64,000 nucleotides of DNA from Faecousia sp. GTDB taxonomy: Bacteria > Bacillota > Clostridia > Oscillospirales > Oscillospiraceae. The position numbers and the translations under genes were made by a program. How positions within the stretch are numbered: the first letter of the stretch is position 1; each line of letters opens with the position of its first letter. Of this stretch, positions 1 through 64,000 are shown piece after piece. Location of the stretch: assembly GCA_045650665.1 (NCBI GenBank), contig JAZRRL010000019.1:8454-72453 (forward strand). Direction: 5' to 3'. The notes beneath the pieces are model-generated. The model searched no databases. It worked only from the letters and a program-made list of their open reading frames with translations, and was not told the origin of the DNA.

Positions 1-2
1 AA

Positions 3-806
3 AAGACCATTTATGTGGTAGGCGACAGCGCCGGTAATTATGCATTTATGGATGGCAGCGTTATGGACGAGATTTCTGATGATATCTATGCCGATGCACT
101 GGCCATCGTGCTGGACACCTCTGCCCGTCACCTGATCAGCGACGAGCGGTATCCCACCGCCCATCGCACTGCTCGCATGGATCACCACATTTTTGTGGAA
201 AAGATCTGCGATGTAGAGGTAACGGATACATCCTACGAAAGCTGCTGCGGTCTGGTAACCGAGTTTGCGCTGGCTAGTGGGCTGAAGCTCTCCCCTGCCA
301 GTGCCAAAGCGCTGTATACCGGCATGGTCACCGACTCCGGCCGTTTCCGTTACGATTCCACCACTGCCCAGACCTTCCGTCTGGCATCTGCGCTGATGGA
401 GCAGAAATTCGACACCAACGATATCTACCGCAATCTGTATGCCGACGATTTTTCAAAAATTCGTCTGAAGGCACAGTTTGTGCTGAAGATCAAATTCACT
501 GATTGTAATGTAGCCTACATCTACACCACAAAGGAAGAACTTTCTGAGCTGTGCGTGGACACCTTTACCGTTTCCCGTGGCATGGTAGGCACCATGTCCG
601 ACATCAAGGGTGTGGATATTTGGGTTAATTTCACCGAAACCGAGCAAGGCGTGCTGTGTGAGCTGCGCTCTTCTAAGTATAACATCAACCCTATTGCCGT
701 AAAATATGGCGGCGGCGGTCACGCAAAGGCCAGCGGCGCTTGTGTGGCAAGCAAGGAGATCGCCATGCAGATGCTCAGCGACCTGGACGCACTGACAAAG
801 GAGTAA
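3..806 (+). CDS. DHH/DHHA1 family phosphoesterase (NrnA-like oligoribonuclease/pAp phosphatase), 5' end outside window
   Basis: DHH motif (RMDHH), TDSGRF, GGGH motifs; frame is open back to position 3. Confidence 0.88.
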   Translation, partial: KTIYVVGDSAGNYAFMDGSVMDEISDDIYADALAIVLDTSARHLISDERYPTAHRTARMDHHIFVEKICDVEVTDTSYESCCGLVTEFALASGLKLSPASAKALYTGMVTDSGRFRYDSTTAQTFRLASALMEQKFDTNDIYRNLYADDFSKIRLKAQFVLKIKFTDCNVAYIYTTKEELSELCVDTFTVSRGMVGTMSDIKGVDIWVNFTETEQGVLCELRSSKYNINPIAVKYGGGGHAKASGACVASKEIAMQMLSDLDALTKE

Positions 807-809
807 CCT

Positions 810-1796
810 ATGAATACAAAAACTATGCAGGCTATTCTGCAGAAAATCAAAGACTATGACCGCATTGTCATCACCCGGCATTTCCGCCCGGATGGCGACG
901 CTGTTGGCGCCACCAAGGGCTTTGCTGCTATACTCCGGCTGAGCTTCCCGGAAAAGGAAATTCTGCTGATCAACGAGGATCAGTCCGAGTATCTGTCCTT
1001 CCTGGGCGGTGAAAGCGAACCCATTGCGGAAGATAAATATGCCGATGCTCTGGGTATTATTCTGGACACCGGCACAATCGACCGGGTATCCAACAAGAAG
1101 ATCACCCTCTGCAAGGAGATCATCAAGATCGACCATCATATTGATCACAATCCCTACGGCGATATCTCCTGGGTGGAAGATTTCCGCAGCTCTGCCTGCG
1201 AAATGGTAGTGCGGTTCTATGAGGCCTTTGCAAATGAGCTGAAAATTGACACAGAAGCCGCCACATATCTGTATGCCGGCATGGTCACCGACTCCGGCCG
1301 TTTCCGTTTCAGCTCCGTTTCCGGCGATACCATGCGCCTGGCAGGTATCTTACTGGATCAGGGCATCGATACCGATGTGCTGTTTGCAAATCTGTACCTG
1401 AAAGAATTTGATATGTTCAAATTTGAGTCTTATGTGTACGACAAAATGTGCATCACCGAAAATGGCGTTGCCTACATTTATGTAGATCGCGCCATGCAGG
1501 AGAAATTTAACCTTTCTCAGGAAGATGCATCTTCTGCTGTCGGCTACATGGACACCATCAAGGGTGCGCTGTGCTGGATCGCATTTATTGAAGCTCCCGG
1601 CGACGAAAAGGTCATTCGGGTGCGTCTGCGTTCCCGTTTTGTCACCATCAACACCATCGCAGAAAATCACCACGGCGGCGGTCACGCCTGCGCCAGCGGT
1701 GCTACTGTCTATTCTGAGGAAGAGATGCAGCAGCTGATTGCAGAAGCCGACGCAAGAGTAAAAGAATACAAAGAAACCCATGAGGGCTGGTTATGA
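810..1796 (+). CDS. nrnA: DHH/DHHA1 family phosphoesterase (NrnA-like)
   Basis: HFRPDGDA, IDHH, TDSGRF, GGGH motifs. Confidence 0.88.
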   Translation: MNTKTMQAILQKIKDYDRIVITRHFRPDGDAVGATKGFAAILRLSFPEKEILLINEDQSEYLSFLGGESEPIAEDKYADALGIILDTGTIDRVSNKKITLCKEIIKIDHHIDHNPYGDISWVEDFRSSACEMVVRFYEAFANELKIDTEAATYLYAGMVTDSGRFRFSSVSGDTMRLAGILLDQGIDTDVLFANLYLKEFDMFKFESYVYDKMCITENGVAYIYVDRAMQEKFNLSQEDASSAVGYMDTIKGALCWIAFIEAPGDEKVIRVRLRSRFVTINTIAENHHGGGHACASGATVYSEEEMQQLIAEADARVKEYKETHEGWL

Positions 1797-2515
1797 GAAT
1801 TTTAATTACAAACGATGACGGCATTTATGCCGAGGGCGTACTGCCTCTGGTGCAGTGGGCCAAGACCAAGGGCGAAGTAACTGTCGTTGCACCTAAGGTG
1901 GAACAGAGCGCCAAGAGCCACGGCATTGAAATCCACAAGGCTTTTGAAGCCAAGAAGGTGGATCTTTTCGAAGGTGTTGACGCATGGGCAGTGGATTCCA
2001 CCCCCGCAGACTGTGTACGTCTGGCAATTTTGGGCATGCACATGGAGTTTGATTTGGTGATCTCCGGTATCAACCGAGGTTTGAACATTGGCCGTGACAT
2101 CATGTACTCCGGTACTGTTTCGGCAGTTTTCGAGGCCGGCAATCTGGGCGTGAATGCCATGGCAGTGTCTACCTCCCCCGCCTACTATCAGGATGCTGCC
2201 AAGGAAATGGATAAAATCTGGGATTTCATGGTGAAATACGATCTGTTCAGCAAAAACAGTATGTATAACATCAATATTCCTACCGGCGGCAGTGACGAAT
2301 TCCGTTTCACCCGTCAAGGTGGTAACTATTATTCCGACAAATTCCGCCCTGATGAGAATGATATGTATTTCCCCTGCGGTATTGACGTATTTGCCGCATG
2401 TAACAGCAAGGAATTTGACACCGATGCGGTACTGGTGGACAAGGTCATTTCCGTAATGCCTTTGACATTGGATCGGACAAATCTGGAGCTGTACCAGGAA
2501 CTGAAAAATCTCTAA
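1793..2515 (+). CDS. surE: 5'/3'-nucleotidase SurE
   Basis: ILITNDDG, GTPADC-like STPADC, SGINRG and YSGTV motifs; 4-bp overlap with upstream gene. Confidence 0.93.
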   Translation: MRILITNDDGIYAEGVLPLVQWAKTKGEVTVVAPKVEQSAKSHGIEIHKAFEAKKVDLFEGVDAWAVDSTPADCVRLAILGMHMEFDLVISGINRGLNIGRDIMYSGTVSAVFEAGNLGVNAMAVSTSPAYYQDAAKEMDKIWDFMVKYDLFSKNSMYNINIPTGGSDEFRFTRQGGNYYSDKFRPDENDMYFPCGIDVFAACNSKEFDTDAVLVDKVISVMPLTLDRTNLELYQELKNL

Positions 2516-2519
2516 AAAC

Positions 2520-2545
2520 AAGGCCGGTGCGTTTGCACCGGCCTT
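2520..2545. terminator. Bidirectional hairpin terminator between convergent genes
   Basis: aaggccggtgc-gttt-gcaccggcctt. Confidence 0.75.
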
Positions 2546-2550
2546 TGCCT

Positions 2551-3750
2551 TTACATTGTATAATTGTCGAAATACCCCTGAATCAGGATGATGGGCGTAC
2601 CCTTGTCACCGGAACCGGAGGTCAGGTCACACAAAGAGCCGATCAGGTCTGTCAACCGACGGGGTGTTGTACCCTGAGATGCCATGGAGCCAGCCAAATT
2701 ACCCTTGCTGCGGATACGTTCCTCAATCGCCTGCTTCAGCTGTGCACCGGATAGACCGGCAAAATCGTTATCTGCCAGATATTTCAGCTTCAGTTCATTG
2801 GGAGTGCCCTCCAGACCGGAGGTATGGGCAACAGACACGCTGGGGTCTGCCAGTTCCCAAATCTTACCCACGGGATCCTTGAATGCACCGTCACCGTAGA
2901 CCATCACTTCAATATGCTTGCCGGTGATCTTCAAAAACCGCTCCTGAATATCCAGTACCAGATCGCCACATTCCTTGGGGAACAGCTTGATAGTGGTTTC
3001 CGTAGACTTATTGGAGCCAAGCAGGCCAAACTTTTCGTTGTAACCACTGCCGTCCACAGATTCTGTCAGAATATCATCCAGACCGCAGATCACCTGGGCA
3101 CCGGCTGCCTTCAAGATCCGCTTTGTGCGGGCACGGCTGTGAATATCGCAGGTCAGCACATTTTTGGTGTAGTCCAAAATGGCGCGGGGATTGTTGGCCA
3201 GGATGATTTCCGCCTCACAGCCTTCTTCCCGAATCAGGTCGCCATAGTATTTCACGTAGTCCACCAAAGTAAAGGGGTGCAGGTTTTCGCCGAACAGTTC
3301 CCGATACTTCGCCTCTGTCAGCACATCGCTGTAGGGATTGATACCCGCCTCATCCAGACGGTCCAGACTCACCAGCTCGTTGCCCACCTCATCGGAGGGG
3401 TAGCTGAGCATCAGTACAATCTTCTTGCTGCCACGGGCAATACCCCGCAGGCAGATAGCAAAACGGTTGCGGGACAGAATGGGGAAAATCACACCCACAG
3501 TCTCGCCGCCCAGTTTGCTGCGTACATCCTTTGCAATGGCATCCACAGAAGCATAGTTACCCTGGGCCCGTGCCACCACGGATTCCGTAATGCCTACCAC
3601 ATCCCGGTCACGCAGAGCAAAGCCTTCGGCCTGTGCCGCCTCCATCACACTTGCAACCACAATGTTTGCCAAATCGTCACCCTGCCGGATAATGGGGCAG
3701 CGAATGCCACGGGATGTCGTACCAACTTTTCTTTCCATAATGAACCTCAT
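2551..3750 (-). CDS. F420-0:gamma-glutamyl ligase (CofE)-like family protein
   Basis: N-terminus GIRCPIIRQGDDL...DVVGITESVVARAQGN and C-terminal GSGDKGTPIILIQGY typical of the clostridial CofE-like family; likely start is MERK, slightly downstream. Confidence 0.75.
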   Translation of the reverse strand: MRFIMERKVGTTSRGIRCPIIRQGDDLANIVVASVMEAAQAEGFALRDRDVVGITESVVARAQGNYASVDAIAKDVRSKLGGETVGVIFPILSRNRFAICLRGIARGSKKIVLMLSYPSDEVGNELVSLDRLDEAGINPYSDVLTEAKYRELFGENLHPFTLVDYVKYYGDLIREEGCEAEIILANNPRAILDYTKNVLTCDIHSRARTKRILKAAGAQVICGLDDILTESVDGSGYNEKFGLLGSNKSTETTIKLFPKECGDLVLDIQERFLKITGKHIEVMVYGDGAFKDPVGKIWELADPSVSVAHTSGLEGTPNELKLKYLADNDFAGLSGAQLKQAIEERIRSKGNLAGSMASQGTTPRRLTDLIGSLCDLTSGSGDKGTPIILIQGYFDNYTM

Positions 3751-3913
3751 TTCTCAGGAGCATTTTTACAGTACAGTTATACCGCAATCCGCCGGTTTTT
3801 TCAATATTTTTTTCGCATATGTCGAAAAAAACAGCATTTAAAACAATTTTTCTTGTGTGAACTGAAAAAATCTTAGGAAAACGCAAAAATTAGATAAAAA
3901 AATATAAAAAGAT

Positions 3914-3942
3914 TTGCAATTTCTTTTTCAATATGGTATACT
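3914..3942 (+). promoter_or_regulatory. sigma70-type promoter of ppdK
   Basis: TTGCAA-17 bp-TATACT with TG extension. Confidence 0.7.
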
Positions 3943-4032
3943 GGTACGGCTAAATACGGGTATTGACCCAAAGCAACACGAATTCATCAATTCTGGGCCT
4001 ATGGCCCGTCAATAAACGAAGGGAGTTTTATA

Positions 4033-6657
4033 ATGTCTCACAAGTATGTTTACCTATTTACCGAAGGTAACGGCTCTATGCGCGAGCTGCTGGGCGGTAA
4101 GGGCGCAAACCTGGCCGAAATGACCAACATTGGTCTGCCCGTTCCTCAGGGCTTCACCATTTCTACCGAAGCCTGCACCCAGTACTACGAGGATGGCCGC
4201 CGTATTAACGATGATATTCAGGCAGAAATCATGGAGTATGTTGAAAAGCTGGAAGGTATCACCGGCAAGAAGTTCGGTGACCTGGAGAATCCTCTGCTGG
4301 TTTCCGTCCGTTCCGGCGCCCGTGCTTCTATGCCCGGCATGATGGACACCATTCTGAACCTGGGTCTGAACGAGCAGGTTGTTGAGGTTATGGCTGCCAA
4401 GTCCGGCAACGCTCGCTGGGCATGGGACTGCTACCGCCGCTTCATCCAGATGTACTCCGACGTTGTTATGGAAGTCGGCAAGAAGTACTTTGAAGCCCTC
4501 ATCGACGAGATGAAGGAAAAGAAGGGCGTTACTCAGGACGTTGACCTGACCGCTGAAGATCTGAAGGAGCTGGCTGCTCAGTTCAAGGCCGAGTACAAGG
4601 CTAAGATCGGTGCAGAGTTCCCCGCTGATCCCAAGGAGCAGCTGATGGGCGCCATCAAGGCTGTTTTCCGTTCCTGGGACAACCCCCGTGCAAACGTCTA
4701 CCGTCGTGACAACGATATCCCCTACTCTTGGGGTACTGCTGTTAACGTGCAGTCCATGGCCTTTGGTAACATGGGCGACGACTGCGGCACCGGTGTTGCT
4801 TTCACCCGTGACCCCGCTACCGGCGAAAAGAAGCTGATGGGCGAGTTCCTGACCAATGCTCAGGGCGAAGACGTGGTTGCAGGTGTTCGTACCCCCATGC
4901 CCATTGCACAGATGGCTGAGAAGTTCCCCGAAGCTTTCAAGCAGTTCGTGGAAGTTTGCTCCATTCTGGAAAACCACTATCACGACATGCAGGATATGGA
5001 GTTCACCGTCGAGCACGGCAAGCTGTATATGCTGCAGACCCGTAACGGCAAGCGTACCGCTCAGGCTGCTCTGCAGATCGCTGTTGACCTGGTTGCTGAA
5101 GGTCACAAGACCGAGGCTGAGGCCGTTCTGATGATCGACCCCCGTAACCTGGACACTCTGCTGCATCCCCAGTTCGATGTGAAGGCTCTGAAGGCTGCTA
5201 CTCCCATCGGCCGTGGTCTGGGTGCTTCTCCCGGAGCTGCTTGCGGCCAGGTCGTCTTCTCTGCTGAAGATGCTGAAGCTTGGAAGAACGCCGGCAAGAA
5301 GGTTATCCTGGTTCGTCTGGAAACCTCTCCCGAGGATATCACCGGCATGAAGGCCGCTCAGGGTATCCTGACCGTCCGTGGCGGTATGACCTCCCACGCA
5401 GCGGTTGTTGCCCGTGGTATGGGTAAGTGCTGTGTTTCCGGCTGTGGCGAGATCAACATGGACGAGGAGAACAAGAAATTCACTCTGGCAGGCAAGACCT
5501 ATGCTGAGGGCGATTGCATCTCCATCGACGGTTCTACCGGTAACATTTACGACGGCCTGATTCCCACTGTTGACGCTGAGATTTCCGGCAACTTTGGTAT
5601 CATCATGGGCTGGGCTGACAAGTTCCGTGTCCTGAAGGTTCGTACCAATGCCGATACTCCCACCGACGCTAAGAAGGCTCGTGAGCTGGGCGCAGAAGGC
5701 ATCGGCCTGTGCCGTACCGAGCACATGTTCTTCGAGGCTGATCGTATCGCTGCATTCCGCGAAATGATCTGCTCCGACACCGCTGAGGAGCGCGAGGCTG
5801 CTCTGGCTAAGATTCTGCCCTATCAGCAGTCCGACTTCGAGAAGCTGTACGAGGCTCTGGAAGGTATGCCCGTGTGCATCCGTTTCCTGGATCCCCCGCT
5901 CCACGAGTTCGTTCCCACCACTGAGGAAGACATCGCTCTGCTGGCTAAGACTCAGGGCAAGACCGTTGAGCAGATCAAGGCTATCATTTCCTCCCTGCAC
6001 GAGTTCAACCCCATGATGGGTCACCGTGGCTGCCGTCTGGCTGTCACCTACCCCGAGATCGCAAAGATGCAGACCAGCGCTGTTATCCGCGCTGCCATCA
6101 ATGTGCAGAAGGCTCATCCCGATTGGAATGTGCTGCCTGAGATCATGATCCCCCTGGTTGGCGATGTGAAGGAATTGAAGTACGTCAAGAGCGTGGTTAT
6201 CGCTACTGCTGACGCTGAGATCGCCGCTGCCGGCATTGAGCTGAAGTACGAGGTCGGTACCATGATCGAAATCCCCCGTGCTTGCTTGACTGCAGACGAA
6301 ATCGCACAGAATGCTGACTTCTTCTGCTTCGGCACCAACGACCTGACTCAGATGACCTATGGCTTCAGCCGTGACGATGCAGGCAAGTTCCTGAACGCTT
6401 ACTATGATTCCAAGATCTTTGAGAACGATCCCTTCGCAAAGCTGGATCAGACCGGCGTTGGCAAGCTGATGAACATGGCCTGCACTCTGGGTCGTGCAAA
6501 TAATGACCACCTGCACATCGGTATCTGCGGTGAGCACGGCGGCGACCCCACATCCGTGGAGTTCTGCCATGCAATCGGTCTGGACTATGTGTCCTGCAGC
6601 CCCTTCCGCGTACCCATCGCCCGCCTCGCCGCCGCCCAGGCTGCCATTAAGGGCTAA
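4033..6657 (+). CDS. ppdK: Pyruvate, phosphate dikinase
   Basis: 874 aa; GGKGANLAEM, SVRSGA, GGMTSHAAVVARG phospho-His motif, GTNDLTQ, GICGEHGG; strong codon bias. Confidence 0.98.
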   Translation: MSHKYVYLFTEGNGSMRELLGGKGANLAEMTNIGLPVPQGFTISTEACTQYYEDGRRINDDIQAEIMEYVEKLEGITGKKFGDLENPLLVSVRSGARASMPGMMDTILNLGLNEQVVEVMAAKSGNARWAWDCYRRFIQMYSDVVMEVGKKYFEALIDEMKEKKGVTQDVDLTAEDLKELAAQFKAEYKAKIGAEFPADPKEQLMGAIKAVFRSWDNPRANVYRRDNDIPYSWGTAVNVQSMAFGNMGDDCGTGVAFTRDPATGEKKLMGEFLTNAQGEDVVAGVRTPMPIAQMAEKFPEAFKQFVEVCSILENHYHDMQDMEFTVEHGKLYMLQTRNGKRTAQAALQIAVDLVAEGHKTEAEAVLMIDPRNLDTLLHPQFDVKALKAATPIGRGLGASPGAACGQVVFSAEDAEAWKNAGKKVILVRLETSPEDITGMKAAQGILTVRGGMTSHAAVVARGMGKCCVSGCGEINMDEENKKFTLAGKTYAEGDCISIDGSTGNIYDGLIPTVDAEISGNFGIIMGWADKFRVLKVRTNADTPTDAKKARELGAEGIGLCRTEHMFFEADRIAAFREMICSDTAEEREAALAKILPYQQSDFEKLYEALEGMPVCIRFLDPPLHEFVPTTEEDIALLAKTQGKTVEQIKAIISSLHEFNPMMGHRGCRLAVTYPEIAKMQTSAVIRAAINVQKAHPDWNVLPEIMIPLVGDVKELKYVKSVVIATADAEIAAAGIELKYEVGTMIEIPRACLTADEIAQNADFFCFGTNDLTQMTYGFSRDDAGKFLNAYYDSKIFENDPFAKLDQTGVGKLMNMACTLGRANNDHLHIGICGEHGGDPTSVEFCHAIGLDYVSCSPFRVPIARLAAAQAAIKG

Positions 6658-6672
6658 TATTTCCTAATAATG

Positions 6673-6700
6673 AATCCCCTCGGAGCAATCCGAGGGGATT
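6673..6700 (+). terminator. ppdK terminator
   Basis: aatcccctcgga-gcaa-tccgaggggatt. Confidence 0.85.
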
Positions 6701-6720
6701 TGTGTATAACGATTGTTCGG

Positions 6721-6927
6721 TTACAGTTTTTCAAAAACCATTGTTGCCTGAATTCTGTCGCCACCGCCGAAACCAGAACTATGTGCAGATGCGGTTGTGA
6801 TTGTATGTAATCTATAACCCTTCGCCGCTTGTGCATTAATAACGTTTTCCAATTCGCCTAAATTCTTGGATGCTGTACCGATAAGTTTTTCCTTTAGTGT
6901 TACCTGTAAAACTACATATTGTGGCAT
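6721..6927 (-). CDS. DUF4177-like small protein (cassette 1 cargo)
   Basis: 68 aa; LENVINAQAAKGYRL...ATMVFEK pattern; own TTTACA-17-TATAAT promoter on minus strand near 6958-6987. Confidence 0.75.
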   Translation of the reverse strand: MPQYVVLQVTLKEKLIGTASKNLGELENVINAQAAKGYRLHTITTASAHSSGFGGGDRIQATMVFEKL

Positions 6928-7017
6928 GATTTTACCCCCTTTTATTAAATGGTATTTTAATTATAGAATAATTTGTCATATTTGTAAAGAGGGAAAGAAT
7001 ATATGGTTTTTAAGCAA

Positions 7018-7063
7018 TTTCCCTCTTTTGCTGATAGCAGCCCAGGCTGCTATCAAGGGCTAA
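7018..7063 (+). repeat. att-like repeat R1: box + palindromic core + ppdK tail (AQAAIKG*)
   Basis: tttccctcttttgc tgatagcag cccaggctgc tatcaagggctaa. Confidence 0.92.
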
Positions 7064-7081
7064 TTGCTTAACCTAATAATG

Positions 7082-7109
7082 AATCCCCGTGGATTGCTCC
7101 ACGGGGATT
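7082..7109 (+). terminator. Terminator following R1
   Basis: aatccccgtgga-ttgc-tccacggggatt followed by T run. Confidence 0.85.
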
Positions 7110-7165
7110 TTTTATATTGCAAACACCTACTATTAAGATTATAATATAATCAAGAGGTGAGGCGA

Positions 7166-7372
7166 ATGATAAGCTCAACAGAACAAAGGTTAATTGAGGC
7201 AATGATTGACTACGGTGCAAACGAGGAATTGATACATGTGTTGTGTTCCGCTTTGTCGTCGGAGCAGCAAGAAAACGCCATCCATCTTATGCAGAGACAT
7301 TATCAAAAATACAGGGAAGTAACAGAAGAGGATATGCTAAAAGTGCTTCTGATATTAACAAAGCCATCCTGA
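7166..7372 (+). CDS. Hypothetical small helical protein (cassette 2 cargo A)
   Basis: TTGCAA-17-TATAAT promoter and AAGAGGTGA RBS upstream; ATG at 7166 preferred over GTG at 7157. Confidence 0.65.
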   Translation: MISSTEQRLIEAMIDYGANEELIHVLCSALSSEQQENAIHLMQRHYQKYREVTEEDMLKVLLILTKPS

Positions 7373-7446
7373 GAAATCCGCGGGATTGCCCCATCTATTA
7401 CAGAGAACTGCACCCTACGCTATAATGCAATCAAGAGGTGAAACAT

Positions 7447-7614
7447 ATGTGCAAAGACCAAGAGTCCACTAAAACTGGGTTCAGACCCATAACCAAAGAA
7501 GATGGGCTTGCGTATATAGAATGGCTTAAAAACGGAGGCAGAGATGTCTTAGCAGACCACATATTTACAGACGATTTTAAGGCAAAAACGCCCAAGGAAG
7601 ACAATAGGAAATAA
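7447..7614 (+). CDS. Hypothetical 55-aa protein (cassette 2 cargo B), not in ORF track
   Basis: MCKDQESTKTGFRPITKEDGLAYIEWLKNGGRDVLADHIFTDDFKAKTPKEDNRK*; TATAAT and AAGAGGTGA directly upstream; stop abuts R2. Confidence 0.55.
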   Translation: MCKDQESTKTGFRPITKEDGLAYIEWLKNGGRDVLADHIFTDDFKAKTPKEDNRK

Positions 7615-7660
7615 TTTCCCTCTTTTGCTGATAGCACCACAGGCTGCCATCAAGGGCTAA
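7615..7660 (+). repeat. att-like repeat R2 (tail PQAAIKG*)
   Basis: tttccctcttttgc tgatagcac cacaggctgc catcaagggctaa. Confidence 0.92.
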
Positions 7661-7719
7661 GTTTCAATAAAATGTCCGCCGCTGGATTTCCAGCGGCGGA
7701 TATAATATAATCGGGGCCT

Positions 7720-8607
7720 TTATTTAGGTTTCGTTACTTGACGGATGCCGATCAGGATCAGCACTGCGCCCAGTAATAGCGTAATGTTCATAGGCTCTTT
7801 GAGGAATACCACACCTGCAAAAACCGAGCAAAGGGTGGACAGCGCACCAAAGGAGGATATCTTGAACACCGACATTTTTCCGGAGGCGTAGTTGACCAGA
7901 AGCTGTGCCGCAACGGAGCAGAGCAATCCAAGACACAGCACGGACACCAGGTATTCCACATGAAGCAGGGGCTCCACAAAGGTTTTGATGTTCCAATCCA
8001 CAGAGTTCATACCCATCAGGGAGAAGACCAAAGCGGCATTTGCCAGCACCAAAAAGGAACGTTCGAAGGTGGTGAACTCCTCTGCGGCTTTTCTATTGAT
8101 GGTTTTGTAAATGGCGGAGGACAGCAGGGTCAGCAGCAGGATAATAATGCCTAAAGGCTTTATAACGCCCAGTTCTTTACCGGATACTGTCATAAGAATC
8201 ACGCCTGCTACCGGCATAAGACAGAACAGCGCCTGCCGGGGTGTGGGATATTCCCGGAGAAACAGGGCGCCTGTACCGATGGTCACCACGGGCACTACCG
8301 CCAGCACCAGACCGGAAATAGTTGTGTTGGTATAAAGGAGGCCGTAGGTTTCCAGAAAATAGTAAACTACCTGCATAATCAGCATCAGCACGATGGGCTT
8401 CCAGTTTTTGCCCTTGAAGGAAAGCTTCCCCTTTCCCAAAAGCATAAGGACCACCATAAACAGAGCTGCAATCAGAAATCTGTGCGCCAGCATCACATTG
8501 GGGTCAGGGGATGCGGACAGACCAATCTTGGTAAACAAAAAGCTGAATCCCCAGATGACATTGCCCAGAGCAGCGCAAATTGCCGGCAATAGTGACTTGT
8601 TTTTCAA
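7720..8607 (-). CDS. DMT/EamA family transporter (cassette 3 cargo)
   Basis: About ten hydrophobic segments, IWGFSF and duplicated EamA pattern; TTG start at 8607 after GGAGG; own TTTACA-17-TATAAT promoter. Confidence 0.88.
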   Translation of the reverse strand: MKNKSLLPAICAALGNVIWGFSFLFTKIGLSASPDPNVMLAHRFLIAALFMVVLMLLGKGKLSFKGKNWKPIVLMLIMQVVYYFLETYGLLYTNTTISGLVLAVVPVVTIGTGALFLREYPTPRQALFCLMPVAGVILMTVSGKELGVIKPLGIIILLLTLLSSAIYKTINRKAAEEFTTFERSFLVLANAALVFSLMGMNSVDWNIKTFVEPLLHVEYLVSVLCLGLLCSVAAQLLVNYASGKMSVFKISSFGALSTLCSVFAGVVFLKEPMNITLLLGAVLILIGIRQVTKPK

Positions 8608-8756
8608 AAAGACTACCTCCCGAAACAATTTTTTCAATTATATATTAGAAAAAAGGAAATGTAAAGGCGTCTTTCCGGTTAAAAAGATTTCCTGCAACTA
8701 TTTTTATCAAGCTTTGCTTTTGCTGCGGGCTTGCAAAGCAGACATATCGACAATCG

Positions 8757-8860
8757 TTTCCCTCTTTTGCTGATAGCAACCCAGGCTGCAATTAAAGAAT
8801 CTAAGTAATTAGATTTATAATGCAAACCAACTCCTCTCGGAGCAATCCGAGGGGAGTTTT
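8757..8860 (+). repeat. att-like repeat R3 with tail QAAIKESK* and terminator
   Basis: 104 bp; direct repeat of 9344-9447 with 1 mismatch in the 81 bp from the core onward. Confidence 0.95.
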
Positions 8861-8924
8861 ACACCCATTGCAAACATTTCCTTAAAATGATATAATAGAG
8901 AAAAGGCAAAAGGAGGTATGCTGT

Positions 8925-9338
8925 ATGGTTCTCAAAGAATTTCGCATCACCCATAGCACACTGATCGAGCATTATCAGTTTATCGAAGCGCATCTTGAGG
9001 GTATTTATGCCGCTATTTCCGGCAAGCCTTTTGGGGATGGGATAAAAGATGTAGAGAAAAACAGCATCAGCGGTGTTATCAGAGAGATCAGAGATATTGA
9101 AAAAGAGAAGAGAATGCAGGTCTTTTCGGAGAATGAGTACACACAGCTGCGACAAATCATCGAAAGGCGGAACTTTTGGTGTCACTGCTGTTATTTTGAA
9201 ATGTCCTTTGATCTGAAAACCGGCGGTCCTGCCAGAGTCAGAGATGTTCAGACGCTTTTTGAGGACCTTAAAACAGCCGAGCATTGGCGAGAACAACTGT
9301 TTCACAAGAAAATTGATTTACTGGAACAAAAACGGTAA
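8925..9338 (+). CDS. Hypothetical protein with HEPN-like RxxxxH motif (cassette 4 cargo)
   Basis: 137 aa, predicted helical; RNFWCH at 9168-9185; TTGCAA(8868)-17-TATAAT(8891) promoter and AGGAGG RBS. Confidence 0.6.
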   Translation: MVLKEFRITHSTLIEHYQFIEAHLEGIYAAISGKPFGDGIKDVEKNSISGVIREIRDIEKEKRMQVFSENEYTQLRQIIERRNFWCHCCYFEMSFDLKTGGPARVRDVQTLFEDLKTAEHWREQLFHKKIDLLEQKR

Positions 9339-9343
9339 CTCTA

Positions 9344-9447
9344 TTTCCCTCTTTTGCGGTCTGTCGCCCAGGCTGCAATTAAAGAATCCAAGTAATTAGA
9401 TTTATAATGCAAACCAACTCCTCTCGGAGCAATCCGAGGGGAGTTTT
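9344..9447 (+). repeat. att-like repeat R4 with tail AQAAIKESK* and terminator
   Basis: tttccctcttttgc ggtctgtcg cccaggctgc aattaaagaatccaagtaa ... ctcggagcaatccgag. Confidence 0.95.
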
Positions 9448-9501
9448 GTATCGTTGCAAACGACTTTATAAAATGTTATAATTACAAAAAGAGGTGATTA
9501 C

Positions 9502-10194
9502 ATGGATGTATTCGATTTTTCAAAAAAGGCCGTGCTTTGGGATCTGGACGATACCCTTTACAGCCGCAGGGAAGCTGCTCGCAAAATGTTCCCCGGTATG
9601 TTCCGTCAGTGCCTTTATACGGATCGAAGCGACGCCTTTCTCAACGAAGCTGCCGCATTCATGATGACCAAGGTCAAGCGCAACAGCATGACCCACGAAG
9701 ATGCATTCCGTGCCCTTTTGAAACGTTACCCTTCAGACAAGCCCTATGTCCGGTCTGAATGTCTTGCATATTATTACGCCCATATCCGTGATTTTGCAGT
9801 TCCCTTTCCCGAAACAATCGAGATCATTCAAAAGCTAAAGGCGCATGGTCTGAAAATGGCCATCGTCACCAATATCACCCCTGAACTGCTGGAGCATCAG
9901 AAGAAAAAAGTTCAAGCGCTGGGAATTGCGACTTTGTTTGATGCCATTGTTTTTTCCGCAGAGCTGGGTGTCCATAAGCCTGACAGACGTATTTTTGACC
10001 ATACTGCCTCTCTTTTAGGTGTTCCCAACGAAGATTGTCTGTTCGTGGGAGATGACCCTGAATCGGACGTTGCCGGTGCTTTGGCTGCCGGTATGGAAGC
10101 TGTTTGGCTGGATCATTGGAATTCTGACAATATTTTTTACAACACTCCCCTCGTACATCAGGTGCATTCTGCGTCAGAATATTTCGTGCTGTAA
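9502..10194 (+). CDS. HAD-IA family hydrolase
   Basis: WDLDDTL motif I, VTN, KP and GDDPESD motifs; TTGCAA(9454)-17-TATAAT(9477) promoter. Confidence 0.92.
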   Translation: MDVFDFSKKAVLWDLDDTLYSRREAARKMFPGMFRQCLYTDRSDAFLNEAAAFMMTKVKRNSMTHEDAFRALLKRYPSDKPYVRSECLAYYYAHIRDFAVPFPETIEIIQKLKAHGLKMAIVTNITPELLEHQKKKVQALGIATLFDAIVFSAELGVHKPDRRIFDHTASLLGVPNEDCLFVGDDPESDVAGALAAGMEAVWLDHWNSDNIFYNTPLVHQVHSASEYFVL

Positions 10195-10229
10195 TATGCA
10201 GCAATTTTAGGATGATCGGAGGATTTTCC

Positions 10230-11093
10230 ATGAAGATTTCAACAGAAATCGCCTCGGCAGCGCGCATTGTTGGCATGAAGAAAGCTGTAGAGCTTTACGC
10301 AAAAGCAGGTTTTGACGCCTGGGATTTTTCCATGCTTGATATGTGCCGAATCGATTGGAATACAATGCTGCCTATGCCCACCAACAGTCCCCTCAGCGGC
10401 AAGGATTATCTTGCCTTTGCCCGGGAATTGAAGAATATTGGTCTTGACAACGGAATCGTGTGCAACCAGTCCCACGCACCTTTCCCCGTAGAGGTAAAAG
10501 CCGTCCGCAGTTATTTAAAACGCGCCATCGAATGCACCGCAGAGGCAGGCGGCAAAATTTGCATTATTCATCCTGACAATGGCAAAACCGCTGAGGAAAA
10601 TGCCGAAATGTATCATGAGCTTTTGCCTTTTGCGAAAGCATGCGGTGTTAAGATCGCAACGGAAAACATGTGGAATTGGAACGATGAGAAAAACGAGTCC
10701 TGCTTTGCTGCTTGTGCAACCGCAGAGGATTTCAAAAAACATCTTGATGTAATCCATGATGACCATTTTGTTGCTTGTCTTGATTTGGGGCATGCGGAAA
10801 TGCGGGGCTCCGGCAACGGTGCTGTGTATATGATAAAAACCCTGGGTCATCATCTGCAAGCATTGCATATTCACGACAATGACCGCTGGCATGACAGCCA
10901 TCAAATCCCCTTTTCTATGGATATCGATTTTGATTCCATCGTAAAAGCCCTCAAGGAAGTGGGTTACAGCGGATATTTTACATTGGAAGCAAATCAATTC
11001 CTTACAAATTATCACGAAAGCAACGTCTTTGAAGGCATGGTAGCACTCCGGAAAAGCGCACGAAAGCTTGCTGATCAATTTGAACAGCTGTAA
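10230..11093 (+). CDS. Sugar phosphate isomerase/epimerase (xylose isomerase-like TIM barrel)
   Basis: ATEN, DLGH, HIHDN, TLE metal-binding motifs; GGAGG RBS before ATG 10230. Confidence 0.88.
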   Translation: MKISTEIASAARIVGMKKAVELYAKAGFDAWDFSMLDMCRIDWNTMLPMPTNSPLSGKDYLAFARELKNIGLDNGIVCNQSHAPFPVEVKAVRSYLKRAIECTAEAGGKICIIHPDNGKTAEENAEMYHELLPFAKACGVKIATENMWNWNDEKNESCFAACATAEDFKKHLDVIHDDHFVACLDLGHAEMRGSGNGAVYMIKTLGHHLQALHIHDNDRWHDSHQIPFSMDIDFDSIVKALKEVGYSGYFTLEANQFLTNYHESNVFEGMVALRKSARKLADQFEQL

Positions 11094-11140
11094 TCTTAGG
11101 AAGGCGCATTGTTCCCGCTTGCTTCGTATTAAGAAATAAC

Positions 11141-11169
11141 AAACCCTTCGGATTTCTCCGAGGGGTTTT
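11141..11169. terminator. Bidirectional terminator
   Basis: aaacccttcgga-tttc-tccgaggggtttt. Confidence 0.75.
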
Positions 11170-11171
11170 CT

Positions 11172-12167
11172 TTACTTAGAACCAAATAGGTGCGCCACAT
11201 AGAACATGGGAAGGATCTCATCGTGCATCCGGTAGGTAATGCCGATGCCGCATTCCTTAAAATCTGCACTGATCATGGAGGCGTAGTGTCCGGGACTATT
11301 CTTGAAGCAATAGAATATCCAGGCAGATGCCGCCTGAATTTGCGCATCCGAACCGACCCACTTATCTGCGCTGGTATAAGTTCCGTCCCCCACATGGGAG
11401 GTTATACACAAATTCTCTCCCAATGTGTAGTAAGGATAATCCTGAGAATCAACAACTGTACTGAAGGGTTGTCCATCAGGTCTTGTATGAGAAAAGAGGG
11501 TTGTGATTTCCACGCTTCTGATCTGCCCACAGCTATCCAGATAGGCATTGGCTGTCAGGGAATGCACGCCCAATCTGTTTCGTTCCAAATTCACCAGCTC
11601 AAAAAAGCCTTCCTTGATCTTTTCCAGTTGCTCCTGGGTGACGGTTGCCGCGCTGGGTTCACTGGGCGGCAGGACCGGGATTGGCTTATTCTCTGTGGTT
11701 TTGCAGGTTTGGCATTTTCTTTGTAAATTTCCCTCTGCAGTGGTTGTGGGTGCTTTTGTAGTCGTCCACTCACTCCAGCTATGGCCGGTGGCAGAAATCG
11801 TTTCTGTATAGGAATCTCCACAAGCGCAGGCGTAGGTTTTGACGCCATCTGCAGTGCAGGTTGCCGCTTTTGTAACATTGCCGCTATAGTTATGGGTATG
11901 CGCCGGCTCAGTTGGCTTTGTCCCTTCAGTAGGAACGGTGGTTTCCGGGGGCTTTGTTCCCTCTGCAGGCGGTTGTGTTTGAGCCGGTGGCGCAGAGGTT
12001 TCCGTCGGAGGGATACTGATTTGACTTTCGGTGGTGCCGGTGCTGCCCGGCTGTGATTGCGATAAGCCGGACGATGTTTGCCCGGCATTGTCCATTGCCG
12101 GTTTCACGCAGGCAGCAAATGAAAGCGATAAGCTGATTGCCAGCAATATCGCAAGATATTTTTTCAT
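11172..12167 (-). CDS. Lipoprotein with Pro/Thr linker and C-terminal CAP (SCP-like) domain
   Basis: Lipobox LSFAAC; VNLERNRLG, FSHTRPDG, GENL, SPGHYASM CAP motifs. Confidence 0.85.
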   Translation of the reverse strand: MKKYLAILLAISLSLSFAACVKPAMDNAGQTSSGLSQSQPGSTGTTESQISIPPTETSAPPAQTQPPAEGTKPPETTVPTEGTKPTEPAHTHNYSGNVTKAATCTADGVKTYACACGDSYTETISATGHSWSEWTTTKAPTTTAEGNLQRKCQTCKTTENKPIPVLPPSEPSAATVTQEQLEKIKEGFFELVNLERNRLGVHSLTANAYLDSCGQIRSVEITTLFSHTRPDGQPFSTVVDSQDYPYYTLGENLCITSHVGDGTYTSADKWVGSDAQIQAASAWIFYCFKNSPGHYASMISADFKECGIGITYRMHDEILPMFYVAHLFGSK

Positions 12168-12324
12168 ATGGATCACCTCTTTGCTGATTATAGCATTTCT
12201 TCGCCGAAAAAGCAATTTTCCCGCCAAAACCTCTTTTTACCAAATGGGGGTGGCTTTTTTTGTCGAAAGGTGTTATACTTAGTTCAAATATACCCATTCC
12301 CCCACGAGAGAAGGTGCGGTTACT

Positions 12325-13560
12325 ATGAAAGAACATAAGCGAAATAAATGCAAAAAGAGTGTTAATAAGGTACAAGATGTAAACAGCACCCTGCTGGCTG
12401 TGGTCTATAGTGCCGTCAGATTTTATTATTCTCTTTGCGGTATCCGGGTGAAAGCCGTTAACAGAATCGGCAAGCTCCAGAAACCGTCCATCATACTGTG
12501 CAATCACGGTTCTTTTGTAGACTTTATCTACGCTGCAGCCCTGCTCAAAAAATACAAGCCGCACTTCATCATCGCACGGCTTTACTTTTACGACAAACGC
12601 CTGCGGTGGCTGTTGAAAACCATGGGCGGCTTCCCCAAGAGTATGTTCGCCTTGGATACGGAAAGCACAAAAAACTGTCTGACAGTTTTGCGCTCCAACG
12701 GCATTCTGGCTATGATGCCCGAAGCACGTCTTTCCACTACAGGCCGGTTTGAGGACATTCAGAGCAACACCTATTCCTTTATCAAAAAAGCAGGTGTCAA
12801 TGTATACACGGTCAAGTTCAACGGAGATTATTTTGCCGATCCTAAGTGGGGCAAGGGTTTCCGTCGCGGTGCAGTGGTTGAGGCGGAGCTGGATATTTTG
12901 TACACCACTGAGCAGGTGAAAGAGCTTTCTGTGGAGCAGCTGAAGCAGGGCATTGAACAACGTCTTGACTATGACGAATTCCGTTGGCTGGAGAAACGCC
13001 CCAAGCTTCGTTATCGATGCCGTCGCATGGCCGAGGGTTTGGAAAATATCCTGACCACCTGCCCCATTTGCAAGCAAAAGCATACTATTATCACCCAGAA
13101 AAACAAGGTTTTCTGTGAACACTGCGGTCATCTCACCGATTTGGATGAACGGTATCATTTTACCGGTGATTTCCAATTTAAAAATCTTGCCCAGTGGTAT
13201 GATTGGCAAAAAGCGCTTTTGGAAAAAGAAATTCTGGAAAATGAAAATTATACGCTGTCCTCCGAGGTGGAACTGCGGCTGCCCAGCAATGGCAAGGGGC
13301 TGACCCGTCACGGTGGTCACGGCGTATGCACCTTGAGCCGGGAGGGCCTTGTTTACACCGGCACTAAGGATGGGGCAGATATACAACTGCATTTCCCCAT
13401 TGCGCAGATTTACAGATTGCTTTTCGGCGCAGGCGAAAACTTTGAAATATACAATGGTACGGAAATTTTGTATTTTGTCCCCACTGAAAAGCGTTCGGCT
13501 GTGGATTGGTATATGGCGTCCATGATCTTGCACGACCGCTCTGCCCAGCCCAACGCATAA
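12325..13560 (+). CDS. Lysophospholipid acyltransferase family protein (PlsC-like) with zinc ribbon
   Basis: NHGSFVD (HX4D) motif, MPEA, CPIC...CEHC. Confidence 0.82.
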   Translation: MKEHKRNKCKKSVNKVQDVNSTLLAVVYSAVRFYYSLCGIRVKAVNRIGKLQKPSIILCNHGSFVDFIYAAALLKKYKPHFIIARLYFYDKRLRWLLKTMGGFPKSMFALDTESTKNCLTVLRSNGILAMMPEARLSTTGRFEDIQSNTYSFIKKAGVNVYTVKFNGDYFADPKWGKGFRRGAVVEAELDILYTTEQVKELSVEQLKQGIEQRLDYDEFRWLEKRPKLRYRCRRMAEGLENILTTCPICKQKHTIITQKNKVFCEHCGHLTDLDERYHFTGDFQFKNLAQWYDWQKALLEKEILENENYTLSSEVELRLPSNGKGLTRHGGHGVCTLSREGLVYTGTKDGADIQLHFPIAQIYRLLFGAGENFEIYNGTEILYFVPTEKRSAVDWYMASMILHDRSAQPNA

Positions 13561-13572
13561 GGAGGAATTGTT

Positions 13573-15021
13573 ATCCTTACGAAAGAAAAAACCGCCAAAG
13601 AAAAAGAGCAGGCATATTCCAATATCAGTATCCGTTCCTTTGTGACGGTCGCTGCGATCCTGCTGGCGATGCTTGTATTTTGCGGCTCCCTCTCTTACTA
13701 CATTCCTCAGGGTGCATTTGAGCGGGATGCCAGCGGCAACATTCTTCCCGATACATATACCGCAGGTCAGGTTGAAGGCATTGCGCCTTGGCGGGTATTT
13801 ACCGCACCTGTGCGGGTATTTGCCTCGGAAGATGCCATCACCATTATTATGATCAGCGTCTTCCTGCTGGTCATGAGTGGCGTATTTAATCTTCTGGACA
13901 AAACCGGGGGCATCAAGGTCTTCATCGTGCATATTATGCGCAAGCTTCGGGACCGTGGCGGTCCGGTGGTGTGCATTACAGTGCTGATCTTCATGCTGTT
14001 CGGCAGTCTGTTCGGCATGTTTGAAGAGTTGGTGACCCTGCTGCCGCTGATCATTGTATTTATGCTGTCCATGAAGCTGGATACCATGATCGGTCTGGGC
14101 GCATGTCTGATGGCAGCCTGCTTTGGCTTCTCCACTGCGATTACCAATCCCTTCTCCGTAGGCACAGCAGCACAGCTGGCAGGGATCCACGCATCCTCCG
14201 GTGCATGGCTGCGAATCGTATTCTTTGGAATCGTATATCTTTGTCTGTGTCTGTTTTTGATGGGATATCTGAAGAAAATAAGCCAGGATCCCAAGTCCTC
14301 CCTGACTTATGAAGCTGACCTGAAAAAGCGGGAAAGTCTTATTGCAGAGCCTGACGCACTTCCCCAGGATCAGGAACGGATCTTCCGGGCATACAGCACC
14401 TTCTTCGCTATTCAGGGTGTACTGCTGGTGGCTATTGCCTGCATTCGCCAGATCTCCGGCTTTGCCATTCCTCTGCTGGCGGCAAGCTTTTTGATCTCCG
14501 GACTCATCTCCGGTCAGGTGGTTTGCAGAAATTTCAAACAGGTACTCAGCTATTTTCTCAAAGGTGCGGCAGCTATGCTGCCTGCTGTGGTAATGATCGC
14601 CCTTGCCTCCTCCATCAAGCTGGTTATGGACGAGAGTAACATCATCGACACGGTGATGTATTCTGTTCTGCGGCTGCTTGTGGGCAGAGGAAAATTTATC
14701 ACAATCCTGCTGATCTATGGCCTGATCTTGTTCTTACAGCTGTTCATCGGCTCGGCTTCAGCAAAGATCTTTCTGGTCATGCCCATAGTCCTGCCCATCA
14801 CCAATGCTTTGGGCATTTCTCCCACTCTTGTAATTTTGACCTACTGCATGGCAGATGGCTTTACTGATGTGATTCTGCCCACCAATCCGGTGCTGCTGAT
14901 TGGTCTGTCCATGGCCAATGTTTCTTACTGGAAATGGCTCAAGTGGACCTGGAAATTGCAGCTTTTGCTTTTCAGCATATCCGTTTTGGTGCTGTTTTTC
15001 GGCGTTATGATCGGCTATTAA
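13573..15021 (+). CDS. YfcC/DcuC-like membrane transporter (start uncertain; ORF track start 13642)
   Basis: About 12 TM segments, GFSTAITNPFSVGTAAQLAG, DGFTDVILPTN typical of YfcC family. Confidence 0.8.
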   Translation: MLTKEKTAKEKEQAYSNISIRSFVTVAAILLAMLVFCGSLSYYIPQGAFERDASGNILPDTYTAGQVEGIAPWRVFTAPVRVFASEDAITIIMISVFLLVMSGVFNLLDKTGGIKVFIVHIMRKLRDRGGPVVCITVLIFMLFGSLFGMFEELVTLLPLIIVFMLSMKLDTMIGLGACLMAACFGFSTAITNPFSVGTAAQLAGIHASSGAWLRIVFFGIVYLCLCLFLMGYLKKISQDPKSSLTYEADLKKRESLIAEPDALPQDQERIFRAYSTFFAIQGVLLVAIACIRQISGFAIPLLAASFLISGLISGQVVCRNFKQVLSYFLKGAAAMLPAVVMIALASSIKLVMDESNIIDTVMYSVLRLLVGRGKFITILLIYGLILFLQLFIGSASAKIFLVMPIVLPITNALGISPTLVILTYCMADGFTDVILPTNPVLLIGLSMANVSYWKWLKWTWKLQLLLFSISVLVLFFGVMIGY

Positions 15022-15030
15022 ACGAAATAT

Positions 15031-15063
15031 AAAAATCCGCCTGTATTTTTCAGGCGGATTTTT
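15031..15063 (+). terminator. Terminator
   Basis: aaaaatccgcctg...caggcggattttt. Confidence 0.8.
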
Positions 15064-15156
15064 GTCTTCTATGGGTAATATTTCCTTGATTTTATTGTAA
15101 TAAGTGGTACAATGAAAGCAGGTATTGCAAAATATTGTCAGATAGGAGCGTGCAAT

Positions 15157-18100
15157 ATGCGTATTTGGTTTCAAATTGCGTTGGGCTTAATCCCGGCTAT
15201 CATCATTTTTTTGAGCCTGACACTTTCAGGACTTAAAAAGAAAGGTAAGGACTGGCTTGTCCATGTAATTGCGCTGTCAGCTTGCACCGTCGCAGCGGTA
15301 TCGCTGTGCGTTGTGGGTGCTACTGTTCCTAAAGCCAAGCAGGGCTTGACTTCCGAAAAGCAGACAGAGCTAAACCTGGAACTTGCCTATGCAGTTGCCA
15401 GTGTCGGAGATTTTGAACTGGCGGATGGGATCATTGATTCCATGCGTGCCTCCGGCGCAGAGTCGTCTATGGTGGCAGAATGTCAAGCACTGCTCTATGC
15501 CGCAAAAGGCGATGCCGTATCCGCCAAGGCGCTGCTGGTCAAAGCCAACATGCTGGAAGCTGTAGATGATTACGATTCCCTAATCACATTGTGTGACGAG
15601 GCGATTGCAGAAGATGCCGTAGCCATGGGCAGCGAGAACTCCGGCAAGCGTGGCGCACTGATGAGCGTTGCAGCTGATAAGATCAGCAAGAAATTTAAAA
15701 AGAGCAAGGTGCAGGACGTAGCGCAGGCACTGGTAGATGCAGAGGCTGTCTATCAGGAATTTCTGCTGAATGACAATCTGGATACTGCCAAGGCTGCTGA
15801 TCTGGCCAATACCATTGAGACGGCCTGCAAGAAAAATTCTGCACTCAGACAGATCAAAGAGGTCCGTCTTTGCAGGCTTAAGCTGTTGGTGCTATCTGAG
15901 GACTACAGCGCTATTGCGCAGGAAATCAGCACAAATGCTTCCTTTGACGAGCTTGCCATTGTTGCAGAGCTGTATGTCAATAATGTTGTGACCAATAAGG
16001 ACTTTGCGCCGCAATATGGTAAAGACTACATCACCATTGCGCAAACGGTGAACAAGCAACTGCGGAACATTGAAGATAAGGTTCTGGACGAGTCCCCTGA
16101 AAAGAAGCAGGAGTTGAGAAATCTAATCGACAGATTGGATATTTCCCAGAAGAGTCCCGCCATCAGCCGTTTGAAGGCCGAACTGCGTGCCCATGCGGAT
16201 AATGTGCAATCCGCAGACCGTCCCAAGGCATATATGCAGTTGGCCCGTATGGAATACACTGACGGAAACGACAAGGAAGCTTCCCAGCATATCAGTGCTG
16301 CGCTGAACACAGTCGGTATGTCCGATGACGAACGTTTCTCCACACCCATGATGGAGATCGTCGATTCCATCACTGATAAAGAGAATCTGGAGAAGGTAAA
16401 GAACATTGCTCAGTACGCAGAAGATGTTACGAAGAACTCTTCTGACTATATCGTGGTAAAATCCATTGAAAAGGCTCAGCAAAATGCGATCAATGGCGGT
16501 GGAAATGCAGGTAATGCGGCCGATGGCAGCAACACCGAAGACAAGCGAAATCCCTTTGAGGTGTTCTTTGCAGATGAGGCCAGCCAAAAGCGTAATGCCT
16601 TCAGCATCACCAGTGTAGATGCCAGCAAGTTTGAAACAGTAAAGCTTGTTGTCAACGTAGATCCCTCCATTTCCATCACAGCAGAAGAACTGCAGAAGCT
16701 CATTGCTATCAAAGACTGTGGCGTAAACATTGAAAACTTCACGGTGGAGAAGGTCACCTACTCCGGCGCAAACATCGTGCTGTGCTGTGACACCTCCGGC
16801 AGTATGAGCGGTCAGCCCATTGAGGATCTGCGCAATGCTGTGAAGCAGTTTGTGCAAAGCTCCTCGGATATTGAAAACATCGCACTGGTTGCCTTCGACA
16901 GCGGCACCGGCCCCGTGTATCAATTCAGTGCAGGCAAGGAGACCATCATCTCTGCAGCCGACTCTCTGTACGCCAACGGCGGCACCAATATGTACGGTGC
17001 TGTTCTGGAATCCATCCAGATGTTCACCTACAACGAGAACACTCTGAACTTCATTTTGCTGATGTCCGACGGTGAGGACGGTGTTTCTCCCACCATGGAA
17101 CAGATCGAAAACAATGTCGGTGCAGCATGTAAGGAAAAGGGCATCACTCTGTTTTCCCTTGGCCTGAGTTCCGGTGTAAATGTGGATTACATGAACACCT
17201 TTGCAACCACTACCGGTGGTTATTTCGTATACATCAATGACTCTGCCACAATGAATGATTTTTATGCCAAGCTTCGCGGCCAGATCCTGAACCGGTATAT
17301 CATCACCTATGAGGCAAAGGACACCCTCAGAGCATCCCGCAATGTGACGGTTTCTCTGAAGGACAGCATCAACGACAATATCGTTTCCGACACCAAGCAG
17401 TACAACATGTACGGCAGCGATGTAGACACCTCTACTGATAGCCATGCATCCAGCGTCATTCAGCTGGAGGGTCTGTCTGTCAGCGGTCTGGACACCCGTC
17501 GTGTCTACACCAACAGCAACGCTATCACCGTTGATTTGCTGGGTACAAAGTTTACCAGCAAAATGGTGTTTGATATCAAGCTGGACGGCAAGCTGAACTA
17601 TGAGGGTCTGGCATACGAATTTATTGACGAAGGCACCATTCGCCTGACGCTGCCTGGCGGTATGGCTTGTGATACATACGATCTGGTGGTGAATGTGGAT
17701 GGCAAGGTCGCCATTCTCCCAAATGAACTGACGGTTTCCTCCAAGGAAAAGGAGCGAACCACTACCTTCGGTAATTACATCTTCACCTCCGACAATCGCA
17801 TTGATACCGAGAACGGTGTCGTTCTGTCCGGCTATGTTACCATGAATGGCTGGTTGCACTTCAATGGCGATGTTACCATCACCGGCGACCTGAACGGCTA
17901 TTCTATCCGGGTTACGGACACCGCAGGCTCCTACATCAAATACTACAAAGATTCTGCCTCCGGTTTGGCCAAATCTCTGGCAAATAACAATATTACTATT
18001 CCCATCGGGCCCCTGGGTTCCTTTAATATCTACAATGACACCTATTCCCAGGGTGATTCCCCCACCCACCGGGTTGATACCGTGGTCATTCCTGTTGCAT

Positions 18101-19233
18101 ACGTCTATATTTTGGAATGCCGGGCTCCCGGTTTGGAGGTTTACCCCGACAAGATTGTTGTAAAATCCAACGGCTTTACAAGCAAGTTCCCCATGCAGGA
18201 TGTGTTGCTCAAAGCAAGCTCTTTGGATGATCTGTATACCTTCGATTTCAACATTGATTTCATGCTTACAAACAAATCGTTGGATCTGAAGGCGGAATTT
18301 AACAATAAGCTGACGGAAGATGAGGAAAGTACCTATACCAACCGTGTTCCCGCAAACTTCGGTATGATGCCCATCTATACCACCCCCGCCACTTACGAGG
18401 TTAAGATCAACACCAACACCAATGAATACCTGATCGATTTTGCGGTGAAGGTCGCCTTTATTGACAGCGAAGGCATTGGTTTGAAGATGGAATGGGGTGC
18501 AAGAGAGAAGGACGCAGGCCTGCAGTTCCTGATTCCCAAGACTGTGGTCCTCAAGTCCGATTTTGAGATCAAGTCCACCCTTGGCACGGTTCCCGTGACT
18601 TATCGGGATTTCAACATTGGTCTGGAAGATATCGATCCGAACACCAATATCTTCAACTGGAAGCTGGTAGGCGGTTTTGATTTGGAAACCACCAAGCTCA
18701 GCTCCTATATTCCCGGTCTGAAGGATTATATCGGCGATCCCGCATTGCTCAAGCTGGATGATATCAAGGCTTCCCTTTCTCTGGGTCAGGCATACATCGG
18801 CGTGGAATGTGAAGGTAAATTCCTGGAGCAAATCACCTTGGGCAAGCTGGCCATCGAAGCCGGCAAGATCCCCTATACCTGCGAGCTGCTGGGTATGTAC
18901 GACCAAACTGCCATCGGCATGAAGGCCTCCCTCACCGCCGGTATTATCTGGGATACCCCCAATGTGGACATCAATCTTTCCGGTACCGGTATTCTCAATC
19001 TGCACACCCGGTTCTTCGGTATCGAGGTTCAGGGTATTTGTGATCTTGAGGTAGCATGGTGGATCTTTGAAAAAGAATTCTACCAGGAAGGCCGTGCCCT
19101 GATGGGCTTTATGAATGACGGCAATCGCTCCGCATTTGTGATCAAGGCCCGGGATACCCGCGCCAGCGGATCTCAGGAAGTATATCTGTATATCGACAGC
19201 GACGGTGTCGACTGCGGCATCAAAAAACTGTAA
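15157..19233 (+). CDS. Large membrane-anchored VWA-domain protein (TPR-like N-region, VWA, beta-rich C-region)
   Basis: Two N-terminal TM segments; MIDAS DTSGS, GGTN, LMSDG; AGGAG RBS before ATG 15157. Confidence 0.82.
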   Translation: MRIWFQIALGLIPAIIIFLSLTLSGLKKKGKDWLVHVIALSACTVAAVSLCVVGATVPKAKQGLTSEKQTELNLELAYAVASVGDFELADGIIDSMRASGAESSMVAECQALLYAAKGDAVSAKALLVKANMLEAVDDYDSLITLCDEAIAEDAVAMGSENSGKRGALMSVAADKISKKFKKSKVQDVAQALVDAEAVYQEFLLNDNLDTAKAADLANTIETACKKNSALRQIKEVRLCRLKLLVLSEDYSAIAQEISTNASFDELAIVAELYVNNVVTNKDFAPQYGKDYITIAQTVNKQLRNIEDKVLDESPEKKQELRNLIDRLDISQKSPAISRLKAELRAHADNVQSADRPKAYMQLARMEYTDGNDKEASQHISAALNTVGMSDDERFSTPMMEIVDSITDKENLEKVKNIAQYAEDVTKNSSDYIVVKSIEKAQQNAINGGGNAGNAADGSNTEDKRNPFEVFFADEASQKRNAFSITSVDASKFETVKLVVNVDPSISITAEELQKLIAIKDCGVNIENFTVEKVTYSGANIVLCCDTSGSMSGQPIEDLRNAVKQFVQSSSDIENIALVAFDSGTGPVYQFSAGKETIISAADSLYANGGTNMYGAVLESIQMFTYNENTLNFILLMSDGEDGVSPTMEQIENNVGAACKEKGITLFSLGLSSGVNVDYMNTFATTTGGYFVYINDSATMNDFYAKLRGQILNRYIITYEAKDTLRASRNVTVSLKDSINDNIVSDTKQYNMYGSDVDTSTDSHASSVIQLEGLSVSGLDTRRVYTNSNAITVDLLGTKFTSKMVFDIKLDGKLNYEGLAYEFIDEGTIRLTLPGGMACDTYDLVVNVDGKVAILPNELTVSSKEKERTTTFGNYIFTSDNRIDTENGVVLSGYVTMNGWLHFNGDVTITGDLNGYSIRVTDTAGSYIKYYKDSASGLAKSLANNNITIPIGPLGSFNIYNDTYSQGDSPTHRVDTVVIPVAYVYILECRAPGLEVYPDKIVVKSNGFTSKFPMQDVLLKASSLDDLYTFDFNIDFMLTNKSLDLKAEFNNKLTEDEESTYTNRVPANFGMMPIYTTPATYEVKINTNTNEYLIDFAVKVAFIDSEGIGLKMEWGAREKDAGLQFLIPKTVVLKSDFEIKSTLGTVPVTYRDFNIGLEDIDPNTNIFNWKLVGGFDLETTKLSSYIPGLKDYIGDPALLKLDDIKASLSLGQAYIGVECEGKFLEQITLGKLAIEAGKIPYTCELLGMYDQTAIGMKASLTAGIIWDTPNVDINLSGTGILNLHTRFFGIEVQGICDLEVAWWIFEKEFYQEGRALMGFMNDGNRSAFVIKARDTRASGSQEVYLYIDSDGVDCGIKKL

Positions 19234-19246
19234 AGGAGGGTAAAAA

Positions 19247-21163
19247 ATGAAGAAGCAATATTTACGCATTCTCATTGTTCTGGTCATCTGTGCTTTGTTG
19301 ACCGGTGGATTCCCTCTGACAGCAGCTGCTGCCACGGAAACTGCAGAACTTTTCACTTTGGATTCCACCCAGAATATGGGTATTACAGTCAAGTATGAAA
19401 CCGAAGCTCCTGCTGTGGAATTTATTGCCCCCGACGGAACAATTTACGGTGCGCAGGCCATTGCCAACGGCAAAATGACCGTAACCGATTCCGGCACAGC
19501 CTTGTTCTTCCGGATTCCCAATGCCCAGCCGGGTACATGGCAGATCCGTTACGACAAAAAGAGCAACACCAATATCGAGGTGGCTTACGCCCCCTACGTA
19601 ACCGCCTTGAATATTGATCAGTTTTCCTTCAATAAGGTTTCTGACAACACCTTGGATGTTCAGTTTTTGGTAAGTCACGACAAGCGCATCGGCTATGACT
19701 ATAGCATTTATGCCATCGTCATGGAAAATGGTGTAGTTGCCGGCCAAAAACTGCTCATGCAGGGCTATGGCAACACCAATGCACAGCAGCAAACTGTTGT
19801 TTATCTTGATTCTCTGGCTACTCACTCTAATTACAAGCTCATTTTGGAAGTAAATGCCCGGGAAAACGATATGCCGGTGTTTGATTCCATGATATCGGAG
19901 GCTACATTTGACTACACCGATCCCAATGCCGAAATTGCGCCTGAAGGTTTCCACGTGGAGATCGACACCGCCGGCTCTCTGCTGATCAAGTGGGAAAATA
20001 CAGCTGCTGCATTCCGAAAGGCCCTTGTTGCGGTTTATTTGAATGACGGGGCAGAGCCTGCCTACTACAACACCTTTGAATCCCACATTACCAGCACAGA
20101 AATTGCCCTGGATATGGCAACTACAAAGAACGTCCGCATTGATCTGTCTTACAAAGATTACAGCGACAAGCCCTCCCAAATTGCCAGCCGTTCCATTGAT
20201 ATGTCCCTTGCTTCCAAGGTGATTGTAAAGTGTGAGGACATCAGCGCAGCTGCTCAGGCAGAGATCATCTACCAGCTGGATCGTTTGCCCGGTGCACCTT
20301 TCCCTGCGGTTCTGACGGTCAATGGCGTCGCCCAGGAGCTTTCTCTGAAGGGAAATAACTCCTTCTCTGTGAAGCTGGAAGCTTTCCGTAATACATTGGA
20401 ATTGCTTTGGCGCTATGATGAATATACCACCTTCCGTATCGAGAAGGACATTTATTCCGACCGTCTGGCTCCCTCGCTAAATATTCCGGACGTGACGAAT
20501 AAAGTATTGACCGATCAGTCCTCCTATATCCTTACCGGATCAGTAGATCCCGGATGTACCGTAACTGTCAACGGCACGGAAATTGCCGTGGACAACAATG
20601 GTATCTTCACCTCTGAGCTTTCCCTGAAGGCAGGCGAAAACGTCTTTACTGTTATTGCTGTTGGTCCCAACGGCAACCGTACACAGCGTTCCATCACTGT
20701 ACAGTGGGTGGAATCCGGTGTAATCGGTGCCAGCGGTTTGATCGCCCGCTTGCTGAAATATGTACCTCTGGCTGCTTGCGCATTGCTGAGCATCATATTG
20801 AGCATTTTCGTGATCCGCTCCAGAAAGAAATATCAGGCCGTTCAAAGCGAAAAGGGTACACGAGCCGCTGTCTTTGCCATCGTAAACAGCAGCTGCGCAT
20901 TGTTGGTTGTTCTTGCCTCACTGGTAACTGCAGCTTTGGCCGCATTCTGGCTCTATCTGCTGATCCGGTCCAATTCCGCAGGATTCTATGATATCGTGGT
21001 TGCCGACGGTGTTAATCAGGCATACGAACTGCTGCAAACCCGTGATAAATACATGTGGAGCGCCATCATCTCTGCCGGATGTCTGGCCGTAACCATCGGT
21101 CTGCGCATTCTGTTTAAGAAATTGTCAAAAAAAGCTCCTAAAGCAAAAAACAACGATCAATAA
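19247..21163 (+). CDS. Secreted Ig-like/beta-sandwich protein with C-terminal membrane helices
   Basis: Signal peptide; LTGSVDPGCTVTVNG...LKAGENVFTVIA Ig-like module; C-terminal hydrophobic helices and basic tail. Confidence 0.72.
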   Translation: MKKQYLRILIVLVICALLTGGFPLTAAAATETAELFTLDSTQNMGITVKYETEAPAVEFIAPDGTIYGAQAIANGKMTVTDSGTALFFRIPNAQPGTWQIRYDKKSNTNIEVAYAPYVTALNIDQFSFNKVSDNTLDVQFLVSHDKRIGYDYSIYAIVMENGVVAGQKLLMQGYGNTNAQQQTVVYLDSLATHSNYKLILEVNARENDMPVFDSMISEATFDYTDPNAEIAPEGFHVEIDTAGSLLIKWENTAAAFRKALVAVYLNDGAEPAYYNTFESHITSTEIALDMATTKNVRIDLSYKDYSDKPSQIASRSIDMSLASKVIVKCEDISAAAQAEIIYQLDRLPGAPFPAVLTVNGVAQELSLKGNNSFSVKLEAFRNTLELLWRYDEYTTFRIEKDIYSDRLAPSLNIPDVTNKVLTDQSSYILTGSVDPGCTVTVNGTEIAVDNNGIFTSELSLKAGENVFTVIAVGPNGNRTQRSITVQWVESGVIGASGLIARLLKYVPLAACALLSIILSIFVIRSRKKYQAVQSEKGTRAAVFAIVNSSCALLVVLASLVTAALAAFWLYLLIRSNSAGFYDIVVADGVNQAYELLQTRDKYMWSAIISAGCLAVTIGLRILFKKLSKKAPKAKNNDQ

Positions 21164-21165
21164 TC

Positions 21166-21199
21166 AAAAAACACCTCTGTTTTATACAGAGGTGTTTTC
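21166..21199. terminator. Bidirectional terminator
   Basis: aaaaaacacctctgt-ttta-tacagaggtgtttt. Confidence 0.75.
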
Positions 21200-22048
21200 T
21201 TTCATCCATATTTCTTTTTGTTCTTCAGAAAGATGCGGTGTCAACACAATGATCTGCCGGTTTAATTGCAGTGTCCGTTGGATCAGGCTGCTGATATCTG
21301 TACTTTCGTCCAAAAATTCCAAAAAATTTTTGATCACCAACGGTTTTTTCACATGGTGCAGATCCCGGAGCGTTTCGATGCTTTCCCAAAATGCGGCAAT
21401 GTTTAAAAAGCATATATAGTGAAATAGCTTTTCTTCCGTTGTACTCAAGTGGAGCTCCCCGGAAAAATCCGGGCACACCGCCTGGAAGATTCCCTGATGA
21501 TCCAAAACGGCCAGATATTTCTTGCTGACATGGATGCGCTCAGGTGAAAATGTTTTCATATAGCGGTATAAATACGCTTGGAAGGTTTTTGTGTTTGTGA
21601 CCCCCTCACTTCTGGCACCAAAATTACTGGCTCTGCTGATTTCCTTGTAATTGCGGTATAGGTACAGTCGCATAGGCAGGGTTCTGTCCCTGCCGTCAAA
21701 GCTTTCTACAGCATCCTGCTCCGGGCAATGGGACAATGCGCTGCAATATTTATCTATTGCAGCATTCCCTTGTGCATCTGCCACCGACAGTTTTAATTGC
21801 CCATTTTCCACTGTTGCTTCCACTGCATACAAGGTGTTCTCCAAACAAATTTCAGCAACCAGGCGGGTATCTTTGTGTATCCATTTTCCTGGTATCCCCC
21901 ATTGCATCTTATTGCACAGTAACAATTGGATCATTGCAGAAAGTTCCGGGACAAATCTTGTCTCGATCAGATTTAGCTCCGGAGTTAACACAGCATCATA
22001 AAAAGAAACCGATCCAAAATTTCTTGCTGTAATACGCTTTATGACCAT
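21182..22048 (-). CDS. Hypothetical protein resembling a degenerate ABC/SMC-type ATPase
   Basis: MVIKRITARNFGS N-terminus; LSTTE, PLVIKNFLEFLD and QIIVLT at the positions of signature, Walker B and H-loop; no Walker A. Confidence 0.55.
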   Translation of the reverse strand: MVIKRITARNFGSVSFYDAVLTPELNLIETRFVPELSAMIQLLLCNKMQWGIPGKWIHKDTRLVAEICLENTLYAVEATVENGQLKLSVADAQGNAAIDKYCSALSHCPEQDAVESFDGRDRTLPMRLYLYRNYKEISRASNFGARSEGVTNTKTFQAYLYRYMKTFSPERIHVSKKYLAVLDHQGIFQAVCPDFSGELHLSTTEEKLFHYICFLNIAAFWESIETLRDLHHVKKPLVIKNFLEFLDESTDISSLIQRTLQLNRQIIVLTPHLSEEQKEIWMKENTSV

Positions 22049-22154
22049 AGCTGCAATTTACTTGATTTACACATACGTCTTACCTCGTCCACGGGAAATT
22101 CCCTTGTTAGGCTCACTATACCACAGATCATGTCCTGAAATCGGTACTTAACAC

Positions 22155-22185
22155 AAAAAGAACCGCAAGATTTGCGGTTCTTTTT
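22155..22185 (-). terminator. Terminator after WYL gene
   Basis: aaaaagaaccgcaa-ga-tttgcggttcttttt. Confidence 0.8.
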
Positions 22186-22188
22186 GAA

Positions 22189-23172
22189 TCAATCATATTT
22201 GTCCATACCTTTTTTCAAGGCATCCCGGATGCTGTTTCTCAAGTGCACCGGCTCCAGAATCTCCACATGGTTCAGGTACTGCAGCGCCCAATGTTCCATA
22301 GCGCTGGGGCTTGCCCAAAGGGCGATGCTCACCTTGTCAGAATCGGCAGCGGCCTGAATGATAATGTCCTTGCCAAACCAATCCACAACCTGATCCACGA
22401 TTTTGGCATCTGCAACGAATCGGATCCGTTCAGGCTCATCGGTGTACATATAGGGCATGGTGGTAGAGAGTTTTTTATAATCAACGCCGCTTTCATACCC
22501 GGGAATATCCCGAATGGGTTTTGCCGGCTTGTCATAAATGCGGATATTGCTGATGTGATCCAGTCTGTGGAAGGTCATGTTGCCCCAATAATCACTGTAA
22601 CCCATCAGGTAGTAGCGCTGATTGTGCAAAATCAGCTGATAAGGCGTAACACGCTGGAAAGAGGACTTGTGCAACTGCTTGTCCAGACCATATTTGTTGT
22701 AATCGTACTGCAGTTGCTTGCCTTCCTCGATAGCACTGTCCACCAGCTCAATGTTGTAAAACAAAGCGGGATTTTCCGTTTTATTCCACTCTTTCACTGT
22801 ATGGATATTTTTCACATGGGAACGGAAATATTTGTTGGAAAGGCCGCACAGCTTTTCGATGAGATCCGTAGATTGCCGGGCATTGATATGCTGGCTGCAG
22901 AGGATGCCATCGATCAACAGCTTCAGTTCAGAATCTTCAAACTCCCGGCTTGCCAGGAAACTGCCTGCCCGACGAGAGTCGATATCCACCCCTGCTTCCT
23001 TCAGCAGAGAAAGATTGCGGCCCACGGCTTTTCTCTCGATTACGATGCCATAATCCTTCTCCAAACGATCTACAATTTCATCCTGCGTGAGCGGATGGTC
23101 ATAGTCACTGTACTTTTGCAGTATCTGCCAAATGCGAATCAACGCAAGTTTCTTCGGTTCAAAGCTATCCAT
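22189..23172 (-). CDS. WYL domain transcriptional regulator (YafY/PafB-like)
   Basis: N-terminal wHTH (IERKAVGRNLSLL), VTPYQL..HNQRYYLMG, FHRLDHI, WALQY..HVEILEP. Confidence 0.9.
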   Translation of the reverse strand: MDSFEPKKLALIRIWQILQKYSDYDHPLTQDEIVDRLEKDYGIVIERKAVGRNLSLLKEAGVDIDSRRAGSFLASREFEDSELKLLIDGILCSQHINARQSTDLIEKLCGLSNKYFRSHVKNIHTVKEWNKTENPALFYNIELVDSAIEEGKQLQYDYNKYGLDKQLHKSSFQRVTPYQLILHNQRYYLMGYSDYWGNMTFHRLDHISNIRIYDKPAKPIRDIPGYESGVDYKKLSTTMPYMYTDEPERIRFVADAKIVDQVVDWFGKDIIIQAAADSDKVSIALWASPSAMEHWALQYLNHVEILEPVHLRNSIRDALKKGMDKYD

Positions 23173-23205
23173 AGGGATTCTCCTTTCTCTATTGGATGGC
23201 GTGTT

Positions 23206-24687
23206 TTATTTGCAAACCTCGATTAGCTTTTCCCAGACCTTCACCATGGCATAGGTGTCCAGTCCGCAGTATTTCAGCAGTTGCTGTCTTGTGCGTTCCA
23301 GTTCTTCCGGGCTCATTTTCTCCATTCTTACAAAGGCCGCAGAGGCCTCGCTGCCGTTGTGGACACCTTCCAGATTATGATAATTCAGCTCCGCGTTATT
23401 GGGGAACAGCGCAGGCAGCACATATTTGATGGAATACGAGCCCTGCATATCCCGGCAGTAATACCACTTTTTTTGGAAGGGGACCATCAAATCCACAATA
23501 TGGTCGTGAATGTTCATCAGGTGTTCCCGCAGGTCGGGATACAACTCAGCAAGGCCCTTGATCCGACCCTTTTCAAAGCCCATATTGTAGGCAACTGTGC
23601 ACACATCCTTGGGGATGTCTGTACAAAGCTGCTCTGCCAGTGCCCGACGGGGGTCTTTCCCCGGATATGCCAGAAATTCCTTGTGTTCCAGTGTGCCATT
23701 CTCCTGCTCAATATAGTGCAAGGAGTACTGGAATACGATCTGCTCATAGGGCCGGACATCGTCATAGGGAGGAATTGCGGATTGGAAGGATTCAAAATCC
23801 AGAAAATACAGCGGGAAGGTCAGCTTTTTCATGAAATCCCGCAAATTTGACAGTTCAATATGGGGCGGGCAGGGGTACAATTCATGCTCAATCTGCAGGT
23901 ACTGTTTCGGCGAAAGCAGGTCGCAGGTGTTCAGCTCCTGAAAGGAAACGATTCCCTGATTATAGCACTTAAACATCGTTCGGCCCTGCGCACCGGCAAG
24001 ATCAAACACATTCGGCTTGGGCAGATCCTTGGTACAGTGACCAAAGAAACCGCAGTCATAGGGCGCAAAGCAATGAGGGCCAATATCATCTGTAGGCTCT
24101 TTTTCCTGCGCCATATAGGTGCGAAAATAGTCGATATTGTTTGCGATCTCCTGCTGCAAATCCAGTGCGCTGGCAGTAATATCCACGATCTTAAACAATT
24201 CGTTCAGCTCCAGATCGCCCTTGCGCAGGTATTTGTTGTTAACATGTACAATGCTGCAGGAGGCCACCGGATAGCCCAACTTACTCAGTACATAGTACTG
24301 GTATGCTGCGTCATGATGGTAAATTTCCTTGACCTCGGTGGAGCTCTTGACCTCATACAGGGCAAATTCCCCACTGGGAAGGCGCTTCAGGATATCTACG
24401 CTGCAGAACAGCCCGTCCACAGAGAAGGAAGCCTCTGCAATAATGGGCGTCTTCTGCTCCATGAGCTTGGCTGTGGTGGAGATCATCTCCCCCAGATCAC
24501 CATAGGGAACTTCCACATAGTCACCAAACAATCCCATCGCCAGATCGCCAACAGCCAGACCGGTTTCCAAAACCGATTGGTTCATGCAGGAAGCGTCAAA
24601 GGCATCGGGATTGTGCTTCATCAGCCACAGCATTTTGGGACATTGCAGCCCTGAGCAGTATTTGGATTTGGAAAGGCTGTATTTCAT
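23206..24687 (-). CDS. DUF2779-like protein: PD-(D/E)xK nuclease-like N-domain plus RNase H-like exonuclease C-domain
   Basis: LSKS..QCPK.LWL; VDIL...YEVKSS; HC...CGF..HC; LDFES, YNMGFE, YCGLD; AAGGAG RBS before ATG 24687. Confidence 0.8.
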   Translation of the reverse strand: MKYSLSKSKYCSGLQCPKMLWLMKHNPDAFDASCMNQSVLETGLAVGDLAMGLFGDYVEVPYGDLGEMISTTAKLMEQKTPIIAEASFSVDGLFCSVDILKRLPSGEFALYEVKSSTEVKEIYHHDAAYQYYVLSKLGYPVASCSIVHVNNKYLRKGDLELNELFKIVDITASALDLQQEIANNIDYFRTYMAQEKEPTDDIGPHCFAPYDCGFFGHCTKDLPKPNVFDLAGAQGRTMFKCYNQGIVSFQELNTCDLLSPKQYLQIEHELYPCPPHIELSNLRDFMKKLTFPLYFLDFESFQSAIPPYDDVRPYEQIVFQYSLHYIEQENGTLEHKEFLAYPGKDPRRALAEQLCTDIPKDVCTVAYNMGFEKGRIKGLAELYPDLREHLMNIHDHIVDLMVPFQKKWYYCRDMQGSYSIKYVLPALFPNNAELNYHNLEGVHNGSEASAAFVRMEKMSPEELERTRQQLLKYCGLDTYAMVKVWEKLIEVCK

Positions 24688-24721
24688 GCGATCCACTCCT
24701 TATATGTATATTGGTGGAAAA

Positions 24722-25873
24722 TCAATCTATAACGCCAAGCCCCTTGGCAATAATGGTGATGAAATCCTGCACGTTGGTCACGATGCCAACGGAAGAAAGG
24801 CTGCCACGGTCGGAAAGCTTATTCACAGCAAATTCAGAAGCATCCACGCAGTACAGGAAAACCGGCCGGACAGTGCCATCGTCGGTTACGGTAAAGGAAG
24901 GTGTCATGTTGCCGGTTGCAATGGTGTGCAGCATGGTGGCAAGGCAAATGACCGTTGTTGCATTCTTAACCAAAGAACGCATGGCGTTCTGTCCCGCATA
25001 GGCATCGCCGATGACCTCGGGCAGCGGGCCGTCATCCCGGATAGAGCCCGTTAAAACAAAGGGTATATCGTTTTTAACAACGCTGTGGATAATGCCATTG
25101 TCGATTTTATATTCCTCAATAAACTTGGGGATAGAACCGCAGCATCTAACCTTATTGATCACGTCCAAATGGTTGTAGTGGCCATTGGGCTGGGATTTCT
25201 GGGTATAGATATCCTGACCCAGAGCGGTGTGCAGTAGTGCACCCTCCAAATCATGGGTAGCAAGGGCATTGCCGGCCATCAGACCATGGGCATAGCCATT
25301 GTTTACCAGTGCCTCCATGGCACGACGGGCATCAAAGTCAAAGGAAAAAGCAGGGCCCATGACCCAAAGAATGTTGCCATGTTCCTTTTCATATTTCAAC
25401 AACTGAATCAGCTTATCGTAGTCTTTGGCGAAAGAGGTTTCTCTGCTGCGACCCTGCCGGAATACAAAACGATCTTCCAGTTCTTCGGTCTTTTCCTCAA
25501 AGCCGTTGCAATGGACATAGATACCTTCTTCGCAATCCTCAGTTCTGCCGATAATAACCCGGTCGCCCTTCTTCAGGTTGCGGTTTTCCACCACCTGCAG
25601 CACGCCATCTGTACCGATCACTACAGAGGAGTCCATACGGCTCTTGGTAGCCAGCGTCCACTGACCGTCCAGCTTAAAGTATTCAGGGAACATGGACGTA
25701 CTGTGGAAATTTTCCGGTGCTACACCATCCATGGGCGTTGCTTCCCAGCGCACATTGGGAGCATTTGCAAACTTTTCTTTCCCAAAATCCGGAGCATGAT
25801 AGGTAGGAATAATTTTCTGCATAATTTTACCTTCTGTAACGTTTTTTGTAGTTTCTTCCGTTCGTTTTAGCAT
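24722..25873 (-). CDS. TIGR00300/LOR-SDH-like protein (AgrE/ArgZ C-terminal ornithine cyclodeaminase-like); start probably MQKII
   Basis: DGVAPENFHST, RMD, GNALATHDLE, GHYNH, PFVLTGSIRDDGPLP. Confidence 0.75.
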   Translation of the reverse strand: MLKRTEETTKNVTEGKIMQKIIPTYHAPDFGKEKFANAPNVRWEATPMDGVAPENFHSTSMFPEYFKLDGQWTLATKSRMDSSVVIGTDGVLQVVENRNLKKGDRVIIGRTEDCEEGIYVHCNGFEEKTEELEDRFVFRQGRSRETSFAKDYDKLIQLLKYEKEHGNILWVMGPAFSFDFDARRAMEALVNNGYAHGLMAGNALATHDLEGALLHTALGQDIYTQKSQPNGHYNHLDVINKVRCCGSIPKFIEEYKIDNGIIHSVVKNDIPFVLTGSIRDDGPLPEVIGDAYAGQNAMRSLVKNATTVICLATMLHTIATGNMTPSFTVTDDGTVRPVFLYCVDASEFAVNKLSDRGSLSSVGIVTNVQDFITIIAKGLGVID

Positions 25874-25955
25874 TGGCCACAGGCAAAGTCCAGCAGACCT
25901 TGTCGTGGAGCCAACCGCCCAGCCGTTTTCTGATGTGGCATTTGACAGGATTCAG

Positions 25956-27635
25956 TTATTGATACAGAGAGTATATAACCTTCCAGGTTCTTGTTTCCAC
26001 ATAGTTATCCAGATTCCACGCATCACCCTGAACGGCATATTCATGCAAAACTCCTTCACAGCCGTCCACCGCTTCCATATTGTAGTGGTATCGGATGCGG
26101 TCGGAATCCTCGGGAATCTGGCTGATCAGCTCGCCAAAGTCTTCGTATTCAGCGCCCAGTGCATGCAGCACTGTGGGGAAGATATCTGCATGACTCAAGG
26201 GTGCCTGGCTGGTCTGGATGGGCACGGTAGCATCTGCGCCTGCTTCCTTCACCAAAAGCAGACAGGTTTGCGGTTTGGCAAAGTAACCCAGGTAATCGCC
26301 ATGATCTGCAGTGATGATGATGGTGGTATTGTCATAGACCCCCAGTTCCTTCAACTGCCGAATATATTCCTTGATGATCTTCATATCTCCACGCAAAGCC
26401 TGGGACAGCGTGACATTGGCCTGATATTCCATGTTTTCGTTAAAATCTGCGCCGGGGTGAGATCCAAACATATGGTAGAACCGGAATGCAGAATCATAGC
26501 TGCTATTCACAGACAGCTTTTCATTTTGAATGGTGGCATAGAATTCATGATCGTCATTTATGGGGGCAAAATCCTCTGTGCGAACCAGGGATTCATCGTT
26601 CACCGTTTCCGTCATATAGGCAAACATGCCCTTGAAAGCATAGGGCGCACCCCGGAAGCAGGACACCTTGAGCGTCTGCCCCAGGAATGCAAAAAGCTTA
26701 ATATCCGTAATATTATTGGAATCCATGGTCTTGTAGTTGTCTACATAGGGCATGGCATATTCCCCTATATATCTGGGATCGGTATACCAACGAATGTCTG
26801 TACCCTGCTTGTCAATGCGATCCATAAATTCATTATCCCGGAGGGAATTGTCAATATAGGTAGGATACGGAATATCATTGAAATATTTTTCACCGGACAG
26901 CATATAGGTAATCGCCGGGAAGGTGCGGGCATGGGTGTAAACCATATTGGGATAGTAGGTGAAGCCATCCAGACCGTCAAACAGCGCAGGGTCCTCCGCC
27001 AGCGCATCCTTTACAATGTGACCATCGCAATAGTCAATAGTAAAATACACAACATTGTTCTTCTCGGAAACCTCCAGGCGGCCTTCCTCTGAAAAATACA
27101 GATTCTTGGTATTGTGCACGGAACGGTCATAGGTCAGATACAAGGACATAAAGCCGGTCAGCTGCATGACAAACAGCGCAACGGCCAGATACTTTGTAAC
27201 TGTAATAAACACTTTTTCCTTTTTCAGCTTTTTGCAGATAAGCCAAGCGCCAAAAACTGCACTGAAAATAATAAGCCATATAAAGGCGTTGCCCAGTTTT
27301 GCACCTCTAGACACATTCAATGTGTTGCCATCAAGGGCAATCATCTGGCCATTGAACAACAGAAACTGCAGGTAGAAACACAGCGTTATACCAAGAACAC
27401 CGAGATTGACAAATTTCAAAACCTTAACAGGCAGAAAACTTACCAATACGGAAAAAATTACCGCAGCAACCAGAGCTGTCAGGCCAAGGATTACCACCGC
27501 CGCATCCAGAGAAAAGCGGAAATCCGTGGGATTGCCCAGGTAAACCTCAATGGGCGCAAAAAACAGCAGTGTAAACAAGCCTACGCCGCTGAAAATAAAT
27601 GCAGAAAGCAATTTTTTGAAATATTTTTTCTTCAT
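25956..27635 (-). CDS. Membrane-anchored sulfatase/LtaS-fold protein
   Basis: Five N-terminal TM segments; NVVYFTID, RTFPA (Thr nucleophile position), HMFGSHP, IITADHG. Confidence 0.78.
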   Translation of the reverse strand: MKKKYFKKLLSAFIFSGVGLFTLLFFAPIEVYLGNPTDFRFSLDAAVVILGLTALVAAVIFSVLVSFLPVKVLKFVNLGVLGITLCFYLQFLLFNGQMIALDGNTLNVSRGAKLGNAFIWLIIFSAVFGAWLICKKLKKEKVFITVTKYLAVALFVMQLTGFMSLYLTYDRSVHNTKNLYFSEEGRLEVSEKNNVVYFTIDYCDGHIVKDALAEDPALFDGLDGFTYYPNMVYTHARTFPAITYMLSGEKYFNDIPYPTYIDNSLRDNEFMDRIDKQGTDIRWYTDPRYIGEYAMPYVDNYKTMDSNNITDIKLFAFLGQTLKVSCFRGAPYAFKGMFAYMTETVNDESLVRTEDFAPINDDHEFYATIQNEKLSVNSSYDSAFRFYHMFGSHPGADFNENMEYQANVTLSQALRGDMKIIKEYIRQLKELGVYDNTTIIITADHGDYLGYFAKPQTCLLLVKEAGADATVPIQTSQAPLSHADIFPTVLHALGAEYEDFGELISQIPEDSDRIRYHYNMEAVDGCEGVLHEYAVQGDAWNLDNYVETRTWKVIYSLYQ

Positions 27636-27763
27636 TTTGTTCTCTCCGTTTCATAAGCTATTTCTCATTTTATTTGTATTTTACGCAATTGTCAATGCTG
27701 TTTGTAGACAAAAAGCGTCTTTCGTGCTATAATGCAGATATTCTGTAACTTGAAGGTGAAATC

Positions 27764-29863
27764 ATGGAATTTTTAGAGGGCATCATTGCCTATCCCTTAG
27801 GGTTTGTAATGAATATCTGCCATCGGTTGCTTCGCGATTACGGCATTGCCATCATTGCATTTACACTGGTTACCAAGTTCATTCTGCTCCCCCTTTCTGT
27901 TTGGGTGCAGAAAAACTCCATCAAAATGGTGCAGATGCAGCCGGCCATCAACCGGATCAAGGCCAAATTCTTTGGCGACGCGGACTCCATTGCAGATGAA
28001 GAAGCAAAGCTTTATAAACAGTATAAGTACAATCCTCTGGCCAGTATTTTCCCCCTGCTGGTGCAGATTTTACTGCTGATGGGTGTCGTAGCGGTTATTT
28101 ACAACCCCTTCGACTATCTGTTCCACATGGATGCAGCGGTGATCTCCGGCATCAATCAGGTGGCCAGCGAACTGTCCGGCATTCCGGTGGCGGATTCTTC
28201 CATTCAGCTGACTGCCATTGAGTACATCAAGAATCCTGAATATGCCGACGCTTTTGCAGCCCTTCCCGGCATCGAGACTTATTGGGAGCAGATCGTCAAT
28301 TTTGATCTGCGGTTCTTGGGTATCAATCTTTCCCACAATCCCAGCATCGTATGGGGCATTACCATCGTAGTCCCCTTGGTGGCCGGTCTTTCCGCCGCAT
28401 GGCTGTGCGTTGCCCAGAACAAGGAAAATGTCCTGCAGGCCGAGCAAAGCAAAGCCAACCAGTGGAGCATGTCCATTCTGTCCGTTGGTCTTTCTCTTTA
28501 CCTTGGCTTCTTCGTTCCTGCCGGCATTGCACTGTACTGGATTGCCAGTAATCTGTTTGCCATTGCGCAGCTGTATTTGCTGAATATGGCAATCCCGCCT
28601 AAGAAATATGTGGACTATGCAGAGCTGGAAGCAAGCCGGAAAGAGCTGGCACAGCTGAATGCAATGGTAGAAAAGAAAAAGCCCTTCCAGAAGGATGTAA
28701 ACGCCAAACGGGAACGGGCTGACTACAAGCGTTTCTTCTCCATTCGCAACAAGCACCTGGTATTTTACTCCGAGCGCAGCGGTTTCTACCGTTATTATAA
28801 AGAAATTATTGAGTTTATTTTGTCTAAGACCACCGTGGCTATCCATTACATCACCAATGATCCTGATGACATTGTTTTTGAGCTCGCTAAGGAACAGCCC
28901 CGGCTGAAACCCTACTACATCGGTGTAAAGAAGTGCATCACTTTGATGATGCGTATGGAGGCAGATGTGGTGGTCATGACCACCCCGGATCTGGATAATT
29001 TCTACCTGAAGCGTTCCTTAATGCAGAAGGATATCAACTACATCTATGTTCCCCATGACCCCGCCAGTATGCACATGGGCTTCCGGGAGCATTGCATGGA
29101 CCACTTTGATACTATCTTCTGCACCGGTCCGCATCTGGCTCAGGAAATCCGCGCCACGGAAAAGGTCTACGGCACCAAAGAAAAGGAACTGGTGGAGTTC
29201 GGTTATCCTTTGATTGAAAATCTCATCGCTTCCTGCGAACAGCTGGAGCCCAATACATCTTCCAGAAAAACCGTTCTCATTGCTCCCTCCTGGCAGGAAG
29301 ATAACCTGCTGGACAGCTGTGTGGATGACCTGATCAACAGCATTTACGGCGACGATTACAAGATCATCGTTCGTCCCCATCCGGAGTATGTGAAGCGCTA
29401 CAGCGGTAAATTGCAGATGCTGGTGGATCGTTATCAGGATAAGGTTGGCGAAGGTCTGGAATTTGAATTGGATTTCAGCACCAGCAAATCCGTCTACAGC
29501 TCCGATATTCTGATCACCGACTGGTCCGGTGTTGGCATTGAATTTGGCTTTGCCACACTGAAGCCCGTAATTTTCATCAATACCAAAATCAAACTGCAGA
29601 ATGAAAATTACAAAAATATCGGTCTGGAGCCTCAGGAGATTGCCCTGCGAAATGTTCTGGGCGTAGCCTTGGAAAAGGGCGAAATCCAGGAAAAATTTGC
29701 CGATACTGTCAAATCCCTCATGGGTAACGAAGACTTTAAAGAAAAAATCAAAGCCAAGCGGGAGGAATATTTCTATAATCTTGGTTCCGGCGGTGTGCAT
29801 GGTGCCAAGTATATTATCCGCTATTTGCTTGATAAGAAAAAAGAAAAGGAGAATACCAAATGA
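27764..29863 (+). CDS. YidC/Oxa1 insertase fused to CDP-glycerol glycerophosphotransferase (TagF/TagB-like) domain
   Basis: N-half YGIAIIAFTLVTK..LLPL, QPAINRIK, YNPLAS, GIALYWIASN; C-half IAPSW, RPHP, SDILITDWS. Confidence 0.82.
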   Translation: MEFLEGIIAYPLGFVMNICHRLLRDYGIAIIAFTLVTKFILLPLSVWVQKNSIKMVQMQPAINRIKAKFFGDADSIADEEAKLYKQYKYNPLASIFPLLVQILLLMGVVAVIYNPFDYLFHMDAAVISGINQVASELSGIPVADSSIQLTAIEYIKNPEYADAFAALPGIETYWEQIVNFDLRFLGINLSHNPSIVWGITIVVPLVAGLSAAWLCVAQNKENVLQAEQSKANQWSMSILSVGLSLYLGFFVPAGIALYWIASNLFAIAQLYLLNMAIPPKKYVDYAELEASRKELAQLNAMVEKKKPFQKDVNAKRERADYKRFFSIRNKHLVFYSERSGFYRYYKEIIEFILSKTTVAIHYITNDPDDIVFELAKEQPRLKPYYIGVKKCITLMMRMEADVVVMTTPDLDNFYLKRSLMQKDINYIYVPHDPASMHMGFREHCMDHFDTIFCTGPHLAQEIRATEKVYGTKEKELVEFGYPLIENLIASCEQLEPNTSSRKTVLIAPSWQEDNLLDSCVDDLINSIYGDDYKIIVRPHPEYVKRYSGKLQMLVDRYQDKVGEGLEFELDFSTSKSVYSSDILITDWSGVGIEFGFATLKPVIFINTKIKLQNENYKNIGLEPQEIALRNVLGVALEKGEIQEKFADTVKSLMGNEDFKEKIKAKREEYFYNLGSGGVHGAKYIIRYLLDKKKEKENTK

Positions 29864-30069
29864 TCAATCCCACTTTCTTGTATGTTGACCCCTCTGTTGT
29901 TACTTACGGCATTCAGGCCATTGCCGGTGTTGCCATTGCGGTTGGTGCAGTGGTTGCCATTGCCTGGAGAAAGGCCAAGAAAAAGGTCGCTAAGGCACTG
30001 AAGATCGAAGAAAACAGCAAAAAGGAAGAAGATGCCGAAATCACACTGGTGGAAGAGGATATTATCTGA
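29860..30069 (+). CDS. Small single-pass membrane protein with YVDP motif
   Basis: LYVDPS, hydrophobic helix, basic then acidic tail; 4-bp overlap with upstream gene. Confidence 0.7.
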   Translation: MINPTFLYVDPSVVTYGIQAIAGVAIAVGAVVAIAWRKAKKKVAKALKIEENSKKEEDAEITLVEEDII

Positions 30070-30101
30070 TTCTATCTTTTCTGAGGAGGTAACGTACTTC
30101 T

Positions 30102-30389
30102 ATGTATGCCATTTACGTAAAATTCACTTGCCTGCCGGACAAGCGGGCAGCATTTATCCAAAAGGTTAAGGATACCGGTGTTCTGGAGGCGATTCGCGCC
30201 GAGGACGGCTGCATCCGCTACGACTATTATCTGTCGGAGAAGGATCCCTGCGAGCTATTGCTCATTGAGCAGTGGGAAACCCAGGAAAAGCAGCAGATTC
30301 ATATTGGCCAACCCCATATGGATACCCTTCGTTCCTTTAAGAACGACTACATCACCGATACAAAATTGGGTGAATTTGAACTGAAATAA
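30102..30389 (+). CDS. Antibiotic biosynthesis monooxygenase (ABM)/putative quinol monooxygenase
   Basis: IRAEDGCIRYD, LIEQWET...H...PH pattern. Confidence 0.85.
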   Translation: MYAIYVKFTCLPDKRAAFIQKVKDTGVLEAIRAEDGCIRYDYYLSEKDPCELLLIEQWETQEKQQIHIGQPHMDTLRSFKNDYITDTKLGEFELK

Positions 30390-30420
30390 AAAGCAGGGCG
30401 GAAATTCCGCCCTGCTTTTT
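30388..30420 (+). terminator. Terminator
   Basis: aaaaagcagggcgg-aaatt-ccgccctgcttttt. Confidence 0.8.
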
Positions 30421-30502
30421 TATGCATATATGATCTTTATTGCAAACGTAACAAAACTGTGATAAAATAAGTGTATCCCAAAATTTAGAAAGGATGATCT
30501 CG

Positions 30503-31156
30503 ATGAAAAAGTTTTTGTGTATTTTGATGGTAGCTGTTATGCTCCTCGGCCTAGTGGCTTGTACCACAGATGAGGACATTCGTGGCAGTGTTTCCACTGA
30601 CCCCACCAGCGAAGAATCCTTCTCCTTGGGCAAAACCAAAAATAACTGCTACGAAAACACTTTCCTGGGCATCAGCTGTACCCTTCCCTCCGAGTGGATT
30701 TTCTACACCGATGAGGAAATTTTGGAACTTAACAATATTGTGTCAGACATGGTTGACGAAGATGTGGCTAAGGCCCTTGAGGCAGCAAACATCATTTACG
30801 ATATGTACGCTACCAACCCCAACGATTACAGCTCCGTTAACGTCAATCTGGAAAAGCACACCGCCACACAGGTGGCAGCCATGAATCTGAAGACCGTTAT
30901 TGAAGCACAGTTTTCTGTCATTAAGAGTTCTTATGAAAACATGGGCTACACCGACGTCAATGTCCAGTACCAAAAGATCACTGTGGACGGCAAGGAATTA
31001 GACGGTGCTGTCATCACGGCAAAAATTTCCGGTTTGCAGTTTAATGCTACCCTTTTCTGCTTCAAAAAGGGTCGCTATCTTTCCAATGTCACCATTGCTG
31101 CCTTTGGCGCTGACAAGGTGGATGCAATTTTGGATTGCTTCACTTTCGATAAATAA
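30503..31156 (+). CDS. Hypothetical lipoprotein (PsbP/DcrB-like fold possible)
   Basis: Lipobox LVAC; LGISCTLPSEW; C-terminal beta strands. Confidence 0.7.
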   Translation: MKKFLCILMVAVMLLGLVACTTDEDIRGSVSTDPTSEESFSLGKTKNNCYENTFLGISCTLPSEWIFYTDEEILELNNIVSDMVDEDVAKALEAANIIYDMYATNPNDYSSVNVNLEKHTATQVAAMNLKTVIEAQFSVIKSSYENMGYTDVNVQYQKITVDGKELDGAVITAKISGLQFNATLFCFKKGRYLSNVTIAAFGADKVDAILDCFTFDK

Positions 31157-31204
31157 TACTTATAAAAAACCGGCACACCTTGTGAAAGGTGTGCCGGAAC
31201 TTTT

Positions 31205-32221
31205 TTATTCACCGTAACCCATGGGGTTGTTTTTCTGCCATCTCCAGGCATCCCGGCACATATCATCCAGGTTCTTGCCTGCCTTCCAGCCCAGCTTTTC
31301 TGCGCTCTTGGCGGGGTCTGCATAGCAGGTGGCCAAGTCGCCGGGGCGGCGGTCTGTGATCACATAAGGTACTGCAACCTCATTGACCTTCTCGAAGCTC
31401 TTGACCATATCCAGCACAGAGTAGCCGGTGCCGGTACCCAGATTGAATACCTCACAGCCAGCGTTGGCAATGACGAATTTCACAGCTGCCACATGGCCCT
31501 TGGCCAGGTCCACCACGTGAATGTAGTCGCGGACACCGGTGCCGTCATGGGTATCGTAGTCGTTGCCGAAAACACTCAGCTTTTCCCGACGGCCAACAGC
31601 CACCTGGGTGATGTAGGGCATCAGGTTATTGGGAATGCCACGGGGATCTTCACCGATACGGCCGCTGATGTGCGCGCCGATGGGATTAAAGTACCGCAGC
31701 AGCACAATGCCCCACTCCTTGTCAGCATTGGCCATGCCGGACAGAATCTGCTCGGTCATATACTTAGTCCAGCCGTAAGGATTGGTGCAGTTGCCGGTAA
31801 CGGAGGTTTCCTTCAGGGGCATTTCATTGCCTGCAGTATACACTGTTGCAGAGGAGGAAAAGATAATATTCTTCATGCCCACATCCTTCATCACCTTGGT
31901 CAGCACCAAAGTAGAATTCAGGTTGTTGTCGTAGTACTCCCAGGGCATAGCCACGGATTCGCCCACAGCCTTCAGACCGGCAAAGTGAATCACACAGCCG
32001 ATCTCATTTTCTGCGAAGATCTTGCGCAGCAGCGCCTCATCACGGACATCGCCCTCATAGAATTTCAGGGTCTTTCCGGTGATTTCCTGCACACGCTTCA
32101 AACTTTCGGGATTGGAATTACACAGATTGTCGATGACCACTACACCGTAACCGCTTTCCAGCAGTTCCACGCAGGTATGGGAGCCGATATAGCCAGCACC
32201 GCCTGTAACCAGAACGTTCAT
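31205..32221 (-). CDS. galE: UDP-glucose 4-epimerase
   Basis: GGAGYIGSH, HFAGLKAVGES, SSSATVY, YGWTK, LRYFNP. Confidence 0.97.
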   Translation of the reverse strand: MNVLVTGGAGYIGSHTCVELLESGYGVVVIDNLCNSNPESLKRVQEITGKTLKFYEGDVRDEALLRKIFAENEIGCVIHFAGLKAVGESVAMPWEYYDNNLNSTLVLTKVMKDVGMKNIIFSSSATVYTAGNEMPLKETSVTGNCTNPYGWTKYMTEQILSGMANADKEWGIVLLRYFNPIGAHISGRIGEDPRGIPNNLMPYITQVAVGRREKLSVFGNDYDTHDGTGVRDYIHVVDLAKGHVAAVKFVIANAGCEVFNLGTGTGYSVLDMVKSFEKVNEVAVPYVITDRRPGDLATCYADPAKSAEKLGWKAGKNLDDMCRDAWRWQKNNPMGYGE

Positions 32222-32408
32222 AATGCTACCTCACTTTAAAGTTTTTCTTTATTTTAATGCATCACGCAGAAAAAAGCAAGCCTACTAATGTACACGTTTC
32301 CGTTTTATGCTTGCTATTTTCAGCAAAGAAAGGTATAATGTTATGAGGAGTAATGTACACTCCCGTCTTGCATTATGCTTTTATCCGCCCCAAGAAGGAG
32401 GGTTTTCT

Positions 32409-34022
32409 ATGGATACGATTTATATCACCGGCCACCGCAACCCGGATACTGACTCCATTGTTGCCGCCATGGCTTATGCCGCTCTGCGCAACGCTCTGGG
32501 CGACCGGGAATATGTTGCTGCCTGCCTGGGTCACGTTTCTGACGAAACACAAATCGTGTTGGATCGTTTTGGTTTTCAGGCGCCCCAGCGCATCACCAGC
32601 ATGCACACCCAGGTTAAGGACCTGGAGTTCGATATGCCCACTGTTTTTTCCACCGCCGTTACCATGGGTCGTGCATGGGAGGAACTGAGTCGGCAAAGCA
32701 GTCTTAATGCCATTCCCATCGCCAATGAAGACGGCACGCTTTACGGCATGCTATCCCGTACCGACGTAGCTGACTACAATATGAATCTGGTTTCCGGCGG
32801 TCGGCTCAACGCAGTTCCGCTGTTCAATGTGCTGTCCGTTTTGGAAGGAAAGGTCATCAACGAAGCCGGTGAAAAAATTGACGAGATCACCGGTAATGTG
32901 ACCATTGCTCTGCCCCAAAGCCGGGAAAATCTCATGTTCAACGATCCGGAAACCGTAGTTTTGTGCGGTGACCAGCCGGATATGATCCGTCGGGCGTTGG
33001 AAATGAACGTAAACTGTCTGGTGCTGTGTCAGGCAGAACTTAGCGAGGAGCTGCGTAAATTACCTACCAAGACCTGCATCATTTCCACACCTTTCGATGC
33101 TTATCAGGCAGTGCATCTGATTTTTCAATCCACCCCCATTGGCCGCATCTGCAGCGGTCAGACGCTTTACTGTTTCCATCTGGAAGATCGGGTGGACGAT
33201 GTGCGGGAGATCATGCTCAAGCACCGTTTCTCCAGCTATCCCATTCTGGATGAAAACGAAAAGGTCGTGGGCGTGCTCAGCCGCTACCACTTGCTCCGTC
33301 CCCGTCGTAAGCGGGTGGTGCTGGTGGACCACAATGAGGCTGCTCAGTCCGTTCCCGGTTTGGAAGAAGCGGAGATTCTGGAGATCATCGACCATCACCG
33401 TCTTGCGGATATTCAGACTGCCAATCCTATTTATGTGCGTAACGAACCCGTGGGTTCTACGAATACCATCATCGCCAGCATGTTCCAGGATCATGGCTTG
33501 ATGCCTTCTGCCAATATGGCCGGCATGATGGCTGCTGCCATCATTTCCGATACGGTCATGTTCAAGTCGCCCACCTGCACGGATAAAGACCGCCGCACAG
33601 CGGAGCGTATGGCTCGTATCGCCAATATATCGCTGGATGAGCTGGGTCGGGAAATCTTCTCCGCATCTCTGGATTCCAAGACTGTGCATGATTTGCTCAC
33701 CTCGGACTACAAGGAATTCCACATTGCCGGTCATGATCTGGCAGTTTCTCAGATCACCTGCGTGGATAGTCCCAAGATGCTGGAACGCAAGGAAGAATTC
33801 CTGAAGGAAATGCGTGCTTTAGCAGCTGAAAAGGGCTTCTCTATGATCATTCTGATGCTGACCGACGTTCTGTTGGAAGGTACGCAGATCATCTATCTGG
33901 GTGATAACGAGATCATTCAGCAGGCATTTAACCTGACACCCAAGGATAACACACTGTTTCTACCCCATGTTATGAGCCGGAAAAAGCAGGTCATTCCCAT
34001 GCTGTCCGCTCTGTGGGGTTAA
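32409..34022 (+). CDS. ppaC: Mn-dependent family II inorganic pyrophosphatase with CBS and DRTGG domains
   Basis: GHRNPDTDS, VDHNE, IDHH, SRKKQVIP; inserted CBS-DRTGG-CBS region; GGAGG RBS before ATG 32409. Confidence 0.92.
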   Translation: MDTIYITGHRNPDTDSIVAAMAYAALRNALGDREYVAACLGHVSDETQIVLDRFGFQAPQRITSMHTQVKDLEFDMPTVFSTAVTMGRAWEELSRQSSLNAIPIANEDGTLYGMLSRTDVADYNMNLVSGGRLNAVPLFNVLSVLEGKVINEAGEKIDEITGNVTIALPQSRENLMFNDPETVVLCGDQPDMIRRALEMNVNCLVLCQAELSEELRKLPTKTCIISTPFDAYQAVHLIFQSTPIGRICSGQTLYCFHLEDRVDDVREIMLKHRFSSYPILDENEKVVGVLSRYHLLRPRRKRVVLVDHNEAAQSVPGLEEAEILEIIDHHRLADIQTANPIYVRNEPVGSTNTIIASMFQDHGLMPSANMAGMMAAAIISDTVMFKSPTCTDKDRRTAERMARIANISLDELGREIFSASLDSKTVHDLLTSDYKEFHIAGHDLAVSQITCVDSPKMLERKEEFLKEMRALAAEKGFSMIILMLTDVLLEGTQIIYLGDNEIIQQAFNLTPKDNTLFLPHVMSRKKQVIPMLSALWG

Positions 34023-34039
34023 TGGCAAAGGAGTAAATT

Positions 34040-34987
34040 ATGGGCTTTGAGACCCTGCTGGGCAACGACCGGCTGAAACAAAACTTAACAAGCAGTCTTG
34101 CCAAGGGTCGCATCTCCCATTTTTACCTGATTTCCGGCCCCCAAGGCTCCGGCAAGCGCACTTTGGCAAAGCTTCTCTGTGCGGCAATCTTGTGTAAGGA
34201 TTCCCACGCCCCCTGCGGTATCTGCAATATCTGCCGGAAGGTGAAGGAAAACAATCACCCTGATGTCATCACTGTAGATGACCCGGAGCATAAGACAGTA
34301 GCTGTTAAATTGGTGCGTGAAGCGCGGGAGGATATGTATATCCTTCCCAACGAAAGCGACCATAAAATTTATATTTTCCCTCAGGAATTGGGTGTGGAAG
34401 GTCAAAATGCGTTGCTGAAAATTCTGGAAGAACCGCCCCAGTATGGCGTTTTCATTTTGCTGAGCAACAATCCGGAACAGCTGTTGCCCACTGTGCGTTC
34501 CCGCTGTACGGAATTGACGCTGACCAGTTTGCCGGAATCCGTCCTGATTCAGGCATTGGCCAAGGATTTTCCAGAGGCATCTGCGGATGCTTTGACCGCT
34601 GCCGCAGCACGCAGTGGCGGGTACTTAGGTCAGGCGCGGCAATTACTGGAACAGGGCACGGATTTGCCTGCCCAGACAGAGCAATTTCTGACCGCCTTTG
34701 CGGAAAAGAACTCACTGGAATTGACGAGACTTTTGGCATCTATGGAGAAAAACAAGCGGGATCAACTGATCCCTCTGTTGGAAAGCTGGGCAGCTTTCCT
34801 GGAGGAGGCTTTGGCCTGCCGCAGCGGCATGCGTGCCCTGCATCCGCTGACCAAGGCTCTGGCATCCCAGCGCACTTCTCAAGAGCTGATGCAAGCCATC
34901 GGCCAACTGCAAAAATGCATTGCCTATGCTCAAAGCAATGTTTCCCCCGCCGCTATCTGCGGCTATTTGGCCTGGCAATTACGATGA
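34040..34987 (+). CDS. holB: DNA polymerase III delta' subunit
   Basis: HFYLISGPQGSGKRT, C4 zinc site, HPDV, NALLKILEEPP, LPTVRSRC. Confidence 0.92.
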   Translation: MGFETLLGNDRLKQNLTSSLAKGRISHFYLISGPQGSGKRTLAKLLCAAILCKDSHAPCGICNICRKVKENNHPDVITVDDPEHKTVAVKLVREAREDMYILPNESDHKIYIFPQELGVEGQNALLKILEEPPQYGVFILLSNNPEQLLPTVRSRCTELTLTSLPESVLIQALAKDFPEASADALTAAAARSGGYLGQARQLLEQGTDLPAQTEQFLTAFAEKNSLELTRLLASMEKNKRDQLIPLLESWAAFLEEALACRSGMRALHPLTKALASQRTSQELMQAIGQLQKCIAYAQSNVSPAAICGYLAWQLR

Positions 34988-35024
34988 AATCTGCGGCATT
35001 TGCCGTTTCAATAAGGAGTAACCA

Positions 35025-36254
35025 ATGGAAAACAACAAAAATACTGCCGTAGAGGTTGTGGACATTCAGTTCCGCCCCGGGCAGAAGATTTATTATTTTT
35101 CCCCAAACGGCTTGACCTTCAAGGCCGGTGATCACGTGATCATCGATACCGCACGGGGTTCTGAATTCGGCATCGTTGTTGCCGGTAATCACAAGATCCC
35201 CGGCAAGGATGTGGTATCTCCCCTGCGCAATGTTCTGCGAAAGACCACCGCACAAGATGAACGCATGGTGGCAGAAAATCTGGCTACGGAAAAACGTGCC
35301 TACGAGGTGTGTCTGGAGAAAATTGCCGAATACGGTCTGGATATGCAGCTGGTCAGCGCAGAATGCTCCTTCGATGGCAGCAAGATTCTGTTCTTCTTCA
35401 CCGCCGACGAGCGTGTGGACTTCCGGGAGCTGGTAAAAAATCTGGCATCCACCTTCCATACCCGCATTGAGCTGCGTCAGATCGGCGTCCGTGACAAAGC
35501 CAAAATGGTTGGCGGCTTTGGCATTTGCGGTCGTCCCTTCTGCTGTACCACCTTCCTGGACGATTTCCAGCCGGTGTCCATCAAAATGGCCAAGACCCAG
35601 AACCTGAGTCTGAATCCCACCAAAATTTCCGGCACTTGCGGCCGTCTGATGTGCTGTCTGAAATATGAGCAGGATGCTTACGAAGATCTGCTGCGCTCCG
35701 CACCGAAGATGGATTCCTTTGTGGATACCCCCGAGGGTCGTGGTACCATCATTGAGGTGGATCTGCTGCGCCAGCGGGTAAAGGTTCGTCTGGAAAAAGA
35801 GCCGGATTCTATCGTCAATTATCCCAACGCTGAAATCGCAGTTCTGCGCAGCGGCAAGGCCAAAAAGACCGATCCCCCCATTCCGGAGGATCTGGCCCCT
35901 ATTTCCGGCAACGGCAAGTGCAAATCCCGTGAGGAAAGTGAAAAGCGCACCTTCCTGGATCCCATCAAATTCTTTGAGGAGACCGAGGAACTGCACGCCC
36001 CTGCGGAAGAGCCCGCAGCCAAGGAAAATGAAGGCGAGGACAAGGCAAAGCGCAACCGCCGCAATCGCCATCACAACAAAAACCGCAGCGAGCAGAAGGA
36101 GAATGCTCCTCAAGCTGCAGTACCGAAGGCGGAAACACCGAAGGGCGATGAGCCCAAGGCAGATACCCCCGCTCCTCAGGGTCAGCAGAAAAAGAACAAC
36201 CATCGCCGCAACCGGCATCGTCATCACAAGCCTAAGCAGAATCATGCACAATAA
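35025..36254 (+). CDS. ricT: PSP1-domain protein RicT/YaaT with disordered Arg/His-rich tail
   Basis: RVDFRELVK, RIELRQIGVRD, CGRPFCC, ISGTCGRLMCCLKYE; follows holB. Confidence 0.9.
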   Translation: MENNKNTAVEVVDIQFRPGQKIYYFSPNGLTFKAGDHVIIDTARGSEFGIVVAGNHKIPGKDVVSPLRNVLRKTTAQDERMVAENLATEKRAYEVCLEKIAEYGLDMQLVSAECSFDGSKILFFFTADERVDFRELVKNLASTFHTRIELRQIGVRDKAKMVGGFGICGRPFCCTTFLDDFQPVSIKMAKTQNLSLNPTKISGTCGRLMCCLKYEQDAYEDLLRSAPKMDSFVDTPEGRGTIIEVDLLRQRVKVRLEKEPDSIVNYPNAEIAVLRSGKAKKTDPPIPEDLAPISGNGKCKSREESEKRTFLDPIKFFEETEELHAPAEEPAAKENEGEDKAKRNRRNRHHNKNRSEQKENAPQAAVPKAETPKGDEPKADTPAPQGQQKKNNHRRNRHRHHKPKQNHAQ

Positions 36255-36292
36255 AAATGATCGCCCCACAATCGTGGGGCGATCTTCTTGTT

Positions 36293-36685
36293 TTACAACG
36301 AAAAACTATCGGGCAGCAGATCTGCCAGGGTTCTTTCTTCATACCCATCGGGGGTGATCATATAGATCTTAAAATCCTGCTGGCAAAATTCCCGCATCAC
36401 CTGCCGGCATACGCCGCAGGGCGGAAACAGACCGGTAATCACACCATCCTTGCCGCCGCAAACCGCAATAGCGGAGAAATCCCGCTTGCCATCATAGATG
36501 GCCTTGAAAAAGGCGGTGCGCTCTGCGCAGTTGGTGGGGCTGTAGGATGCATTTTCAATATTGCAGCCCTGATAGACGCTGCCGTCTGCGCACAGCAATG
36601 CTGCACCTACCTTATAACCGGAATAGGGCGCATAGGCGTGGGTCATAGCCTCTTTTGCCAGTTCCACCAAGCGTTCAGGTGTCAT
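36293..36685 (-). CDS. cdd: Cytidine deaminase
   Basis: PYSGYKVGAAL, GCNIENASY, CAER, PCGVCRQ. Confidence 0.96.
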   Translation of the reverse strand: MTPERLVELAKEAMTHAYAPYSGYKVGAALLCADGSVYQGCNIENASYSPTNCAERTAFFKAIYDGKRDFSAIAVCGGKDGVITGLFPPCGVCRQVMREFCQQDFKIYMITPDGYEERTLADLLPDSFSL

Positions 36686-37845
36686 ACAATCTCCTCCATA
36701 AAGCTCTTGCCCGGAGTATCCAGCTTGATATCCAACATTTGCGCAACGGTAGCGGCAATGTCTGCAAAACTGTCACGGGTGCCGAGATTTACATTCTTTA
36801 CCTTCTTGCCCATGACCAGCAGCGGCACATACTCACGGGTATGGTCGGTGGTGGCGGTGTAGCCGGGATCACAGCCATGGTCAGCGGTGATCACCACCAC
36901 ATCTTCCTCACCCAATTTTTCCAGAAGCTTGGGCAGAAATGCGTCAAATTCGTTCAGTGCCTCGGCATAGCCGTCGATATTCCGACGGTGACCGTACACC
37001 ATGTCGAAATCCACCAGATTCACAAAGCACAGACCTTCAAAATCCTTGTCGGCATAGTTCAGCGTATGCTCCATGCCATTGGTGTTGGACTGGTTGTACA
37101 CATGCTCGGTAGTACCACGGCCGGCAAAAATATCATAGATCTTGCCTACGCCAATGGATGCCTTGCCTTCCTTCTTCAGTACATCCAGCAAAGTGTCCTT
37201 GGAGGGTTCCAGAGAGAAATCGTGACGGTTGGCAGTACGCTTGAAATTACCGGGCGTTCCTACAAAGGGACGGGCGATGACACGGCCAACACCGTGCTTG
37301 CCCTGCAGAATTTTCCGGGCAATACGGCAATATTCGTACAGCTTTTCCGGAGGAACGATGTCCTCATGGGCGGCAATCTGGAATACAGAGTCCGCAGAGG
37401 TGTAGACGATCAGGTCGCCGGTTTTCATATGCTCCTCGCCAAACTTTTCAATGACCTCCGTTCCGGACCAAGGTGCATTTGCCAGCACACCACAGCCGGT
37501 CTCGGCCATGAAGGGCTCCAGAACTTCTGCGGGGAAACCATCGGGATAGGTGGGCAGGGGGTATTCGGAAACGATACCGCCGATTTCCCAGTGGCCGATA
37601 GTGGTATCCTTACCCATGGAGCTTTCCCGCAAACGGGCATACGCACCGGTGGGTACAGCTACCTTGGGCAGGCAGGTCACGCCGTCGATGTTGCCAAGGC
37701 CGGCGGCGATCATGTTGGGAATATTCAGTTTTGCGGAGGTAGCGCAGGATGCCAGCGTATTGACACCTACGTCACCGAAGGATTCACTGTCCGGCATAGC
37801 ACCGATACCAAGGGAATCCAAAACAATTAAAAAGACTCTTTTCAT
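36682..37845 (-). CDS. deoB: Phosphopentomutase
   Basis: IVLDSLGIG, GKDTTIGHWE, RVIARPF, DMVYGHRR, TADHGCDP, DHTREYVP. Confidence 0.96.
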   Translation of the reverse strand: MKRVFLIVLDSLGIGAMPDSESFGDVGVNTLASCATSAKLNIPNMIAAGLGNIDGVTCLPKVAVPTGAYARLRESSMGKDTTIGHWEIGGIVSEYPLPTYPDGFPAEVLEPFMAETGCGVLANAPWSGTEVIEKFGEEHMKTGDLIVYTSADSVFQIAAHEDIVPPEKLYEYCRIARKILQGKHGVGRVIARPFVGTPGNFKRTANRHDFSLEPSKDTLLDVLKKEGKASIGVGKIYDIFAGRGTTEHVYNQSNTNGMEHTLNYADKDFEGLCFVNLVDFDMVYGHRRNIDGYAEALNEFDAFLPKLLEKLGEEDVVVITADHGCDPGYTATTDHTREYVPLLVMGKKVKNVNLGTRDSFADIAATVAQMLDIKLDTPGKSFMEEIV

Positions 37846-37883
37846 AGGGGCACCTCAAACAGGGGTTTGACAAACGTCAATTC

Positions 37884-38630
37884 TTACTTGTTCTCCATAG
37901 CCACGGCAGTGTCCAGAGCAACCTTCATCATGGTGGTAAAGGCATTCTGACGCTCGTCAGAGGATGTGACCTCGCCGGTGATGATGTGGTCGGAAATGGT
38001 GCAGATGCACAGCGCGCGCTTGCCGTAACGGGCAGCGTTCATATACAGTGCGGCGGCTTCCATTTCCAGAGCCATAACGCCCATCTTCTTCTGGTTATAC
38101 AAGGTATCCAAGCCATAGGGAACTTCAGCATGGTCGCCGTAGAATACATCAGAGGAATTGACGTTACCCACATGATAGGTTGCACCATTTTCCTTGGCAG
38201 CCTCCACAGCAGCGCTCAGCAATTCAAAGTCCGCAATGGGTGCAAACGTGCCGGGGAAATGGAACTGATGGGCAAAATTGGAGTCGGTGCATGCGCCCTG
38301 GGCAATAACCAGGTCATACAGCTTGATTTTCTCCTGAATAGATCCGGCAGAGCCAACACGAATGATGTTCTCCACGCCGTAACCGTTATACAGCTCATGG
38401 GAGTAGATGCCGATGGCGGGCATACCCATACCGGAAGCCATAACGGAAACCTTCACGCCCTTGTAAGTGCCGGTGTAGCCGTGAACGCCGCGGACATTGT
38501 TCACCAGAACGGGGTTCTCCAGGAAATTCTCAGCGATAAATTTGCTGCGCAGGGGGTCGCCGGGCATCAAAACGGTTTTGCCGAAATCGCCGGGAGCGGC
38601 AGCAATATGGGGAGTAGGTGTAGTCAGCAT
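37884..38630 (-). CDS. deoD: Purine nucleoside phosphorylase (hexameric DeoD type)
   Basis: TPHI, MPGDPLR, VRG, GMGMPA, RVGSAG, LEMEAA. Confidence 0.96.
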   Translation of the reverse strand: MLTTPTPHIAAAPGDFGKTVLMPGDPLRSKFIAENFLENPVLVNNVRGVHGYTGTYKGVKVSVMASGMGMPAIGIYSHELYNGYGVENIIRVGSAGSIQEKIKLYDLVIAQGACTDSNFAHQFHFPGTFAPIADFELLSAAVEAAKENGATYHVGNVNSSDVFYGDHAEVPYGLDTLYNQKKMGVMALEMEAAALYMNAARYGKRALCICTISDHIITGEVTSSDERQNAFTTMMKVALDTAVAMENK

Positions 38631-38649
38631 ACTTGTATTCTCCTTTGTT

Positions 38650-39318
38650 TTAGTATGTACCGTCGTTAGCCAGACCCTTTGCGATCTTGACGATACGGCT
38701 GGTGCCCAGGCGGGAAGCGCCCAGCTCGATGAACTTTTCTGCATCCTCGATGCTGGAAATGCCGCCTGCGGCCTTGATCTTCACATGGGGTGCAACATAT
38801 TTTGCAAACAGAGCCACATCTTCAAAGGTGGCGCCGGCCTTGCTGAAGCCGGTAGAGGTCTTGATATAGTCTGCGCCGGAATCAGATACGCACTTACACA
38901 GAGCGATCTTTTCCTCGTCGGTCAGCAGGCAGGTTTCGATGATGACCTTCAGCAGCTTGCCATCGCAAGCTTCCTTAATGGCAGCGATCTCGTCGGTGAT
39001 CTCAGCCCACTTACCTTCCTTAGCCCAGCCGATGTTGATAACCATATCCACCTCGTCAGCGCCATTTGCTACAGCATCAGAAGCCATGAAGCACTTGCTT
39101 GCAGTGGTGGCATAACCGTTGGGGAAACCGATAACGGTGCAGATTGCCAGTTTTTCGCCCACATATTCCTTAGCTTGCTTGACGAAGGATGCGGGAATAC
39201 AAACAGATGCAGTAGCGTACTTCATGCCGTCATCACAGATTGCCTTGATTTCCTCCCATGTGGAGGTCTGTGCCAGCAAGGTATGGTCACATTTTGCCAA
39301 AATTTCTTTGATATCCAT
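38650..39318 (-). CDS. deoC: Deoxyribose-phosphate aldolase
   Basis: DHTLL, GFPNG, DMVIN, KVIIET, IKTSTGF, KAAGGI, RLGTS. Confidence 0.97.
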
Positions 39319-39332
39319 GGTAAATCTCTCCT

Positions 39333-40478
39333 TTAAGATTCTTCGTTTGTATCGTTGGTAAAAATGTAATAGTTTCCGTAGTGATATTCCATGTTGTAGG
39401 TGCTGTAATTTAAGGTTTCCGGATCTTCATCTAAGCCTATATAATCCCAGGTCCGAATGGTTGCACCGGAAATTTCCCCATCCTCCCGATAAATGTATTT
39501 CCAATAGACTACACTGCGATGTGCAGTACCTGCATACCAATAGTCAGGTTCAGCCTTTACCGCAGCATAGGGTTTTTCTGCATTTCCTTCATAATAGAAA
39601 CGAATTATGGTTCTGACATAGTCACCATCGACCAGTTTCTCTTCAATTAACCGTCCCTGGTCATCGTAAAGGTAGATTACCTCGCTTGTAGAACTGGAAT
39701 ATGTCCACAGATGACCCGTTGCTTTCACCACCTTGCCATTTTCATAGGTGTATGCGGCATGGTATTCTTCGCCGGAGTCCTGTACATATCGCTCGGTTGC
39801 AACAGTGCCATCCGGGTTATAGGTATAGGTGCGCACTGCAAACAGATAGCTTTGATTATTCTCCATTGCTCCGACATAGCGGATCTCCGTCAAATTTCCG
39901 TTTGCATCAAACACACATTCTCTCTTCGTATCCGTACGGTCAGGAAGCCTCGCCTGATATGCACGAACATTCAAATCACCGTAATTTTCTATCATTGTTC
40001 CATCCGGCTCATACAAAAATGTGTGCCAATCGCCATCGTGGATATTGCCAAGGGCATCTTCGTACCAAATTTTCCGTTGCAGCGGGACATCTTCCAGAAC
40101 GGTGAATTTCGCCAACCATTCTTCCCGGGTGATGGAAAACGCATCTGGGGGATAGTTATTTTTTACATAATCCGAATCGATCCATGGGTCCACCATGGAT
40201 GCGCCCAGCAGATGGGTATACACCTGCTCGTACAGTTTACTGCCGCTGATATACTGAGGATTATTGGTGTTTTCTTCCCAATAGCCGCCCTGGAGCAGAA
40301 CGTCAATATGCCATACATACTTGTTCAGCGCAGAGATTACAGATGTGCTGGGTTTCTTTTCTTTCGACGTGGTAGAGCTGGTCTTTTTAGGGCCGCGGTC
40401 ATCATCGTCATCTTCTTCGCAGGCTGTAAAGGTGAATACCATGCACAGTGCCAACAAAATTGCAATCAGTTTTTTCAT
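39333..40478 (-). CDS. Lipoprotein with YD/RHS-like repeats
   Basis: Lipobox FTAC; [38 protein letters not shown]. Confidence 0.7.
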
Positions 40479-40489
40479 GCTTGCATTCC

Positions 40490-41098
40490 TCATGTGTTCT
40501 GCCCGTGGAGCTTGATCTTCTTGTGCTCCCGGATGCCGTGAACATAGCATCTGTGGCACATGGCGATGTAGCTGTCGTTACCGCCCAGCACCACCTGCGC
40601 ACCTTGGGTAACGATAAAACCTTCACTGTCGATACGGGCATTGATAATGGCCTTTGCACCGCAATCGCACATGGTCTTGATCTCCTCAATCACATCTGCC
40701 AATTCCATCAGACGCATGGAACCGGGGAACAGCTTGGTCTGAAAGTCCGTACGCAGGCCGAAGCAAAGCACGGGAACCGCATATTCATTGACGATGGAAC
40801 GAAGCTGATCCACCTGATCAGGGGTCATAAACTGGCACTCGTCCACAATGACCACATTGCACTTGCCCTTTTGGGTTTGGGTGAAGCGGTCAAAAATGTC
40901 CATATCCGGCGTCATGACCTCCACATTGGCCTGCAGACCGATGCGGCTGCGCAGAACATCTGCACCATCACGGGTGTCTGCGCTGGGCTTGATAAGCCAG
41001 ACGGACATATCATTTTCTTCGTAATTATACTTGGTAATCAGTGCCTGAGCAGTCTTGCTGGAACCCATTGCACCGTATTTAAAATAAAGCTTTGCCAT
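40490..41098 (-). CDS. tdk: Thymidine kinase
   Basis: YGAMGSSKT, VDECQF, FGLRTDF, C..G..A..NAR, Y.AMCHRC. Confidence 0.96.
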   Translation of the reverse strand: MAKLYFKYGAMGSSKTAQALITKYNYEENDMSVWLIKPSADTRDGADVLRSRIGLQANVEVMTPDMDIFDRFTQTQKGKCNVVIVDECQFMTPDQVDQLRSIVNEYAVPVLCFGLRTDFQTKLFPGSMRLMELADVIEEIKTMCDCGAKAIINARIDSEGFIVTQGAQVVLGGNDSYIAMCHRCYVHGIREHKKIKLHGQNT

Positions 41099-41184
41099 CT
41101 TTCTCTCTCCTTCCCTGCCAGGCACTGTATTATACCAAAAAAGTGCCCTCATTGCAAGGTGTTTTTATAGCATGTTGTCCAAAA

Positions 41185-41649
41185 TTACACTTTGGGCAAT
41201 CCCTTCTGCGCCAGTTCAATATAATGCGCTGCGCTGTGCTGATTGTCTGCAATCTGCTCTGCTGTTGCCGCTTTGACCACCTTTGCAGGACTTCCCAAAA
41301 GCACAGAACCATCCGGTGCATCGATCTTTCCCGTAACCAGTGCGCCTGCACCGATGATACAGTTATTTCCGATTACTGCGCCATTTAAAATAATTGCGCC
41401 CATGCCTACCAAGGTGTTGTCACCAATCGTACAACCATGCACAATCGCACCGTGTCCCACTGTGCAATTTTTACCCAAAGTGGTCTTTTCGTGGAGAATG
41501 CAACGATCCTGAATGTTTGTGCCATCTCCCACTGAAATCGTGCCGCTGTCGCCACGCAGAACTGCACCATACCAGATATTAACCTGATCGCCCAGCACCA
41601 CATCTCCGGTCACCACAGCATCCGGGGCAATATAGACTGCTTTTGCCAT
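41185..41649 (-). CDS. Gamma carbonic anhydrase family (hexapeptide repeat) protein
   Basis: IWYGAVLRGD, NIQD...H, GHGAIVHGC. Confidence 0.92.
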   Translation of the reverse strand: MAKAVYIAPDAVVTGDVVLGDQVNIWYGAVLRGDSGTISVGDGTNIQDRCILHEKTTLGKNCTVGHGAIVHGCTIGDNTLVGMGAIILNGAVIGNNCIIGAGALVTGKIDAPDGSVLLGSPAKVVKAATAEQIADNQHSAAHYIELAQKGLPKV

Positions 41650-41709
41650 ATTCTTCTCCTTGTGTTTTTTCTTTTATTATAGTAGAAAAAACCTATGCTT
41701 GCAAGTATT

Positions 41710-42627
41710 TTATCCCATCGCGGCAGTGACCAAAATACCCAAATTATCCCGATAAATTTCGTCAAATTGTGCGATTGGCAGAGGATTTTCCCCCTCGCCC
41801 ACCTCAATGGTATACCCCGGTCGGCGGAAATACTTGATAAACCAATCCTTGTACCCGGCAAATGCCGACAAAAAAGGCGTTTCCTCCAGAGAATAGCCAC
41901 TTACCTGCGCAAAACGCTCTCCCAAAGCCCGGGCGCCGGGTATATCGTAATCCTGAAACTGCCAATAGATTACCTTGCCTTGGGTGTGATATGCCAACAC
42001 CAACGCAGGATCAACGGCTTCGGTGTAGCCGGCCAAGGCCCGGGTTTCAAACTGATCTAAGGGCGCACGGCCTACGAAATCCCGGGGTGCAGGACGCGTA
42101 AAACCTTGGGCATATTTATTTTCCCGAGCCTGCAACCAACCTGCCGGGTAATTGAGATTTAAGTCCACGCCCAAAAGGTTTGCTTTCCAGCCGTCGGGGA
42201 ACGGAATAGCCGGAAATCCCGATGCGATAGACTGCGCCAACACATATTGGGGATCTCCCTGGGCAATCTCTCCGGTGACCAAGGCAACTCCGTCCGGGTT
42301 AACCATGGGCACTGTGTAAATGGTGGCAGTATTGCGAAGCTCTGCAGCATTCACACCTCCGATTTGTCCGTTCGACTCGATGGCCTGAGCAAAATCCTCC
42401 ACAAATTTCAAAATCACCGGTGTGGTGATCCACTCATTGGCATGGTGGGATGCGGAATACAGTACTTTCCGTGGACCATTACCGATGACCAGCGTGCGAA
42501 TAGGTCTGCCAAAGGCGGTACGTCCCAACAGCTCGCTGCGGCAGAACCGATAACGGGCAGTAATATTTTCAATAGTCCGCACGCACAGCGACGGTGTCAT
42601 CGGTACAGTTGTGTTTACAATCGGCAT
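41710..42627 (-). CDS. M14 zinc peptidase (gamma-D-glutamyl-meso-DAP peptidase I-like, no LysM)
   Basis: HANEW, NPDG, VDLNLN, YHTQG, YTIEVG. Confidence 0.87.
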   Translation of the reverse strand: MPIVNTTVPMTPSLCVRTIENITARYRFCRSELLGRTAFGRPIRTLVIGNGPRKVLYSASHHANEWITTPVILKFVEDFAQAIESNGQIGGVNAAELRNTATIYTVPMVNPDGVALVTGEIAQGDPQYVLAQSIASGFPAIPFPDGWKANLLGVDLNLNYPAGWLQARENKYAQGFTRPAPRDFVGRAPLDQFETRALAGYTEAVDPALVLAYHTQGKVIYWQFQDYDIPGARALGERFAQVSGYSLEETPFLSAFAGYKDWFIKYFRRPGYTIEVGEGENPLPIAQFDEIYRDNLGILVTAAMG

Positions 42628-42724
42628 ACGATCACCTCAAGGATATATATGCACTGCCCTACCGCTTGTTTCCGGAAGAAGTTTGTGGTATACTTTTTAT
42701 ATGACATTGAAAAAGGAGTCCGTT

Positions 42725-44392
42725 ATGCCTATTCAACTGACAACTGTGCAGGGAGAAAAGCTCCTGCAAACAAATGAAACTCCATGGACTATCTATCCCC
42801 GTCCCCAGATGCGTCGTGATAGTTATGTAAACCTTAACGGCACATGGGAACTTTCTGTCGAAGATGAAATTTACGAAATTCGTGTGCCTTTCTGCCCGGA
42901 AAGTCTGCTTTCCGGGGTGCAAAAGCATTTTTCCGAAGGCGCACGCTTAAAATATCGTCGAAAATTTACCTTGCCAGAGGGATTTAACCGGGGTCGGGTG
43001 CTTTTGCACATCGGTGCGGCCGATCAAAAAGCAGAGATTTATGTAAACCAAACCCATTTAGCCACCCACATTGGCGGCTATGACAGTTTCACCGTGGACA
43101 TCACCTCCGCCTTGCAGGCTGAAAACGAATTGGTGATCCTTTGCACTGACGATCTGCGGGATCAAAGCCAGCCCTACGGCAAGCAGGTGCTTCCTAAAAA
43201 ACGTGGTGGCATGTGGTACACCCCGGTGTCCGGCATTTGGCAAAGCGTTTGGTTAGAAAGCGTACCAAAGGAATATATCCAAAAAATCCGCATTGACAAC
43301 CGCGGATATTCTGTGGACATTTCCATTTCCCCCGTTTTGGACGGAAATGTCATCGTTCCCGGTTTGGGCGAATACCCCCTGATTGACGGAAAGGTTACGA
43401 TCACCCCGGAAAAACCCCAGCTTTGGAGTCCGGAAAATCCTTATCTGTACGATTTTTCCGTTGAAACTGCACAGGATAAAATAGACTCTTATTTTGCCAT
43501 TCGTTCTCTGGAAATCAAGGATAACCGGCTATGTCTGAACGGCAAACCCTATTTCTTCCACGGTCTGCTGGATCAGGGCTACTGGCCTGATGGCCTGCTG
43601 ACGCCCGCCACACCGGAATGCTACGATGAGGACATTCTGGCAATGAAGAAGCTGGGCTTCAACATGCTGCGCAAGCACATTAAGGTGGAGCCGGAGGAAT
43701 TTTACTATCAGTGTGACCGGCTGGGTATGGTTGTTTTTCAAGACATGGTGAACAACGGCGATTATTCCTTCTTCCGGGATACTGCTCTGCCCACCATCGG
43801 TCTGCAAAAATTGTCGGATAAGCGTCTGCATCGGGACAAAAAGACCCGGCAGGAATTTCTGCGGCAGATGGAACTGACCGTGCGTCAGCTGCAAAACCAT
43901 CCCAGCATCTGCTACTGGACCATTTTCAACGAAGGCTGGGGGCAGTTTGACAGCGACAATGTTTACGAAATGTTCCGTAAGCTGGATGACACGCGCTTTA
44001 TTGACAGCACCTCCGGCTGGTTCCGGCAGAGAAAGACCGATGTGGACAGCCGTCATGTATATTTCAAGCCTATCAAGCTTACTGCAACAGAAAAACCGCT
44101 GGTACTGTCGGAGTTTGGTGGCTATTCCTACAAGCCGGAAGGCCATGTGTTCAACACGGAAAGCACCTACGGCTACGGAAAATACAAAACAGCAGAGGAT
44201 TTCTCCGCTGCCGTTACCGAGCTGTATGAACAGCAGGTAATTCCCGCCAAGGAAAACGGTCTGTGTGCCGCTGTTTATACGCAAGTTTCCGATATTGAGG
44301 ACGAAACCAACGGTATTCTCACCTATGACCGCAAGGTGTGCAAGCTGACACCGGATAGGATGCTGCCCATTGCAGAAAAACTGTGTAAATGA
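42725..44392 (+). CDS. Glycoside hydrolase family 2 (beta-galactosidase/glucuronidase-like)
   Basis: LLHIGAAD, LNGKP, GFNMLRKH, WTIFNEGWG (acid/base), SEFGG (nucleophile). Confidence 0.9.
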   Translation: MPIQLTTVQGEKLLQTNETPWTIYPRPQMRRDSYVNLNGTWELSVEDEIYEIRVPFCPESLLSGVQKHFSEGARLKYRRKFTLPEGFNRGRVLLHIGAADQKAEIYVNQTHLATHIGGYDSFTVDITSALQAENELVILCTDDLRDQSQPYGKQVLPKKRGGMWYTPVSGIWQSVWLESVPKEYIQKIRIDNRGYSVDISISPVLDGNVIVPGLGEYPLIDGKVTITPEKPQLWSPENPYLYDFSVETAQDKIDSYFAIRSLEIKDNRLCLNGKPYFFHGLLDQGYWPDGLLTPATPECYDEDILAMKKLGFNMLRKHIKVEPEEFYYQCDRLGMVVFQDMVNNGDYSFFRDTALPTIGLQKLSDKRLHRDKKTRQEFLRQMELTVRQLQNHPSICYWTIFNEGWGQFDSDNVYEMFRKLDDTRFIDSTSGWFRQRKTDVDSRHVYFKPIKLTATEKPLVLSEFGGYSYKPEGHVFNTESTYGYGKYKTAEDFSAAVTELYEQQVIPAKENGLCAAVYTQVSDIEDETNGILTYDRKVCKLTPDRMLPIAEKLCK

Positions 44393-44408
44393 AGAAAGAG
44401 GTAATTTT

Positions 44409-45359
44409 ATGAAAAATAAAAAGCACCTTCAAACTGTTGCAATCTCTATGATCATTACCTTGGTTGTGGTTTTCGCTGTACTATTTGGAATCAAGTTGTA
44501 TAAAAAGCACCTTGTACAATCCAGTTACGGCGATACACCCAATTCTGCCAATCAATACGCCAAGAATGTTACTATGATCCAGTTAATCGCCAATCCCGAA
44601 AAGTATGACGGTGAGCTGGTCAGAGTGATTGGTGTCGGCAATCTGGAATTTGAGGGGGATTGCATTGCGCTCAGTAAAGAAGATCTAAAATACGGTGTTG
44701 GAAATTCCATTTGGATCGAACTTGGTAAAAAAGCAATTTCTTATGAAGAAGCCAAACAGTATAACGGAGAATACGTCATTGTTGAAGGCATTTTTGACAA
44801 GGATTACTGCGGTCATATGGGTTTGTTCCGTGGCTCTATCAAAAACATAAACCGTTACGAGCTTTGGAATGTACCGTACGACCCACTTGATATGTATTCC
44901 ATTACCCAGACCGACACTTTTACATACGCCTATAAGGTCGTGGATAAAAACGGTACTGTTTTGTTTTCAGGAGAGACGAATACCAAGCTACCGAAAGTTA
45001 CGCAGGTTAACACCCACACCTTGGAAGTGACTGTACAAACCGGAACCGGACTTGCAACAAATTGGGCGGTATACTGTGATGTAGAAAACAGTAAGCTGTC
45101 TGAAACCTTCCAATATGTTTTGATGGCCCAGGGCGATTATGTTATTTATGCAAAATCAAACAATGGTGAACCAAGCGTCGTCGTTCAAAATATCTTCGAT
45201 AAGTCCGAATATTACAAAGAGTATGTACTAACGAACTGTTCTCCCGTTGCAGGAGATCCTGTGCTCTCTGCAAAACCTGATGGAGAGGGACGCGCAGTCG
45301 TCACCTATCTCACTGGCGAAGATTACAAAGAAACAGAATTGATAATATGTTTTCCATAA
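44409..45359 (+). CDS. Hypothetical membrane-anchored protein
   Basis: N-terminal TM helix; AT-richer than flanks; GAGG RBS before ATG 44409. Confidence 0.7.
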   Translation: MKNKKHLQTVAISMIITLVVVFAVLFGIKLYKKHLVQSSYGDTPNSANQYAKNVTMIQLIANPEKYDGELVRVIGVGNLEFEGDCIALSKEDLKYGVGNSIWIELGKKAISYEEAKQYNGEYVIVEGIFDKDYCGHMGLFRGSIKNINRYELWNVPYDPLDMYSITQTDTFTYAYKVVDKNGTVLFSGETNTKLPKVTQVNTHTLEVTVQTGTGLATNWAVYCDVENSKLSETFQYVLMAQGDYVIYAKSNNGEPSVVVQNIFDKSEYYKEYVLTNCSPVAGDPVLSAKPDGEGRAVVTYLTGEDYKETELIICFP

Positions 45360-45360
45360 T

Positions 45361-45389
45361 AAAATCCCTGCACGAAAGTGCAGGGATTT
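45361..45389. terminator. Bidirectional terminator
   Basis: aaaatccctgcac-gaaa-gtgcagggattt. Confidence 0.82.
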
Positions 45390-45392
45390 CTT

Positions 45393-46610
45393 TTACTTTG
45401 CATTAATTCGGTTCTTAATTTGCTCCAAAGCCGTTTTCATAGCATTGTAAGTTTTCTCGGAAACCCGATCCAAATACCGGTTTTCATAGCCGGCAATTGC
45501 TTCTTGCATCCGCAAGATGCGCATAGAGCCGTCTTCATCTTTTTCCAGATAAACAGGCACATAATCAAAGCCGGTGACCTTGGTTTCTCCCGTTTCGCCA
45601 TCCTTGGTAATTTCCAGATCCAGAAGAACGGAATAATTTGCCTCCACAGTATCGTACAGATCACCCAAGGACCAGGCAACAAATGTTCCATTTTCTTTAT
45701 CCAGCTCCATTTTTTGCACATTGTGGGGATGTGTGCCGATGATGGCATCCACGCCCTCGTCCTGCAGAAGCTGGCAGATCTTCTTTTGTGTCTTGCTGAC
45801 CTGATTGCTTAGCTCGCTGCCCCAGTGAACCAGTGCGATCATCACATCCGGATTATGGGCGGCGGCATTGCGTACAATCTTTGTGATTCCATCGGTATCC
45901 ACCTTCTGGAAGGTGTTTTGGTAATCCTCGTACAGCAGGTTTACACAGTTTTCAGTGGGCAGACCACCGCTGTCCACCATACCCTTGGTAAAAGCCATCA
46001 TAGCGATCTTGATGCCCTTAACCTCCCAGATGATATAGCCGCCGGATTGCTCAAAATCCGCCTTGCCTGAATATGTTCCCAGGGGGGTCATGCCGGCACC
46101 TTGAATTCCCTGAATGGTAGAACTCAAGCCTCGCAGGCTATCGTAAAGTGCGTAGGAATTTGCCGTCTGTAAAACATCTACACCGGCATTTTTCAGCGCT
46201 TTCAGCAATTCCGGAGGTGCATATTTCGTGGCTGTACCGTAAGTGTTTCCACCAACAATTCCCTCGAAATTCAAAATCGTTACATCACCGGATGCCAGCA
46301 CCGGCAGAACATCCTTAAACACCGGAGCAAAATCATAGCCGTTGGCGGTTTCTCCTGCCGCCACACTTTCGTCCGTGATGTTGATATTACCGCCTGCCAC
46401 CAGATGAATCACCTTGTCCGGCAGGGGTGCAGGTTTTTCGGTATTATCCCCATTGTTCCATGGCTGCAGCACAATAACCGCAACTGCAATGGCACAAAAC
46501 AGCAATCCACCCACAAGGAGCAGCGGCATTTTCATTGACAGTTTTCGACGGTATTGGGCGGGCACCGCCTTGCGGCTATGCCGTCTGACCTTTTTCTCTT
46601 GTTCTTCCAT
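45393..46610 (-). CDS. CapA/PGA_cap family metallophosphatase-like protein
   Basis: TM anchor; ILNFEG, LKNAGVDVLQTAN, VHWGSE, IIGTHPH, WSLGD. Confidence 0.85.
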   Translation of the reverse strand: MEEQEKKVRRHSRKAVPAQYRRKLSMKMPLLLVGGLLFCAIAVAVIVLQPWNNGDNTEKPAPLPDKVIHLVAGGNINITDESVAAGETANGYDFAPVFKDVLPVLASGDVTILNFEGIVGGNTYGTATKYAPPELLKALKNAGVDVLQTANSYALYDSLRGLSSTIQGIQGAGMTPLGTYSGKADFEQSGGYIIWEVKGIKIAMMAFTKGMVDSGGLPTENCVNLLYEDYQNTFQKVDTDGITKIVRNAAAHNPDVMIALVHWGSELSNQVSKTQKKICQLLQDEGVDAIIGTHPHNVQKMELDKENGTFVAWSLGDLYDTVEANYSVLLDLEITKDGETGETKVTGFDYVPVYLEKDEDGSMRILRMQEAIAGYENRYLDRVSEKTYNAMKTALEQIKNRINAK

Positions 46611-46705
46611 AGCCGCCTCCTTGTTTTAATAAGTAAGGCTATTATATACCATAAATTCTGTTTATACAAGGAGAAAAAACAGCATTTTCCCCGTATCTAA
46701 TGGTA

Positions 46706-47488
46706 TTATTTTGGAATGGTAATGGTCAGCACGATCTCGCTTTCCGTTTCCCGTCTTTCGGAAATAGCACTGATGCCGGAGGATTGAATCCTACGCAGGG
46801 ATTGGTTCAAATTGTTGAGAAATGCACCCACATTTACACCCCGGTTTCTCTCCAGCTGACCGGTGCGCAGTTCTTCTATGTACTGTTCCGTCCGGGCAAC
46901 ACTCATGCCCAGCCGGGCAATCACCGCAATGGCTCGCATTTTTTCACCCTCATCATTCAGCTTTAGCAACGCCCTTGCATGACGCTCCGTCAATCCGCTT
47001 AGCCGTAAAGCTTCCAAAACTTGTGGGCTATGGCGCAGAATCCGCAATTTATTGGCGATGGCGCTTTGGCTTTTTCCCAAATGTCGGGCGGCCTGTTCCT
47101 GACTCATATTGCAAAGATCCATCAACCGGGAAATTCCCGTGGCCTCCTCCACAAAATCCAGATCCTGCCTCTGAAGATTCTCCACCATGGCAGCTAATGT
47201 GGATTCCTGCTCGTCCATACTCATGACAATGCAGGGAATCTCCGTCAGTCCGGCCATCTGTGCTGCCCGCAGCCGCCGTTCGCCGGCAATAAGTTCATAC
47301 CCCGTGCCGCTTCGGCGTACAGACAGCGGCTGTAAAATCCCGTGCTGGCGAATGGAATCCGCCAATTCAGTCAAGGCTTCCTCCTTGAAAATCTGCCTCG
47401 GTTGGGCAGGATTGGGTCGAATTGCCCGGGCAGGAAGGAACACCACCCTTCCGGTTTCCATATAGGTCTTGAGTTTTACGCATTGCAT
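46706..47488 (-). CDS. ParB/Noc family DNA-binding protein
   Basis: IRPNPAQPR, SIRQHGILQP, LIAGERRLRA, ENLQRQDL, HTH, HARALL. Confidence 0.9.
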   Translation of the reverse strand: MQCVKLKTYMETGRVVFLPARAIRPNPAQPRQIFKEEALTELADSIRQHGILQPLSVRRSGTGYELIAGERRLRAAQMAGLTEIPCIVMSMDEQESTLAAMVENLQRQDLDFVEEATGISRLMDLCNMSQEQAARHLGKSQSAIANKLRILRHSPQVLEALRLSGLTERHARALLKLNDEGEKMRAIAVIARLGMSVARTEQYIEELRTGQLERNRGVNVGAFLNNLNQSLRRIQSSGISAISERRETESEIVLTITIPK

Positions 47489-47644
47489 GGCTGTTCCTCC
47501 TTTGTAAATTGTAGTCCCATTGTACGGCCCGGAAAATGGGAAACTCCACGAAAGGGGGCGCTGTTTTGAAAAATTTTTACGATGCCGTTGCAAGGAAGAA
47601 TTTGCTGTGGTACAATATAGAAAAATCCATAAGGAGGCAGAAAT

Positions 47645-47983
47645 ATGAACTGTCTGTTTTGCAAAATCATCGCAGGAGAGATTCCATCCACCAAAGTTTA
47701 TGAGGATGAAACTGTTTTGGCTTTCCGGGACATCAATCCCCAAGCGCCTACCCATATTCTGGTGATTCCCAAGGCGCACATTCCTTCCGTTGATGGCATC
47801 ACTGCCGAAAACAGCGCTGTGGTTGCCCACATTTTTGAGGTGATTCCCACCATCGCCGCTGCTGAGAAATTGACAAACGGCTACCGTGTAGTCAGCAACT
47901 GCGGTCAGGATGCCGGTCAAACCGTGCATCATCTGCATTTCCACATTCTCGGCGGTCAGGAGCTGAGCCTACAAATGGCTTGA
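47645..47983 (+). CDS. HIT family nucleotide-binding protein (Hint)
   Basis: CLFCKII, DINPQAPTH, GQTVHHLHFHILGG. Confidence 0.95.
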   Translation: MNCLFCKIIAGEIPSTKVYEDETVLAFRDINPQAPTHILVIPKAHIPSVDGITAENSAVVAHIFEVIPTIAAAEKLTNGYRVVSNCGQDAGQTVHHLHFHILGGQELSLQMA

Positions 47984-48029
47984 CATTTTCTGCATTTCCG
48001 CTATAATAATCTCGAACCGCAAAACAAAT

Positions 48030-48125
48030 CAATCTTCGGGGTGCCGGCAGCAGCCGGCTGAGATTGGACTTACGCGTCCTGACCCGTGAACCTGATACGG
48101 CTAATACCGTCGGAGGGAAAGATGC
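48030..48125 (+). ncRNA. TPP riboswitch
   Basis: GGGGTGC...CTGAGA...GACCC...ACCTGAT..GGCTAATACC.TCGGAGGGA upstream of thiT; hairpin with T run near 48143-48185. Confidence 0.93.
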
Positions 48126-48202
48126 ACATATGAGATACAAAGTATCGCATTGCACCTGGACGGGTTTGCAATGCGGTATTTTTTATTTCGGAGGTCATAA
48201 TT

Positions 48203-48754
48203 ATGACAAAAAAACACCGTTCCGTCCGTCTTTTGACAGAAGGAGCAATCCTCATCGCCATGGCAGAAATCCTGAGCTTTCTGCACCTTTACAAGCTGCC
48301 CTGGGGCGGCAGTATCGATTTTGCCATGCTGCCCATTTTGCTGTTTGGCTGTCGTTGGGGCTTTGGCCCGGCTATGCTGGTCAGCACCGTCCACGGCATT
48401 TTGCAAATGCTGTTTGAAGGCGGCATTGCCATCGGCTGGCAGAGCATCCTGGGTGATTATCTGATCGCCTATGCGGTTTTGGGCGTTGCCGGTCTGTTCA
48501 AGGGCAAGTTCATTCCCGGTACGATTGTTGCCTGCACCGCCCGTTTCGCTGTGCATTATGTGGTGGGTGCCACCATCTGGGCGCAGTATATGCCCCCGGA
48601 ATTTTTCGGCATGACCATGACCACCCCCTGGTTCTACTCGGCATTGTATAACGGCGCTTACATGCTGCCGGATACGCTGATTTTGCTGGCGGTATATTTT
48701 CTGCTGTGCAAAACACCCCTGGTCACCTATTTCAAAGGCAATGATTTGAAATAA
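48203..48754 (+). CDS. thiT: ECF-type thiamine transporter S component
   Basis: LPWGGSI, DYLIAY, RFAVHYVVGATIW, YSALYNGAY; preceded by TPP riboswitch. Confidence 0.9.
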   Translation: MTKKHRSVRLLTEGAILIAMAEILSFLHLYKLPWGGSIDFAMLPILLFGCRWGFGPAMLVSTVHGILQMLFEGGIAIGWQSILGDYLIAYAVLGVAGLFKGKFIPGTIVACTARFAVHYVVGATIWAQYMPPEFFGMTMTTPWFYSALYNGAYMLPDTLILLAVYFLLCKTPLVTYFKGNDLK

Positions 48755-48759
48755 TCCAC

Positions 48760-48791
48760 AATCCCCTCCGGGCGAACCGGAGGGGATTTTT
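48760..48791 (+). terminator. Terminator
   Basis: aatcccctccgg-gcgaa-ccggaggggatttt. Confidence 0.8.
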
Positions 48792-48846
48792 CTTCATCCC
48801 CGGGTGGGGGATACAAAATTTTAATGTTTTCAAGGTAAAACACGGA

Positions 48847-48875
48847 TTGACAATTGCCATTTTAAAGAGTAGAAT
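48847..48875 (+). promoter_or_regulatory. sigma70 promoter of cooS operon
   Basis: TTGACA-17 bp-TAGAAT. Confidence 0.75.
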
Positions 48876-48946
48876 AATACTGATACACTATGCGCCCGGT
48901 GCGCTTATTGCGTATCGGCGAAAAAAATAATTAGGAGGAAACTAGA

Positions 48947-50851
48947 TTGAAGGATTGGGCATCTTTAACCACCGTTGAGGAAATGGAAGAAGCCACCAAC
49001 TCTCTGCTGGAAAACGGCAAGAAGGTTGGCGCAGACACCTGGCAGCAGCGTGTCAAGAACCAGACTCCCCACTGTGGCTTCGGCGAAGCAGGTACCTGCT
49101 GCCGAATCTGCTCCATGGGTCCCTGCCGCATCACTCCCAAGGCACCCCGGGGCATCTGCGGCTGCGATGTTCACGGCATCGTTGCTCGTAACTACCTGCG
49201 ATTCACTGTTGGCGGTACTGCCGCACACTCTGACCACGGCCGTGAAATTATGCACACCCTGCACCAGACCAAGGAAGGCGGCAACTATCAGGTCAAGGAT
49301 CCTGAGAAGCTGATCCGTATTGCAAAGGAATGGGGCGTTGAGACCGAGGGTAAGGACATTTACGCTCTGGCACACGAAATGGCTGAGATCGGCCTGCTGG
49401 AGTACGGCTTCCCCTTCGGCGAGCAGAAGTTTGCACAGCGTGCTCCCGAGCACACCAAGGAGCTGTGGAGAAAGGCAGAGATTATGCCCCGCGCTATTGA
49501 CCGGGAAATCGCAACTGCCATGCACATGACCCACATGGGTTGTTCTTCCCTGCCTGAAGCTCTGATCCGTCAGGCTCTGCGCGCAGGCCTGTCCGACGGT
49601 TGGGGCGGTTCCATGATGGGTACCGAGTTCTCCGACGTTATGTTCGGCACTCCCAAGCCCATGGACACTGAGGCTAACATCGGTGTTATGGAGAAGGAAA
49701 ACGTAAACATCGTTGTTCACGGCCACGATCCTTCTCTGTCTGAAATGATCGTTTACTACGCAAACGATCCTGAAATGATTGCTTACGCCAAGAGTGTTGG
49801 TGCTAAGGGCATCACCGTTTCCGGTGTCTGCTGTACATCCAACGAAGTTACCATGCGTCACGGTATCCCCATGGCAGGTAACTTCCTGAACCAGGAAAAC
49901 GTTGTACTTACCGGTGCTTGTGAAGCCATCGTTGTGGACGTGCAGTGTATCTTCCCTGCACTGGGCCCCCTGTCTAAGTGCTTCCACACCAAGTTCATCA
50001 CCACCTCTCCCATCGCCCGGATGCCCGACTCCGAGTTCATCCAGTTCCACGCTGAAACTGCAGGTGAGAACGCAAAGGCGATCGTGAAGATGGCTATTGA
50101 CAACTTTGTCAACCGTACTCCCGAGCTGGTGAACATCCCCAACCAGAAGCAGAAGGCCCGTGTCGGTTACTCCGTTGAGGCTATCAAGAAGGTTCTGGAT
50201 GGCGTTGCAAACTCCCAGGTCGACGAGTTCGGCACTACCAAGCCTTTGATCGAGTGTGTCTATTCCGGCGTTCTGCGCGGTGCTGTGGCAATGGTCGGCT
50301 GTAACAACCCCAAGGTTCGTCCCGACTCCGCACACATCGGCCTGATGAAGAAGCTGCTGGAGAACGATATTATTCTGATCGTTACCGGTTGTAGCGCTCA
50401 GGCTGCTGCTAAGGCCGGTCTGATGGATCCCGAAAAGGCTAAGGAATACTGCGGCGCAGGTCTGAAGAGAGTTTGCGAGCTGGCAGGCATTCCTCCCGTA
50501 CTGCACATGGGCTCCTGTGTTGACATTTCCCGTATGATGGTTCTGGCATCTGACATTGCCAAGGACTGGGGCATCAACATTTCTCAGGTTCCCGTGGTGG
50601 GCTGTGCTCCCGAATGGATGTCCGAGAAGGCTGTTTCCATCGGTAACTATGTTGTGGCTACCGGTATTGAGACCTTCCTGGGCGTTGATCCCTACTCCAA
50701 GGGTTCTACCGAGGTCACCGAGCTGCTCCAGGGCGAAAACGGTGTCAACCAGTGGGTTGAGGCTAAGTTCGTCGTGGATACCGACATCGATGCTCTGGGC
50801 GACAAGATGATCGCTTGCATCGAAGCTAAGCGCGCTGCTCTGGGTATCTAA
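48947..50851 (+). CDS. cooS: Anaerobic Ni-dependent carbon monoxide dehydrogenase catalytic subunit
   Basis: CGFG..G.CCRIC.MGPC (D/B clusters); C-cluster ligands in HGHDP, VCCT, VQCI, GCNN, TGCS, HMGSCVD; TTG start with AGGAGG. Confidence 0.96.
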   Translation: MKDWASLTTVEEMEEATNSLLENGKKVGADTWQQRVKNQTPHCGFGEAGTCCRICSMGPCRITPKAPRGICGCDVHGIVARNYLRFTVGGTAAHSDHGREIMHTLHQTKEGGNYQVKDPEKLIRIAKEWGVETEGKDIYALAHEMAEIGLLEYGFPFGEQKFAQRAPEHTKELWRKAEIMPRAIDREIATAMHMTHMGCSSLPEALIRQALRAGLSDGWGGSMMGTEFSDVMFGTPKPMDTEANIGVMEKENVNIVVHGHDPSLSEMIVYYANDPEMIAYAKSVGAKGITVSGVCCTSNEVTMRHGIPMAGNFLNQENVVLTGACEAIVVDVQCIFPALGPLSKCFHTKFITTSPIARMPDSEFIQFHAETAGENAKAIVKMAIDNFVNRTPELVNIPNQKQKARVGYSVEAIKKVLDGVANSQVDEFGTTKPLIECVYSGVLRGAVAMVGCNNPKVRPDSAHIGLMKKLLENDIILIVTGCSAQAAAKAGLMDPEKAKEYCGAGLKRVCELAGIPPVLHMGSCVDISRMMVLASDIAKDWGINISQVPVVGCAPEWMSEKAVSIGNYVVATGIETFLGVDPYSKGSTEVTELLQGENGVNQWVEAKFVVDTDIDALGDKMIACIEAKRAALGI

Positions 50852-50874
50852 TCACTTAATTTGAGGATTTTCCA

Positions 50875-51639
50875 ATGAAAGTAGCAATTACCGGCAAGGG
50901 CGGTGTGGGTAAAACCACATTGTCCTCCACCCTGGCAAGACTTTATGCCGACGAGGGGCGCACTGTTCTGGCGGCAGATGTGGATCCGGACGCAAATCTG
51001 GGTCTGGCTCTGGGTCTGAGCCAAGAAGAAGTGGATGCCATCATTCCCATTTCCAAAATGCGTGATCTGGCAAAGGAACGCACCGGTGCCAGCGATGACA
51101 ATAAGTTTTACAAGTTGAATCCTTATGTAGCGGACATTCCCGAGAAGTTCGCCAAGTCCATCAATGGTGTAAAGCTGTTGGTCATGGGTACTGTGGATCT
51201 GGGTGGCAGCGGCTGTGTCTGTCCCGAGCATGTGATGCTCAAGTCCATTCTCTCCGCAATGACCTATCGCAAAGACGATGTGGTCATTATGGATATGGAA
51301 GCAGGTCTTGAACATCTGGGTCGTGGAACAGCGGCAAACATGGACCAGTTTATCGTGGTCATTGAGCCGGGTTCCCGCAGTGTGCAGACTTACCGCAATG
51401 TCAAGCGGTTGGCAGCTGATCTGGGCGTCAAACGCGTTCGGGTAGTAGCCAACAAAATTCGGGATGAACAAGACGAGGAATTTATCCGCAGTCAAATTCC
51501 GGAAGAAGATCTGCTGGGCTTCATCCATTACAATCTGGAAATCATGGATGCAGACCGGAATGGAAAATCCCCTTACGATTTCAGCCCCGCGGCAATCGAA
51601 GAAATTCGGCGGATCAAGGAAATCCTTGATCGAGACTAA
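50875..51639 (+). CDS. cooC: CODH/ACS nickel-insertion ATPase CooC/AcsF
   Basis: GKGGVGKT, DVDPDANL, GCVCP, DMEAGLEHLGRG. Confidence 0.95.
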   Translation: MKVAITGKGGVGKTTLSSTLARLYADEGRTVLAADVDPDANLGLALGLSQEEVDAIIPISKMRDLAKERTGASDDNKFYKLNPYVADIPEKFAKSINGVKLLVMGTVDLGGSGCVCPEHVMLKSILSAMTYRKDDVVIMDMEAGLEHLGRGTAANMDQFIVVIEPGSRSVQTYRNVKRLAADLGVKRVRVVANKIRDEQDEEFIRSQIPEEDLLGFIHYNLEIMDADRNGKSPYDFSPAAIEEIRRIKEILDRD

Positions 51640-51664
51640 AAATATCAATATAGGAGGAAATATC

Positions 51665-53800
51665 GTGACACTTTTTGATAGAGTTTTTGGCGGTAACGAT
51701 TACAACTACAACCGTACCGTTGCTGCTATCGACGAGGCCATCGCCAAGTTTGGCGAAGCTGAGCCCGTTGCATTCCCCGCAACCGCTTACAACCTGCCCT
51801 GTTACTACTCCATCACCGGCAAGAAAGTGAATAACCTGGGCGAGCTGAAGGCCGCTCTGGAAAATGACATCAAGCCTATGATGACCCGCGCTCCCCGCCT
51901 GCAGGATGCTTTTGACAGCGGTGTTGCTTCCGCTCTGTGCGCAGAGTTCCTGGAAGTTCTGAAATACATTGGCGGTGCTCAGCCCTATGCAGAGCCCGAA
52001 ATGGGCTTCCTGACCGACGCCTTTGTACGTAACCTGGGTCTGCCCCTGGTTACCGGTGATATTCCCGGCGTGGCCGTTATCATCGGCGGCGCTGAGACAC
52101 CCGAAGACACCGTCGCTCTGGCCAAGTCCTACCAGGCACAGGGCCTGCTGGTCACTGTGACCGGCGAAGGCATCAAGCATCTGGCCGATGCCGGCATGAA
52201 GACCGGTGAAGGCGTCCGTGTCTGCCCCCTGGGTTATGAGATGCAGTCTGTTATCCACGTTGTTTCCGTTGCTCTGCGTGCTGCGCTGATCTTCGGTAAC
52301 ATCACCCCCGGCGACACTAAGAATCTGTATAAGTACACCATGGACCGTGTCCGTGCGTTCGTCAATGCCTACAAGCCCCTGTCCGATGAGATTGTTTCTT
52401 ACGGTGCCGGTGCTATCTGCCTGGGCTTCCCCGTTGTTTCCAACGAGACTGAGAACATGTTCCGTGTTCCCAAGTCCCTGATTCAGCAGCTGGATACCGA
52501 GAAGTGGAACGCTACCTCTCTGGAAGCTCGTGATATCAAGATCAAGATCACCAACATCGACATTCCCGTTTCCTACGCTACCGCTTTTGAAGGCGAGATC
52601 ATCCGTAAGGGTGATATGCAGGTGGAAGTGGACGGCTCCCGTGTGGACTGCTTCGAGCTGGTGCAGACCAAGGCTATGCAGGATGTGGAGGACCACAAGA
52701 TCACCGTTATCGGTCCCGAGATCGACGAGATCCCCGCAGGCAGCAAGATCAGCCTTTCCTACACCATCGATGTGGCCGGCAAGGCTATGCAGGCTGTCTT
52801 TGAGGCCGTTATGGAGCGTAAGATCCATGCATGGCTGAACTGCATCGAAGGCGTTATGCACACCGGTCAGCGTGACATGATCCGCGTCCGTATCAGCAAG
52901 ACCGACTTTGAGGCCGGCTTCAAGTTCCGTCATCTGGGCGAGGTTCTCTACGCCAAGGTCATGAGCGAGTTTGAGGCTGTTGCTGACAAATGCCAGGTCA
53001 CCATCGTGGTTGATGCTGAGCAGAACAAGGAACTGCGTGCCAAGGCCAACGAGGTCTTCAATGCCCGTGATGCAAGACTGGCTTCCATGACCGACGAGTC
53101 CGTGGATACCTTCTACACCTGTATCATGTGTCAGGCCTTCTCCCCCAGCCACGTTTGTATCGTTACCCCCGAGCGTCTGGGTCTGTGCGGTGCTGTTTCC
53201 TGGTTGGATGCTAAGGCTACCAAGGAGTTGGATCCCCATGGTCCCTGCCAGCCCATTCTCAAGGCTGGCTGCCAGGACGAGCGTCTGGGTCGTTACGACT
53301 CCATGGACGACGCTGTCAACACCTACTCCCACGGTGCTGTTGAGAAGATCACTCTGTACTCTCTGTTTGAGGATCCCATGACCTCCTGTGGTTGCTTCGA
53401 GTGTATCTGTGGTGTCGAGCCCTGCTCCATGGGCGTGGTCATCACCTGCCGTGTGCATGCAGGCATGACTCCTCTGGGCATGAGCTTCTCCGACATGGCT
53501 TCCATGTCCGGCGGCGGTGTTCAGACCCCCGGCTTTATGGGTCACGGCAAGCACTTCATCTCCTCCAAGAAGTTCATCGCTGCTGAAGGCGGCCCCGGCC
53601 GTATTGTCTGGATGCCCAAGATGCTGAAGGACCAGATGCGTGAGCGTTTGGATGCAACCGTTCTGGAGATGTACGGTGTTGAGAACTTCACCGACATGAT
53701 CGCTGACGAAACCATCTGCACCGAGGATCCCGAGCAGCTGCTGGAATACCTGGGCGAAGTTGGCCATCCCGTTCTGGGCATGGATCCCTTCGATATGTAA
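51665..53800 (+). CDS. acsB: Acetyl-CoA synthase (A-cluster subunit)
   Basis: CIMCQ..SP.HVC..TPER.GLCG and TSCGCFE A-cluster ligands; GTG start after AGGAGG. Confidence 0.96.
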   Translation: MTLFDRVFGGNDYNYNRTVAAIDEAIAKFGEAEPVAFPATAYNLPCYYSITGKKVNNLGELKAALENDIKPMMTRAPRLQDAFDSGVASALCAEFLEVLKYIGGAQPYAEPEMGFLTDAFVRNLGLPLVTGDIPGVAVIIGGAETPEDTVALAKSYQAQGLLVTVTGEGIKHLADAGMKTGEGVRVCPLGYEMQSVIHVVSVALRAALIFGNITPGDTKNLYKYTMDRVRAFVNAYKPLSDEIVSYGAGAICLGFPVVSNETENMFRVPKSLIQQLDTEKWNATSLEARDIKIKITNIDIPVSYATAFEGEIIRKGDMQVEVDGSRVDCFELVQTKAMQDVEDHKITVIGPEIDEIPAGSKISLSYTIDVAGKAMQAVFEAVMERKIHAWLNCIEGVMHTGQRDMIRVRISKTDFEAGFKFRHLGEVLYAKVMSEFEAVADKCQVTIVVDAEQNKELRAKANEVFNARDARLASMTDESVDTFYTCIMCQAFSPSHVCIVTPERLGLCGAVSWLDAKATKELDPHGPCQPILKAGCQDERLGRYDSMDDAVNTYSHGAVEKITLYSLFEDPMTSCGCFECICGVEPCSMGVVITCRVHAGMTPLGMSFSDMASMSGGGVQTPGFMGHGKHFISSKKFIAAEGGPGRIVWMPKMLKDQMRERLDATVLEMYGVENFTDMIADETICTEDPEQLLEYLGEVGHPVLGMDPFDM

Positions 53801-53810
53801 TAAAAGCACA

Positions 53811-53845
53811 ACCCCCGTCTTCCGAGGAAGACGGGGGTATTTTTT
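53811..53845. terminator. Bidirectional terminator
   Basis: acccccgtcttcc-ga-ggaagacgggggt followed by T run. Confidence 0.82.
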
Positions 53846-53850
53846 ATTTG

Positions 53851-55044
53851 TTATTTCCATTGAGAAATAGGTCTTGTTTGTTCCTGCAGGAGCAAAAGAT
53901 CTGTAATAATAGTATTGGACAGCAGGAAGCCTTCCGCTGTCAAATGCCATCTTCCGTCACCGCCACGCAGGGCATAGCCTCGCTGACGGCACTGAATCAG
54001 CGCCTTTTCAATGGGCGCAAACGGAAGCAGGAATTGCTTTTCGTATTCCTCACCGCTGATACCATAGGTGGTACGCAGGTGCATCATTAAATATTCGCCG
54101 GCTCGTTCTCTTTGGGGAATTGCCTGAATTTCCCGGAGAACCTGACCACCGGAACGAATGCCGGTGATGTAGCCATGCAGATCCCGAACTACAGAAAACC
54201 GCTTTCCGGCAAAATCGGAGCTGGCATCCGGGCCAAAGCCCAGATATTCACCACCGGTCCAGTATTTCATATTGTGCCGGGATTCCCGATTTCGCTTGCA
54301 GAAATTGGAGATTTCGTACTGCTTGTAGCCTTTGCTTCGCAGAATTTCCACCGTTGCCAGATACATATCCGCCTGCATATCGTCATCCGCCATGCGCAGC
54401 TGACTTTGCTGCTGGCACATAGGCGTTCCCGGCTCCAGTTTCAAACCATAGCAACTGATATGTTCCGGCTGCAGCGACACAATATCATGGAGCGTTTGCT
54501 GCCAGGATTCCAGATCCTGCTCCGGCAAGCCGTAGATCAGATCCAGCGACAGATTTTTGAAACCGGCTCTGCGGATCATTTTCACCGCATCAACCGCCAT
54601 TTCATAGTCGTGAGGACGGCCGATGGCTTCCAAAATGGCATTGTCACTGCACTGCACGCCCAAACTGACCCGGTTGAAGCCTTCCCCCCGGAGTCTGCGT
54701 AAAAACTTGGGGGTAATGGAATCCGGATTTGCCTCAAAGGTAATCTCGGCATCCACCGCCACATCAAAAGACCGACGAATGGTAGCAAGAATGGCTGCCA
54801 TACCTTCTGCCCCGAAAAAGCTGGGGGTGCCGCCGCCAAAATAGACAGTATCTACCCGATAATTGGGTGCCAGCGGGCCGGTCTCCCGGATATGGTCACA
54901 GACAGCGTCCAGATAACCGTCACTGAGCTGACGATCCAGCTCCGTCACAGAGTAGAAATCGCAGTAATGGCACTTGCTTTTGCAGAAAGGGACGTGCACG
55001 TAAATTCCCAAAGGTTTTTTCAGTTTTGTGGAGAATAGTGCCAT
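53851..55044 (-). CDS. hemW: Radical SAM heme chaperone HemW (HemN-like)
   Basis: YVHVPFCKSKCHYCDF, YFGGGTPS, YEISNF, HNMKYW; downstream of lepA. Confidence 0.92.
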   Translation of the reverse strand: MALFSTKLKKPLGIYVHVPFCKSKCHYCDFYSVTELDRQLSDGYLDAVCDHIRETGPLAPNYRVDTVYFGGGTPSFFGAEGMAAILATIRRSFDVAVDAEITFEANPDSITPKFLRRLRGEGFNRVSLGVQCSDNAILEAIGRPHDYEMAVDAVKMIRRAGFKNLSLDLIYGLPEQDLESWQQTLHDIVSLQPEHISCYGLKLEPGTPMCQQQSQLRMADDDMQADMYLATVEILRSKGYKQYEISNFCKRNRESRHNMKYWTGGEYLGFGPDASSDFAGKRFSVVRDLHGYITGIRSGGQVLREIQAIPQRERAGEYLMMHLRTTYGISGEEYEKQFLLPFAPIEKALIQCRQRGYALRGGDGRWHLTAEGFLLSNTIITDLLLLQEQTRPISQWK

Positions 55045-55068
55045 GGGTTGCCTCCGAATAGGGAAATT

Positions 55069-56877
55069 TTAATCCTCGTCCAGTTTGAGGACAGCCATAA
55101 AGGCTTCACTGGGTACGGAAACCGTGCCAAAGGTACGCATCCGTTTTTTACCCTCTTTCTGCTTTTCCAGCAGTTTCTTTTTACGGGTGATGTCACCACC
55201 GTAGCACTTTGCCAGAACGTCCTTACGCAGTGCCTTGATGGTCTCACGGGCAATGATCTTGCCACCGATAGCCGCCTGCACAGGAATTTCAAACTGTGCG
55301 CGGGGAATGTTGTCCTTCAGCTTTTCACAGATTTTTCTTGCTCTGGGGTAGGCATTGTCTGCAAAGAGAATAAAGCTCAGTGCGTCCACAATATCACCGT
55401 TAAGCAGAATATCCAGCTTTACCAATCGGCTGGGACGGAAACCAATGAGCTCATAGTCCAAAGATCCGTAGCCACGGGTACGGGACTTAAGGGCATCAAA
55501 AAAGTCGTAAATAATTTCGTTCAGGGGCATTTCGTAGTGCAGCTCCACCCGGTTGGCATCCAGATAGACCATATCTTTAAATTCGCCACGGCGGGAGGTT
55601 GCCAGATCCATGATGTTGCCCACATATTCCTGAGGTGCCATCAGATTGACCTTGACATAGGGTTCTTCTGCCAGCTGGATTTCCATGGGATCCGGGTAAT
55701 CCAGAGGATTGTCCACCATCAGCACCTCACCGTTGTTTTTGGTAACCCGGTAAACAACGTTGGGTGCGGTAGTGATCAGGTCCAGATTGTACTCCCGTTC
55801 CAAACGCTCCTGAATGATTTCCATATGCAGCAGACCCAAAAATCCGCAGCGGAAACCAAAGCCCAGCGCAATGGAGCTTTCCAGTTCATAAACAAAGGAT
55901 GCATCGTTCAGCTTCAGCTTTTCCAAAGCTTCCCGCAGATCCTGGTATTTTGCGCCATCGGCAGGATACACACCGGAATACACCATGGGCTGCACGGGGC
56001 GATAGCCAGGCAGAGGTTCCGTTGCGCCATTTTCAATGGTGGTGATGGTGTCACCCACTTGGGTATCGGACACATTTTTAATGGAAGCCGTGATATATCC
56101 AACCTCACCTGCGCCCAACGCATCCTTGGGTGTCAGCCCCAGAGGATTCATTGTGCCCACCTCCACAACCTTGTAGGTTGCGCCGGTGGCCATCATTTTA
56201 ATATCCTGACCGGCACGAATGGTGCCTTCTTTGATACGGACATAGACGATAACGCCACGATAAGAATCGTAAACACTGTCGAAGATCAATGCCTGCAAAG
56301 GTGCATTGCGATCACCCTTGGGAGCAGGCACATCCCGGACAATCATTTCCAGAACGGAGCGGATGTTGATGCCGTTTTTGGCGGAAATTTCCGGGGCATC
56401 CTCTGCGGGAATGCAGATAATATCCTCGATCTCCGCCTTGACCTCTTCCGGCCGGGCAGAGGGCAGGTCGATCTTGTTAATAACAGGCAGAACCTCCAGA
56501 CCGGCATCGGTAGCCAGGAAAGTATTTGCCAAGGTCTGTGCTTCCACACCCTGGGAAGCGTCCACTACCAGCACAGCGCCCTCGCAGGCTGCCAAGGAAC
56601 GGGAAACCTCGTAGTTAAAGTCCACGTGGCCGGGTGTATCGATCAAGTTCAGGGCATAGGTATCCCCGTCATCCGCCTTGTACGTCAGCTGAACAGCTGT
56701 TGCCTTAATCGTGATGCCGCGCTCACGCTCCAAATCCATGGAGTCAAGCATCTGGCTTTCCATCTGCCGTTGATCAATGGCATTACACTCCTCCAACAGA
56801 CGGTCTGCCAGAGTGGATTTGCCGTGATCGATATGGGCGATAATGGAAAAATTACGAATTTTCGAAAGTTCTGTCAT
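55069..56877 (-). CDS. lepA: Elongation factor 4 (LepA)
   Basis: [55 protein letters not shown]. Confidence 0.98.
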
Positions 56878-57122
56878 ATGTGTATACCTCAATAAATGGC
56901 AGTATTTTTTCCATTATACAGAATTTCAGGCAAAAAGTAAACTGTATGTTTTCTCTGAAAAGTGGGAAAACTTTGCATTGTAACGACAAAAAACGGCAAA
57001 AGCCAAAAAAATCGAATATTTTTTCAGAAAAACCCTTGTCAAAACCGAAAAAACGGGATATAGTCTATGGGCTGAGAAAAGAATGACATACGTTTGACAG
57101 AAAGAGAAAGAGGGGGATTTTA

Positions 57123-58277
57123 ATGGGCTCACAAAAGAAAACTCCGGCCAAGTCCACAGAAGAACTGCAGGCCGAACTGCAAGCACTGATTGTTCAAGGC
57201 CGTAAGGATGGCATGATCCGTGCTTCCGATCTGTCTGCTCTGCTGGAGCAAATGGATCTGACTGCTGAAAAAATTGAGGAGATCTATGACCGCTTTGAAG
57301 GCATGAACATTCAAATCATCGGCTCCGATCTGGATTTGGATCTGAGCGACGATCTGGATATCGGTCTTTTGGACGATGACATGGATCTGGATATGTCCGC
57401 TCTGGACGATGAAGAACTCATCGACCCGGTGGATCTTGCCGCTGAGTACAATTTGGACGATCCGGTACGTATGTACCTGAAGGAGATCGGTCAGGTAAGA
57501 CTGCTGTCCGCAGAAGAAGAAGTGGAGCTGGCGCAGCGTGTTGCTGACGGCGATCAGGCTGCTAAAAACAAGCTGACCGAAGCAAACCTCCGTTTGGTGG
57601 TTTCCATTGCAAAGAAATACTCCGGTCGTGGTCTGCACATTCTGGACCTGATTCAGGAGGGTAACACCGGTTTGATCCGTGCTGTTGATAAGTTTGACTG
57701 GACAAAGGGAAATAAATTCTCTACATATGCCACCTGGTGGATCCGGCAGGCCATCACAAGAGCCATCGCCGATCAGGCTCGTACCATCCGTGTACCGGTG
57801 CATATGGTTGAGGTCATTAACAAAGCAACCCGCTGCAACCGTAAGCTGGTGCAGGAACTGGGACGTGAGCCCACTGTGGAAGAGATCGCAGCTGAGCTGA
57901 ATCTGCCTGTGGAAAAGATCATCGAAGCCAACCGTACCGCTGCAGATACCTTGAGTCTGGACACTCCCGTGGGTGATGAAGAAGATACCTCCATCGGTTC
58001 TTTCGTGGAGGACGAGCGCACCCCGGGTCCCGCAGATGCTACCTCCAACGCCCTGCTTTCTGAGGCACTGAAGGAAATTCTGGACACCCTGACCGAGCGT
58101 GAAGCCGATGTTCTGCGTATGCGCTTTGGTATGTACGACGGCCGCACCCACACCTTGGAGGAAGTGGGTCAGATCTTCGGCGTTACCCGTGAAAGAATCC
58201 GTCAGATCGAGAACAAGGCGATCCGTAAGCTCCGCCATCCCAGCAGAGCAAAGAAGATCAAGGATTTCTATTGTTAA
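57123..58277 (+). CDS. rpoD: RpoD/SigA-like sigma70 factor
   Basis: Region 1.1, [54 protein letters not shown]. Confidence 0.88.
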
Positions 58278-58283
58278 TATGCC

Positions 58284-58309
58284 ACCCGGCTCTGCGGAGC
58301 CGGGTTTTC
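58284..58309 (+). terminator. Terminator
   Basis: acccggctc-tgcg-gagccgggt followed by T run. Confidence 0.78.
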
Positions 58310-58426
58310 TTTTCCACATTCTGCACTTGATTTTCTTGCCTTTTGGGAGTATAATTTATGCTAGGATTGTATTAGAATGCAGAAATGGGCGCAAATTCGT
58401 CCACCTGCTTTTGAGGAGATATTCTT

Positions 58427-59431
58427 ATGAGAAGAAAACGCAGAAATTCCAATATGATTACCACCGTTGCCATTGTTATCTTTGCGGTGGTCGTATTTGC
58501 TATGGTGCCCGTGGTGGGTAACTGGATTTTGGATAAAATCGTCCCCTCCGAACCTGCTGTCAACAGCAGTGTTGCTTCCTCCGATTCTTCCACTGCCCCC
58601 ATCAGCACACCCCCTGCTTCCACCGGCGCACCGGATACAGAAGCGCCGATACTCGTAGGCGTAAAGAATCTGGAGGTTTATCTGGGTGGTACGATTTCTT
58701 ACAAGAACGGCGTTGCTGTTACCGACAATGCCGATCCCAAACCCAAGCTGGAAATCGACAATTCCAAGGTGGATCTGAACACCCCCGGCACCTATGAAGT
58801 TACCTACTGCGCAACCGATGCTTCCGGCAATAAGGCTGCCCCCATCACCGTCACCGTTACGGTGAAGGTAAAACCCGATAATTTCGTAGATCCTGAGGTA
58901 GTTTATGCCAAGGCAGATGCTATTCTTTCCCAGTTTATCCGTGACGACATGACCAACCAGGAAAAGGTAGAAGCTGTTTACGTCTGGACACGGCGCAGCG
59001 TCCACCTGACCTATGGCTCTGCCCCCAAGGGCTTTGACCACGAAAGCGCTGACTGGCTGCAGACCGCCTATCAATTCCTGAACAAGGAAGTTTCCAAGGG
59101 TGACTGTTTCTATTTCTTCGCTGTACAGAAATTGCTTCTGCAGCGGCTGAATATCCCCACCATTGACTGTGAAAAGATCTATGATGGCGACTCTCACCAC
59201 TACTGGCTGCTGGTCAGCATCGACGGTGGCAAGAGCTACTACCATTTCGACAATGTATGGTCCAACGCCCTGTGCTTGGTAACCGACGCAGAATTGGACG
59301 CCTTCTCTGCTGTGTTGGACAGCAATCCCTTCAATCGGGACAAGACCAAATACCCTGCTACACCCACTGAAAAGCTGCCCGCAAGCGAGCTTCCCTGGAA
59401 TGATTCCACTATCCTGGGCGCCAAGTACTGA
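58427..59431 (+). CDS. Membrane-anchored Ig-like (DUF5011-like) plus transglutaminase-like protein
   Basis: TM helix; DTEAPIL..TDNAD..VDLNTPGTYEVTY; GDC, HYW, HFD putative Cys-His-Asp triad. Confidence 0.78.
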   Translation: MRRKRRNSNMITTVAIVIFAVVVFAMVPVVGNWILDKIVPSEPAVNSSVASSDSSTAPISTPPASTGAPDTEAPILVGVKNLEVYLGGTISYKNGVAVTDNADPKPKLEIDNSKVDLNTPGTYEVTYCATDASGNKAAPITVTVTVKVKPDNFVDPEVVYAKADAILSQFIRDDMTNQEKVEAVYVWTRRSVHLTYGSAPKGFDHESADWLQTAYQFLNKEVSKGDCFYFFAVQKLLLQRLNIPTIDCEKIYDGDSHHYWLLVSIDGGKSYYHFDNVWSNALCLVTDAELDAFSAVLDSNPFNRDKTKYPATPTEKLPASELPWNDSTILGAKY

Positions 59432-59439
59432 GGTGTGCC

Positions 59440-60171
59440 ATGAGGGATAACAGAAAAATCTTGGGCGTGATTGGCGGCCTGGGCCCCATCGCAACTGCCC
59501 ATTTCATGGAACTGGTCATCAATATGACCGATGTGGATACCGATCAGGCACACCTGCCCATGATCGTGTACAACATGCCCTTTATTCCCGATCGCACCGC
59601 CTATATTCTGGACAATACCAAAGAAAATCCCCTGCCGAAAATGTTGGAGATTGGAAAGACCCTGCAGGAACAAGGTGTGGATTGCATTGCGATTCCGTGT
59701 GTCACTGCTCATTATTTTATGGATGCGCTGGAAGCACAGATCAATGTTCCGCTGATCAACGGTGTCCGGGAAACGGTTGCACATTTGAAGGAAAACGGTG
59801 TACAGAAGGTGGGTATTATGGCTACCGATGGCACCATTCGCTCTGGAATTTTCCACAAAGAACTGGAAAAGCAGGGCCTGCAGCCCATTGCCCCGCTGGC
59901 AGCTGCGCAAGCAGATGTCATGCATCTGATTTTTAACAATGTAAAGGCCGGCAAAGCTGCCGACATGGATCGTTTTGCTGCAGCCGCCGAGGATCTGCGC
60001 AAGCAGGGCGCTCAGGCCATTATTTTAGGCTGCACCGAGCTGTCCCTGATCAAGCGGGATCATAAAATTGGTGCCGGATTTGTGGATGCCATGGAAGTGC
60101 TGGCACGACAAAGTGTTCTTGCCTGCAACAAGCCTTTGAAAAAGGAATACGACTGTTTGATTACTGGCTAA
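59440..60171 (+). CDS. Aspartate/glutamate racemase family protein
   Basis: GVIGGLGP.AT, IPCVTAH, LGCTELS two-cysteine motifs. Confidence 0.92.
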   Translation: MRDNRKILGVIGGLGPIATAHFMELVINMTDVDTDQAHLPMIVYNMPFIPDRTAYILDNTKENPLPKMLEIGKTLQEQGVDCIAIPCVTAHYFMDALEAQINVPLINGVRETVAHLKENGVQKVGIMATDGTIRSGIFHKELEKQGLQPIAPLAAAQADVMHLIFNNVKAGKAADMDRFAAAAEDLRKQGAQAIILGCTELSLIKRDHKIGAGFVDAMEVLARQSVLACNKPLKKEYDCLITG

Positions 60172-60192
60172 AACCGAGAGGAGAAACCTGCT

Positions 60193-61704
60193 ATGCAGAC
60201 AAATATTTTGGAATATTTGGAAGGAACAGTGAAGCGCTGTCCGGATAAAGTTGCCTTTGCCAATGAGGAAATGGGTCTGACCTTCCGTGAGGTCTATGCG
60301 CAAGCCCGTTCCATCGGCACAAAACTGCATACAGAAGGTTTCTACCGTCAGCCCATTGTGGTGTTCATGCGCAAACATCCTACCACCTTGGCAGCATTTT
60401 TCGGTGCTATCTATGCCGGCTGTTACTATGTACCGCTGGATGATGAGATGCCCCGGCATCGTATTGAGCTGATCTTCCAGACGCTGGGTCCCGGCGCACT
60501 GATCTGCGATGAAACCACTGAAGCCATTGCCGGTGAGTTGAACTATCAGGGCAAGATCTTCCGCTATGAAGATTTGGCAAAGAGCGCTGCAGACGATGCG
60601 GTTCTTGCCGACATTCGGGAGAAGCAGCTGGATATCGACCCCATTTATATCGTGTTCACCTCCGGCTCTACCGGTGTGCCCAAGGGTGTGGTGGCTTGCC
60701 ATCGCAGTGTCATCGACTATGTGGAGCATCTGTGTGATGTGCTGAAATTTGACGAAAATTCTGTTTTCGGCAATCAGACACCGCTGTATTTTGACGCTTA
60801 CCTGAAAGAGGTTATCCCCACGCTGAAATATGGCGCAAAGACGGTGCTGATTCCCAAGCAGCTGTTCATGTTCCCCATCAAGCTGGTGGAATTTTTGAAC
60901 GAGCATAATATCAATACCCTCTGCTGGGTTGTGTCTGCGCTGACCATGATTTCCTCTTTCCGTACATTTGAAACGGTAAAGCCGGAGCATCTGCGCACCA
61001 TTGCCTTTGCCAGCGAAGTATTCCCCATCAAGCAATTTAAACTGTGGCGTGCGGCGCTGCCCAACGCCCGGTTCATCAACCTCTATGGACCTACAGAAAC
61101 CACCGGCATCTGCTGTTATTATGAGGTAGATCGGGAATTTTCCGAGGAGGAAACCCTGCCCGTGGGTCGTCCTTTCAAGAATACCCAGATCATTCTGTTG
61201 GATGAAAACAACAAAGTTCCTCCCGTGGGTCAACAGGGCGAGATCTGTGTCCGTGGCACCCGTCTGACCTTGGGTTACTACTGCAATCCTGAGAAAACAA
61301 GCGAAGCCTTTGTCCAGAACCCTCTGAACGATCTGTATCCGGAGCTGATTTATCGTACCGGTGATCTGGGTCGCTGGAATGAACGTGGCGAACTGGAATT
61401 TGCAGGCCGGAAGGATTATCAGATCAAGCACATGGGTCACCGCATCGAGCTGGGTGAAATTGAGGTCATCGTGAATATGCATCCTCAGGTTCGCTCTGCC
61501 TGCTGTATTTTTGACAACGAAAAGAAGAAGATCGTTCTGTTCTACACCGGCGACATCACTCTGGCAGAACTGACATCTTATATCAAAGGCAAGCTTCCCC
61601 GCTACATGATCCCCAACGTGACCAAACAGCTGGAGGAACTGCCCTACACCCCTAACGGAAAGATTGACCGCAACGGACTTAAAAATCTGTATGCCGGTAA
61701 ATAA
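60193..61704 (+). CDS. Stand-alone amino acid adenylation enzyme (DltA-like)
   Basis: FTSGSTGVPKG, NLYGPTET, YRTGD, GRKDYQIK.MGHRIELGEIE, NGKIDR. Confidence 0.93.
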   Translation: MQTNILEYLEGTVKRCPDKVAFANEEMGLTFREVYAQARSIGTKLHTEGFYRQPIVVFMRKHPTTLAAFFGAIYAGCYYVPLDDEMPRHRIELIFQTLGPGALICDETTEAIAGELNYQGKIFRYEDLAKSAADDAVLADIREKQLDIDPIYIVFTSGSTGVPKGVVACHRSVIDYVEHLCDVLKFDENSVFGNQTPLYFDAYLKEVIPTLKYGAKTVLIPKQLFMFPIKLVEFLNEHNINTLCWVVSALTMISSFRTFETVKPEHLRTIAFASEVFPIKQFKLWRAALPNARFINLYGPTETTGICCYYEVDREFSEEETLPVGRPFKNTQIILLDENNKVPPVGQQGEICVRGTRLTLGYYCNPEKTSEAFVQNPLNDLYPELIYRTGDLGRWNERGELEFAGRKDYQIKHMGHRIELGEIEVIVNMHPQVRSACCIFDNEKKKIVLFYTGDITLAELTSYIKGKLPRYMIPNVTKQLEELPYTPNGKIDRNGLKNLYAGK

Positions 61705-61716
61705 AGGAGAAAAAAC

Positions 61717-61944
61717 ATGGAAGCATTACTGAACATTCTGAACGAACTGCACCCTGAGGTGGATTTTGAAACCGCCACCGGTCTTATTGATGATAAGGTG
61801 CTGGATTCTTTTGATATTGTCACCATCGTGGCTGAGATCGACGCTGAGTACGATGTGCAGATTCCCGCTGTGGAGCTGACTCCCGAAAACTTTAACTCCG
61901 CGCAGGCATTGTATGCTCTGGTGGAAAGATTGATGGAAGAATAA
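61717..61944 (+). CDS. Acyl/aminoacyl carrier protein (DltC-like)
   Basis: 75 aa, acidic; LDSF phosphopantetheine site; LTPENFNS. Confidence 0.92.
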   Translation: MEALLNILNELHPEVDFETATGLIDDKVLDSFDIVTIVAEIDAEYDVQIPAVELTPENFNSAQALYALVERLMEE

Positions 61945-61945
61945 T

Positions 61946-63511
61946 ATGCAATTTACGTCCGTAAGTTTTCTGCTGTTTGCGGCGGTTGTCCTGCTGGGCA
62001 ACTATCTGCTGCCCAAAAAGGTGCGGTGGGTCTGGTTGCTGTGTGGCAGTATGTTCTTCTATGCTCTGGCAGGTGTGCAGTATTTTGCATTTATTTTGCT
62101 AACTGCTGCTTCTACCTACCTTGCGGGCATTGTTATGGGCAAAAATCTGGCCGCGCAGGATGCATTTCTTGCCGAAAACAAGCAGATCCTCACCCGGGAG
62201 GAGAAAAAGGAATATAAGGCAAAAGTCAAGGGCAAGAACCGCATCATTATGCTCATTTGCCTGGTGATCAACTTTGCCGTGCTGGCTCTGTGCAAATTTT
62301 TACTGGCAGAGCCCTTTGCATCCATGGCAAAAAACACCGGCTTGTCCTTTTTGACCTTGGGTCTGCCCTTGGGTATTTCTTTCTACATGTTCCAGAGCAT
62401 GGGCTATGTGATCGACATTTACCGTGGCACTGACAAGGCAGAAAAGAATCCCCTGAAGCTTTTGCTGTTTGTGTCCTTCTTCCCCCAGCTGATTCAGGGT
62501 CCTATCAGCCGTCACGCTGATCTGGCGCCCCAGCTGACTGAAGGCAAAGCCTTCAACGGTAAGGAATTTTCCTTTGGCCTGCAGCGCATGCTGTGGGGTT
62601 ATTTTAAGAAGATGGTCATTGCTGACCGGATTGCTGCAGCGGTGATTGCCCTGCGTGGTCCGGAATTTACCGGTGTTGGTTTTTTCCTGCTGACAGTTTT
62701 TTATGCAGTGCGGATCTATGCCGACTTTACCGGCGGTATCGACATGACCATCGGTCTTTCCCAATCTCTGGGTATCAAGCTGGAGGAGAACTTTGTAAGA
62801 CCTTTCTTCTCCAAGAATATTGCTGAATATTGGCGCCGCTGGCACATTAGCCTGAGCGTGTGGATGAAAAGCTACATCTTCTATCCCCTCTCCGTCAGTC
62901 AGCCCATTCTGAGTCTGAGCAAAAAGGCTCGCACCAAACTGGGCAACTTTGGCAAGCGTTTGCCCGTGTATGTGGCATCCATTGCAACTTGGTGTGTCAC
63001 CGGTATCTGGCACGGCATCACCCCCAATTTTATTTTGTGGGGCATGATGAACTGCTTTGTGATCGTGGTGTCTGAGGAACTGAATCCCCTCTACGAAAAA
63101 TTCCATAACCGCTTTGGCTGGAAAGAGAAAAAGTTGTACGGTGGCTTTGAAATGCTGCGGATGTTTGTTCTGATGAACCTGATCCGCATTGTGGACTTGT
63201 TCCCCGATGTGGGGGATTATTTCCGCCGCATGGGCTCTTTGGTGACCACCTTCAATTTCCATATTCTTTGGGACGGCACTATGATGAAGCTGGGTCTGAC
63301 CAGCCTGGATTACGGCATTTTGCTAGGCGGCATTGTTCTGATGTTTGCTGTGAGCCTATTCCAGGAAAAGAAGGGCAGCGTCCGGGAAGCACTGTGGGAC
63401 AAGCCTCTGCTTCGCTACATCCTTGTATTTACGCTTTTGGTAATCGTACTGCTTATGGGCAGCTACGGCATTGGCTATAATGCAAGCAGCTTTATCTACA
63501 ACCAATTCTAG
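61946..63511 (+). CDS. MBOAT family O-acyltransferase (DltB/AlgI-like)
   Basis: LPLGISFYMFQ, FFPQLIQGPI, GYFKK.VIAD, YADFTG, ENF..PF, WRRWHISL, GIWHG. Confidence 0.94.
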   Translation: MQFTSVSFLLFAAVVLLGNYLLPKKVRWVWLLCGSMFFYALAGVQYFAFILLTAASTYLAGIVMGKNLAAQDAFLAENKQILTREEKKEYKAKVKGKNRIIMLICLVINFAVLALCKFLLAEPFASMAKNTGLSFLTLGLPLGISFYMFQSMGYVIDIYRGTDKAEKNPLKLLLFVSFFPQLIQGPISRHADLAPQLTEGKAFNGKEFSFGLQRMLWGYFKKMVIADRIAAAVIALRGPEFTGVGFFLLTVFYAVRIYADFTGGIDMTIGLSQSLGIKLEENFVRPFFSKNIAEYWRRWHISLSVWMKSYIFYPLSVSQPILSLSKKARTKLGNFGKRLPVYVASIATWCVTGIWHGITPNFILWGMMNCFVIVVSEELNPLYEKFHNRFGWKEKKLYGGFEMLRMFVLMNLIRIVDLFPDVGDYFRRMGSLVTTFNFHILWDGTMMKLGLTSLDYGILLGGIVLMFAVSLFQEKKGSVREALWDKPLLRYILVFTLLVIVLLMGSYGIGYNASSFIYNQF

Positions 63512-63519
63512 GAGAGAAT

Positions 63520-64000
63520 ATGAAGAAGAAAATCGCTTTATTGTCCTCTGTTCTGGTGATCGCAGGCATTCTTTTGTACTGTCTGCAGGCGCTTTTGATG
63601 CCCAAGTATATGGTGGGCAAGCACAAAGAAGGCGCACTCATTGCCGAGTATTACAAAAATGCCGGTAATAACGATGTCATCTTCATCGGTGACTGTGAGG
63701 TTTACGAAAACTTTTCCCCCATTACCATGTGGGAAAATTACGGCATCACCTCTTACATCCGGGGCAGCGCACAGCAGCTGATCTGGCAGAGCTACTACCT
63801 GATGGAAGAAACCTTCCGGTATGAAACGCCCAAGGTGATGGTGTTCAACGTACTTTCCATGAAGTACGATACTCCCGAAAGTCCCAAGGAGAAAAATCAG
63901 CGGGAAGCCTACAACCGCATGACATTGGACGGCATGCGTTGGTCCAAGTCCAAATGGAATTCCATTTTGGCCTCCATGTCCAAGGAGGAACGGGAAAATA
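63520..64000 (+). CDS. SGNH/DltD-AlgJ-like protein, 3' end outside window
   Basis: Own translation: N-terminal TM then DVIFIGDCEVYENFSP..MWENYGITSY.RGS..Q; open to window end. Confidence 0.75.
   Translation, partial: MKKKIALLSSVLVIAGILLYCLQALLMPKYMVGKHKEGALIAEYYKNAGNNDVIFIGDCEVYENFSPITMWENYGITSYIRGSAQQLIWQSYYLMEETFRYETPKVMVFNVLSMKYDTPESPKEKNQREAYNRMTLDGMRWSKSKWNSILASMSKEEREN

Follow-up and report, generated by a model that had tools for sequence, protein, structure and literature searches.

Tandem gene cassettes at the 3' end of ppdK in Faecousia sp. and a proposed role of large serine recombinases in their movement

SCC/SCCmec, psi-SCC and SCC composite islands occupy the 3' end of rlmH (orfX) and are moved by Ccr large serine recombinases. 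In Streptococcus thermophilus, accretion at the 3' end of fda is known for the CIME/ICE elements (ICESt1/ICESt3). Here we analyze a comparable region behind ppdK in a Faecousia sp. genome. The window, that is, the whole stretch of DNA analyzed, spans 64,000 nucleotides of contig JAZRRL010000019.1. Its initial annotation proposed serial integration of small units at the ppdK end and named findings that would refute it, including the same gene order in relatives, cargo never recurring with the same boundaries, and an assembly artefact. These three do not hold, and serial integration is supported overall. In our view the best explanation (probability about 0.7) is a site-specific accretion array at the ppdK end in which large serine recombinases (LSRs) act in trans to move the units. 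In our reading the accretion is SCC-like or integron-like; circles, enzyme activity and the exact crossover have not been shown. A literature search found no description of such a system; the reference list of PMC13552941 cites SCC and "tandem mobilization".

The likely enzyme is an LSR rather than an integrase of the integron type, which makes SCC/psi-SCC accretion the closest precedent. In both cases the elements target the final codons of a housekeeping gene and restore them, the gene-end direct repeat stands at every junction, and tandem accretion includes recombinase-less units. The enzyme class is also the same, given the proposed involvement of the LSRs of relatives, and one ppdK-site lineage consists of paired adjacent LSR genes (283 aa and 618 aa), as CcrA/CcrB do. 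Unlike SCC, the target is ppdK and not rlmH (orfX), and the LSRs are members of the LSR superfamily (Resolvase and Recombinase Pfam domains), not Ccr equivalogs. Most ppdK units hold a single gene, and their median length among the matches listed is about 0.75 kb, whereas SCC has 3–60 kb; tail, terminator and promoter recur in them as a fixed set, and their pool is common to many genera, the hosts being uncultured gut Clostridia.

The likeness to integrons suggested by the initial annotation stands in part. As in integrons, small and mostly single-gene cassettes of similar size form arrays with co-oriented ORFs and a recombination site directly after the stop codon, and diverse cargo, mostly of unknown function, is shuffled between arrays. 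However, intI, attC and a common Pc are missing: the ppdK system has no IntI and no linked tyrosine recombinase; its site is about 50 bp, of the double-strand type with a short dyad, whereas attC is folded and 57–141 nt long; its cassettes have their own (predicted) promoters and terminators, whereas integron cassettes rely on Pc; and its capture site is at a metabolic gene's end, whereas attI adjoins the integrase gene. CIME/ICE elements are similar in that non-autonomous att-flanked elements pile up beside an autonomous one at the 3' end of a glycolytic gene, with mobilisation thought to occur in cis or in trans, but they use a tyrosine integrase, measure several kb and contribute few units per site. 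LSR elements of Clostridia of the Tn5397 TndX / Tn4451 TnpX type share the recombinase class, but carry their own recombinase and do not form arrays of single-gene recombinase-less units at one gene end.

Layout of the array behind ppdK

The gene for pyruvate, phosphate dikinase (ppdK, 874 aa, positions 4033–6657, plus strand) was assigned from its ORF, matches in relatives with 66–94% identity and an annotated ppdK in a relative. Its final 24 nt, GCCCAGGCTGCCATTAAGGGCTAA, occupy positions 6634–6657. We propose that the chromosomal, attB-like attachment site lies in these last codons, the recombination activity being inferred. The ppdK-proximal junction (6612–6657, plus strand) has the native left arm ..CGCCTCGCCGCCGCC, the core CAGGCTGC at 6637–6644 and the tail CATTAAGGGCTAA, and lacks the box described below. 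The ppdK end recurs, as the initial annotation had claimed for four places, nearly completely at 7040–7063 (2 mismatches) and 7637–7660 (3 mismatches), with none expected in shuffled sequences. The copies at 8779 and 9366 have only about the first 17 nt in common (..CCCAGGCTGCAATTAAAG) and encode a different tail, AQAAIKESK* versus AQAAIKG* in ppdK.

The 14-nt box TTTCCCTCTTTTGC has exact copies only at 7018, 7615, 8757 and 9344 in the whole 1.70-Mb assembly, all four behind ppdK. With up to 2 mismatches, the window contains five matches against 0.94 expected in shuffles. After each box come 11 nt, the invariant CAGGCTGC, an extra copy of the ppdK tail with its stop codon, and a G+C hairpin. 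This agrees with the identical box and constant spacing reported initially, the "9 bp" to the 24-mer being equivalent to 11 nt to CAGGCTGC; the unit sizes are likewise reproduced by core-to-core spacings of 406, 597, 1142 and 587 bp. The claim that a terminator follows every copy is borne out only as regards the stop codon and the hairpin, as a formal scan calls two of the five hairpins terminators. Each of the window cassettes contains a promoter match close to consensus (10–11 of 12 positions), and the promoter scan predicted 13 sites against 5.2 ± 2.3 in shuffles.

All units and junctions are given on the plus strand. Cassette 1 (6645–7042) comprises the tail, a hairpin (6673–6700), a DUF4177 gene on the minus strand (6721–6927; predicted promoter 6988–6960), the box (7018–7031) and the spacer (7032–7042). 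Junction 1 (7018–7063) consists of the box, TGATAGCAGCC, the core at 7043–7050 and the tail TATCAAGGGCTAA. It contains a 10-4-10 dyad, TGATAGCAGC-nCAG-GCTGCTATCA, with the first bases of the invariant core at the dyad centre. Cassette 2 (7051–7639) has the tail, a terminator (7081–7110), two ORFs and the box (7615–7628). The ORFs encode 68 aa (7166–7372, predicted promoter 7117–7145) and 55 aa (micro-ORF2, 7447–7614, with a second predicted promoter at 7397–7426), and the cassette probably represents two fused units. In junction 2 (7615–7660) the box is followed by TGATAGCACCA, the core (7640–7647) and the tail CATCAAGGGCTAA.

Cassette 3 (7648–8781) includes the tail, a hairpin (7675–7700), an EamA/DMT transporter gene on the minus strand (7720–8637, predicted promoter 8665–8637) and the box (8757–8770). 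Junction 3 (8757–8806) is formed by the box, TGATAGCAACC, the core (8782–8789) and the alternative tail AATTAAAGAATCTAAGTAA (..IKESK*). Cassette 4 (8790–9368) contains the tail, a hairpin (8830–8857), a predicted promoter (8868–8896), a gene for a 137-aa helical protein (8925–9338) and the box (9344–9357). Junction 4 (9344–9393), with the variant spacer GGTCTGTCGCC, the core at 9369–9376 and the tail ..IKESK*, matches junction 3 with 92% identity over 104 nt. The distal flank (9394–10194, plus strand) starts with a hairpin (9417–9444) and a cassette-style promoter (9454–9482) in front of a HAD hydrolase gene (9502–10194), which has no box after it. The GC content returns to the host level here, and hence the array ends at about this point.

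Cassettes in related genomes

A search for the junction as TTTCCCTCTTTTGC-N11-CAGGCTGC gave at least 119 genome stretches plus 60 metagenome contigs, nearly all of them Oscillospirales MAGs from animal guts. Sites within a listed locus are all on one strand, that of ppdK, which lies directly upstream in 54 of the 179 loci listed; many others are cut by contig ends. The 113 cassettes among the matches listed are 304–4861 bp long (median about 750 bp) and carry highly diverse cargo, mostly without a family. The stop codon abuts the box (gap 0) in 35 of these 113 cassettes, and in most others the gap is below 20 nt. Their longest ORF is co-oriented with ppdK in 107 of the 113; as a counter-point, cargo is co-oriented in only two of the four window cassettes and reversed in the other two. 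The conserved part of the junction is about 50 bp, with a left arm of 25 nt. Conservation sets in sharply with the first base of the box and continues through ATAGCA, CAGGCTGC and the tail codons. That a non-coding 14-mer is kept across hundreds of unrelated cassettes points to recognition by a protein.

Shuffling of cassettes between genomes is shown. Two cassettes occur in the order 0→1 in locus L024 and 1→0 in L065, and in 23–24 groups among the matches listed, cassettes with a common end are followed by different neighbors, window cassettes 1 and 2 included. These two window cassettes recur elsewhere with the same right boundary, as serial integration had implied. Cassette 1 is present in the Logan contig L205, where the match extends for 459 bp at 91% identity, starting at the ppdK end and reaching into the junction; the 11-nt spacer is already different there, as is the downstream sequence. 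From cassette 2, micro-ORF2 alone ends at the box in L102, next to another neighbor.

The number of sites varies down to zero. Within the genus, 12 of 61 genomes have 1–4 box sites and the others none (counts per genome are 0, 1, 2 or 4), with no match to a control pattern in the same 61 genomes; the expected variation in cassette content among relatives is thus present. Among 11 fetched ppdK ends of the genus, only that of L198 has a box site behind ppdK. None was found in seven same-genus ends with several kb of downstream sequence, nor in 8.5 kb behind ppdK of the closest relative with such sequence (G215). In cultured Vescimonas fastidiosa an ordinary annotated gene lies directly 3' of ppdK.

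Recombinases and alternative explanations

No recombinase was found in the window, in agreement with the initial annotation, and no serine recombinase in the whole assembly (a 94% complete genome). LSR elements are seen at the same ppdK core in relatives. In L187, a 7.7-kb element behind ppdK lies between direct CAGGCTGCAAT[TC]AA cores, with box cassettes downstream. This element encodes a type IIG restriction-modification system together with an LSR that has Resolvase and Recombinase domains. An LSR lies directly upstream of same-strand sites in about 14 fetched loci, its 3' end overlapping or abutting the core in most of them. It stands at the element end adjoining the att site in L187, L065, L081, L119, L033, L144, L151 and L206–L209, though not in the window genome, and L187, L065, L081 and others combine LSR elements and recombinase-less cassettes in one array. 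The left arms of these elements are homologous or identical to that of the cassettes: in one LSR lineage, seen in L165, L077, L043 and L019, cargo and then the canonical box come after the LSR without an intervening core, and the L065 arm matches the canonical arm in 19 of 28 positions. In the genus of the window, the four best LSR matches, from 4 of 61 genomes, all have a ppdK-type core at the 3' end. Assignment of the LSRs to Ccr was rejected, as the best NCBIfam matches (CcrB/CcrC) reach only 116–146 bits, those to CcrB 120–146, where 900 are required. Among solved structures, 3g13, a "putative conjugative transposon recombinase", comes nearest to the L065 LSR (E = 7.6e-39).

LSRs are therefore the enzymes most likely to be behind the shuffling, although their activity has not been shown. 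Under the proposed mechanism, DNA units of 0.3–2 kb would insert at the last ppdK codons and stack in tandem, each insertion leaving ppdK intact again. Each unit contains, in this order, a replacement ppdK tail with stop codon, a hairpin terminator, in most cases a promoter of its own, a single cargo gene and, as left half-site, the box TTTCCCTCTTTTGC with the 11-nt spacer. Box and spacer (25 nt) may serve as the P arm of attP and the ppdK-like tail as the P' arm, with the exchange in or beside the invariant CAGGCTGC. Units without a recombinase would be moved in trans by the LSRs of larger elements using the same ppdK core, one lineage of which ends in exactly the box of the cassettes. Action in trans is inferred; it fits the lack of a serine recombinase in this genome and the presence of an LSR at a ppdK-type site in 4 of 61 members of the genus. 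For the same reason activity cannot be demonstrated here and the array may be frozen. Circular intermediates are likewise inferred, and a search for circular cassette contigs found none. Recombination of attP with attL is not a reaction of classical LSRs; for insertion to recur, the regenerated ppdK end must therefore act as attB, which we assume. Insertion at the ppdK-proximal end is inferred as well.

Whether the system is an LSR-based counterpart of integrons, with a capture site at the ppdK end, a cassette pool shared between genera (possibly classes) and a transient enzyme, appears evenly balanced. If so, the ppdK terminus would be a permanent capture site for promoter-equipped single-gene cassettes that carry a minimal 25-nt arm, inferred to bind the recombinase. 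The enzyme would be present only transiently, from larger defence-carrying elements visiting the same site, and hosts would hold on to their own store of accessory genes and rearrange it while not retaining the enzyme.

The exact crossover is inferred as well. The dyad and the 25-nt left arm fit generic LSR att sites (about 40–50 bp, imperfect dyad around a central crossover dinucleotide), but linkage analysis gave no single sharp crossover. Across the 11-nt spacer, linkage of the junction to the upstream cassette falls off gradually, and junction positions 14–15 and 22 are nearly unlinked to either side. This pattern would not be expected from one fixed LSR crossover at the centre of the dyad. 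Such gradual decay, together with mosaic spacer and tail variants, would suit homologous recombination without a dedicated enzyme, that is, DNA uptake and RecA-type exchange between junction modules of about 50–110 bp. These modules (box, core, tail, terminator) are long enough and common to several species, and the genome has no serine recombinase. We still regard this explanation as unlikely. Homology on the left is limited to the 14-nt box, conservation being sharp from its first base, and linkage to upstream cargo is mostly gone 1–2 nt past the box, so a RecA crossover would have to fall inside 14 nt. Moreover, exchange of this kind offers no selective reason for an identical non-coding 14-mer in hundreds of unrelated cassettes and does not explain the same arm on LSR elements.

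The units could also be inert scars, remnants of large LSR islands immobilised by internal deletions. Multi-kb LSR elements do insert at the ppdK core, the window has no recombinase, and some distal junctions are degenerate (e.g. in L077). However, this degeneracy shows no gradient by array rank, the same small units are found intact with the same boundaries in other genomes, with other neighbors and in reversed order, and their design is uniformly compact (tail, terminator, promoter, one ORF, stop beside the box), which makes scars rather improbable.

We give slightly less credit still to a tyrosine recombinase, Xer-like or acting like an integron integrase on a folded single strand, for which the spacer would be the overlap region and its heteroduplex would segregate either way. 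The 10-4-10 dyad and the spacer unlinked to both flanks are compatible with it, and junctions 1 and 4 fold as single strands better than shuffles (z = −3.0 and −2.4), each with a different pairing. But junctions 2 and 3 fold no better than shuffles (z = 0.1), and the unlinked stretch of about 11 nt exceeds the 6–8 nt of known tyrosine-recombinase overlap regions. The genome encodes five tyrosine recombinases (PF00589), all on other contigs (C26, C2, C35) than that of the window (C19). Contrary to the initial suggestion that such enzymes might accompany arrays, none is recurrent near them in the 179 loci listed, where the LSR is the only recurrent recombinase family.

Misjoining of repeats in a MAG is hardly credible: MAG contigs often break directly after ppdK and this assembly has a second, partial ppdK on contig C9, but the array is internal to an 80-kb contig that starts 15 kb before it, and the same structure occurs in more than 170 independently assembled contigs from many studies.

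Cargo of the window cassettes

Two of the initial cargo labels were matched by family searches, DUF4177 in cassette 1 (Pfam E = 3.6e-6) and the EamA/DMT transporter in cassette 3 (E = 1.7e-33). The two micro-ORFs of cassette 2 had no family match. The HEPN-like label of the 137-aa ORF in cassette 4 received no support from Pfam, PADLOC or Foldseek. The R-x4-H motif of this ORF (R82..H87) is invariant in 5 homologues.

Repeated ppdK ends and their cargo

The ppdK gene (ORF call, 4033–6657, forward strand) is followed by repeated copies of its own 3'-end. The last 24 nt of the gene recur at 7040 and 7637, with two or three changes in each copy, and a shorter stretch of the end is repeated at 8779 and 9366, where the tail reads ..AQAAIKESK* instead of ..AQAAIKG*. 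Ahead of every downstream copy, at a distance of 11 nt, stands the exact 14-mer TTTCCCTCTTTTGC (7018, 7615, 8757 and 9344, forward strand); no other exact copies are present in the entire 1.70-Mb assembly. Further we refer to this 14-mer as the box, to the 11 nt as the spacer, to the invariant motif after it as the core, and to the spare ppdK end as the tail; together they form a junction. The core-to-core spacing equals 406, 597, 1142 and 587 bp, and behind each tail come a stop codon and then a G+C hairpin. The repeated ends, the box and the unit lengths claimed in the initial annotation were confirmed by these repeat and box scans.

The GC content of the array is 0.35–0.43 with the exception of the EamA cassette (about 0.5), that of the surroundings is roughly 0.5, and beyond about 9600 it is back at the host level. 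The promoter scan yielded 13 promoter-like sites vs 5.2 ± 2.3 in shuffled sequences, with a near-consensus promoter ahead of the gene in every unit (7117, 7397, 8868 and 9454 on the forward strand, 6988 and 8665 on the reverse strand).

Cassette 1 carries a DUF4177 gene (6721–6927, reverse strand), cassette 2, two small ORFs from no known family, cassette 3, an EamA transporter (reverse strand), and cassette 4, a 137-aa helical protein (8925–9338, forward strand). The labels assigned earlier from sequence alone hold for DUF4177, the two micro-ORFs and the DMT (EamA) transporter, whereas the HEPN-like identity of the 137-aa product is unsupported, with no Pfam or PADLOC match. AlphaFold models this protein as a helical bundle (pLDDT 80) whose best PDB match does not go below E = 0.7. 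Among its homologues, in which the motif R82-N-F-W-x-H87 is invariant, one is carried as cargo by the last unit of the L077 array, behind a degenerate junction, and another is found in an ordinary operon-like setting without sites (L060). No record was returned for PpdK, the 137-aa ORF or either micro-ORF when searched by exact protein sequence; the DUF4177 product, the only query of those tried to give any, matched one contig. A hypothetical gene with about 71% DNA identity to the DUF4177 gene is present in 31 records of Streptococcus prophages and satellite phages (Javan series); other mobile elements also carry this cargo family.

Several minor features of the assembly were also observed. 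The hairpins behind ppdK (6667–6700) and behind junction 1 (7082–7115) are mutual reverse complements (82% over 34 nt), with the loop AGCAAT becoming ATTGCT, as if the hairpin were flipped, and both orientations are present again in cassettes of other genomes. The sequence TTTCCCTCTTTACA (6984–6997, reverse strand), which encloses the −35 region of the DUF4177 promoter, is an inverted near-copy of the box (11/14) located 20 nt from the real one; this may be due to chance. Outside the window, contig C9 of the same assembly (2552–3103) contains a second, partial ppdK 3'-end without box sites behind it; its product, 83% identical to that of the window, terminates in ..AQAAIK*. This end may come from another strain or species that contaminates the MAG, or from a second gene copy.

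Spread and regrouping of cassettes

Genomes and metagenomes were searched for the pattern TTTCCCTCTTTTGC-N(9-13)-CAGGCTGC, for which less than 0.1 chance matches are expected in 596 Gb. It was found in at least 119 stretches of the species-representative genome collection and in 60 metagenome contigs. Nearly all matches listed come from MAGs labelled Acutalibacteraceae, Oscillospiraceae, Faecousia or Clostridia, and the hosts of junction-bearing MAGs include goat, sheep, deer, buffalo, yak, cattle and others (gut samples). Apart from a frequent TAA just ahead of the box, conservation sets in sharply with the first box nucleotide and continues through ATAGCA, CAGGCTGC and the tail codons. In the 179 loci listed, all sites of any one locus lie on a single strand, and 54 of these loci have ppdK immediately upstream in the same orientation; the largest array contains seven sites (L065). 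In other MAGs ppdK lies at the contig end, which suggests that the assemblies break within the array; the arrays would account for the frequent breaks right after ppdK. The pattern had no match in IMG/VR viral contigs, and no array was found in plasmid and phage collections, which yielded only ppdK ends from Vescimonas and Subdoligranulum and a DUF4177 homologue (~71% identity).

The initial annotation proposed comparing cassette number among relatives, and the number of box sites does vary: 12 of 61 genomes of the genus carry box sites, from one to four each, the window having the highest number, and a reversed control pattern gave no matches in the same 61 genomes. Seven same-genus ppdK ends with several kilobases of downstream sequence have neither a box nor a second core behind the gene; these include G215, the closest relative with such sequence. 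In the cultured Vescimonas fastidiosa an ordinary annotated gene directly follows ppdK. The sole fetched same-genus ppdK end with box sites (L198) has two, one of them caught by the core scan. Gene order behind ppdK is not maintained across the genus, and hence no strict empty-site allele flanked by identical sequence could be aligned. In two other members of the genus, L191 (G214) and L194 (G218), PpdK does not end at ..AQAAIK but has a long C-terminal extension rich in Ala, Lys and Glu (the open frames measure 965–968 aa), so that the usual attachment core falls inside the coding region.

The 113 site-to-site units in the loci listed are 304–4861 bp long (median about 750 bp). Their longest ORF is co-oriented with ppdK in 107 units; its stop codon abuts the box in 35 and is usually at most 20 nt away. 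The 110 cargo proteins represent 40 Pfam families, such as BspA-type LRR, MerR/TipAS, Cthe_2159, DUF4234, CAAX protease, MFS, aldo-keto reductase and HAD, and the majority have no family.

The mobility of cassettes proposed earlier is supported by cargo found elsewhere with the same boundary and by swapped order. A 1.7-kb and a 0.7-kb cassette occur in opposite orders in L024 and L065, and the former has a different neighbour in L092. With the identity threshold varied, 23 or 24 junction groups were obtained in which a shared cassette end upstream is joined to different units downstream; the window's own cassettes are among these sets. A Logan contig (L205) shares 459 bp with the window at 91% identity. 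The match runs from the ppdK end, spans the DUF4177 cassette and enters junction 1, where the 11-nt spacer already differs and homology stops about 15 nt beyond the core. In L102 the second micro-ORF of cassette 2 ends at a box behind a different cassette, which suggests that two units were fused into cassette 2. One cassette is common to the Clostridia MAGs L024 and L065 and a MAG labelled Bacilli (L094, JALEUS010000063.1), in which the shared cassette end precedes a canonical box junction and PpdK is only 54% identical to that of the window. This suggests transfer between classes, unless L094 is mislabelled or misbinned. No circular contigs (with matching ends) were present among those fetched. 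Junctions farther from ppdK were not seen to be more degenerate, in a small sample biased by ascertainment.

Serine recombinases and the putative attachment site

Clustering of ORFs from all 179 loci listed yielded a single recurrent recombinase-like family, a large serine recombinase (LSR). In L187 a 7.7-kb element lies between ppdK and the displaced old tail with its box cassettes. Its borders are direct CAGGCTGCAAT[TC]AA cores, and its genes encode an LSR (Resolvase and Recombinase domains) together with a type IIG restriction-modification enzyme, a specificity subunit and an HTH protein. In about 14 fetched loci the LSR gene is just upstream of same-strand sites, and in most of these its 3'-end overlaps or abuts the core. 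The left arm varies between LSR subfamilies, and its end is always ..CA followed by CAGGCTGC. Judging by sequence, two lineages tie directly to the window's box. In one (L065/L081) the left arm TTTTCTCCTGCCCTTGATAGTAGCACCA equals the canonical arm at 19/28 positions. In the other (L165/L077/L043/L019) a second serine recombinase gene (283 aa) lies just upstream of the LSR gene, and variable cargo 3' of the latter is followed by the canonical TTTCCCTCTTTTGCTGATAGCAGCA-CAGGCTGC with no core between. The four best LSR matches in the window's genus all have a ppdK-type core at the 3'-end. The nearest solved structure is that of a putative conjugative-transposon recombinase. The window's genome encodes no serine recombinase; it has five tyrosine recombinases, all on other contigs.

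Attachment sites (attP) of LSRs are about 50 bp long, with half-sites of roughly 25 nt flanking a 2-bp crossover. By analogy, the junction dimensions fit this layout: the box with the spacer (25 nt) would form the P arm of attP, the ppdK-like tail, the P' arm, and the native ppdK end would serve as attB. The site holds a 10-4-10 dyad, TGATAGCAGC-nCAG-GCTGCTATCA; the right arm of this dyad belongs to the coding sequence of ppdK. Since each unit supplies a ppdK-like right arm, the ppdK end would resemble attB again after insertion, and repeated capture, as in SCC (staphylococcal cassette chromosome) islands, is inferred to be possible.

One observation fits this scheme poorly. We divided the mismatch rate among junctions with the same upstream cassette by that among unrelated junctions. 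The ratio is about 0–0.1 upstream of the box, 0.77 and 0.60 at positions 14 and 15 (the first two past the box), about 0.33 at positions 16–21, 0.99 at position 22, and about 1 from position 33 onward. Thus linkage to the upstream cassette fades gradually over the 11-nt spacer, and positions 14–15 and 22 are apparently unlinked to either flank. Such gradual loss is not predicted by a single fixed crossover, and the exact crossover could not be mapped because of it. The pattern could stem from gene conversion involving different junctions, exchange of arms among LSR subfamilies or Ala codons (22–24) of host origin, among which we could not decide.

Relation to known cassette systems

The cassette system is real, widespread and mechanistically plausible, while its activity is undemonstrated. 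The closest precedent is the accretion of SCC and psi-SCC elements at rlmH by Ccr recombinases; however, the array LSRs are not Ccr members (the family test ruled out equivalog status) and the target is not rlmH, so both criteria are unmet. The units resemble integron cassettes in size, orientation, diversity and shuffling, but IntI, attC and the common Pc promoter were all tested and are unmet in the ppdK array. An attC-like folded-strand site was rejected, given that single-stranded folding is not conserved between junctions, which counts against such a mechanism.

Integrons are essentially a Gram-negative trait and, to our knowledge, the only well-described bacterial system for stockpiling and reshuffling single-gene cassettes. 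If the proposed LSR-based capture is true, a cassette platform using another recombinase class in gut Clostridia would mean that this strategy evolved more than once, and the arrays would reveal a so far overlooked path of gene exchange between uncultured bacteria that are abundant in gut and rumen. For the genome engineering of such hosts, which are hard to manipulate, they would also supply naturally compact LSR attP/attB pairs and "landing-pad" cassettes of minimal size. Cassette arrays linked to ppdK did not come up in a full-text literature search; PMC13552941 deals with small serine recombinases located next to defence genes and does not describe ppdK arrays.

In L204 (G203:C2, 3621–6325, reverse strand) a ppdK-targeting LSR gene (618 aa) is preceded by an overlapping serine recombinase gene (283 aa), a pair that recalls CcrA/CcrB.

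Follow-up and report, generated by a model that had tools for sequence, protein, structure and literature searches.

What recognizes the short palindromic element that recurs behind the ppdK gene, and how did it come to carry the end of that gene? The window, i.e. the whole stretch of 64,000 nucleotides of Faecousia sp. DNA analysed here, harbors four copies of a repeat (R1 to R4) downstream of ppdK, each consisting of a box, a left arm, a spacer and a right arm that runs into a ppdK-like tail (Table 1). Sites are numbered from the first base of the box, which is window base 7018 in R1. Most likely, each repeat is the right-hand boundary of a small mobile gene cassette, and these cassettes are stacked 3′ of ppdK. 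The stop codon of the second ORF of cassette B directly adjoins the box of R2, which has a terminator at its 3′ side, and R3 is followed by a terminator and a promoter-like site. The tail of R3 encodes another ppdK C-terminus (KESK*), and from position 24 through the terminator R4 differs from R3 by a single base. The protein of cassette D has no Pfam match; relatives are encoded in two other arrays, L120 (78% identity) and L090 (74% identity). The region of terminator T4 and the genes for a HAD hydrolase and a TIM-barrel protein is the distal end of the recognizable array.

Table 1. Coordinates of ppdK and of the downstream four-cassette array in the window
Feature	Position	Strand	Content	Basis
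ppdK	4033..6657	+	pyruvate phosphate dikinase, 874 aa	Pfam PPDK_N, PEP-utilizers, PEP-utilizers_C
Last ppdK codons			...GCC GCC GCC CAG GCT GCC ATT AAG GGC TAA; chromosomal acceptor (attL/attB-like) site	
CAGGC of the ppdK acceptor site	6637-6641			core pattern match 6635-6650
Terminator hairpin T0	6673..6700	+	3′ of the present ppdK tail	sequence, repeat family D2
Cassette A	6701..7017		DUF4177 protein, 68 aa (6721-6927, minus strand)	ORF list, Pfam
R1	7018..7063	+	displaced ppdK tail up to the stop codon (7061-7063)	
R1, box	7018-7031		TTTCCCTCTTTTGC	
R1, left arm	7032-7039		TGATAGCA	
R1, spacer	7040-7047		GCCCAGGC	
R1, right arm	7048-7055		TGCTATCA	
R1, after the right arm	to 7063		AGGGCTAA	
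Terminator T1	7084..7110	+		
Promoter-like site after T1	7117-7146		TTGCAAAC-N17-TATAAT	
Cassette B	7111..7614	+	small ORFs 7157-7372 (71 aa) and 7447-7614 (55 aa)	
R2	7615..7660	+	box + TGATAGCA + CCACAGGC + TGCCATCA + AGGGCTAA	
Cassette C	7703..8756		EamA-family transporter, 305 aa (7720-8637, minus strand)	
R3	8757..8808	+	box + TGATAGCA + ACCCAGGC + TGCAATTA + tail AAGAATCTAAGTAA	
Cassette D	8856..9343	+	137-aa protein (8925-9338)	
R4	9344..9395	+	box + variant left arm GGTCTGTC + GCCCAGGC + TGCAATTA + KESK* tail	
Terminator T4	9416..9442	+	promoter-like site next, then the two genes below	
HAD hydrolase gene	9502-10194			
TIM-barrel gene	10212-11093			

The preliminary description of this locus had drawn attention to the inverted arms of R1, and its reading of the four repeats, including the deviating left arm of R4, is correct. 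R1 has perfect arms of 8 bp, and its inverted repeat reaches 11 bp about the central CA (7043-7044). The box occurs in four exact copies, compared with 0.94 expected at up to two mismatches, and is absent from the rest of the 1.7-Mb genome. The ppdK-type core CCCAGGCTGCNATNAA is present in five copies versus 0.61 expected.

The conservation of the site was investigated with two complementary scans. A genome collection with one genome per species was searched with the pattern box-N12-CAGGC, which retrieved at least 120 stretches; the sources among the matches listed are nearly all metagenome-assembled genomes (MAGs) of Acutalibacteraceae, Oscillospiraceae, Faecousia and related Clostridia from animal and human guts. 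A metagenome scan used the dyad alone as query and left the box unconstrained; nevertheless, 64 of the 66 sites retrieved carry the box, or a variant with one or two mismatches, at an unchanged offset. Together both scans provided at least 270-275 unique sites from about 165 loci of gut Oscillospirales. The consensus of 122 unique sites reads C T G A T A G C A at positions 14-22, with ATAGCA conserved at 87-99%, followed by [G/C] C A at positions 23-25, CAGGC and TGC[T/A]AT[C/T]A. The left arm (T.66, G.75, A.94, T.92, A.87, G.99, C.96, A.94, corresponding to TGATAGCA) mirrors the right arm TGC[T/A]AT[C/T]A, so that the proposed mirroring of the ppdK-encoded arm by a left arm that is not ppdK sequence holds across 270-275 unique homologous sites.

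The arms are complementary at a mean of 5.9 of 8 positions in register, compared with 0.5-3.7 in shifted registers (275 unique sites), and the corresponding values about CA are 7.4 of 11 versus at most 3.9. The dyad symmetry is not a product of chance. The central CA is found in 270 of the 275 unique sites; the invariance of CAGGC is partly imposed because the search patterns demanded it, and a relaxed finder that tolerated one mismatch yielded few variants. The own left side of ppdK is already symmetric at 5.9 of 11 positions, which results from the GCN repeats encoding AAAQAA, and the element improves the symmetry exactly where ppdK cannot, namely at positions 17, 18 and 22. The motif profile from homologous arrays, which had been suggested as a check, documents that both the symmetry and the fixed spacing are conserved. 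R1 is an unusually perfect copy: perfect symmetry over 8 bp is attained by only 40 of 275 sites, and over 11 bp by only 2 of 270.

Such a palindrome could act as a folded single strand, either as an attC-like DNA hairpin or as an RNA stem that ends the cassette transcripts. R1 with its extended palindrome indeed folds at -19.8 kcal/mol (z = -6.2 versus shuffled sequences), and a perfect palindrome with 24-bp arms is present in L136/L158, but R2, R3 and R4 fold no better than shuffles (z = -0.2, -1.3 and -2.3), and the search for a known RNA family in Rfam retrieved nothing above threshold. Moreover, the mid-stem pair 19/34 is of the Watson-Crick type in only 45% of the sites, and compensatory changes were found neither at this pair nor at 16/37 and 22/31 among the 275 unique sites. 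The left arm is the same irrespective of the wobble base in the right arm; position 19, for example, is T in 12 of 93 sites with A at position 34 and in 29 of 182 without it. The lack of compensatory changes indicates that the arms look like protein half-sites rather than a hairpin, and we regard a role of the folded strand as highly improbable.

Another explanation is an operator for a dimeric transcription factor acting on the promoter-bearing cassettes; palindromic 8-8-8 sites are typical of operators, and each repeat precedes a terminator-promoter kit. Three properties contradict this explanation: the site is located upstream of the terminator and away from the promoters, it always includes the displaced gene end, and no regulator gene is common to the arrays. 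An operator function is accordingly the most remote of the explanations considered here.

The comparison of an occupied with an empty site allowed us to retrace an insertion event. Seven sister species of the genus g90 possess an intact ppdK that ends with ...GCAGCT CAGGC[A/T]GC[T/A]ATCAAGTTCCCCCGCGACTAA and is followed by a terminator. In genome G090, one cassette of about 0.5 kb has pushed the native tail and terminator downstream, where they directly follow box-CTGATAGCA-CCA, and ppdK now ends with CAGGCAGCTATT AAGGGCTAA ahead of a foreign terminator. At the level of sequence comparison this constellation proves a real insertion, which was precise and conservative, and the same comparison assigns the box, the left arm and the first three "spacer" bases to the element. 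The left part of the window's R2, the 30 nt from the box through CAGGC, has the same sequence in G090.

Since attL and attR of G090 share only CAGGCAGCTAT, the exchange can be placed within positions 26-36, i.e. 11 bp that include CA. The crossover had been predicted within the 8-bp spacer. An exchange in or beside CAGGC agrees with this prediction, but the first three spacer bases lie outside the region of identity: positions 23-25 read GCT in attL and in the native gene versus CCA in attR, and they are polymorphic across all sites, so that there is no identical 8-bp overlap. The conservation of the site and the empty-site comparison together support the proposal that the dyad is the core of a conserved recombination site.

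The class of the responsible enzyme has to be reconsidered. The preliminary description favored a tyrosine-recombinase core of the loxP, FRT or att type with 8-bp arms, exchange across the spacer NCCCAGGC and the box as arm-type or accessory site. This interpretation is in line with the 8-8-8 geometry, which resembles loxP and FRT as known for this family and is retained in the 275 sites (8-bp arms at 8-bp spacing, 5.9 of 8 complementary), and with the five tyrosine recombinases of the window's genome, which lacks a serine recombinase. The mixture of ppdK-like GCN with CCA and GGA at positions 23-25 could even be the result of heteroduplex resolution in an overlap. However, the identical overlap that tyrosine recombinases require in partner sites is missing, with only CAGGC being invariant and with attL and attR of G090 differing at the first three spacer bases, and further differences from loxP and FRT, apart from the likeness of inverted arms about an 8-bp asymmetric center in R1-R3, are a center that is not conserved over 8 bp, arms of 8 instead of 13 bp and the lack of a tyrosine recombinase.

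None of the five genes is located on the array contig, and a tblastn search with the five proteins against the loci up to L126 retrieved a single, unrelated match upstream of ppdK in L043; a linked or co-occurring tyrosine recombinase is hence missing in the loci searched. Integrase families are absent from the top families of 232 ORFs of arrays and flanks. Two individual candidates were rejected: the C35-type phage integrase shows no association with arrays across genomes, and the Xer-like C26b is a universal single-copy gene. A similarity comparison with the dif sequences of B. subtilis and E. coli detected no dif-like site. The genes that are physically joined to the sites encode serine recombinases, and the tyrosine-recombinase class with an 8-bp crossover spacer is not supported and is considered unlikely.

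These genes came to light when 33 loci extending at least 3 kb upstream of the first repeat were surveyed; in 19 of them ppdK is missing from that upstream part. Among the 91 ORFs of these 19 regions, Pfam detected the Resolvase and Recombinase domains in nine, namely in six full-length large serine recombinases (LSRs) of 608-631 aa and three truncated paralogues of 271-283 aa. A tblastn search with the three LSR types, which exhibit 39-49% mutual identity, identified 12 repeat-bearing loci. In all 12 the LSR gene is located on the strand of the repeat and 127-2544 nt upstream of its first copy, and no repeat is present upstream of the LSR gene. The LSR genes are physically and orientationally linked to the sites. 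One example is the type A LSR, which is 85-100% identical in four genomes, always preceded by a truncated paralogue and accompanied by canonical repeat arrays 0.4-3.9 kb downstream on the same contig, with no repeat upstream. Another example is type C (L045, L142), whose reading frame continues straight into ...CTGCA|CAGGC|TGC.AT.AA. Its arm adjoins CAGGC without the three variable bases, and the symmetry axis is consequently not on CA. In G219 the LSR is located behind more than 25 kb of island genes for helicases, a kinase, a PP2C phosphatase, tubulin-like and transglutaminase-like proteins.

The distribution of the LSRs also speaks for their link to the arrays. Full-length relatives with at least 41% identity are present in seven array-positive genomes versus none of 20 negatives, and in 3 of 28 array-positive genomes that had not been chosen for their LSR versus the same 0 of 20. 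The family is missing in most array-positive MAGs, and no serine recombinase was found in the window's genome, which is 94% complete; this absence is weak evidence, since MAGs often lack mobile elements. Among the LSR-bearing genomes, ppdK, LSR island and array were not seen on a single contig; ppdK is located on another contig or missing, and either the assembly is interrupted at this point or the island is longer than 25 kb. An adjacent LSR gene at the element end (12 loci) and an imperfect dyad on a conserved non-palindromic dinucleotide (CA, with CAGGC partly imposed by the search) are both expected of an LSR attachment site and observed here. Presence of the enzyme in the site-carrying genomes, a further expectation, does not hold, which could be explained by incomplete MAGs or by supply in trans. 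Two other potential sources of mobility were dismissed: a small resolvase inside an 8.4-kb element of G121 is no commoner in array-positive genomes, and two scans of viral collections for a phage-borne attP provided only chance matches within coding sequence.

The dyad is, in our assessment, probably the core of the attachment site at which LSRs integrate mobile DNA into the terminal codons of ppdK. Repeat R would then be a hybrid site of the attR type. Its left half, composed of the 13-14-bp box, three variable bases, ATAGCA and three further variable bases, would represent the element-side P half-site, and its right half (GGC TGC-AT-AA and the remaining ppdK tail) the target-side half that was carried away from ppdK. 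Bound to the mirror arms, a recombinase dimer would exchange strands through a 2-bp staggered cut inside the invariant CAGGC, with the symmetry axis of the canonical site on CA. The box, previously proposed as a lambda-type arm or accessory site, would fit better as the outer portion of the half-site on the element side and presumably contacts an outer recombinase domain. Each element would bring its own ppdK-like tail and terminator, and integration would rebuild a functional end of ppdK. An element-borne ppdK-like tail would regenerate the acceptor and allow elements to stack, with older ones being pushed downstream, as in the composite SCC islands at rlmH. The window's four cassettes are considered non-autonomous because neither a recombinase among their genes nor a serine recombinase in the genome was found; they may have been inserted by a recombinase supplied in trans, or the array may have been inherited or transferred as a block. 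From this pattern of sites and genes we infer LSR catalysis, the exact crossover dinucleotide, mobilization in trans and serial integration.

The closest parallel is provided by the SCC and SCCmec elements of staphylococci, which are located at the 3′ end of rlmH (orfX) and are moved by the large serine recombinases CcrAB or CcrC. Shared features comprise the insertion into the last codons of a housekeeping gene whose end is restored, the tandem accumulation including recombinase-less members (pseudo-SCC in staphylococci), and elements that are bounded by a repeat with the 3′ end of the gene and have inverted-repeat ends. Insertion at the 3′ end with tandem, partly recombinase-less elements is documented here by 54 loci with ppdK upstream on the same strand, by arrays of up to seven repeats in 8 kb and by G090. 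The best NCBIfam matches of the array-linked recombinases are CcrB, CcrC and XisF, all below the family cut-offs. The scores of 104-146 bits with the CcrB/CcrC models are far below the cut-off of 900, which shows that the enzymes are not Ccr orthologues. Further differences are the target ppdK, the gut Oscillospirales as hosts and the integron-like size of the units, most of which comprise 0.3-1.5 kb with one gene and its own terminator-promoter kit.

The LSRs also match the A118 integrase and the SPbeta SprA (PDB) over the recombinase domain. The att sites of phiC31, Bxb1, A118 and SPbeta SprA likewise exhibit an imperfect dyad about a non-palindromic central dinucleotide and hybrid product sites, and the integrase gene lies beside one element end. 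In contrast to them, the inner arm and the outer box in the left half of the present site are about seven bases further apart than in the right half, and the element-borne right half imitates the target, which apparently regenerates the acceptor. PvCTn-like conjugative transposons with tyrosine integrases in Bacteroidota use the same ppdK motif as attB (PMC11005914). Those elements are large and conjugative, carry tyrosine integrases and belong to another phylum, whereas serine recombinases and mostly mini-cassettes are found here. The shared motif looks like convergent targeting of a conserved quasi-palindromic coding motif and is not taken as an indication of a tyrosine enzyme in the arrays.

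The deviating repeat R4 had been suspected to be an old or inactivated site. Its arm class, C[G/T]GTCTGCA followed by NCC-CAGGC and often combined with a C-rich box, recurs in 13 of 275 unique sites from other genomes, for which reason R4 is regarded as a variant rather than a demonstrably decayed copy. Its arm is possibly cognate to another LSR type.

Several observations on the internal mosaicism of the sites do not fit readily. When the same cassette (at least 95% identical) occurs in different contexts, positions 14-16 differ in 36-52% and position 23 in 58% of the comparisons, which resembles random pairs, and the variation of same-cassette copies across positions 23-25 is as frequent as in random pairs. 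The box stays linked to the cargo, with its variable position 7 differing in 3% versus 31% expected. Between adjacent blocks, linkage disequilibrium drops to minima at 13|14 and across CAGGC, and in canonical-arm sites positions 14-16 and 23-25 are associated neither with each other nor with the right arm. An apparent linkage of arm and cargo dissolved once the clusters were inspected. A plain serine-recombinase exchange does not predict the unlinking of positions 14-16 and 23-25 from the cargo. The left boundary of cassette identity varies as well: in some cases it follows the tail or the terminator, in others it coincides with the -10 box or the ribosome-binding site. Mapping of the crossover from polymorphism in same-cassette pairs and from linkage disequilibrium, a check proposed beforehand, revealed dispersed breakpoints.

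This scatter is what would be expected if homologous recombination between the conserved linkers of about 150 nt (box, dyad, tail, terminator, promoter) had built and shuffled the arrays, with the dyad as a relic and no dedicated system today. The variable order of cassettes between genomes, the lack of an LSR in the window's genome and the similarity of the window's ppdK 3′ end, which is 90% identical to that of G121 from another genus versus 78-83% within its own genus, agree with such a scenario. Opposed to it are the strong conservation of the non-coding left half in 270 sites across families, the precise and conservative insertion in G090 and the strict orientation and position of LSR genes relative to the sites. 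Furthermore, adjacent repeats are hardly more alike than random ones (0.73 versus 0.70 over positions 14-25), which rules out target duplication of the repeat, as in CRISPR- or casposon-like systems, and strong concerted evolution. Homologous recombination as the sole agent is quite unlikely, but this process, or branch migration, in the conserved linkers is a probable further source of mosaicism besides site-specific insertion.

The architecture of the arrays invites a comparison with integrons. The repeats have a median spacing of 746 nt (range 260-4606), and a stop codon directly adjoins the box in 151 of 270 sites. The cargo is diverse and comprises LRR_5 and DUF4886 proteins, GDSL lipases, methyltransferases, PD-(D/E)XK nucleases, nucleotidyltransferases and HTH proteins, with no recombinase among the most frequent families. 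Integrons and CALINs correspond to these arrays in their polarity, their small one-gene cassettes ending in a conserved recombination site, their diverse accessory cargo and the frequent lack of a nearby recombinase gene. Differences are the absence of IntI, of an attI with Pc promoter and of structure-conserved attC hairpins, as no adjacent integrase and no compensatory pairing were found, and the presence of cassettes with their own promoters and of sequence-conserved repeats that include the displaced gene end.

A more far-reaching scenario, which we put forward tentatively and hold with less than even confidence, is that the ppdK terminus of many gut Oscillospirales might serve as platform for a system that corresponds to the integron but runs on a serine recombinase. 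Promoter-equipped one-gene mini-cassettes with only a single element-type half-site, consisting of box and ATAGCA arm, and an imitation of the ppdK tail would be captured, and perhaps excised, in trans by the enzymes of visiting LSR islands, each insertion would regenerate the acceptor, and the triplets 14-16 and 23-25 would record repeated recombination instead of drift.

If the dyad is an LSR attachment core, uncultured gut Clostridia would possess a widespread system of gene capture with the dyad as its recognition core, in which integron-like arrays with accessory and defence-like cargo are run by an LSR, as in SCCmec. Literature searches with the box sequence and on integron-like cassettes of Clostridia retrieved nothing relevant, and no description of the system was found in the papers searched. 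The ppdK motif AAAQAAIK, whose GCN-repeat sequence is intrinsically quasi-palindromic, could then be understood as a repeated target of unrelated recombinases, i.e. tyrosine recombinases in Bacteroidota and apparently serine recombinases here. The 25-nt element half-site and the ppdK tail offer a short and defined site for experiments, and LSRs with compact, well-defined sites would be of practical interest for genome engineering. The palindrome of L136/L158, a variant from the human gut, is located at the same place behind ppdK.

The box position of the repeats offers a view of where the element-side half of the site may come from. At the first junction after a large gene in the repeat-bearing loci L093, L094 and L100, this position is in some cases occupied by a sequence that resembles upstream codons of ppdK, for example TTCTATCGCCCGGTG-TACTGCA vs. 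CCCATCGCCCGTCTG in ppdK itself. The presence of ppdK-like codons instead of the box hints that the element-side half-site originated as a copy of the ppdK end that has since diverged. A 62-nt extended palindrome encloses repeat R1 and has the organization TTAAGCAATT...CCCT...dyad...AGGG...AATTGCTTAA. The box begins with a half (TTTCCCT) that resembles a mirror of the KG* tail (AGGGCTAA), the ppdK C-terminus ending in Lys-Gly-stop, with about seven extra bases (CTTTTGC) inserted. The human gut metagenome locus L136, and also L158, has a perfect palindrome, ATCTTATTTCTCATTGATAGCAGC-CTGT-GCTGCTATCAATGAGAAATAAGAT, whose arms are 24 bp long, downstream of a ppdK gene and a cassette encoding 134 aa. 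The left half of this palindrome mirrors the displaced tail exactly; the box is missing and the centre is inverted with respect to the canonical sites.

Every repeat has two variable triplets, one on either side of ATAGCA, at positions 14-16 and 23-25 counted from the first base of the box. Their variation among near-identical cassette copies equals that among random sites, and no association was detected between the two triplets, or between either of them and the right arm, in sites with canonical arms. In the displaced ppdK tails, the final codons, the stop codon and the bases that follow it make up a small inverted repeat. Its arms co-vary between the tail types (AATCTAAgtaaTTAGATT, AAGCAAgtaaTTGCT, ATGAAataaTTCAT and CAACAAgtaaTTGTTG), and a conserved stem with the stop codon inside the loop is a possible explanation. 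The terminators that follow the repeat in the loci L042 and L166 share the same stem, but the orientation of the loop is opposite (GAAGAAATTC vs. GAATTTCTTC); apart from this flipped loop the two copies are 97% identical.

Coordinates of repeat-associated features and larger elements
Feature	Location	Coordinates
Extended palindrome enclosing R1	window	7010-7071
Variable triplets in R1	window	7031-7033 and 7040-7042
Tail inverted repeat (examples; also at many other loci)	window	8795-8813 and 9382-9400
Perfect palindrome	L136 (also L158)	9886-9937
Island with large serine recombinase	L210+L207 (genome G219, contig C83)	1-26000
Short unit between two repeats	L020 (oriented)	2463-2723
Short unit between two repeats	L145 (oriented)	1500-1804

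The genome of the window harbors a second ppdK 3' end outside the window, on the 3.1-kb contig C9, which shows 81.5% amino-acid identity over 173 residues to the ppdK gene at 4033-6657. Its tail and downstream region are typical of the genus and resemble those of genome G222. The 3' part of the window's ppdK exhibits 90% nucleotide identity to G121, a genome of another genus, vs. only 78-83% within its own genus. Either homologous exchange brought in ppdK together with the array, or two strains are mixed in the bin.

Some loci carry larger or unusual cargo. The G219 island encodes in a single operon DEAD/ResIII and PIF1 helicases, a protein kinase, a PP2C phosphatase, a tubulin/FtsZ-like GTPase and a transglutaminase-like protein, an assemblage reminiscent of a conflict or defence module. 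In L196 (G121, contig C17), an 8.4-kb element separates ppdK from its repeat and is flanked by the ppdK tail on one side and by a repeat with the variant arm TGCGTAGCA on the other; it encodes a fusion of a ParA-like ATPase with a CHAP domain, a resolvase of 195 aa and two proteins of 1303 and 521 aa. The 'cassettes' of L020 and L145 measure just 260-304 nt and contain no obvious ORF; they possibly represent non-coding RNA cargo or empty units.

Follow-up and report, generated by a model that had tools for sequence, protein, structure and literature searches.

YidC is seen as an insertase that is dedicated to proteins. YidC2, SpoIIIJ and Oxa1 share a fold of five transmembrane (TM) helices with a C1 hairpin and a polar groove that carries a positive charge in TM1, and have a ribosome-binding C-terminal tail, while the Pf3 coat protein, M13 procoat and MifM are small, Sec-independent clients that depend on YidC only. 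To our knowledge, all demonstrations so far that YidC can scramble lipids were made in vitro. The CsbB-GtcA-YfhO system glycosylates lipoteichoic acid (LTA), and the Dlt system (DltA/C, DltB, DltX and DltD) uses a small-protein carrier; in both, a cytoplasmic step of activation or transfer is paired with a small component in the membrane and a transferase outside the cell. Enzymes of the LtaS family, which take lipid donors, are grouped here with LtaP, GacH, OpgB, EptA/MCR-1 and PptA as membrane-anchored transferases of phospho-head groups within the alkaline-phosphatase superfamily. The TagF family of CDP-polyol phosphotransferases (TagF, TarL, TagB and TarF; structures 3L7L and 8VA1), like the TagF-like capsule polymerases Cps3D and Bcs3, has a GT-B fold, two histidines and a D-[WY]-S donor motif. 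The two-histidine mechanism of this family involves H444 and H584 in TagF, and H300 and H433 in TarL (TarL paper).

Two further systems handle activated head groups. In the Lic (LicB, LicA, LicC, LicD and TacF) and Pnt (PntC) pathways, a precursor is imported, activated by the cytidylyltransferase LicC or PntC, and attached to the envelope (PMC6697681). The ftaABCD pathway of C. difficile, which makes a flagellin glycan, includes the TagF-like enzyme FtaD, a CDP-N-methylthreonine:GlcNAc phosphotransferase (bioRxiv 10.64898/2026.02.12.704994); FtaD is free-standing, has been assayed in purified recombinant form and acts on cytoplasmic O-GlcNAc-flagellin.

The window, i.e. the whole 64,000-nucleotide stretch of DNA that was analysed, carries a gene in which a YidC core is joined to a TagF-like domain, and our literature searches found no paper describing such a fusion. 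The fusion has the fold, hairpin and charged groove of YidC2, SpoIIIJ and Oxa1, but with Lys instead of Arg in the groove and a 370-residue enzyme in place of the ribosome-binding tail. Unlike the housekeeping YidC, it is an accessory second copy. It has the GT-B fold, histidines and donor motif of the TagF family, but its tether is an integral YidC core instead of amphipathic helices, a supply of CDP-glycerol is lacking in most of its carriers, and LicC-type enzymes are linked to it. A basic helix precedes the GT-B domain both here and in TarL, where the amphipathic helix joins the N-domain to the GT-B domain. The module that we propose below would resemble Lic and Pnt in its logic, with a LicC-family cytidylyltransferase (c3), and would differ from them in having a TagF-like, YidC-fused transferase and an additional LtaS-like ectoenzyme, with no LicD, LicA or PEP mutase found. 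With FtaD it would share a TagF-like enzyme plus a nucleotidyltransferase, an amine-bearing phospho-head group and a non-teichoic acceptor (as proposed for the fusion), whereas FtaD works without YidC, an LtaS-like enzyme or a small protein. Finally, the general layout recalls CsbB-GtcA-YfhO and Dlt, yet all the protein families differ and the module has neither a GtcA/MOP-type flippase nor an MBOAT protein.

A YidC core and a TagF-like domain in one reading frame

The elements of the locus are listed in Table 1. Both halves of the fusion protein score well above the Pfam cut-offs, namely: 60KD_IMP (PF02096) at residues 26-274 (E = 6.6e-32; 111 bits vs. a cut-off of 35) and Glyphos_transf (PF04464) at residues 333-608 (E = 1.8e-12; 47 bits vs. 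22). In addition, yidC_oxa1_cterm (TIGR03592) matches with 108 bits against a cut-off of 84. The N-terminal half is thus a member of the YidC/Oxa1/Alb3 family by sequence, with putative insertase activity, and the C-terminal half is a member of the TagF-like PF04464 fold family. NCBI labels the protein "membrane protein insertase YidC" only. In the host genome, the fusion is the sole gene with a PF04464 match, and an ordinary yidC is found elsewhere, in an rnpA-yidD-yidC-jag operon.

Table 1. Positions of the elements of the fusion locus, numbered from the first nucleotide of the window.
Feature	Position	Strand	Remarks
LtaS-like partner, 559 aa	25956..27635	-	Pfam Sulfatase match; divergent from the fusion
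Divergent control region, 128 bp	27636..27763	.	back-to-back promoter-like sites
Promoter-like site	27695-27667	-	TTGACA-17-TAAAAT
Promoter-like site of the fusion	27705-27733	+	TAGACA-17-TGCTATAAT (TAGACA-17-TATAAT with TG)
Fusion ORF, 699 aa	27764..29863	+	single uninterrupted frame; ATG start; ribosome-binding site GAAGGTG 5 nt 5' of start
YidC/Oxa1 insertase core	27764..28612	+	residues 1-283
Lys38 codon	27875-27877	+	groove position
Basic helical linker	28613..28750	+	residues 284-329, including 'KRERADYKRFF'
Cytoplasmic TagF-family GT-B phosphotransferase domain and stop codon	28751..29863	+	residues 330-699
His431 codon	29054-29056	+	putative catalytic residue
His539 codon	29378-29380	+	GT-B domain
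Small partner protein, 69 aa	29860-30069	+	ATGA overlap with the fusion stop
ABM-domain gene, 95 aa	30102..30389	+	Pfam ABM match; ribosome-binding site present
Bidirectional intrinsic-terminator hairpin	30388..30420	.	closes the fusion-small-ABM unit

The AlphaFold2 model of the fusion has a mean pLDDT of 88.4, with helices of the YidC half at residues 26-40, 42-68, 73-86, 95-113, 198-221, 230-250 and 253-276. From the N-terminus, the core consists of an interface helix, TM1 with the groove Lys38, the C1 hairpin, TM2, a helical P2 insert (residues 114-195) and TM3-TM5. In the model, these form a five-TM fold with a cytoplasmic C1 hairpin that superposes on solved YidC, the nearest structures by Foldseek being 6AL2 and 3WO7 (TM-score of 0.69 on the target). 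The linker is modelled as two helices (285-303 and 307-326), in which D320 and F324 are conserved. For the C-terminal half, the top Foldseek match is TagF (3L7L, chain D; E = 1e-9), followed by the capsule polymerases 8QOY and 8A0C. At the sequence level, phmmer and profile searches of the fusion against the 3L7x TagF structures gave no match, and only TarL (8VA1) was matched. A polymerase-type N-terminal domain is absent from the fusion, where YidC occupies the N-terminal part.

Residue conservation was examined in 22 fusion sequences. K38 aligns with the groove arginine of YidC (Arg72 in B. halodurans YidC2; Arg366 in E. coli) and is Lys in 19 sequences and Arg in 3, a conservative swap rather than the canonical Arg. 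Other groove and core residues are also kept: N51 and Q218 in 20 of the 22 sequences, Q101 and Y258 in 21, and W259 and N263 in all. In the GT-B domain, H431 and H539 are invariant, as are K416-R417, APS507-509, R537-x-H539-P540, D586-W587-S588 and E593. H539, within RPHP, aligns with H433 of TarL, within KMHP. H431 is likely the equivalent of the catalytic base, given its invariance and its position in the N-terminal Rossmann half. The YidC core and the GT-B domain have mean pairwise identities of 0.39 and 0.44, respectively.

These figures bear on a first alternative, in which the YidC half is simply a recycled five-TM anchor or scaffold: it would keep the TagF-like domain at the membrane, beside the LtaS-like enzyme, would handle neither protein nor lipid, and would replace the amphipathic helices and N-domains of free TagF-family enzymes. 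Such enzymes do require membrane tethering, and the polymerases of the family have variable N-terminal domains (TarL paper); moreover, YidC connects the two catalytic domains in the triple fusions described below. A passive anchor should, however, lose its polar groove, yet K/R38, Q101, Q218, W259 and N263 persist at the frequencies given above, the C1 hairpin is retained and sequence conservation of the core comes close to that of the catalytic domain. A near-obligatory, client-like small partner (see below) would also be left unexplained. We consider this alternative unlikely, though still a serious contender.

Distribution and conserved neighbours of the fusion

A total of 637 representatives (50% clustering) were recovered at E<=1e-30, including YidC-only and TagF-only relatives, and the full fusion is seen in about 45 of the 150 matches listed among them. 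Among gut and rumen Clostridia, the genomes of at least 587 species contain a relative. Cultured carriers include Waltera hominis CLA-AA-H183 (locus L078) and Subdoligranulum sp. APC924/74 (L100). The occurrence of the fusion is patchy: it is present in about 13 of the 301 genomes sampled at the order level and in 6 more among 399 from the class. The nearest relatives of its TagF-like domain are all YidC fusions, and the fusion of one genome, G013, is 80% identical. A genome of the same genus (G235) has no fusion; there, ppdK adjoins a galE-like gene, with an inversion, which indicates that the region is variable. Since the inversion is present, G235 was dropped as a clean 'empty site' and we limit the claim to a variable region.

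The earlier note on this DNA read the frame as a YidC insertase fused to a TagF-type domain, and in this it was right: the frame of 699 residues is continuous and both domains exceed their Pfam cut-offs. The features that it singled out for checking, i.e. a canonical yidC near rnpA and jag, the groove Arg, the TagF histidines and the neighbourhood, all proved to be present or conserved, the positive charge of the groove Arg being kept as Lys38. The two outcomes that it named as fatal to the reading, a strain-specific read-through and a degenerate domain, are excluded by the wide conservation and by the intact key residues of both the YidC and the TagF-like domain.

The most constant neighbour is the small gene, which has an AAGGAG site 8 nt 5' of its ATG, within the 3' end of the fusion, and by this arrangement is translationally coupled to it. 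A family HMM found the small protein in 77 of 78 loci, directly downstream of the fusion in 72, and no Pfam or NCBIfam family matches it. It is predicted to span the membrane once, N-out/C-in, in the order 'LYVDPS' tail, TM helix, 'WRKAKKK' and acidic 'IEENSKKEED' tail. The N-tail is short with an invariant Tyr and Asp, and an acidic 'IDENanKEVE' segment is conserved in the family about 15-25 residues past the TM helix. The topology and the acidic N-tail are like those of Pf3 coat, M13 procoat and MifM. The suggestion that the fusion is a dedicated insertase for a specific substrate, also made in the earlier note, thereby gains a candidate client, which the note had not recognised.

A MifM-like layout, in which an N-out TM helix is followed by a conserved acidic segment, could also mean that the small ORF is an insertion monitor, whose acidic motif stalls the ribosome until insertion by the YidC half and so regulates downstream genes. 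The position of the small gene argues against this: in 72 of the 78 loci it is located 3' of the fusion, and the genes that come after it are variable or unrelated. Furthermore, genome G115 encodes the small protein as an N-terminal extension of the LtaS-like protein, as would be expected of a subunit rather than of a leader peptide. A sensor is in our view highly improbable.

The LtaS-like gene adjoins the fusion in 55 of 65 informative loci and is missing from about 15%; a PGA_cap-family gene replaces it in 6 loci. In the host it is the only membrane sulfatase-family gene of the genome. The protein is predicted to have about five N-terminal TM helices followed by an extracytoplasmic domain of the alkaline-phosphatase superfamily. 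Its Pfam Sulfatase match is about 32 bits and covers only part of the domain, and with a profile of its family, LtaS of S. aureus (2W5R; 1.7e-10) and of Listeria (4UOO) outrank true sulfatases. D201, T238 and D444-H445 do not vary, and H388 and H393 hardly vary. As judged from these features, the partner has LtaS-type architecture, with multiple TM helices, an outside alkaline-phosphatase fold, a Thr nucleophile and Asp/His ligands. It shares this layout with the LtaS, LtaP, GacH, OpgB, EptA/MCR-1 and PptA group, from which it differs in being a distant relative and in being linked, and sometimes fused, to YidC-TagF. Fusions of the sulfatase domain to YidC-TagF were found in P0126-P0129 and P0151, in the orders YidC-TagF-sulfatase and sulfatase-YidC-TagF. 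P0145 is likewise a natural triple fusion. In triple fusions, YidC lies between the catalytic domains. Natural fusions thus link YidC-TagF, the LtaS-like protein and the small protein to one another, and their predicted topologies are consistent with such a link.

All of these natural fusions would fit a path from synthesis inside, through a transmembrane groove, to transfer outside, and the conservation of the groove residues and the use of lipid donors by the LtaS family are compatible with lipid as the material passed along it. In this case, the TagF-like domain would load a head group on an inner-leaflet lipid, e.g. diacylglycerol or a glycolipid, the YidC groove would scramble the product to the outer leaflet and the LtaS-like enzyme would use it as donor, much as LtaS uses phosphatidylglycerol and EptA uses phosphatidylethanolamine. 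There is precedent for the middle step, as scrambling of glycerophospholipids has been demonstrated in vitro for purified E. coli YidC and seen in simulations for B. subtilis MisCB (PMC11047089). However, general scrambling by the housekeeping YidC or by other proteins could suffice, and the small partner has no role in this scheme. We regard a lipid conduit as improbable.

The two promoter-like sites of the control region each match 11 of 12 positions and are the top two in the scanned region. At the other end of the unit, 8 of the 15 base pairs in the stem of the terminator hairpin are GC, and runs of A and T flank the stem. The ABM gene is probably the last of the transcript; it is absent from the recurrent neighbour clusters and is not a conserved member of the module.

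Donor supply for the TagF-like domain

The glycerol-phosphate chemistry of teichoic acids that the earlier note had attached to the C-terminal domain is not supported. A TagD-like match is lacking in 6 of 11 fusion genomes, including the host (94% complete), where TIGR01518 finds no match, and is above the cut-off in only 2 of the 11 (G013 and G236); in addition, genes for LicC-type enzymes and a 2-aminoethylphosphonate (AEP)-type importer are linked to the fusion. The absence of TagD from these six genomes rules out CDP-glycerol made by TagD as the general donor, and a supply of CDP-glycerol or CDP-ribitol (TagD or TarI/J) was not found for the TagF-like domain. For the same reason the name 'glycerophosphotransferase' is doubtful and probably a misnomer. 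The host genome has a single IspD, and its other proteins of cytidylyltransferase fold resemble CoaD, RibF, CitC-like, TmcAL-like and NadD-like proteins.

If the fusion were a classical teichoic-acid enzyme, it would prime or polymerise poly(glycerol phosphate) from CDP-glycerol and the LtaS-like protein would be an ordinary LTA synthase. The PF04464 match, TagF as the top fold match, LtaS as the best solved relative of the partner and the presence of TagD in G013 and G236 all agree with this. Set against them are the TagD gaps, the lack of TagO, TagA and a TagGH-type exporter in the module (none of these genes is among its recurrent neighbours), and the nature of the linked activating enzymes, which are LicC-type or amino-alcohol-making. 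The dlt-like operon of the window also does not co-occur with the fusion. On balance, a classical teichoic-acid role appears very unlikely. The operon itself, at 58427-64000, was rejected as a linked element on the distribution of its MBOAT gene: close orthologues were found in 11 order-level genomes, none with the fusion, and G013 has none.

In 27 of 80 loci, the fusion has a LicC-type cytidylyltransferase gene (c3) as a neighbour. Among solved structures, LicC (1JYK; 1.3e-30) is the closest to its product, with PntC (6PD1) at 2.5e-12, which places an enzyme of the LicC/PntC family in linkage with the transferase. A PhnS2T2U2-like ABC importer, with PhnS2, PhnT2 and PhnU2 as best matches, is adjacent in 13-18 of the 80 loci. 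In one locus (L120), a co-directional string encodes LtaS-like, YidC, TagF-like and small proteins, a substrate-binding protein (SBP), an ATPase, a permease and a wHTH-LicC protein. The host has a c3 orthologue with 69% identity (C11:2322-3197) beside importer genes, and its LicC-type and importer genes are on contigs C11 and C46, not on that of the fusion. Of 13 fusion genomes at the order level, only 4 also have a LicC-type orthologue. Other neighbours include an aminotransferase with a cytidylyltransferase-oxidoreductase (L119). The pair at L020 was rejected as PntC with an AEP transaminase, being actually an NTP-transferase fused to a CobD-like decarboxylase, together with an OCD-family gene.

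The head-group donor clearly varies between carriers, and it is more likely to be a CMP/CDP-activated amine-bearing phosphate or phosphonate. It should be noted that the module is alike to Lic and Pnt at the activation step only and is not filed as such a pathway, because LicA, LicD and PEP mutase are lacking: profile searches of the host genome found neither PEP mutase (PF13714) nor choline kinase (PF01633), and LicD is not among the recurrent neighbours of the module. Endogenous phosphonate synthesis in the host was rejected as a source since it has no PEP mutase.

Proposed role of the module

We tentatively propose, at slightly less than even confidence, that the product of the ORF is a functional membrane protein of two domains and forms the centre of a putative accessory module for envelope head-group decoration. 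A small amine-bearing phosphate or phosphonate, e.g. 2-aminoethylphosphonate or phosphocholine, would be imported and then activated with CMP/CDP; in other genomes, the precursor might instead be made by the variable neighbour genes. The TagF-like domain, at the inner membrane face, would pass the phospho-head group to the hydroxyl of a membrane-bound acceptor. The YidC half would insert and then dock the small partner, whose N-tail of the Pf3-coat/procoat/MifM type would rely on the groove charge, and this docking would gather the cytoplasmic and outer catalytic parts round one transmembrane unit. Finally, the LtaS-like enzyme would carry out phosphotransfer to the final envelope acceptor at the outer face.

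Several points tell against parts of this proposal: the LicC and importer genes are adjacent in only about one third of the loci, few order-level fusion genomes have a LicC-type orthologue, the donor varies, and about 15% of the loci lack the LtaS-like gene. As regards the client, the small protein may be a plain subunit and the polar residues of the YidC half may serve folding only. A signal peptidase I fusion (P0132) was not used as evidence of procoat-type processing, being a singleton architecture and an anecdote.

A more far-reaching version, to which we assign a low probability, makes the YidC groove the transmembrane leg of a phospho-head-group relay: where the groove opens to the cytoplasm, the TagF-like domain would load the CMP/CDP-activated head group on a carrier, the groove would move the loaded group outward, and the LtaS-like enzyme would pass it on to the envelope. 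Hypothetically, the carrier could be the invariant Tyr (or a Ser/Thr) of the small-protein N-tail, or a lipid. For a carrier role there is a precedent in DltX, which is a tiny membrane protein and bears the transferred group on its Tyr. If such a relay operates, it would be the first example in which a protein insertase has evolved into a dedicated translocase for a small molecule or carrier. Should the carrier be the small protein, this would also be the first phosphodiester shuttle borne by a protein, a counterpart of D-alanyl-DltX.

Under the decoration proposal, the module points to an undescribed surface decoration of abundant gut anaerobes with small zwitterionic groups of the phosphate or phosphonate type, for which scavenged 2-aminoethylphosphonate and phosphocholine are possible candidates. 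In other bacteria, groups of this kind influence charge, the adsorption of phages, resistance to antimicrobial peptides and recognition by the host. Furthermore, a YidC core that is hard-wired to a phosphotransferase, and in some genomes also to an LtaS-like enzyme, and that recurs in hundreds of species of gut and rumen Clostridia, means that one can directly test whether the YidC groove has other functions. The analysis also corrects two database labels, namely the plain YidC name given by NCBI and the glycerol-phosphate implication of the Pfam family, which is mostly beyond what these genomes can supply.

The fusion and the ordinary YidC of the same genome

The earlier note had read the ORF as one continuous YidC and TagF-type fusion, and this reading is borne out by the ORF itself, by both Pfam domains (see table), by the match to TIGR03592, which likewise exceeds its cut-off, and by the neighbours of an AlphaFold2 model. 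The model, built on an alignment of 22 family members, is confident (mean pLDDT 88.4). Among solved structures it lies closest to TagF 3L7L (E 1e-9), with the TagF-like capsule polymerases 8QOY and 8A0C next; the neighbours of its N-terminal half are YidC of E. coli (6AL2) and YidC2 of B. halodurans (3WO7; TM-score 0.69). A basic helical linker (residues 284-329) is comparable to the amphipathic connector of TarL (PMC10901376). The 128-bp gap to the divergent gene contains the ribosome-binding site of the ORF, GAAGGTG, and its promoter, which is close to consensus (TAGACA-17-TGCTATAAT).

Coordinates of the features discussed (window positions unless a locus, contig or residue range is named)
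Feature	Position	Strand	Remarks
YidC-TagF fusion	27764-29863	+	single unbroken 699-aa ORF
Fusion promoter	27705-27733		
60KD_IMP (YidC)	fusion residues 26-274		Pfam, E 6.6e-32, well over curated cut-off
Glyphos_transf (TagF/TagB family)	fusion residues 333-608		Pfam, E 1.8e-12, well over curated cut-off
Small protein, 69 aa	29860-30069	+	ATG overlaps fusion TGA (ATGA)
ABM gene, 95 aa, with terminator hairpin	30102-30420		
LtaS-like gene	25956-27635	-	divergent from fusion; back-to-back promoter pair
galE-like gene	31205-32221		
Variable region, ~25 kb	~6600-31200		
Housekeeping yidC	contig C20, locus L001 1165-2355	-	rnpA-yidD-yidC-jag operon
PGA_cap (CapA-like metallophosphoesterase-fold), 414-454 aa	L087, L090, L097, L104, L108, L113	opposite	upstream of fusion
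NTP-transferase fused to CobD-like phospho-amino-acid decarboxylase (threonine-phosphate-decarboxylase-type PLP enzyme); OCD/mu-crystallin gene	L020 5074-7919		adjoin fusion
Class-V aminotransferase; TagD-fold cytidylyltransferase fused to GFO/IDH/MocA oxidoreductase	L119 6486-8902		adjoin fusion
Separately called YidC and TagF-like genes	L120 4206-6242		metagenomic contig
536-aa ORF with NadD-like domain	contig C29 45273-46883		

Across 22 fusions of 36-55% identity, the TagF-like half retains H431, K416-R417, A507-P508-S509, R537-x-H539-P540, D586-W587-S588 and E593 without exception. When its profile is aligned to TarL (8VA1), 'RPHP' falls on 'KMHP' and 'ITDWS' on 'ISDYSS'. In TarL, the KMHP His (H433) is invariant and touches the donor alpha-phosphate, and the catalytic base is another invariant His, located in the N-terminal Rossmann half (TarL H300, TagF H444; PMC10901376); H431 is the sole invariant His in that half of the fusion's TagF-like domain. 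In the YidC half, the groove Arg (R72 in B. halodurans YidC2, R366 in E. coli) aligns to Lys38. Of the conservation to which the earlier note had pointed, the histidine part stands (H431 and H539), while the Arg is present in three fusions and replaced by Lys in 19. The polar positions N51, Q101, Q218, Y258, W259 and N263 are retained in 20-22 of the 22, and conservation of the YidC core nearly reaches that of the catalytic domain (mean pairwise identity 0.39 vs. 0.44). Judged from these alignments, neither half is degenerate, contrary to one case envisaged earlier, and the fusion is not accidental.

The genome (1.70 Mb, 94% complete) also encodes an ordinary 396-aa YidC, located, as the earlier note had suggested looking for it, beside rnpA and jag; the fusion is therefore an extra copy. 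The housekeeping protein has Gln at the hallmark groove Arg position ('AILVQIVLLP') as opposed to Lys38, and thus the positive groove charge is kept by the accessory copy only and is absent from the essential one. It also has Gly-Gly where the fusion has Ser-Asn263, and a helical P2-loop insert is common to both.

Partner genes of the fusion

The AAGGAG site of the small protein sits within the 3' end of the fusion gene. Conservation of the neighbourhood, put forward earlier as a check, is found for both partners: among the 78 loci with enough sequence, the small-protein family HMM matches in 77, directly downstream of the fusion in 72, and the LtaS-like gene is present in 55 of 65 informative loci. 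The small-protein consensus consists of Y-[IV]-D-P-[ST], a TM helix, W-R-K-A-K-K-K and finally L-x-I-D-E-N-x-x-K-E-V-E; the protein has no match among the Pfam and NCBIfam models. About half of the copies have a signal peptide ending in A-x-A immediately before the Tyr, and the others, including that of the window, have merely 2-13 residues ahead of it. The predicted topology is N-out/C-in; the N-tail is short and acidic, and basic residues cluster behind the TM helix. The classical YidC-only clients, namely Pf3 coat, M13 procoat and MifM, have the same topology and charge layout. This near-obligatory, client-like partner, together with the conserved polar groove and C1 hairpin, argues against the YidC half being a mere tether of the TagF-like domain, an explanation that we consider unlikely even though TagF-family enzymes do need tethering.

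The ABM (antibiotic-biosynthesis-monooxygenase-like) gene starts 33 bp after the small protein and runs up to a strong bidirectional terminator, whose hairpin has a 15-bp stem. In other genomes this gene is not among the conserved parts of the module.

The LtaS-like protein, the only one of its kind in the genome, is predicted to have ~5 N-terminal TM helices followed by an alkaline-phosphatase-fold domain on the outside, with D201, T238 and D444-H445 invariant. Among solved structures it is closest to S. aureus LtaS (1.7e-10) and the Listeria LTA synthase 4UOO, both of them ranking above true sulfatases. Six Ruminococcus-type loci without this gene have a PGA_cap-family gene in the same divergent position; its product may be an unrelated enzyme that has taken over at the outer face. 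Only in L090 is this gene separated from the fusion, by a gene of 487 aa; in the other five loci it adjoins the fusion directly. In three Lachnospiraceae loci (L078, L086 and L088; Waltera hominis and Acetatifactor), two or three tandem LtaS-like paralogues behind the fusion and small protein replace the single upstream copy.

Natural fusions of YidC-TagF with a sulfatase-fold domain occur in both orders (proteins P0126 and P0127; P0128, P0129 and P0151), and in genome G115 the small protein is joined to the LtaS-like N-terminus. All of these arrangements are topologically consistent with a cytoplasmic TagF-like domain and an LtaS-like domain outside. The G115 protein and the gene order both speak against a MifM-like sensor role for the small protein, which we regard as highly improbable. 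The YidC groove could also act as a lipid path, given the lipid donors used by LtaS-family enzymes and the phospholipid scrambling by purified YidC in vitro (PMC11047089), but we see only a slim chance of this. A singleton metagenomic protein (P0132; 861 aa, two contigs) has a signal peptidase I (S26) domain in front of YidC-TagF; no second protein with this architecture was found.

Candidate donor-supply genes and a proposed route

Next to the fusion, 27 of 80 loci have a gene for a 298-aa wHTH-nucleotidyltransferase, c3, and 13-18 of the 80 have an ABC importer. Among solved structures, c3 is closest to the CTP:phosphocholine cytidylyltransferase LicC (1JYK; 1.3e-30 over nearly the full length), with the AEP-specific PntC (6PD1) second. 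The best NCBIfam matches of the importer are PhnS2, PhnT2 and PhnU2 ('putative 2-aminoethylphosphonate ABC transporter'), with strong scores that nevertheless stay below the equivalog cut-offs. In locus L120, all of these genes follow one another in the same direction, in the order LtaS-like, YidC, TagF-like, small protein, SBP, ATPase, permease and wHTH-LicC. The gene calls of this locus divide the fusion into YidC (260 aa) and a TagF-like part (413 aa) with 12 nt between them; the division is either natural or an artefact of assembly.

At the start of contig C11, the window's genome has a c3 orthologue (69% identity) with the genes for the binding protein and the ATPase behind it; the permease gene lies at the start of contig C46. 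No PEP mutase or choline kinase is found in this genome; the simplest assumption is therefore that the LicC-type enzyme acts on an imported compound that already carries a phosphate or phosphonate, in keeping with the importer encoded alongside. Among the 301 genomes of the order sample, 15 have c3 orthologues, and four of these genomes (G000, G013, G075 and G278) are precisely the ones whose fusions are most similar to that of the window; in G127, c3 lies ~1.3 kb from a free-standing TagF-like gene. This co-occurrence is no more than suggestive, the related genomes not being independent. A further nucleotidyltransferase-domain protein, the 536-aa ORF of contig C29, combines a NadD-like domain with a ~300-aa C-terminal domain without family assignment.

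The fusion is the sole PF04464 protein of its genome. TagD-type glycerol-3-phosphate cytidylyltransferase is absent from six of 11 fusion genomes tested, the window's included, and is above cut-off in only two. With TagD and Tag pathway genes missing, classical poly(glycerol phosphate) synthesis is very unlikely. The genes adjoining the fusion in L020 and L119 suggest an alternative, amine-oriented supply, with CDP-amino-alcohol donors as yet undescribed. In surface tailoring, phosphocholine is activated by LicC and AEP by PntC (PMC6697681), and C. difficile FtaD, a TagF-like enzyme, transfers N-methyl-phosphothreonine from a CDP conjugate to O-GlcNAc-flagellin in vitro (bioRxiv 10.64898/2026.02.12.704994); there is thus precedent for an enzyme of the TagF fold that uses an amine-bearing head group activated as a CDP/CMP conjugate. 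Because TagD is so often absent and the linked donor genes are amine-oriented, the earlier label 'glycerophosphotransferase' is probably wrong for the fusion clade.

The intact domains, the topology implied by the natural fusions, and the partners with their linkage are firm; from these we propose the following route. A head-group precursor would be imported or made and then CTP-activated. The TagF-like domain, which the YidC core and the basic linker would tether to the inner face, would pass the phospho-head group to a membrane-bound hydroxyl. The YidC half would insert and dock the small partner, whose invariant N-tail Asp would match the groove-charge mechanism proposed for YidC clients, and the LtaS-like enzyme would complete transfer at the outer face. 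We put this entire chain forward tentatively, at slightly less than an even chance; that the module genes form one envelope-decoration assembly line is quite probable.

The component families are already known, and in its activation logic the module is similar to the Lic, Pnt and Fta pathways. What is undescribed is the combination: an integral insertase core and a cytoplasmic phosphotransferase in one chain, together with a dedicated mini-protein and an LtaS-like ectoenzyme. No description of the fusion was found in the literature searched, and NCBI names its relatives plainly 'membrane protein insertase YidC'.

Distribution and genomic setting

An exhaustive search (E<=1e-30, 50% clustering) gave 637 representatives, which include YidC-only and TagF-only relatives, the full fusion being present in ~45 of the 150 matches listed. 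At least 587 species-representative genomes have a relative, which disposes of the strain-specific read-through considered in the earlier note. Every one of the best 80 of these is a full fusion, and all come from Clostridia of the gut and rumen (Acutalibacteraceae, Oscillospiraceae, Ruminococcus, Lachnospiraceae, Christensenellaceae and Acetivibrionales), with Waltera hominis CLA-AA-H183 as a cultured carrier. The nearest relatives of the C-terminal domain are all YidC fusions or fragments thereof.

Within the order sample, the fusion occurs in ~13 of 301 genomes scattered across seven families; the copy in G013, from another family, is 80% identical, and the same-genus genome G235 has none. 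At the class level, there are six further carriers among 399 genomes. In G235, a ppdK orthologue directly adjoins the galE-like gene, so the region containing the module (window ~6.6-31.2 kb) is variable, although an inversion in G235 prevents a clean empty-site comparison. Besides the YidC-TagF module, this region holds a cassette stack, a VWA module, WYL/DUF2779 genes and an ArgZ-like gene.
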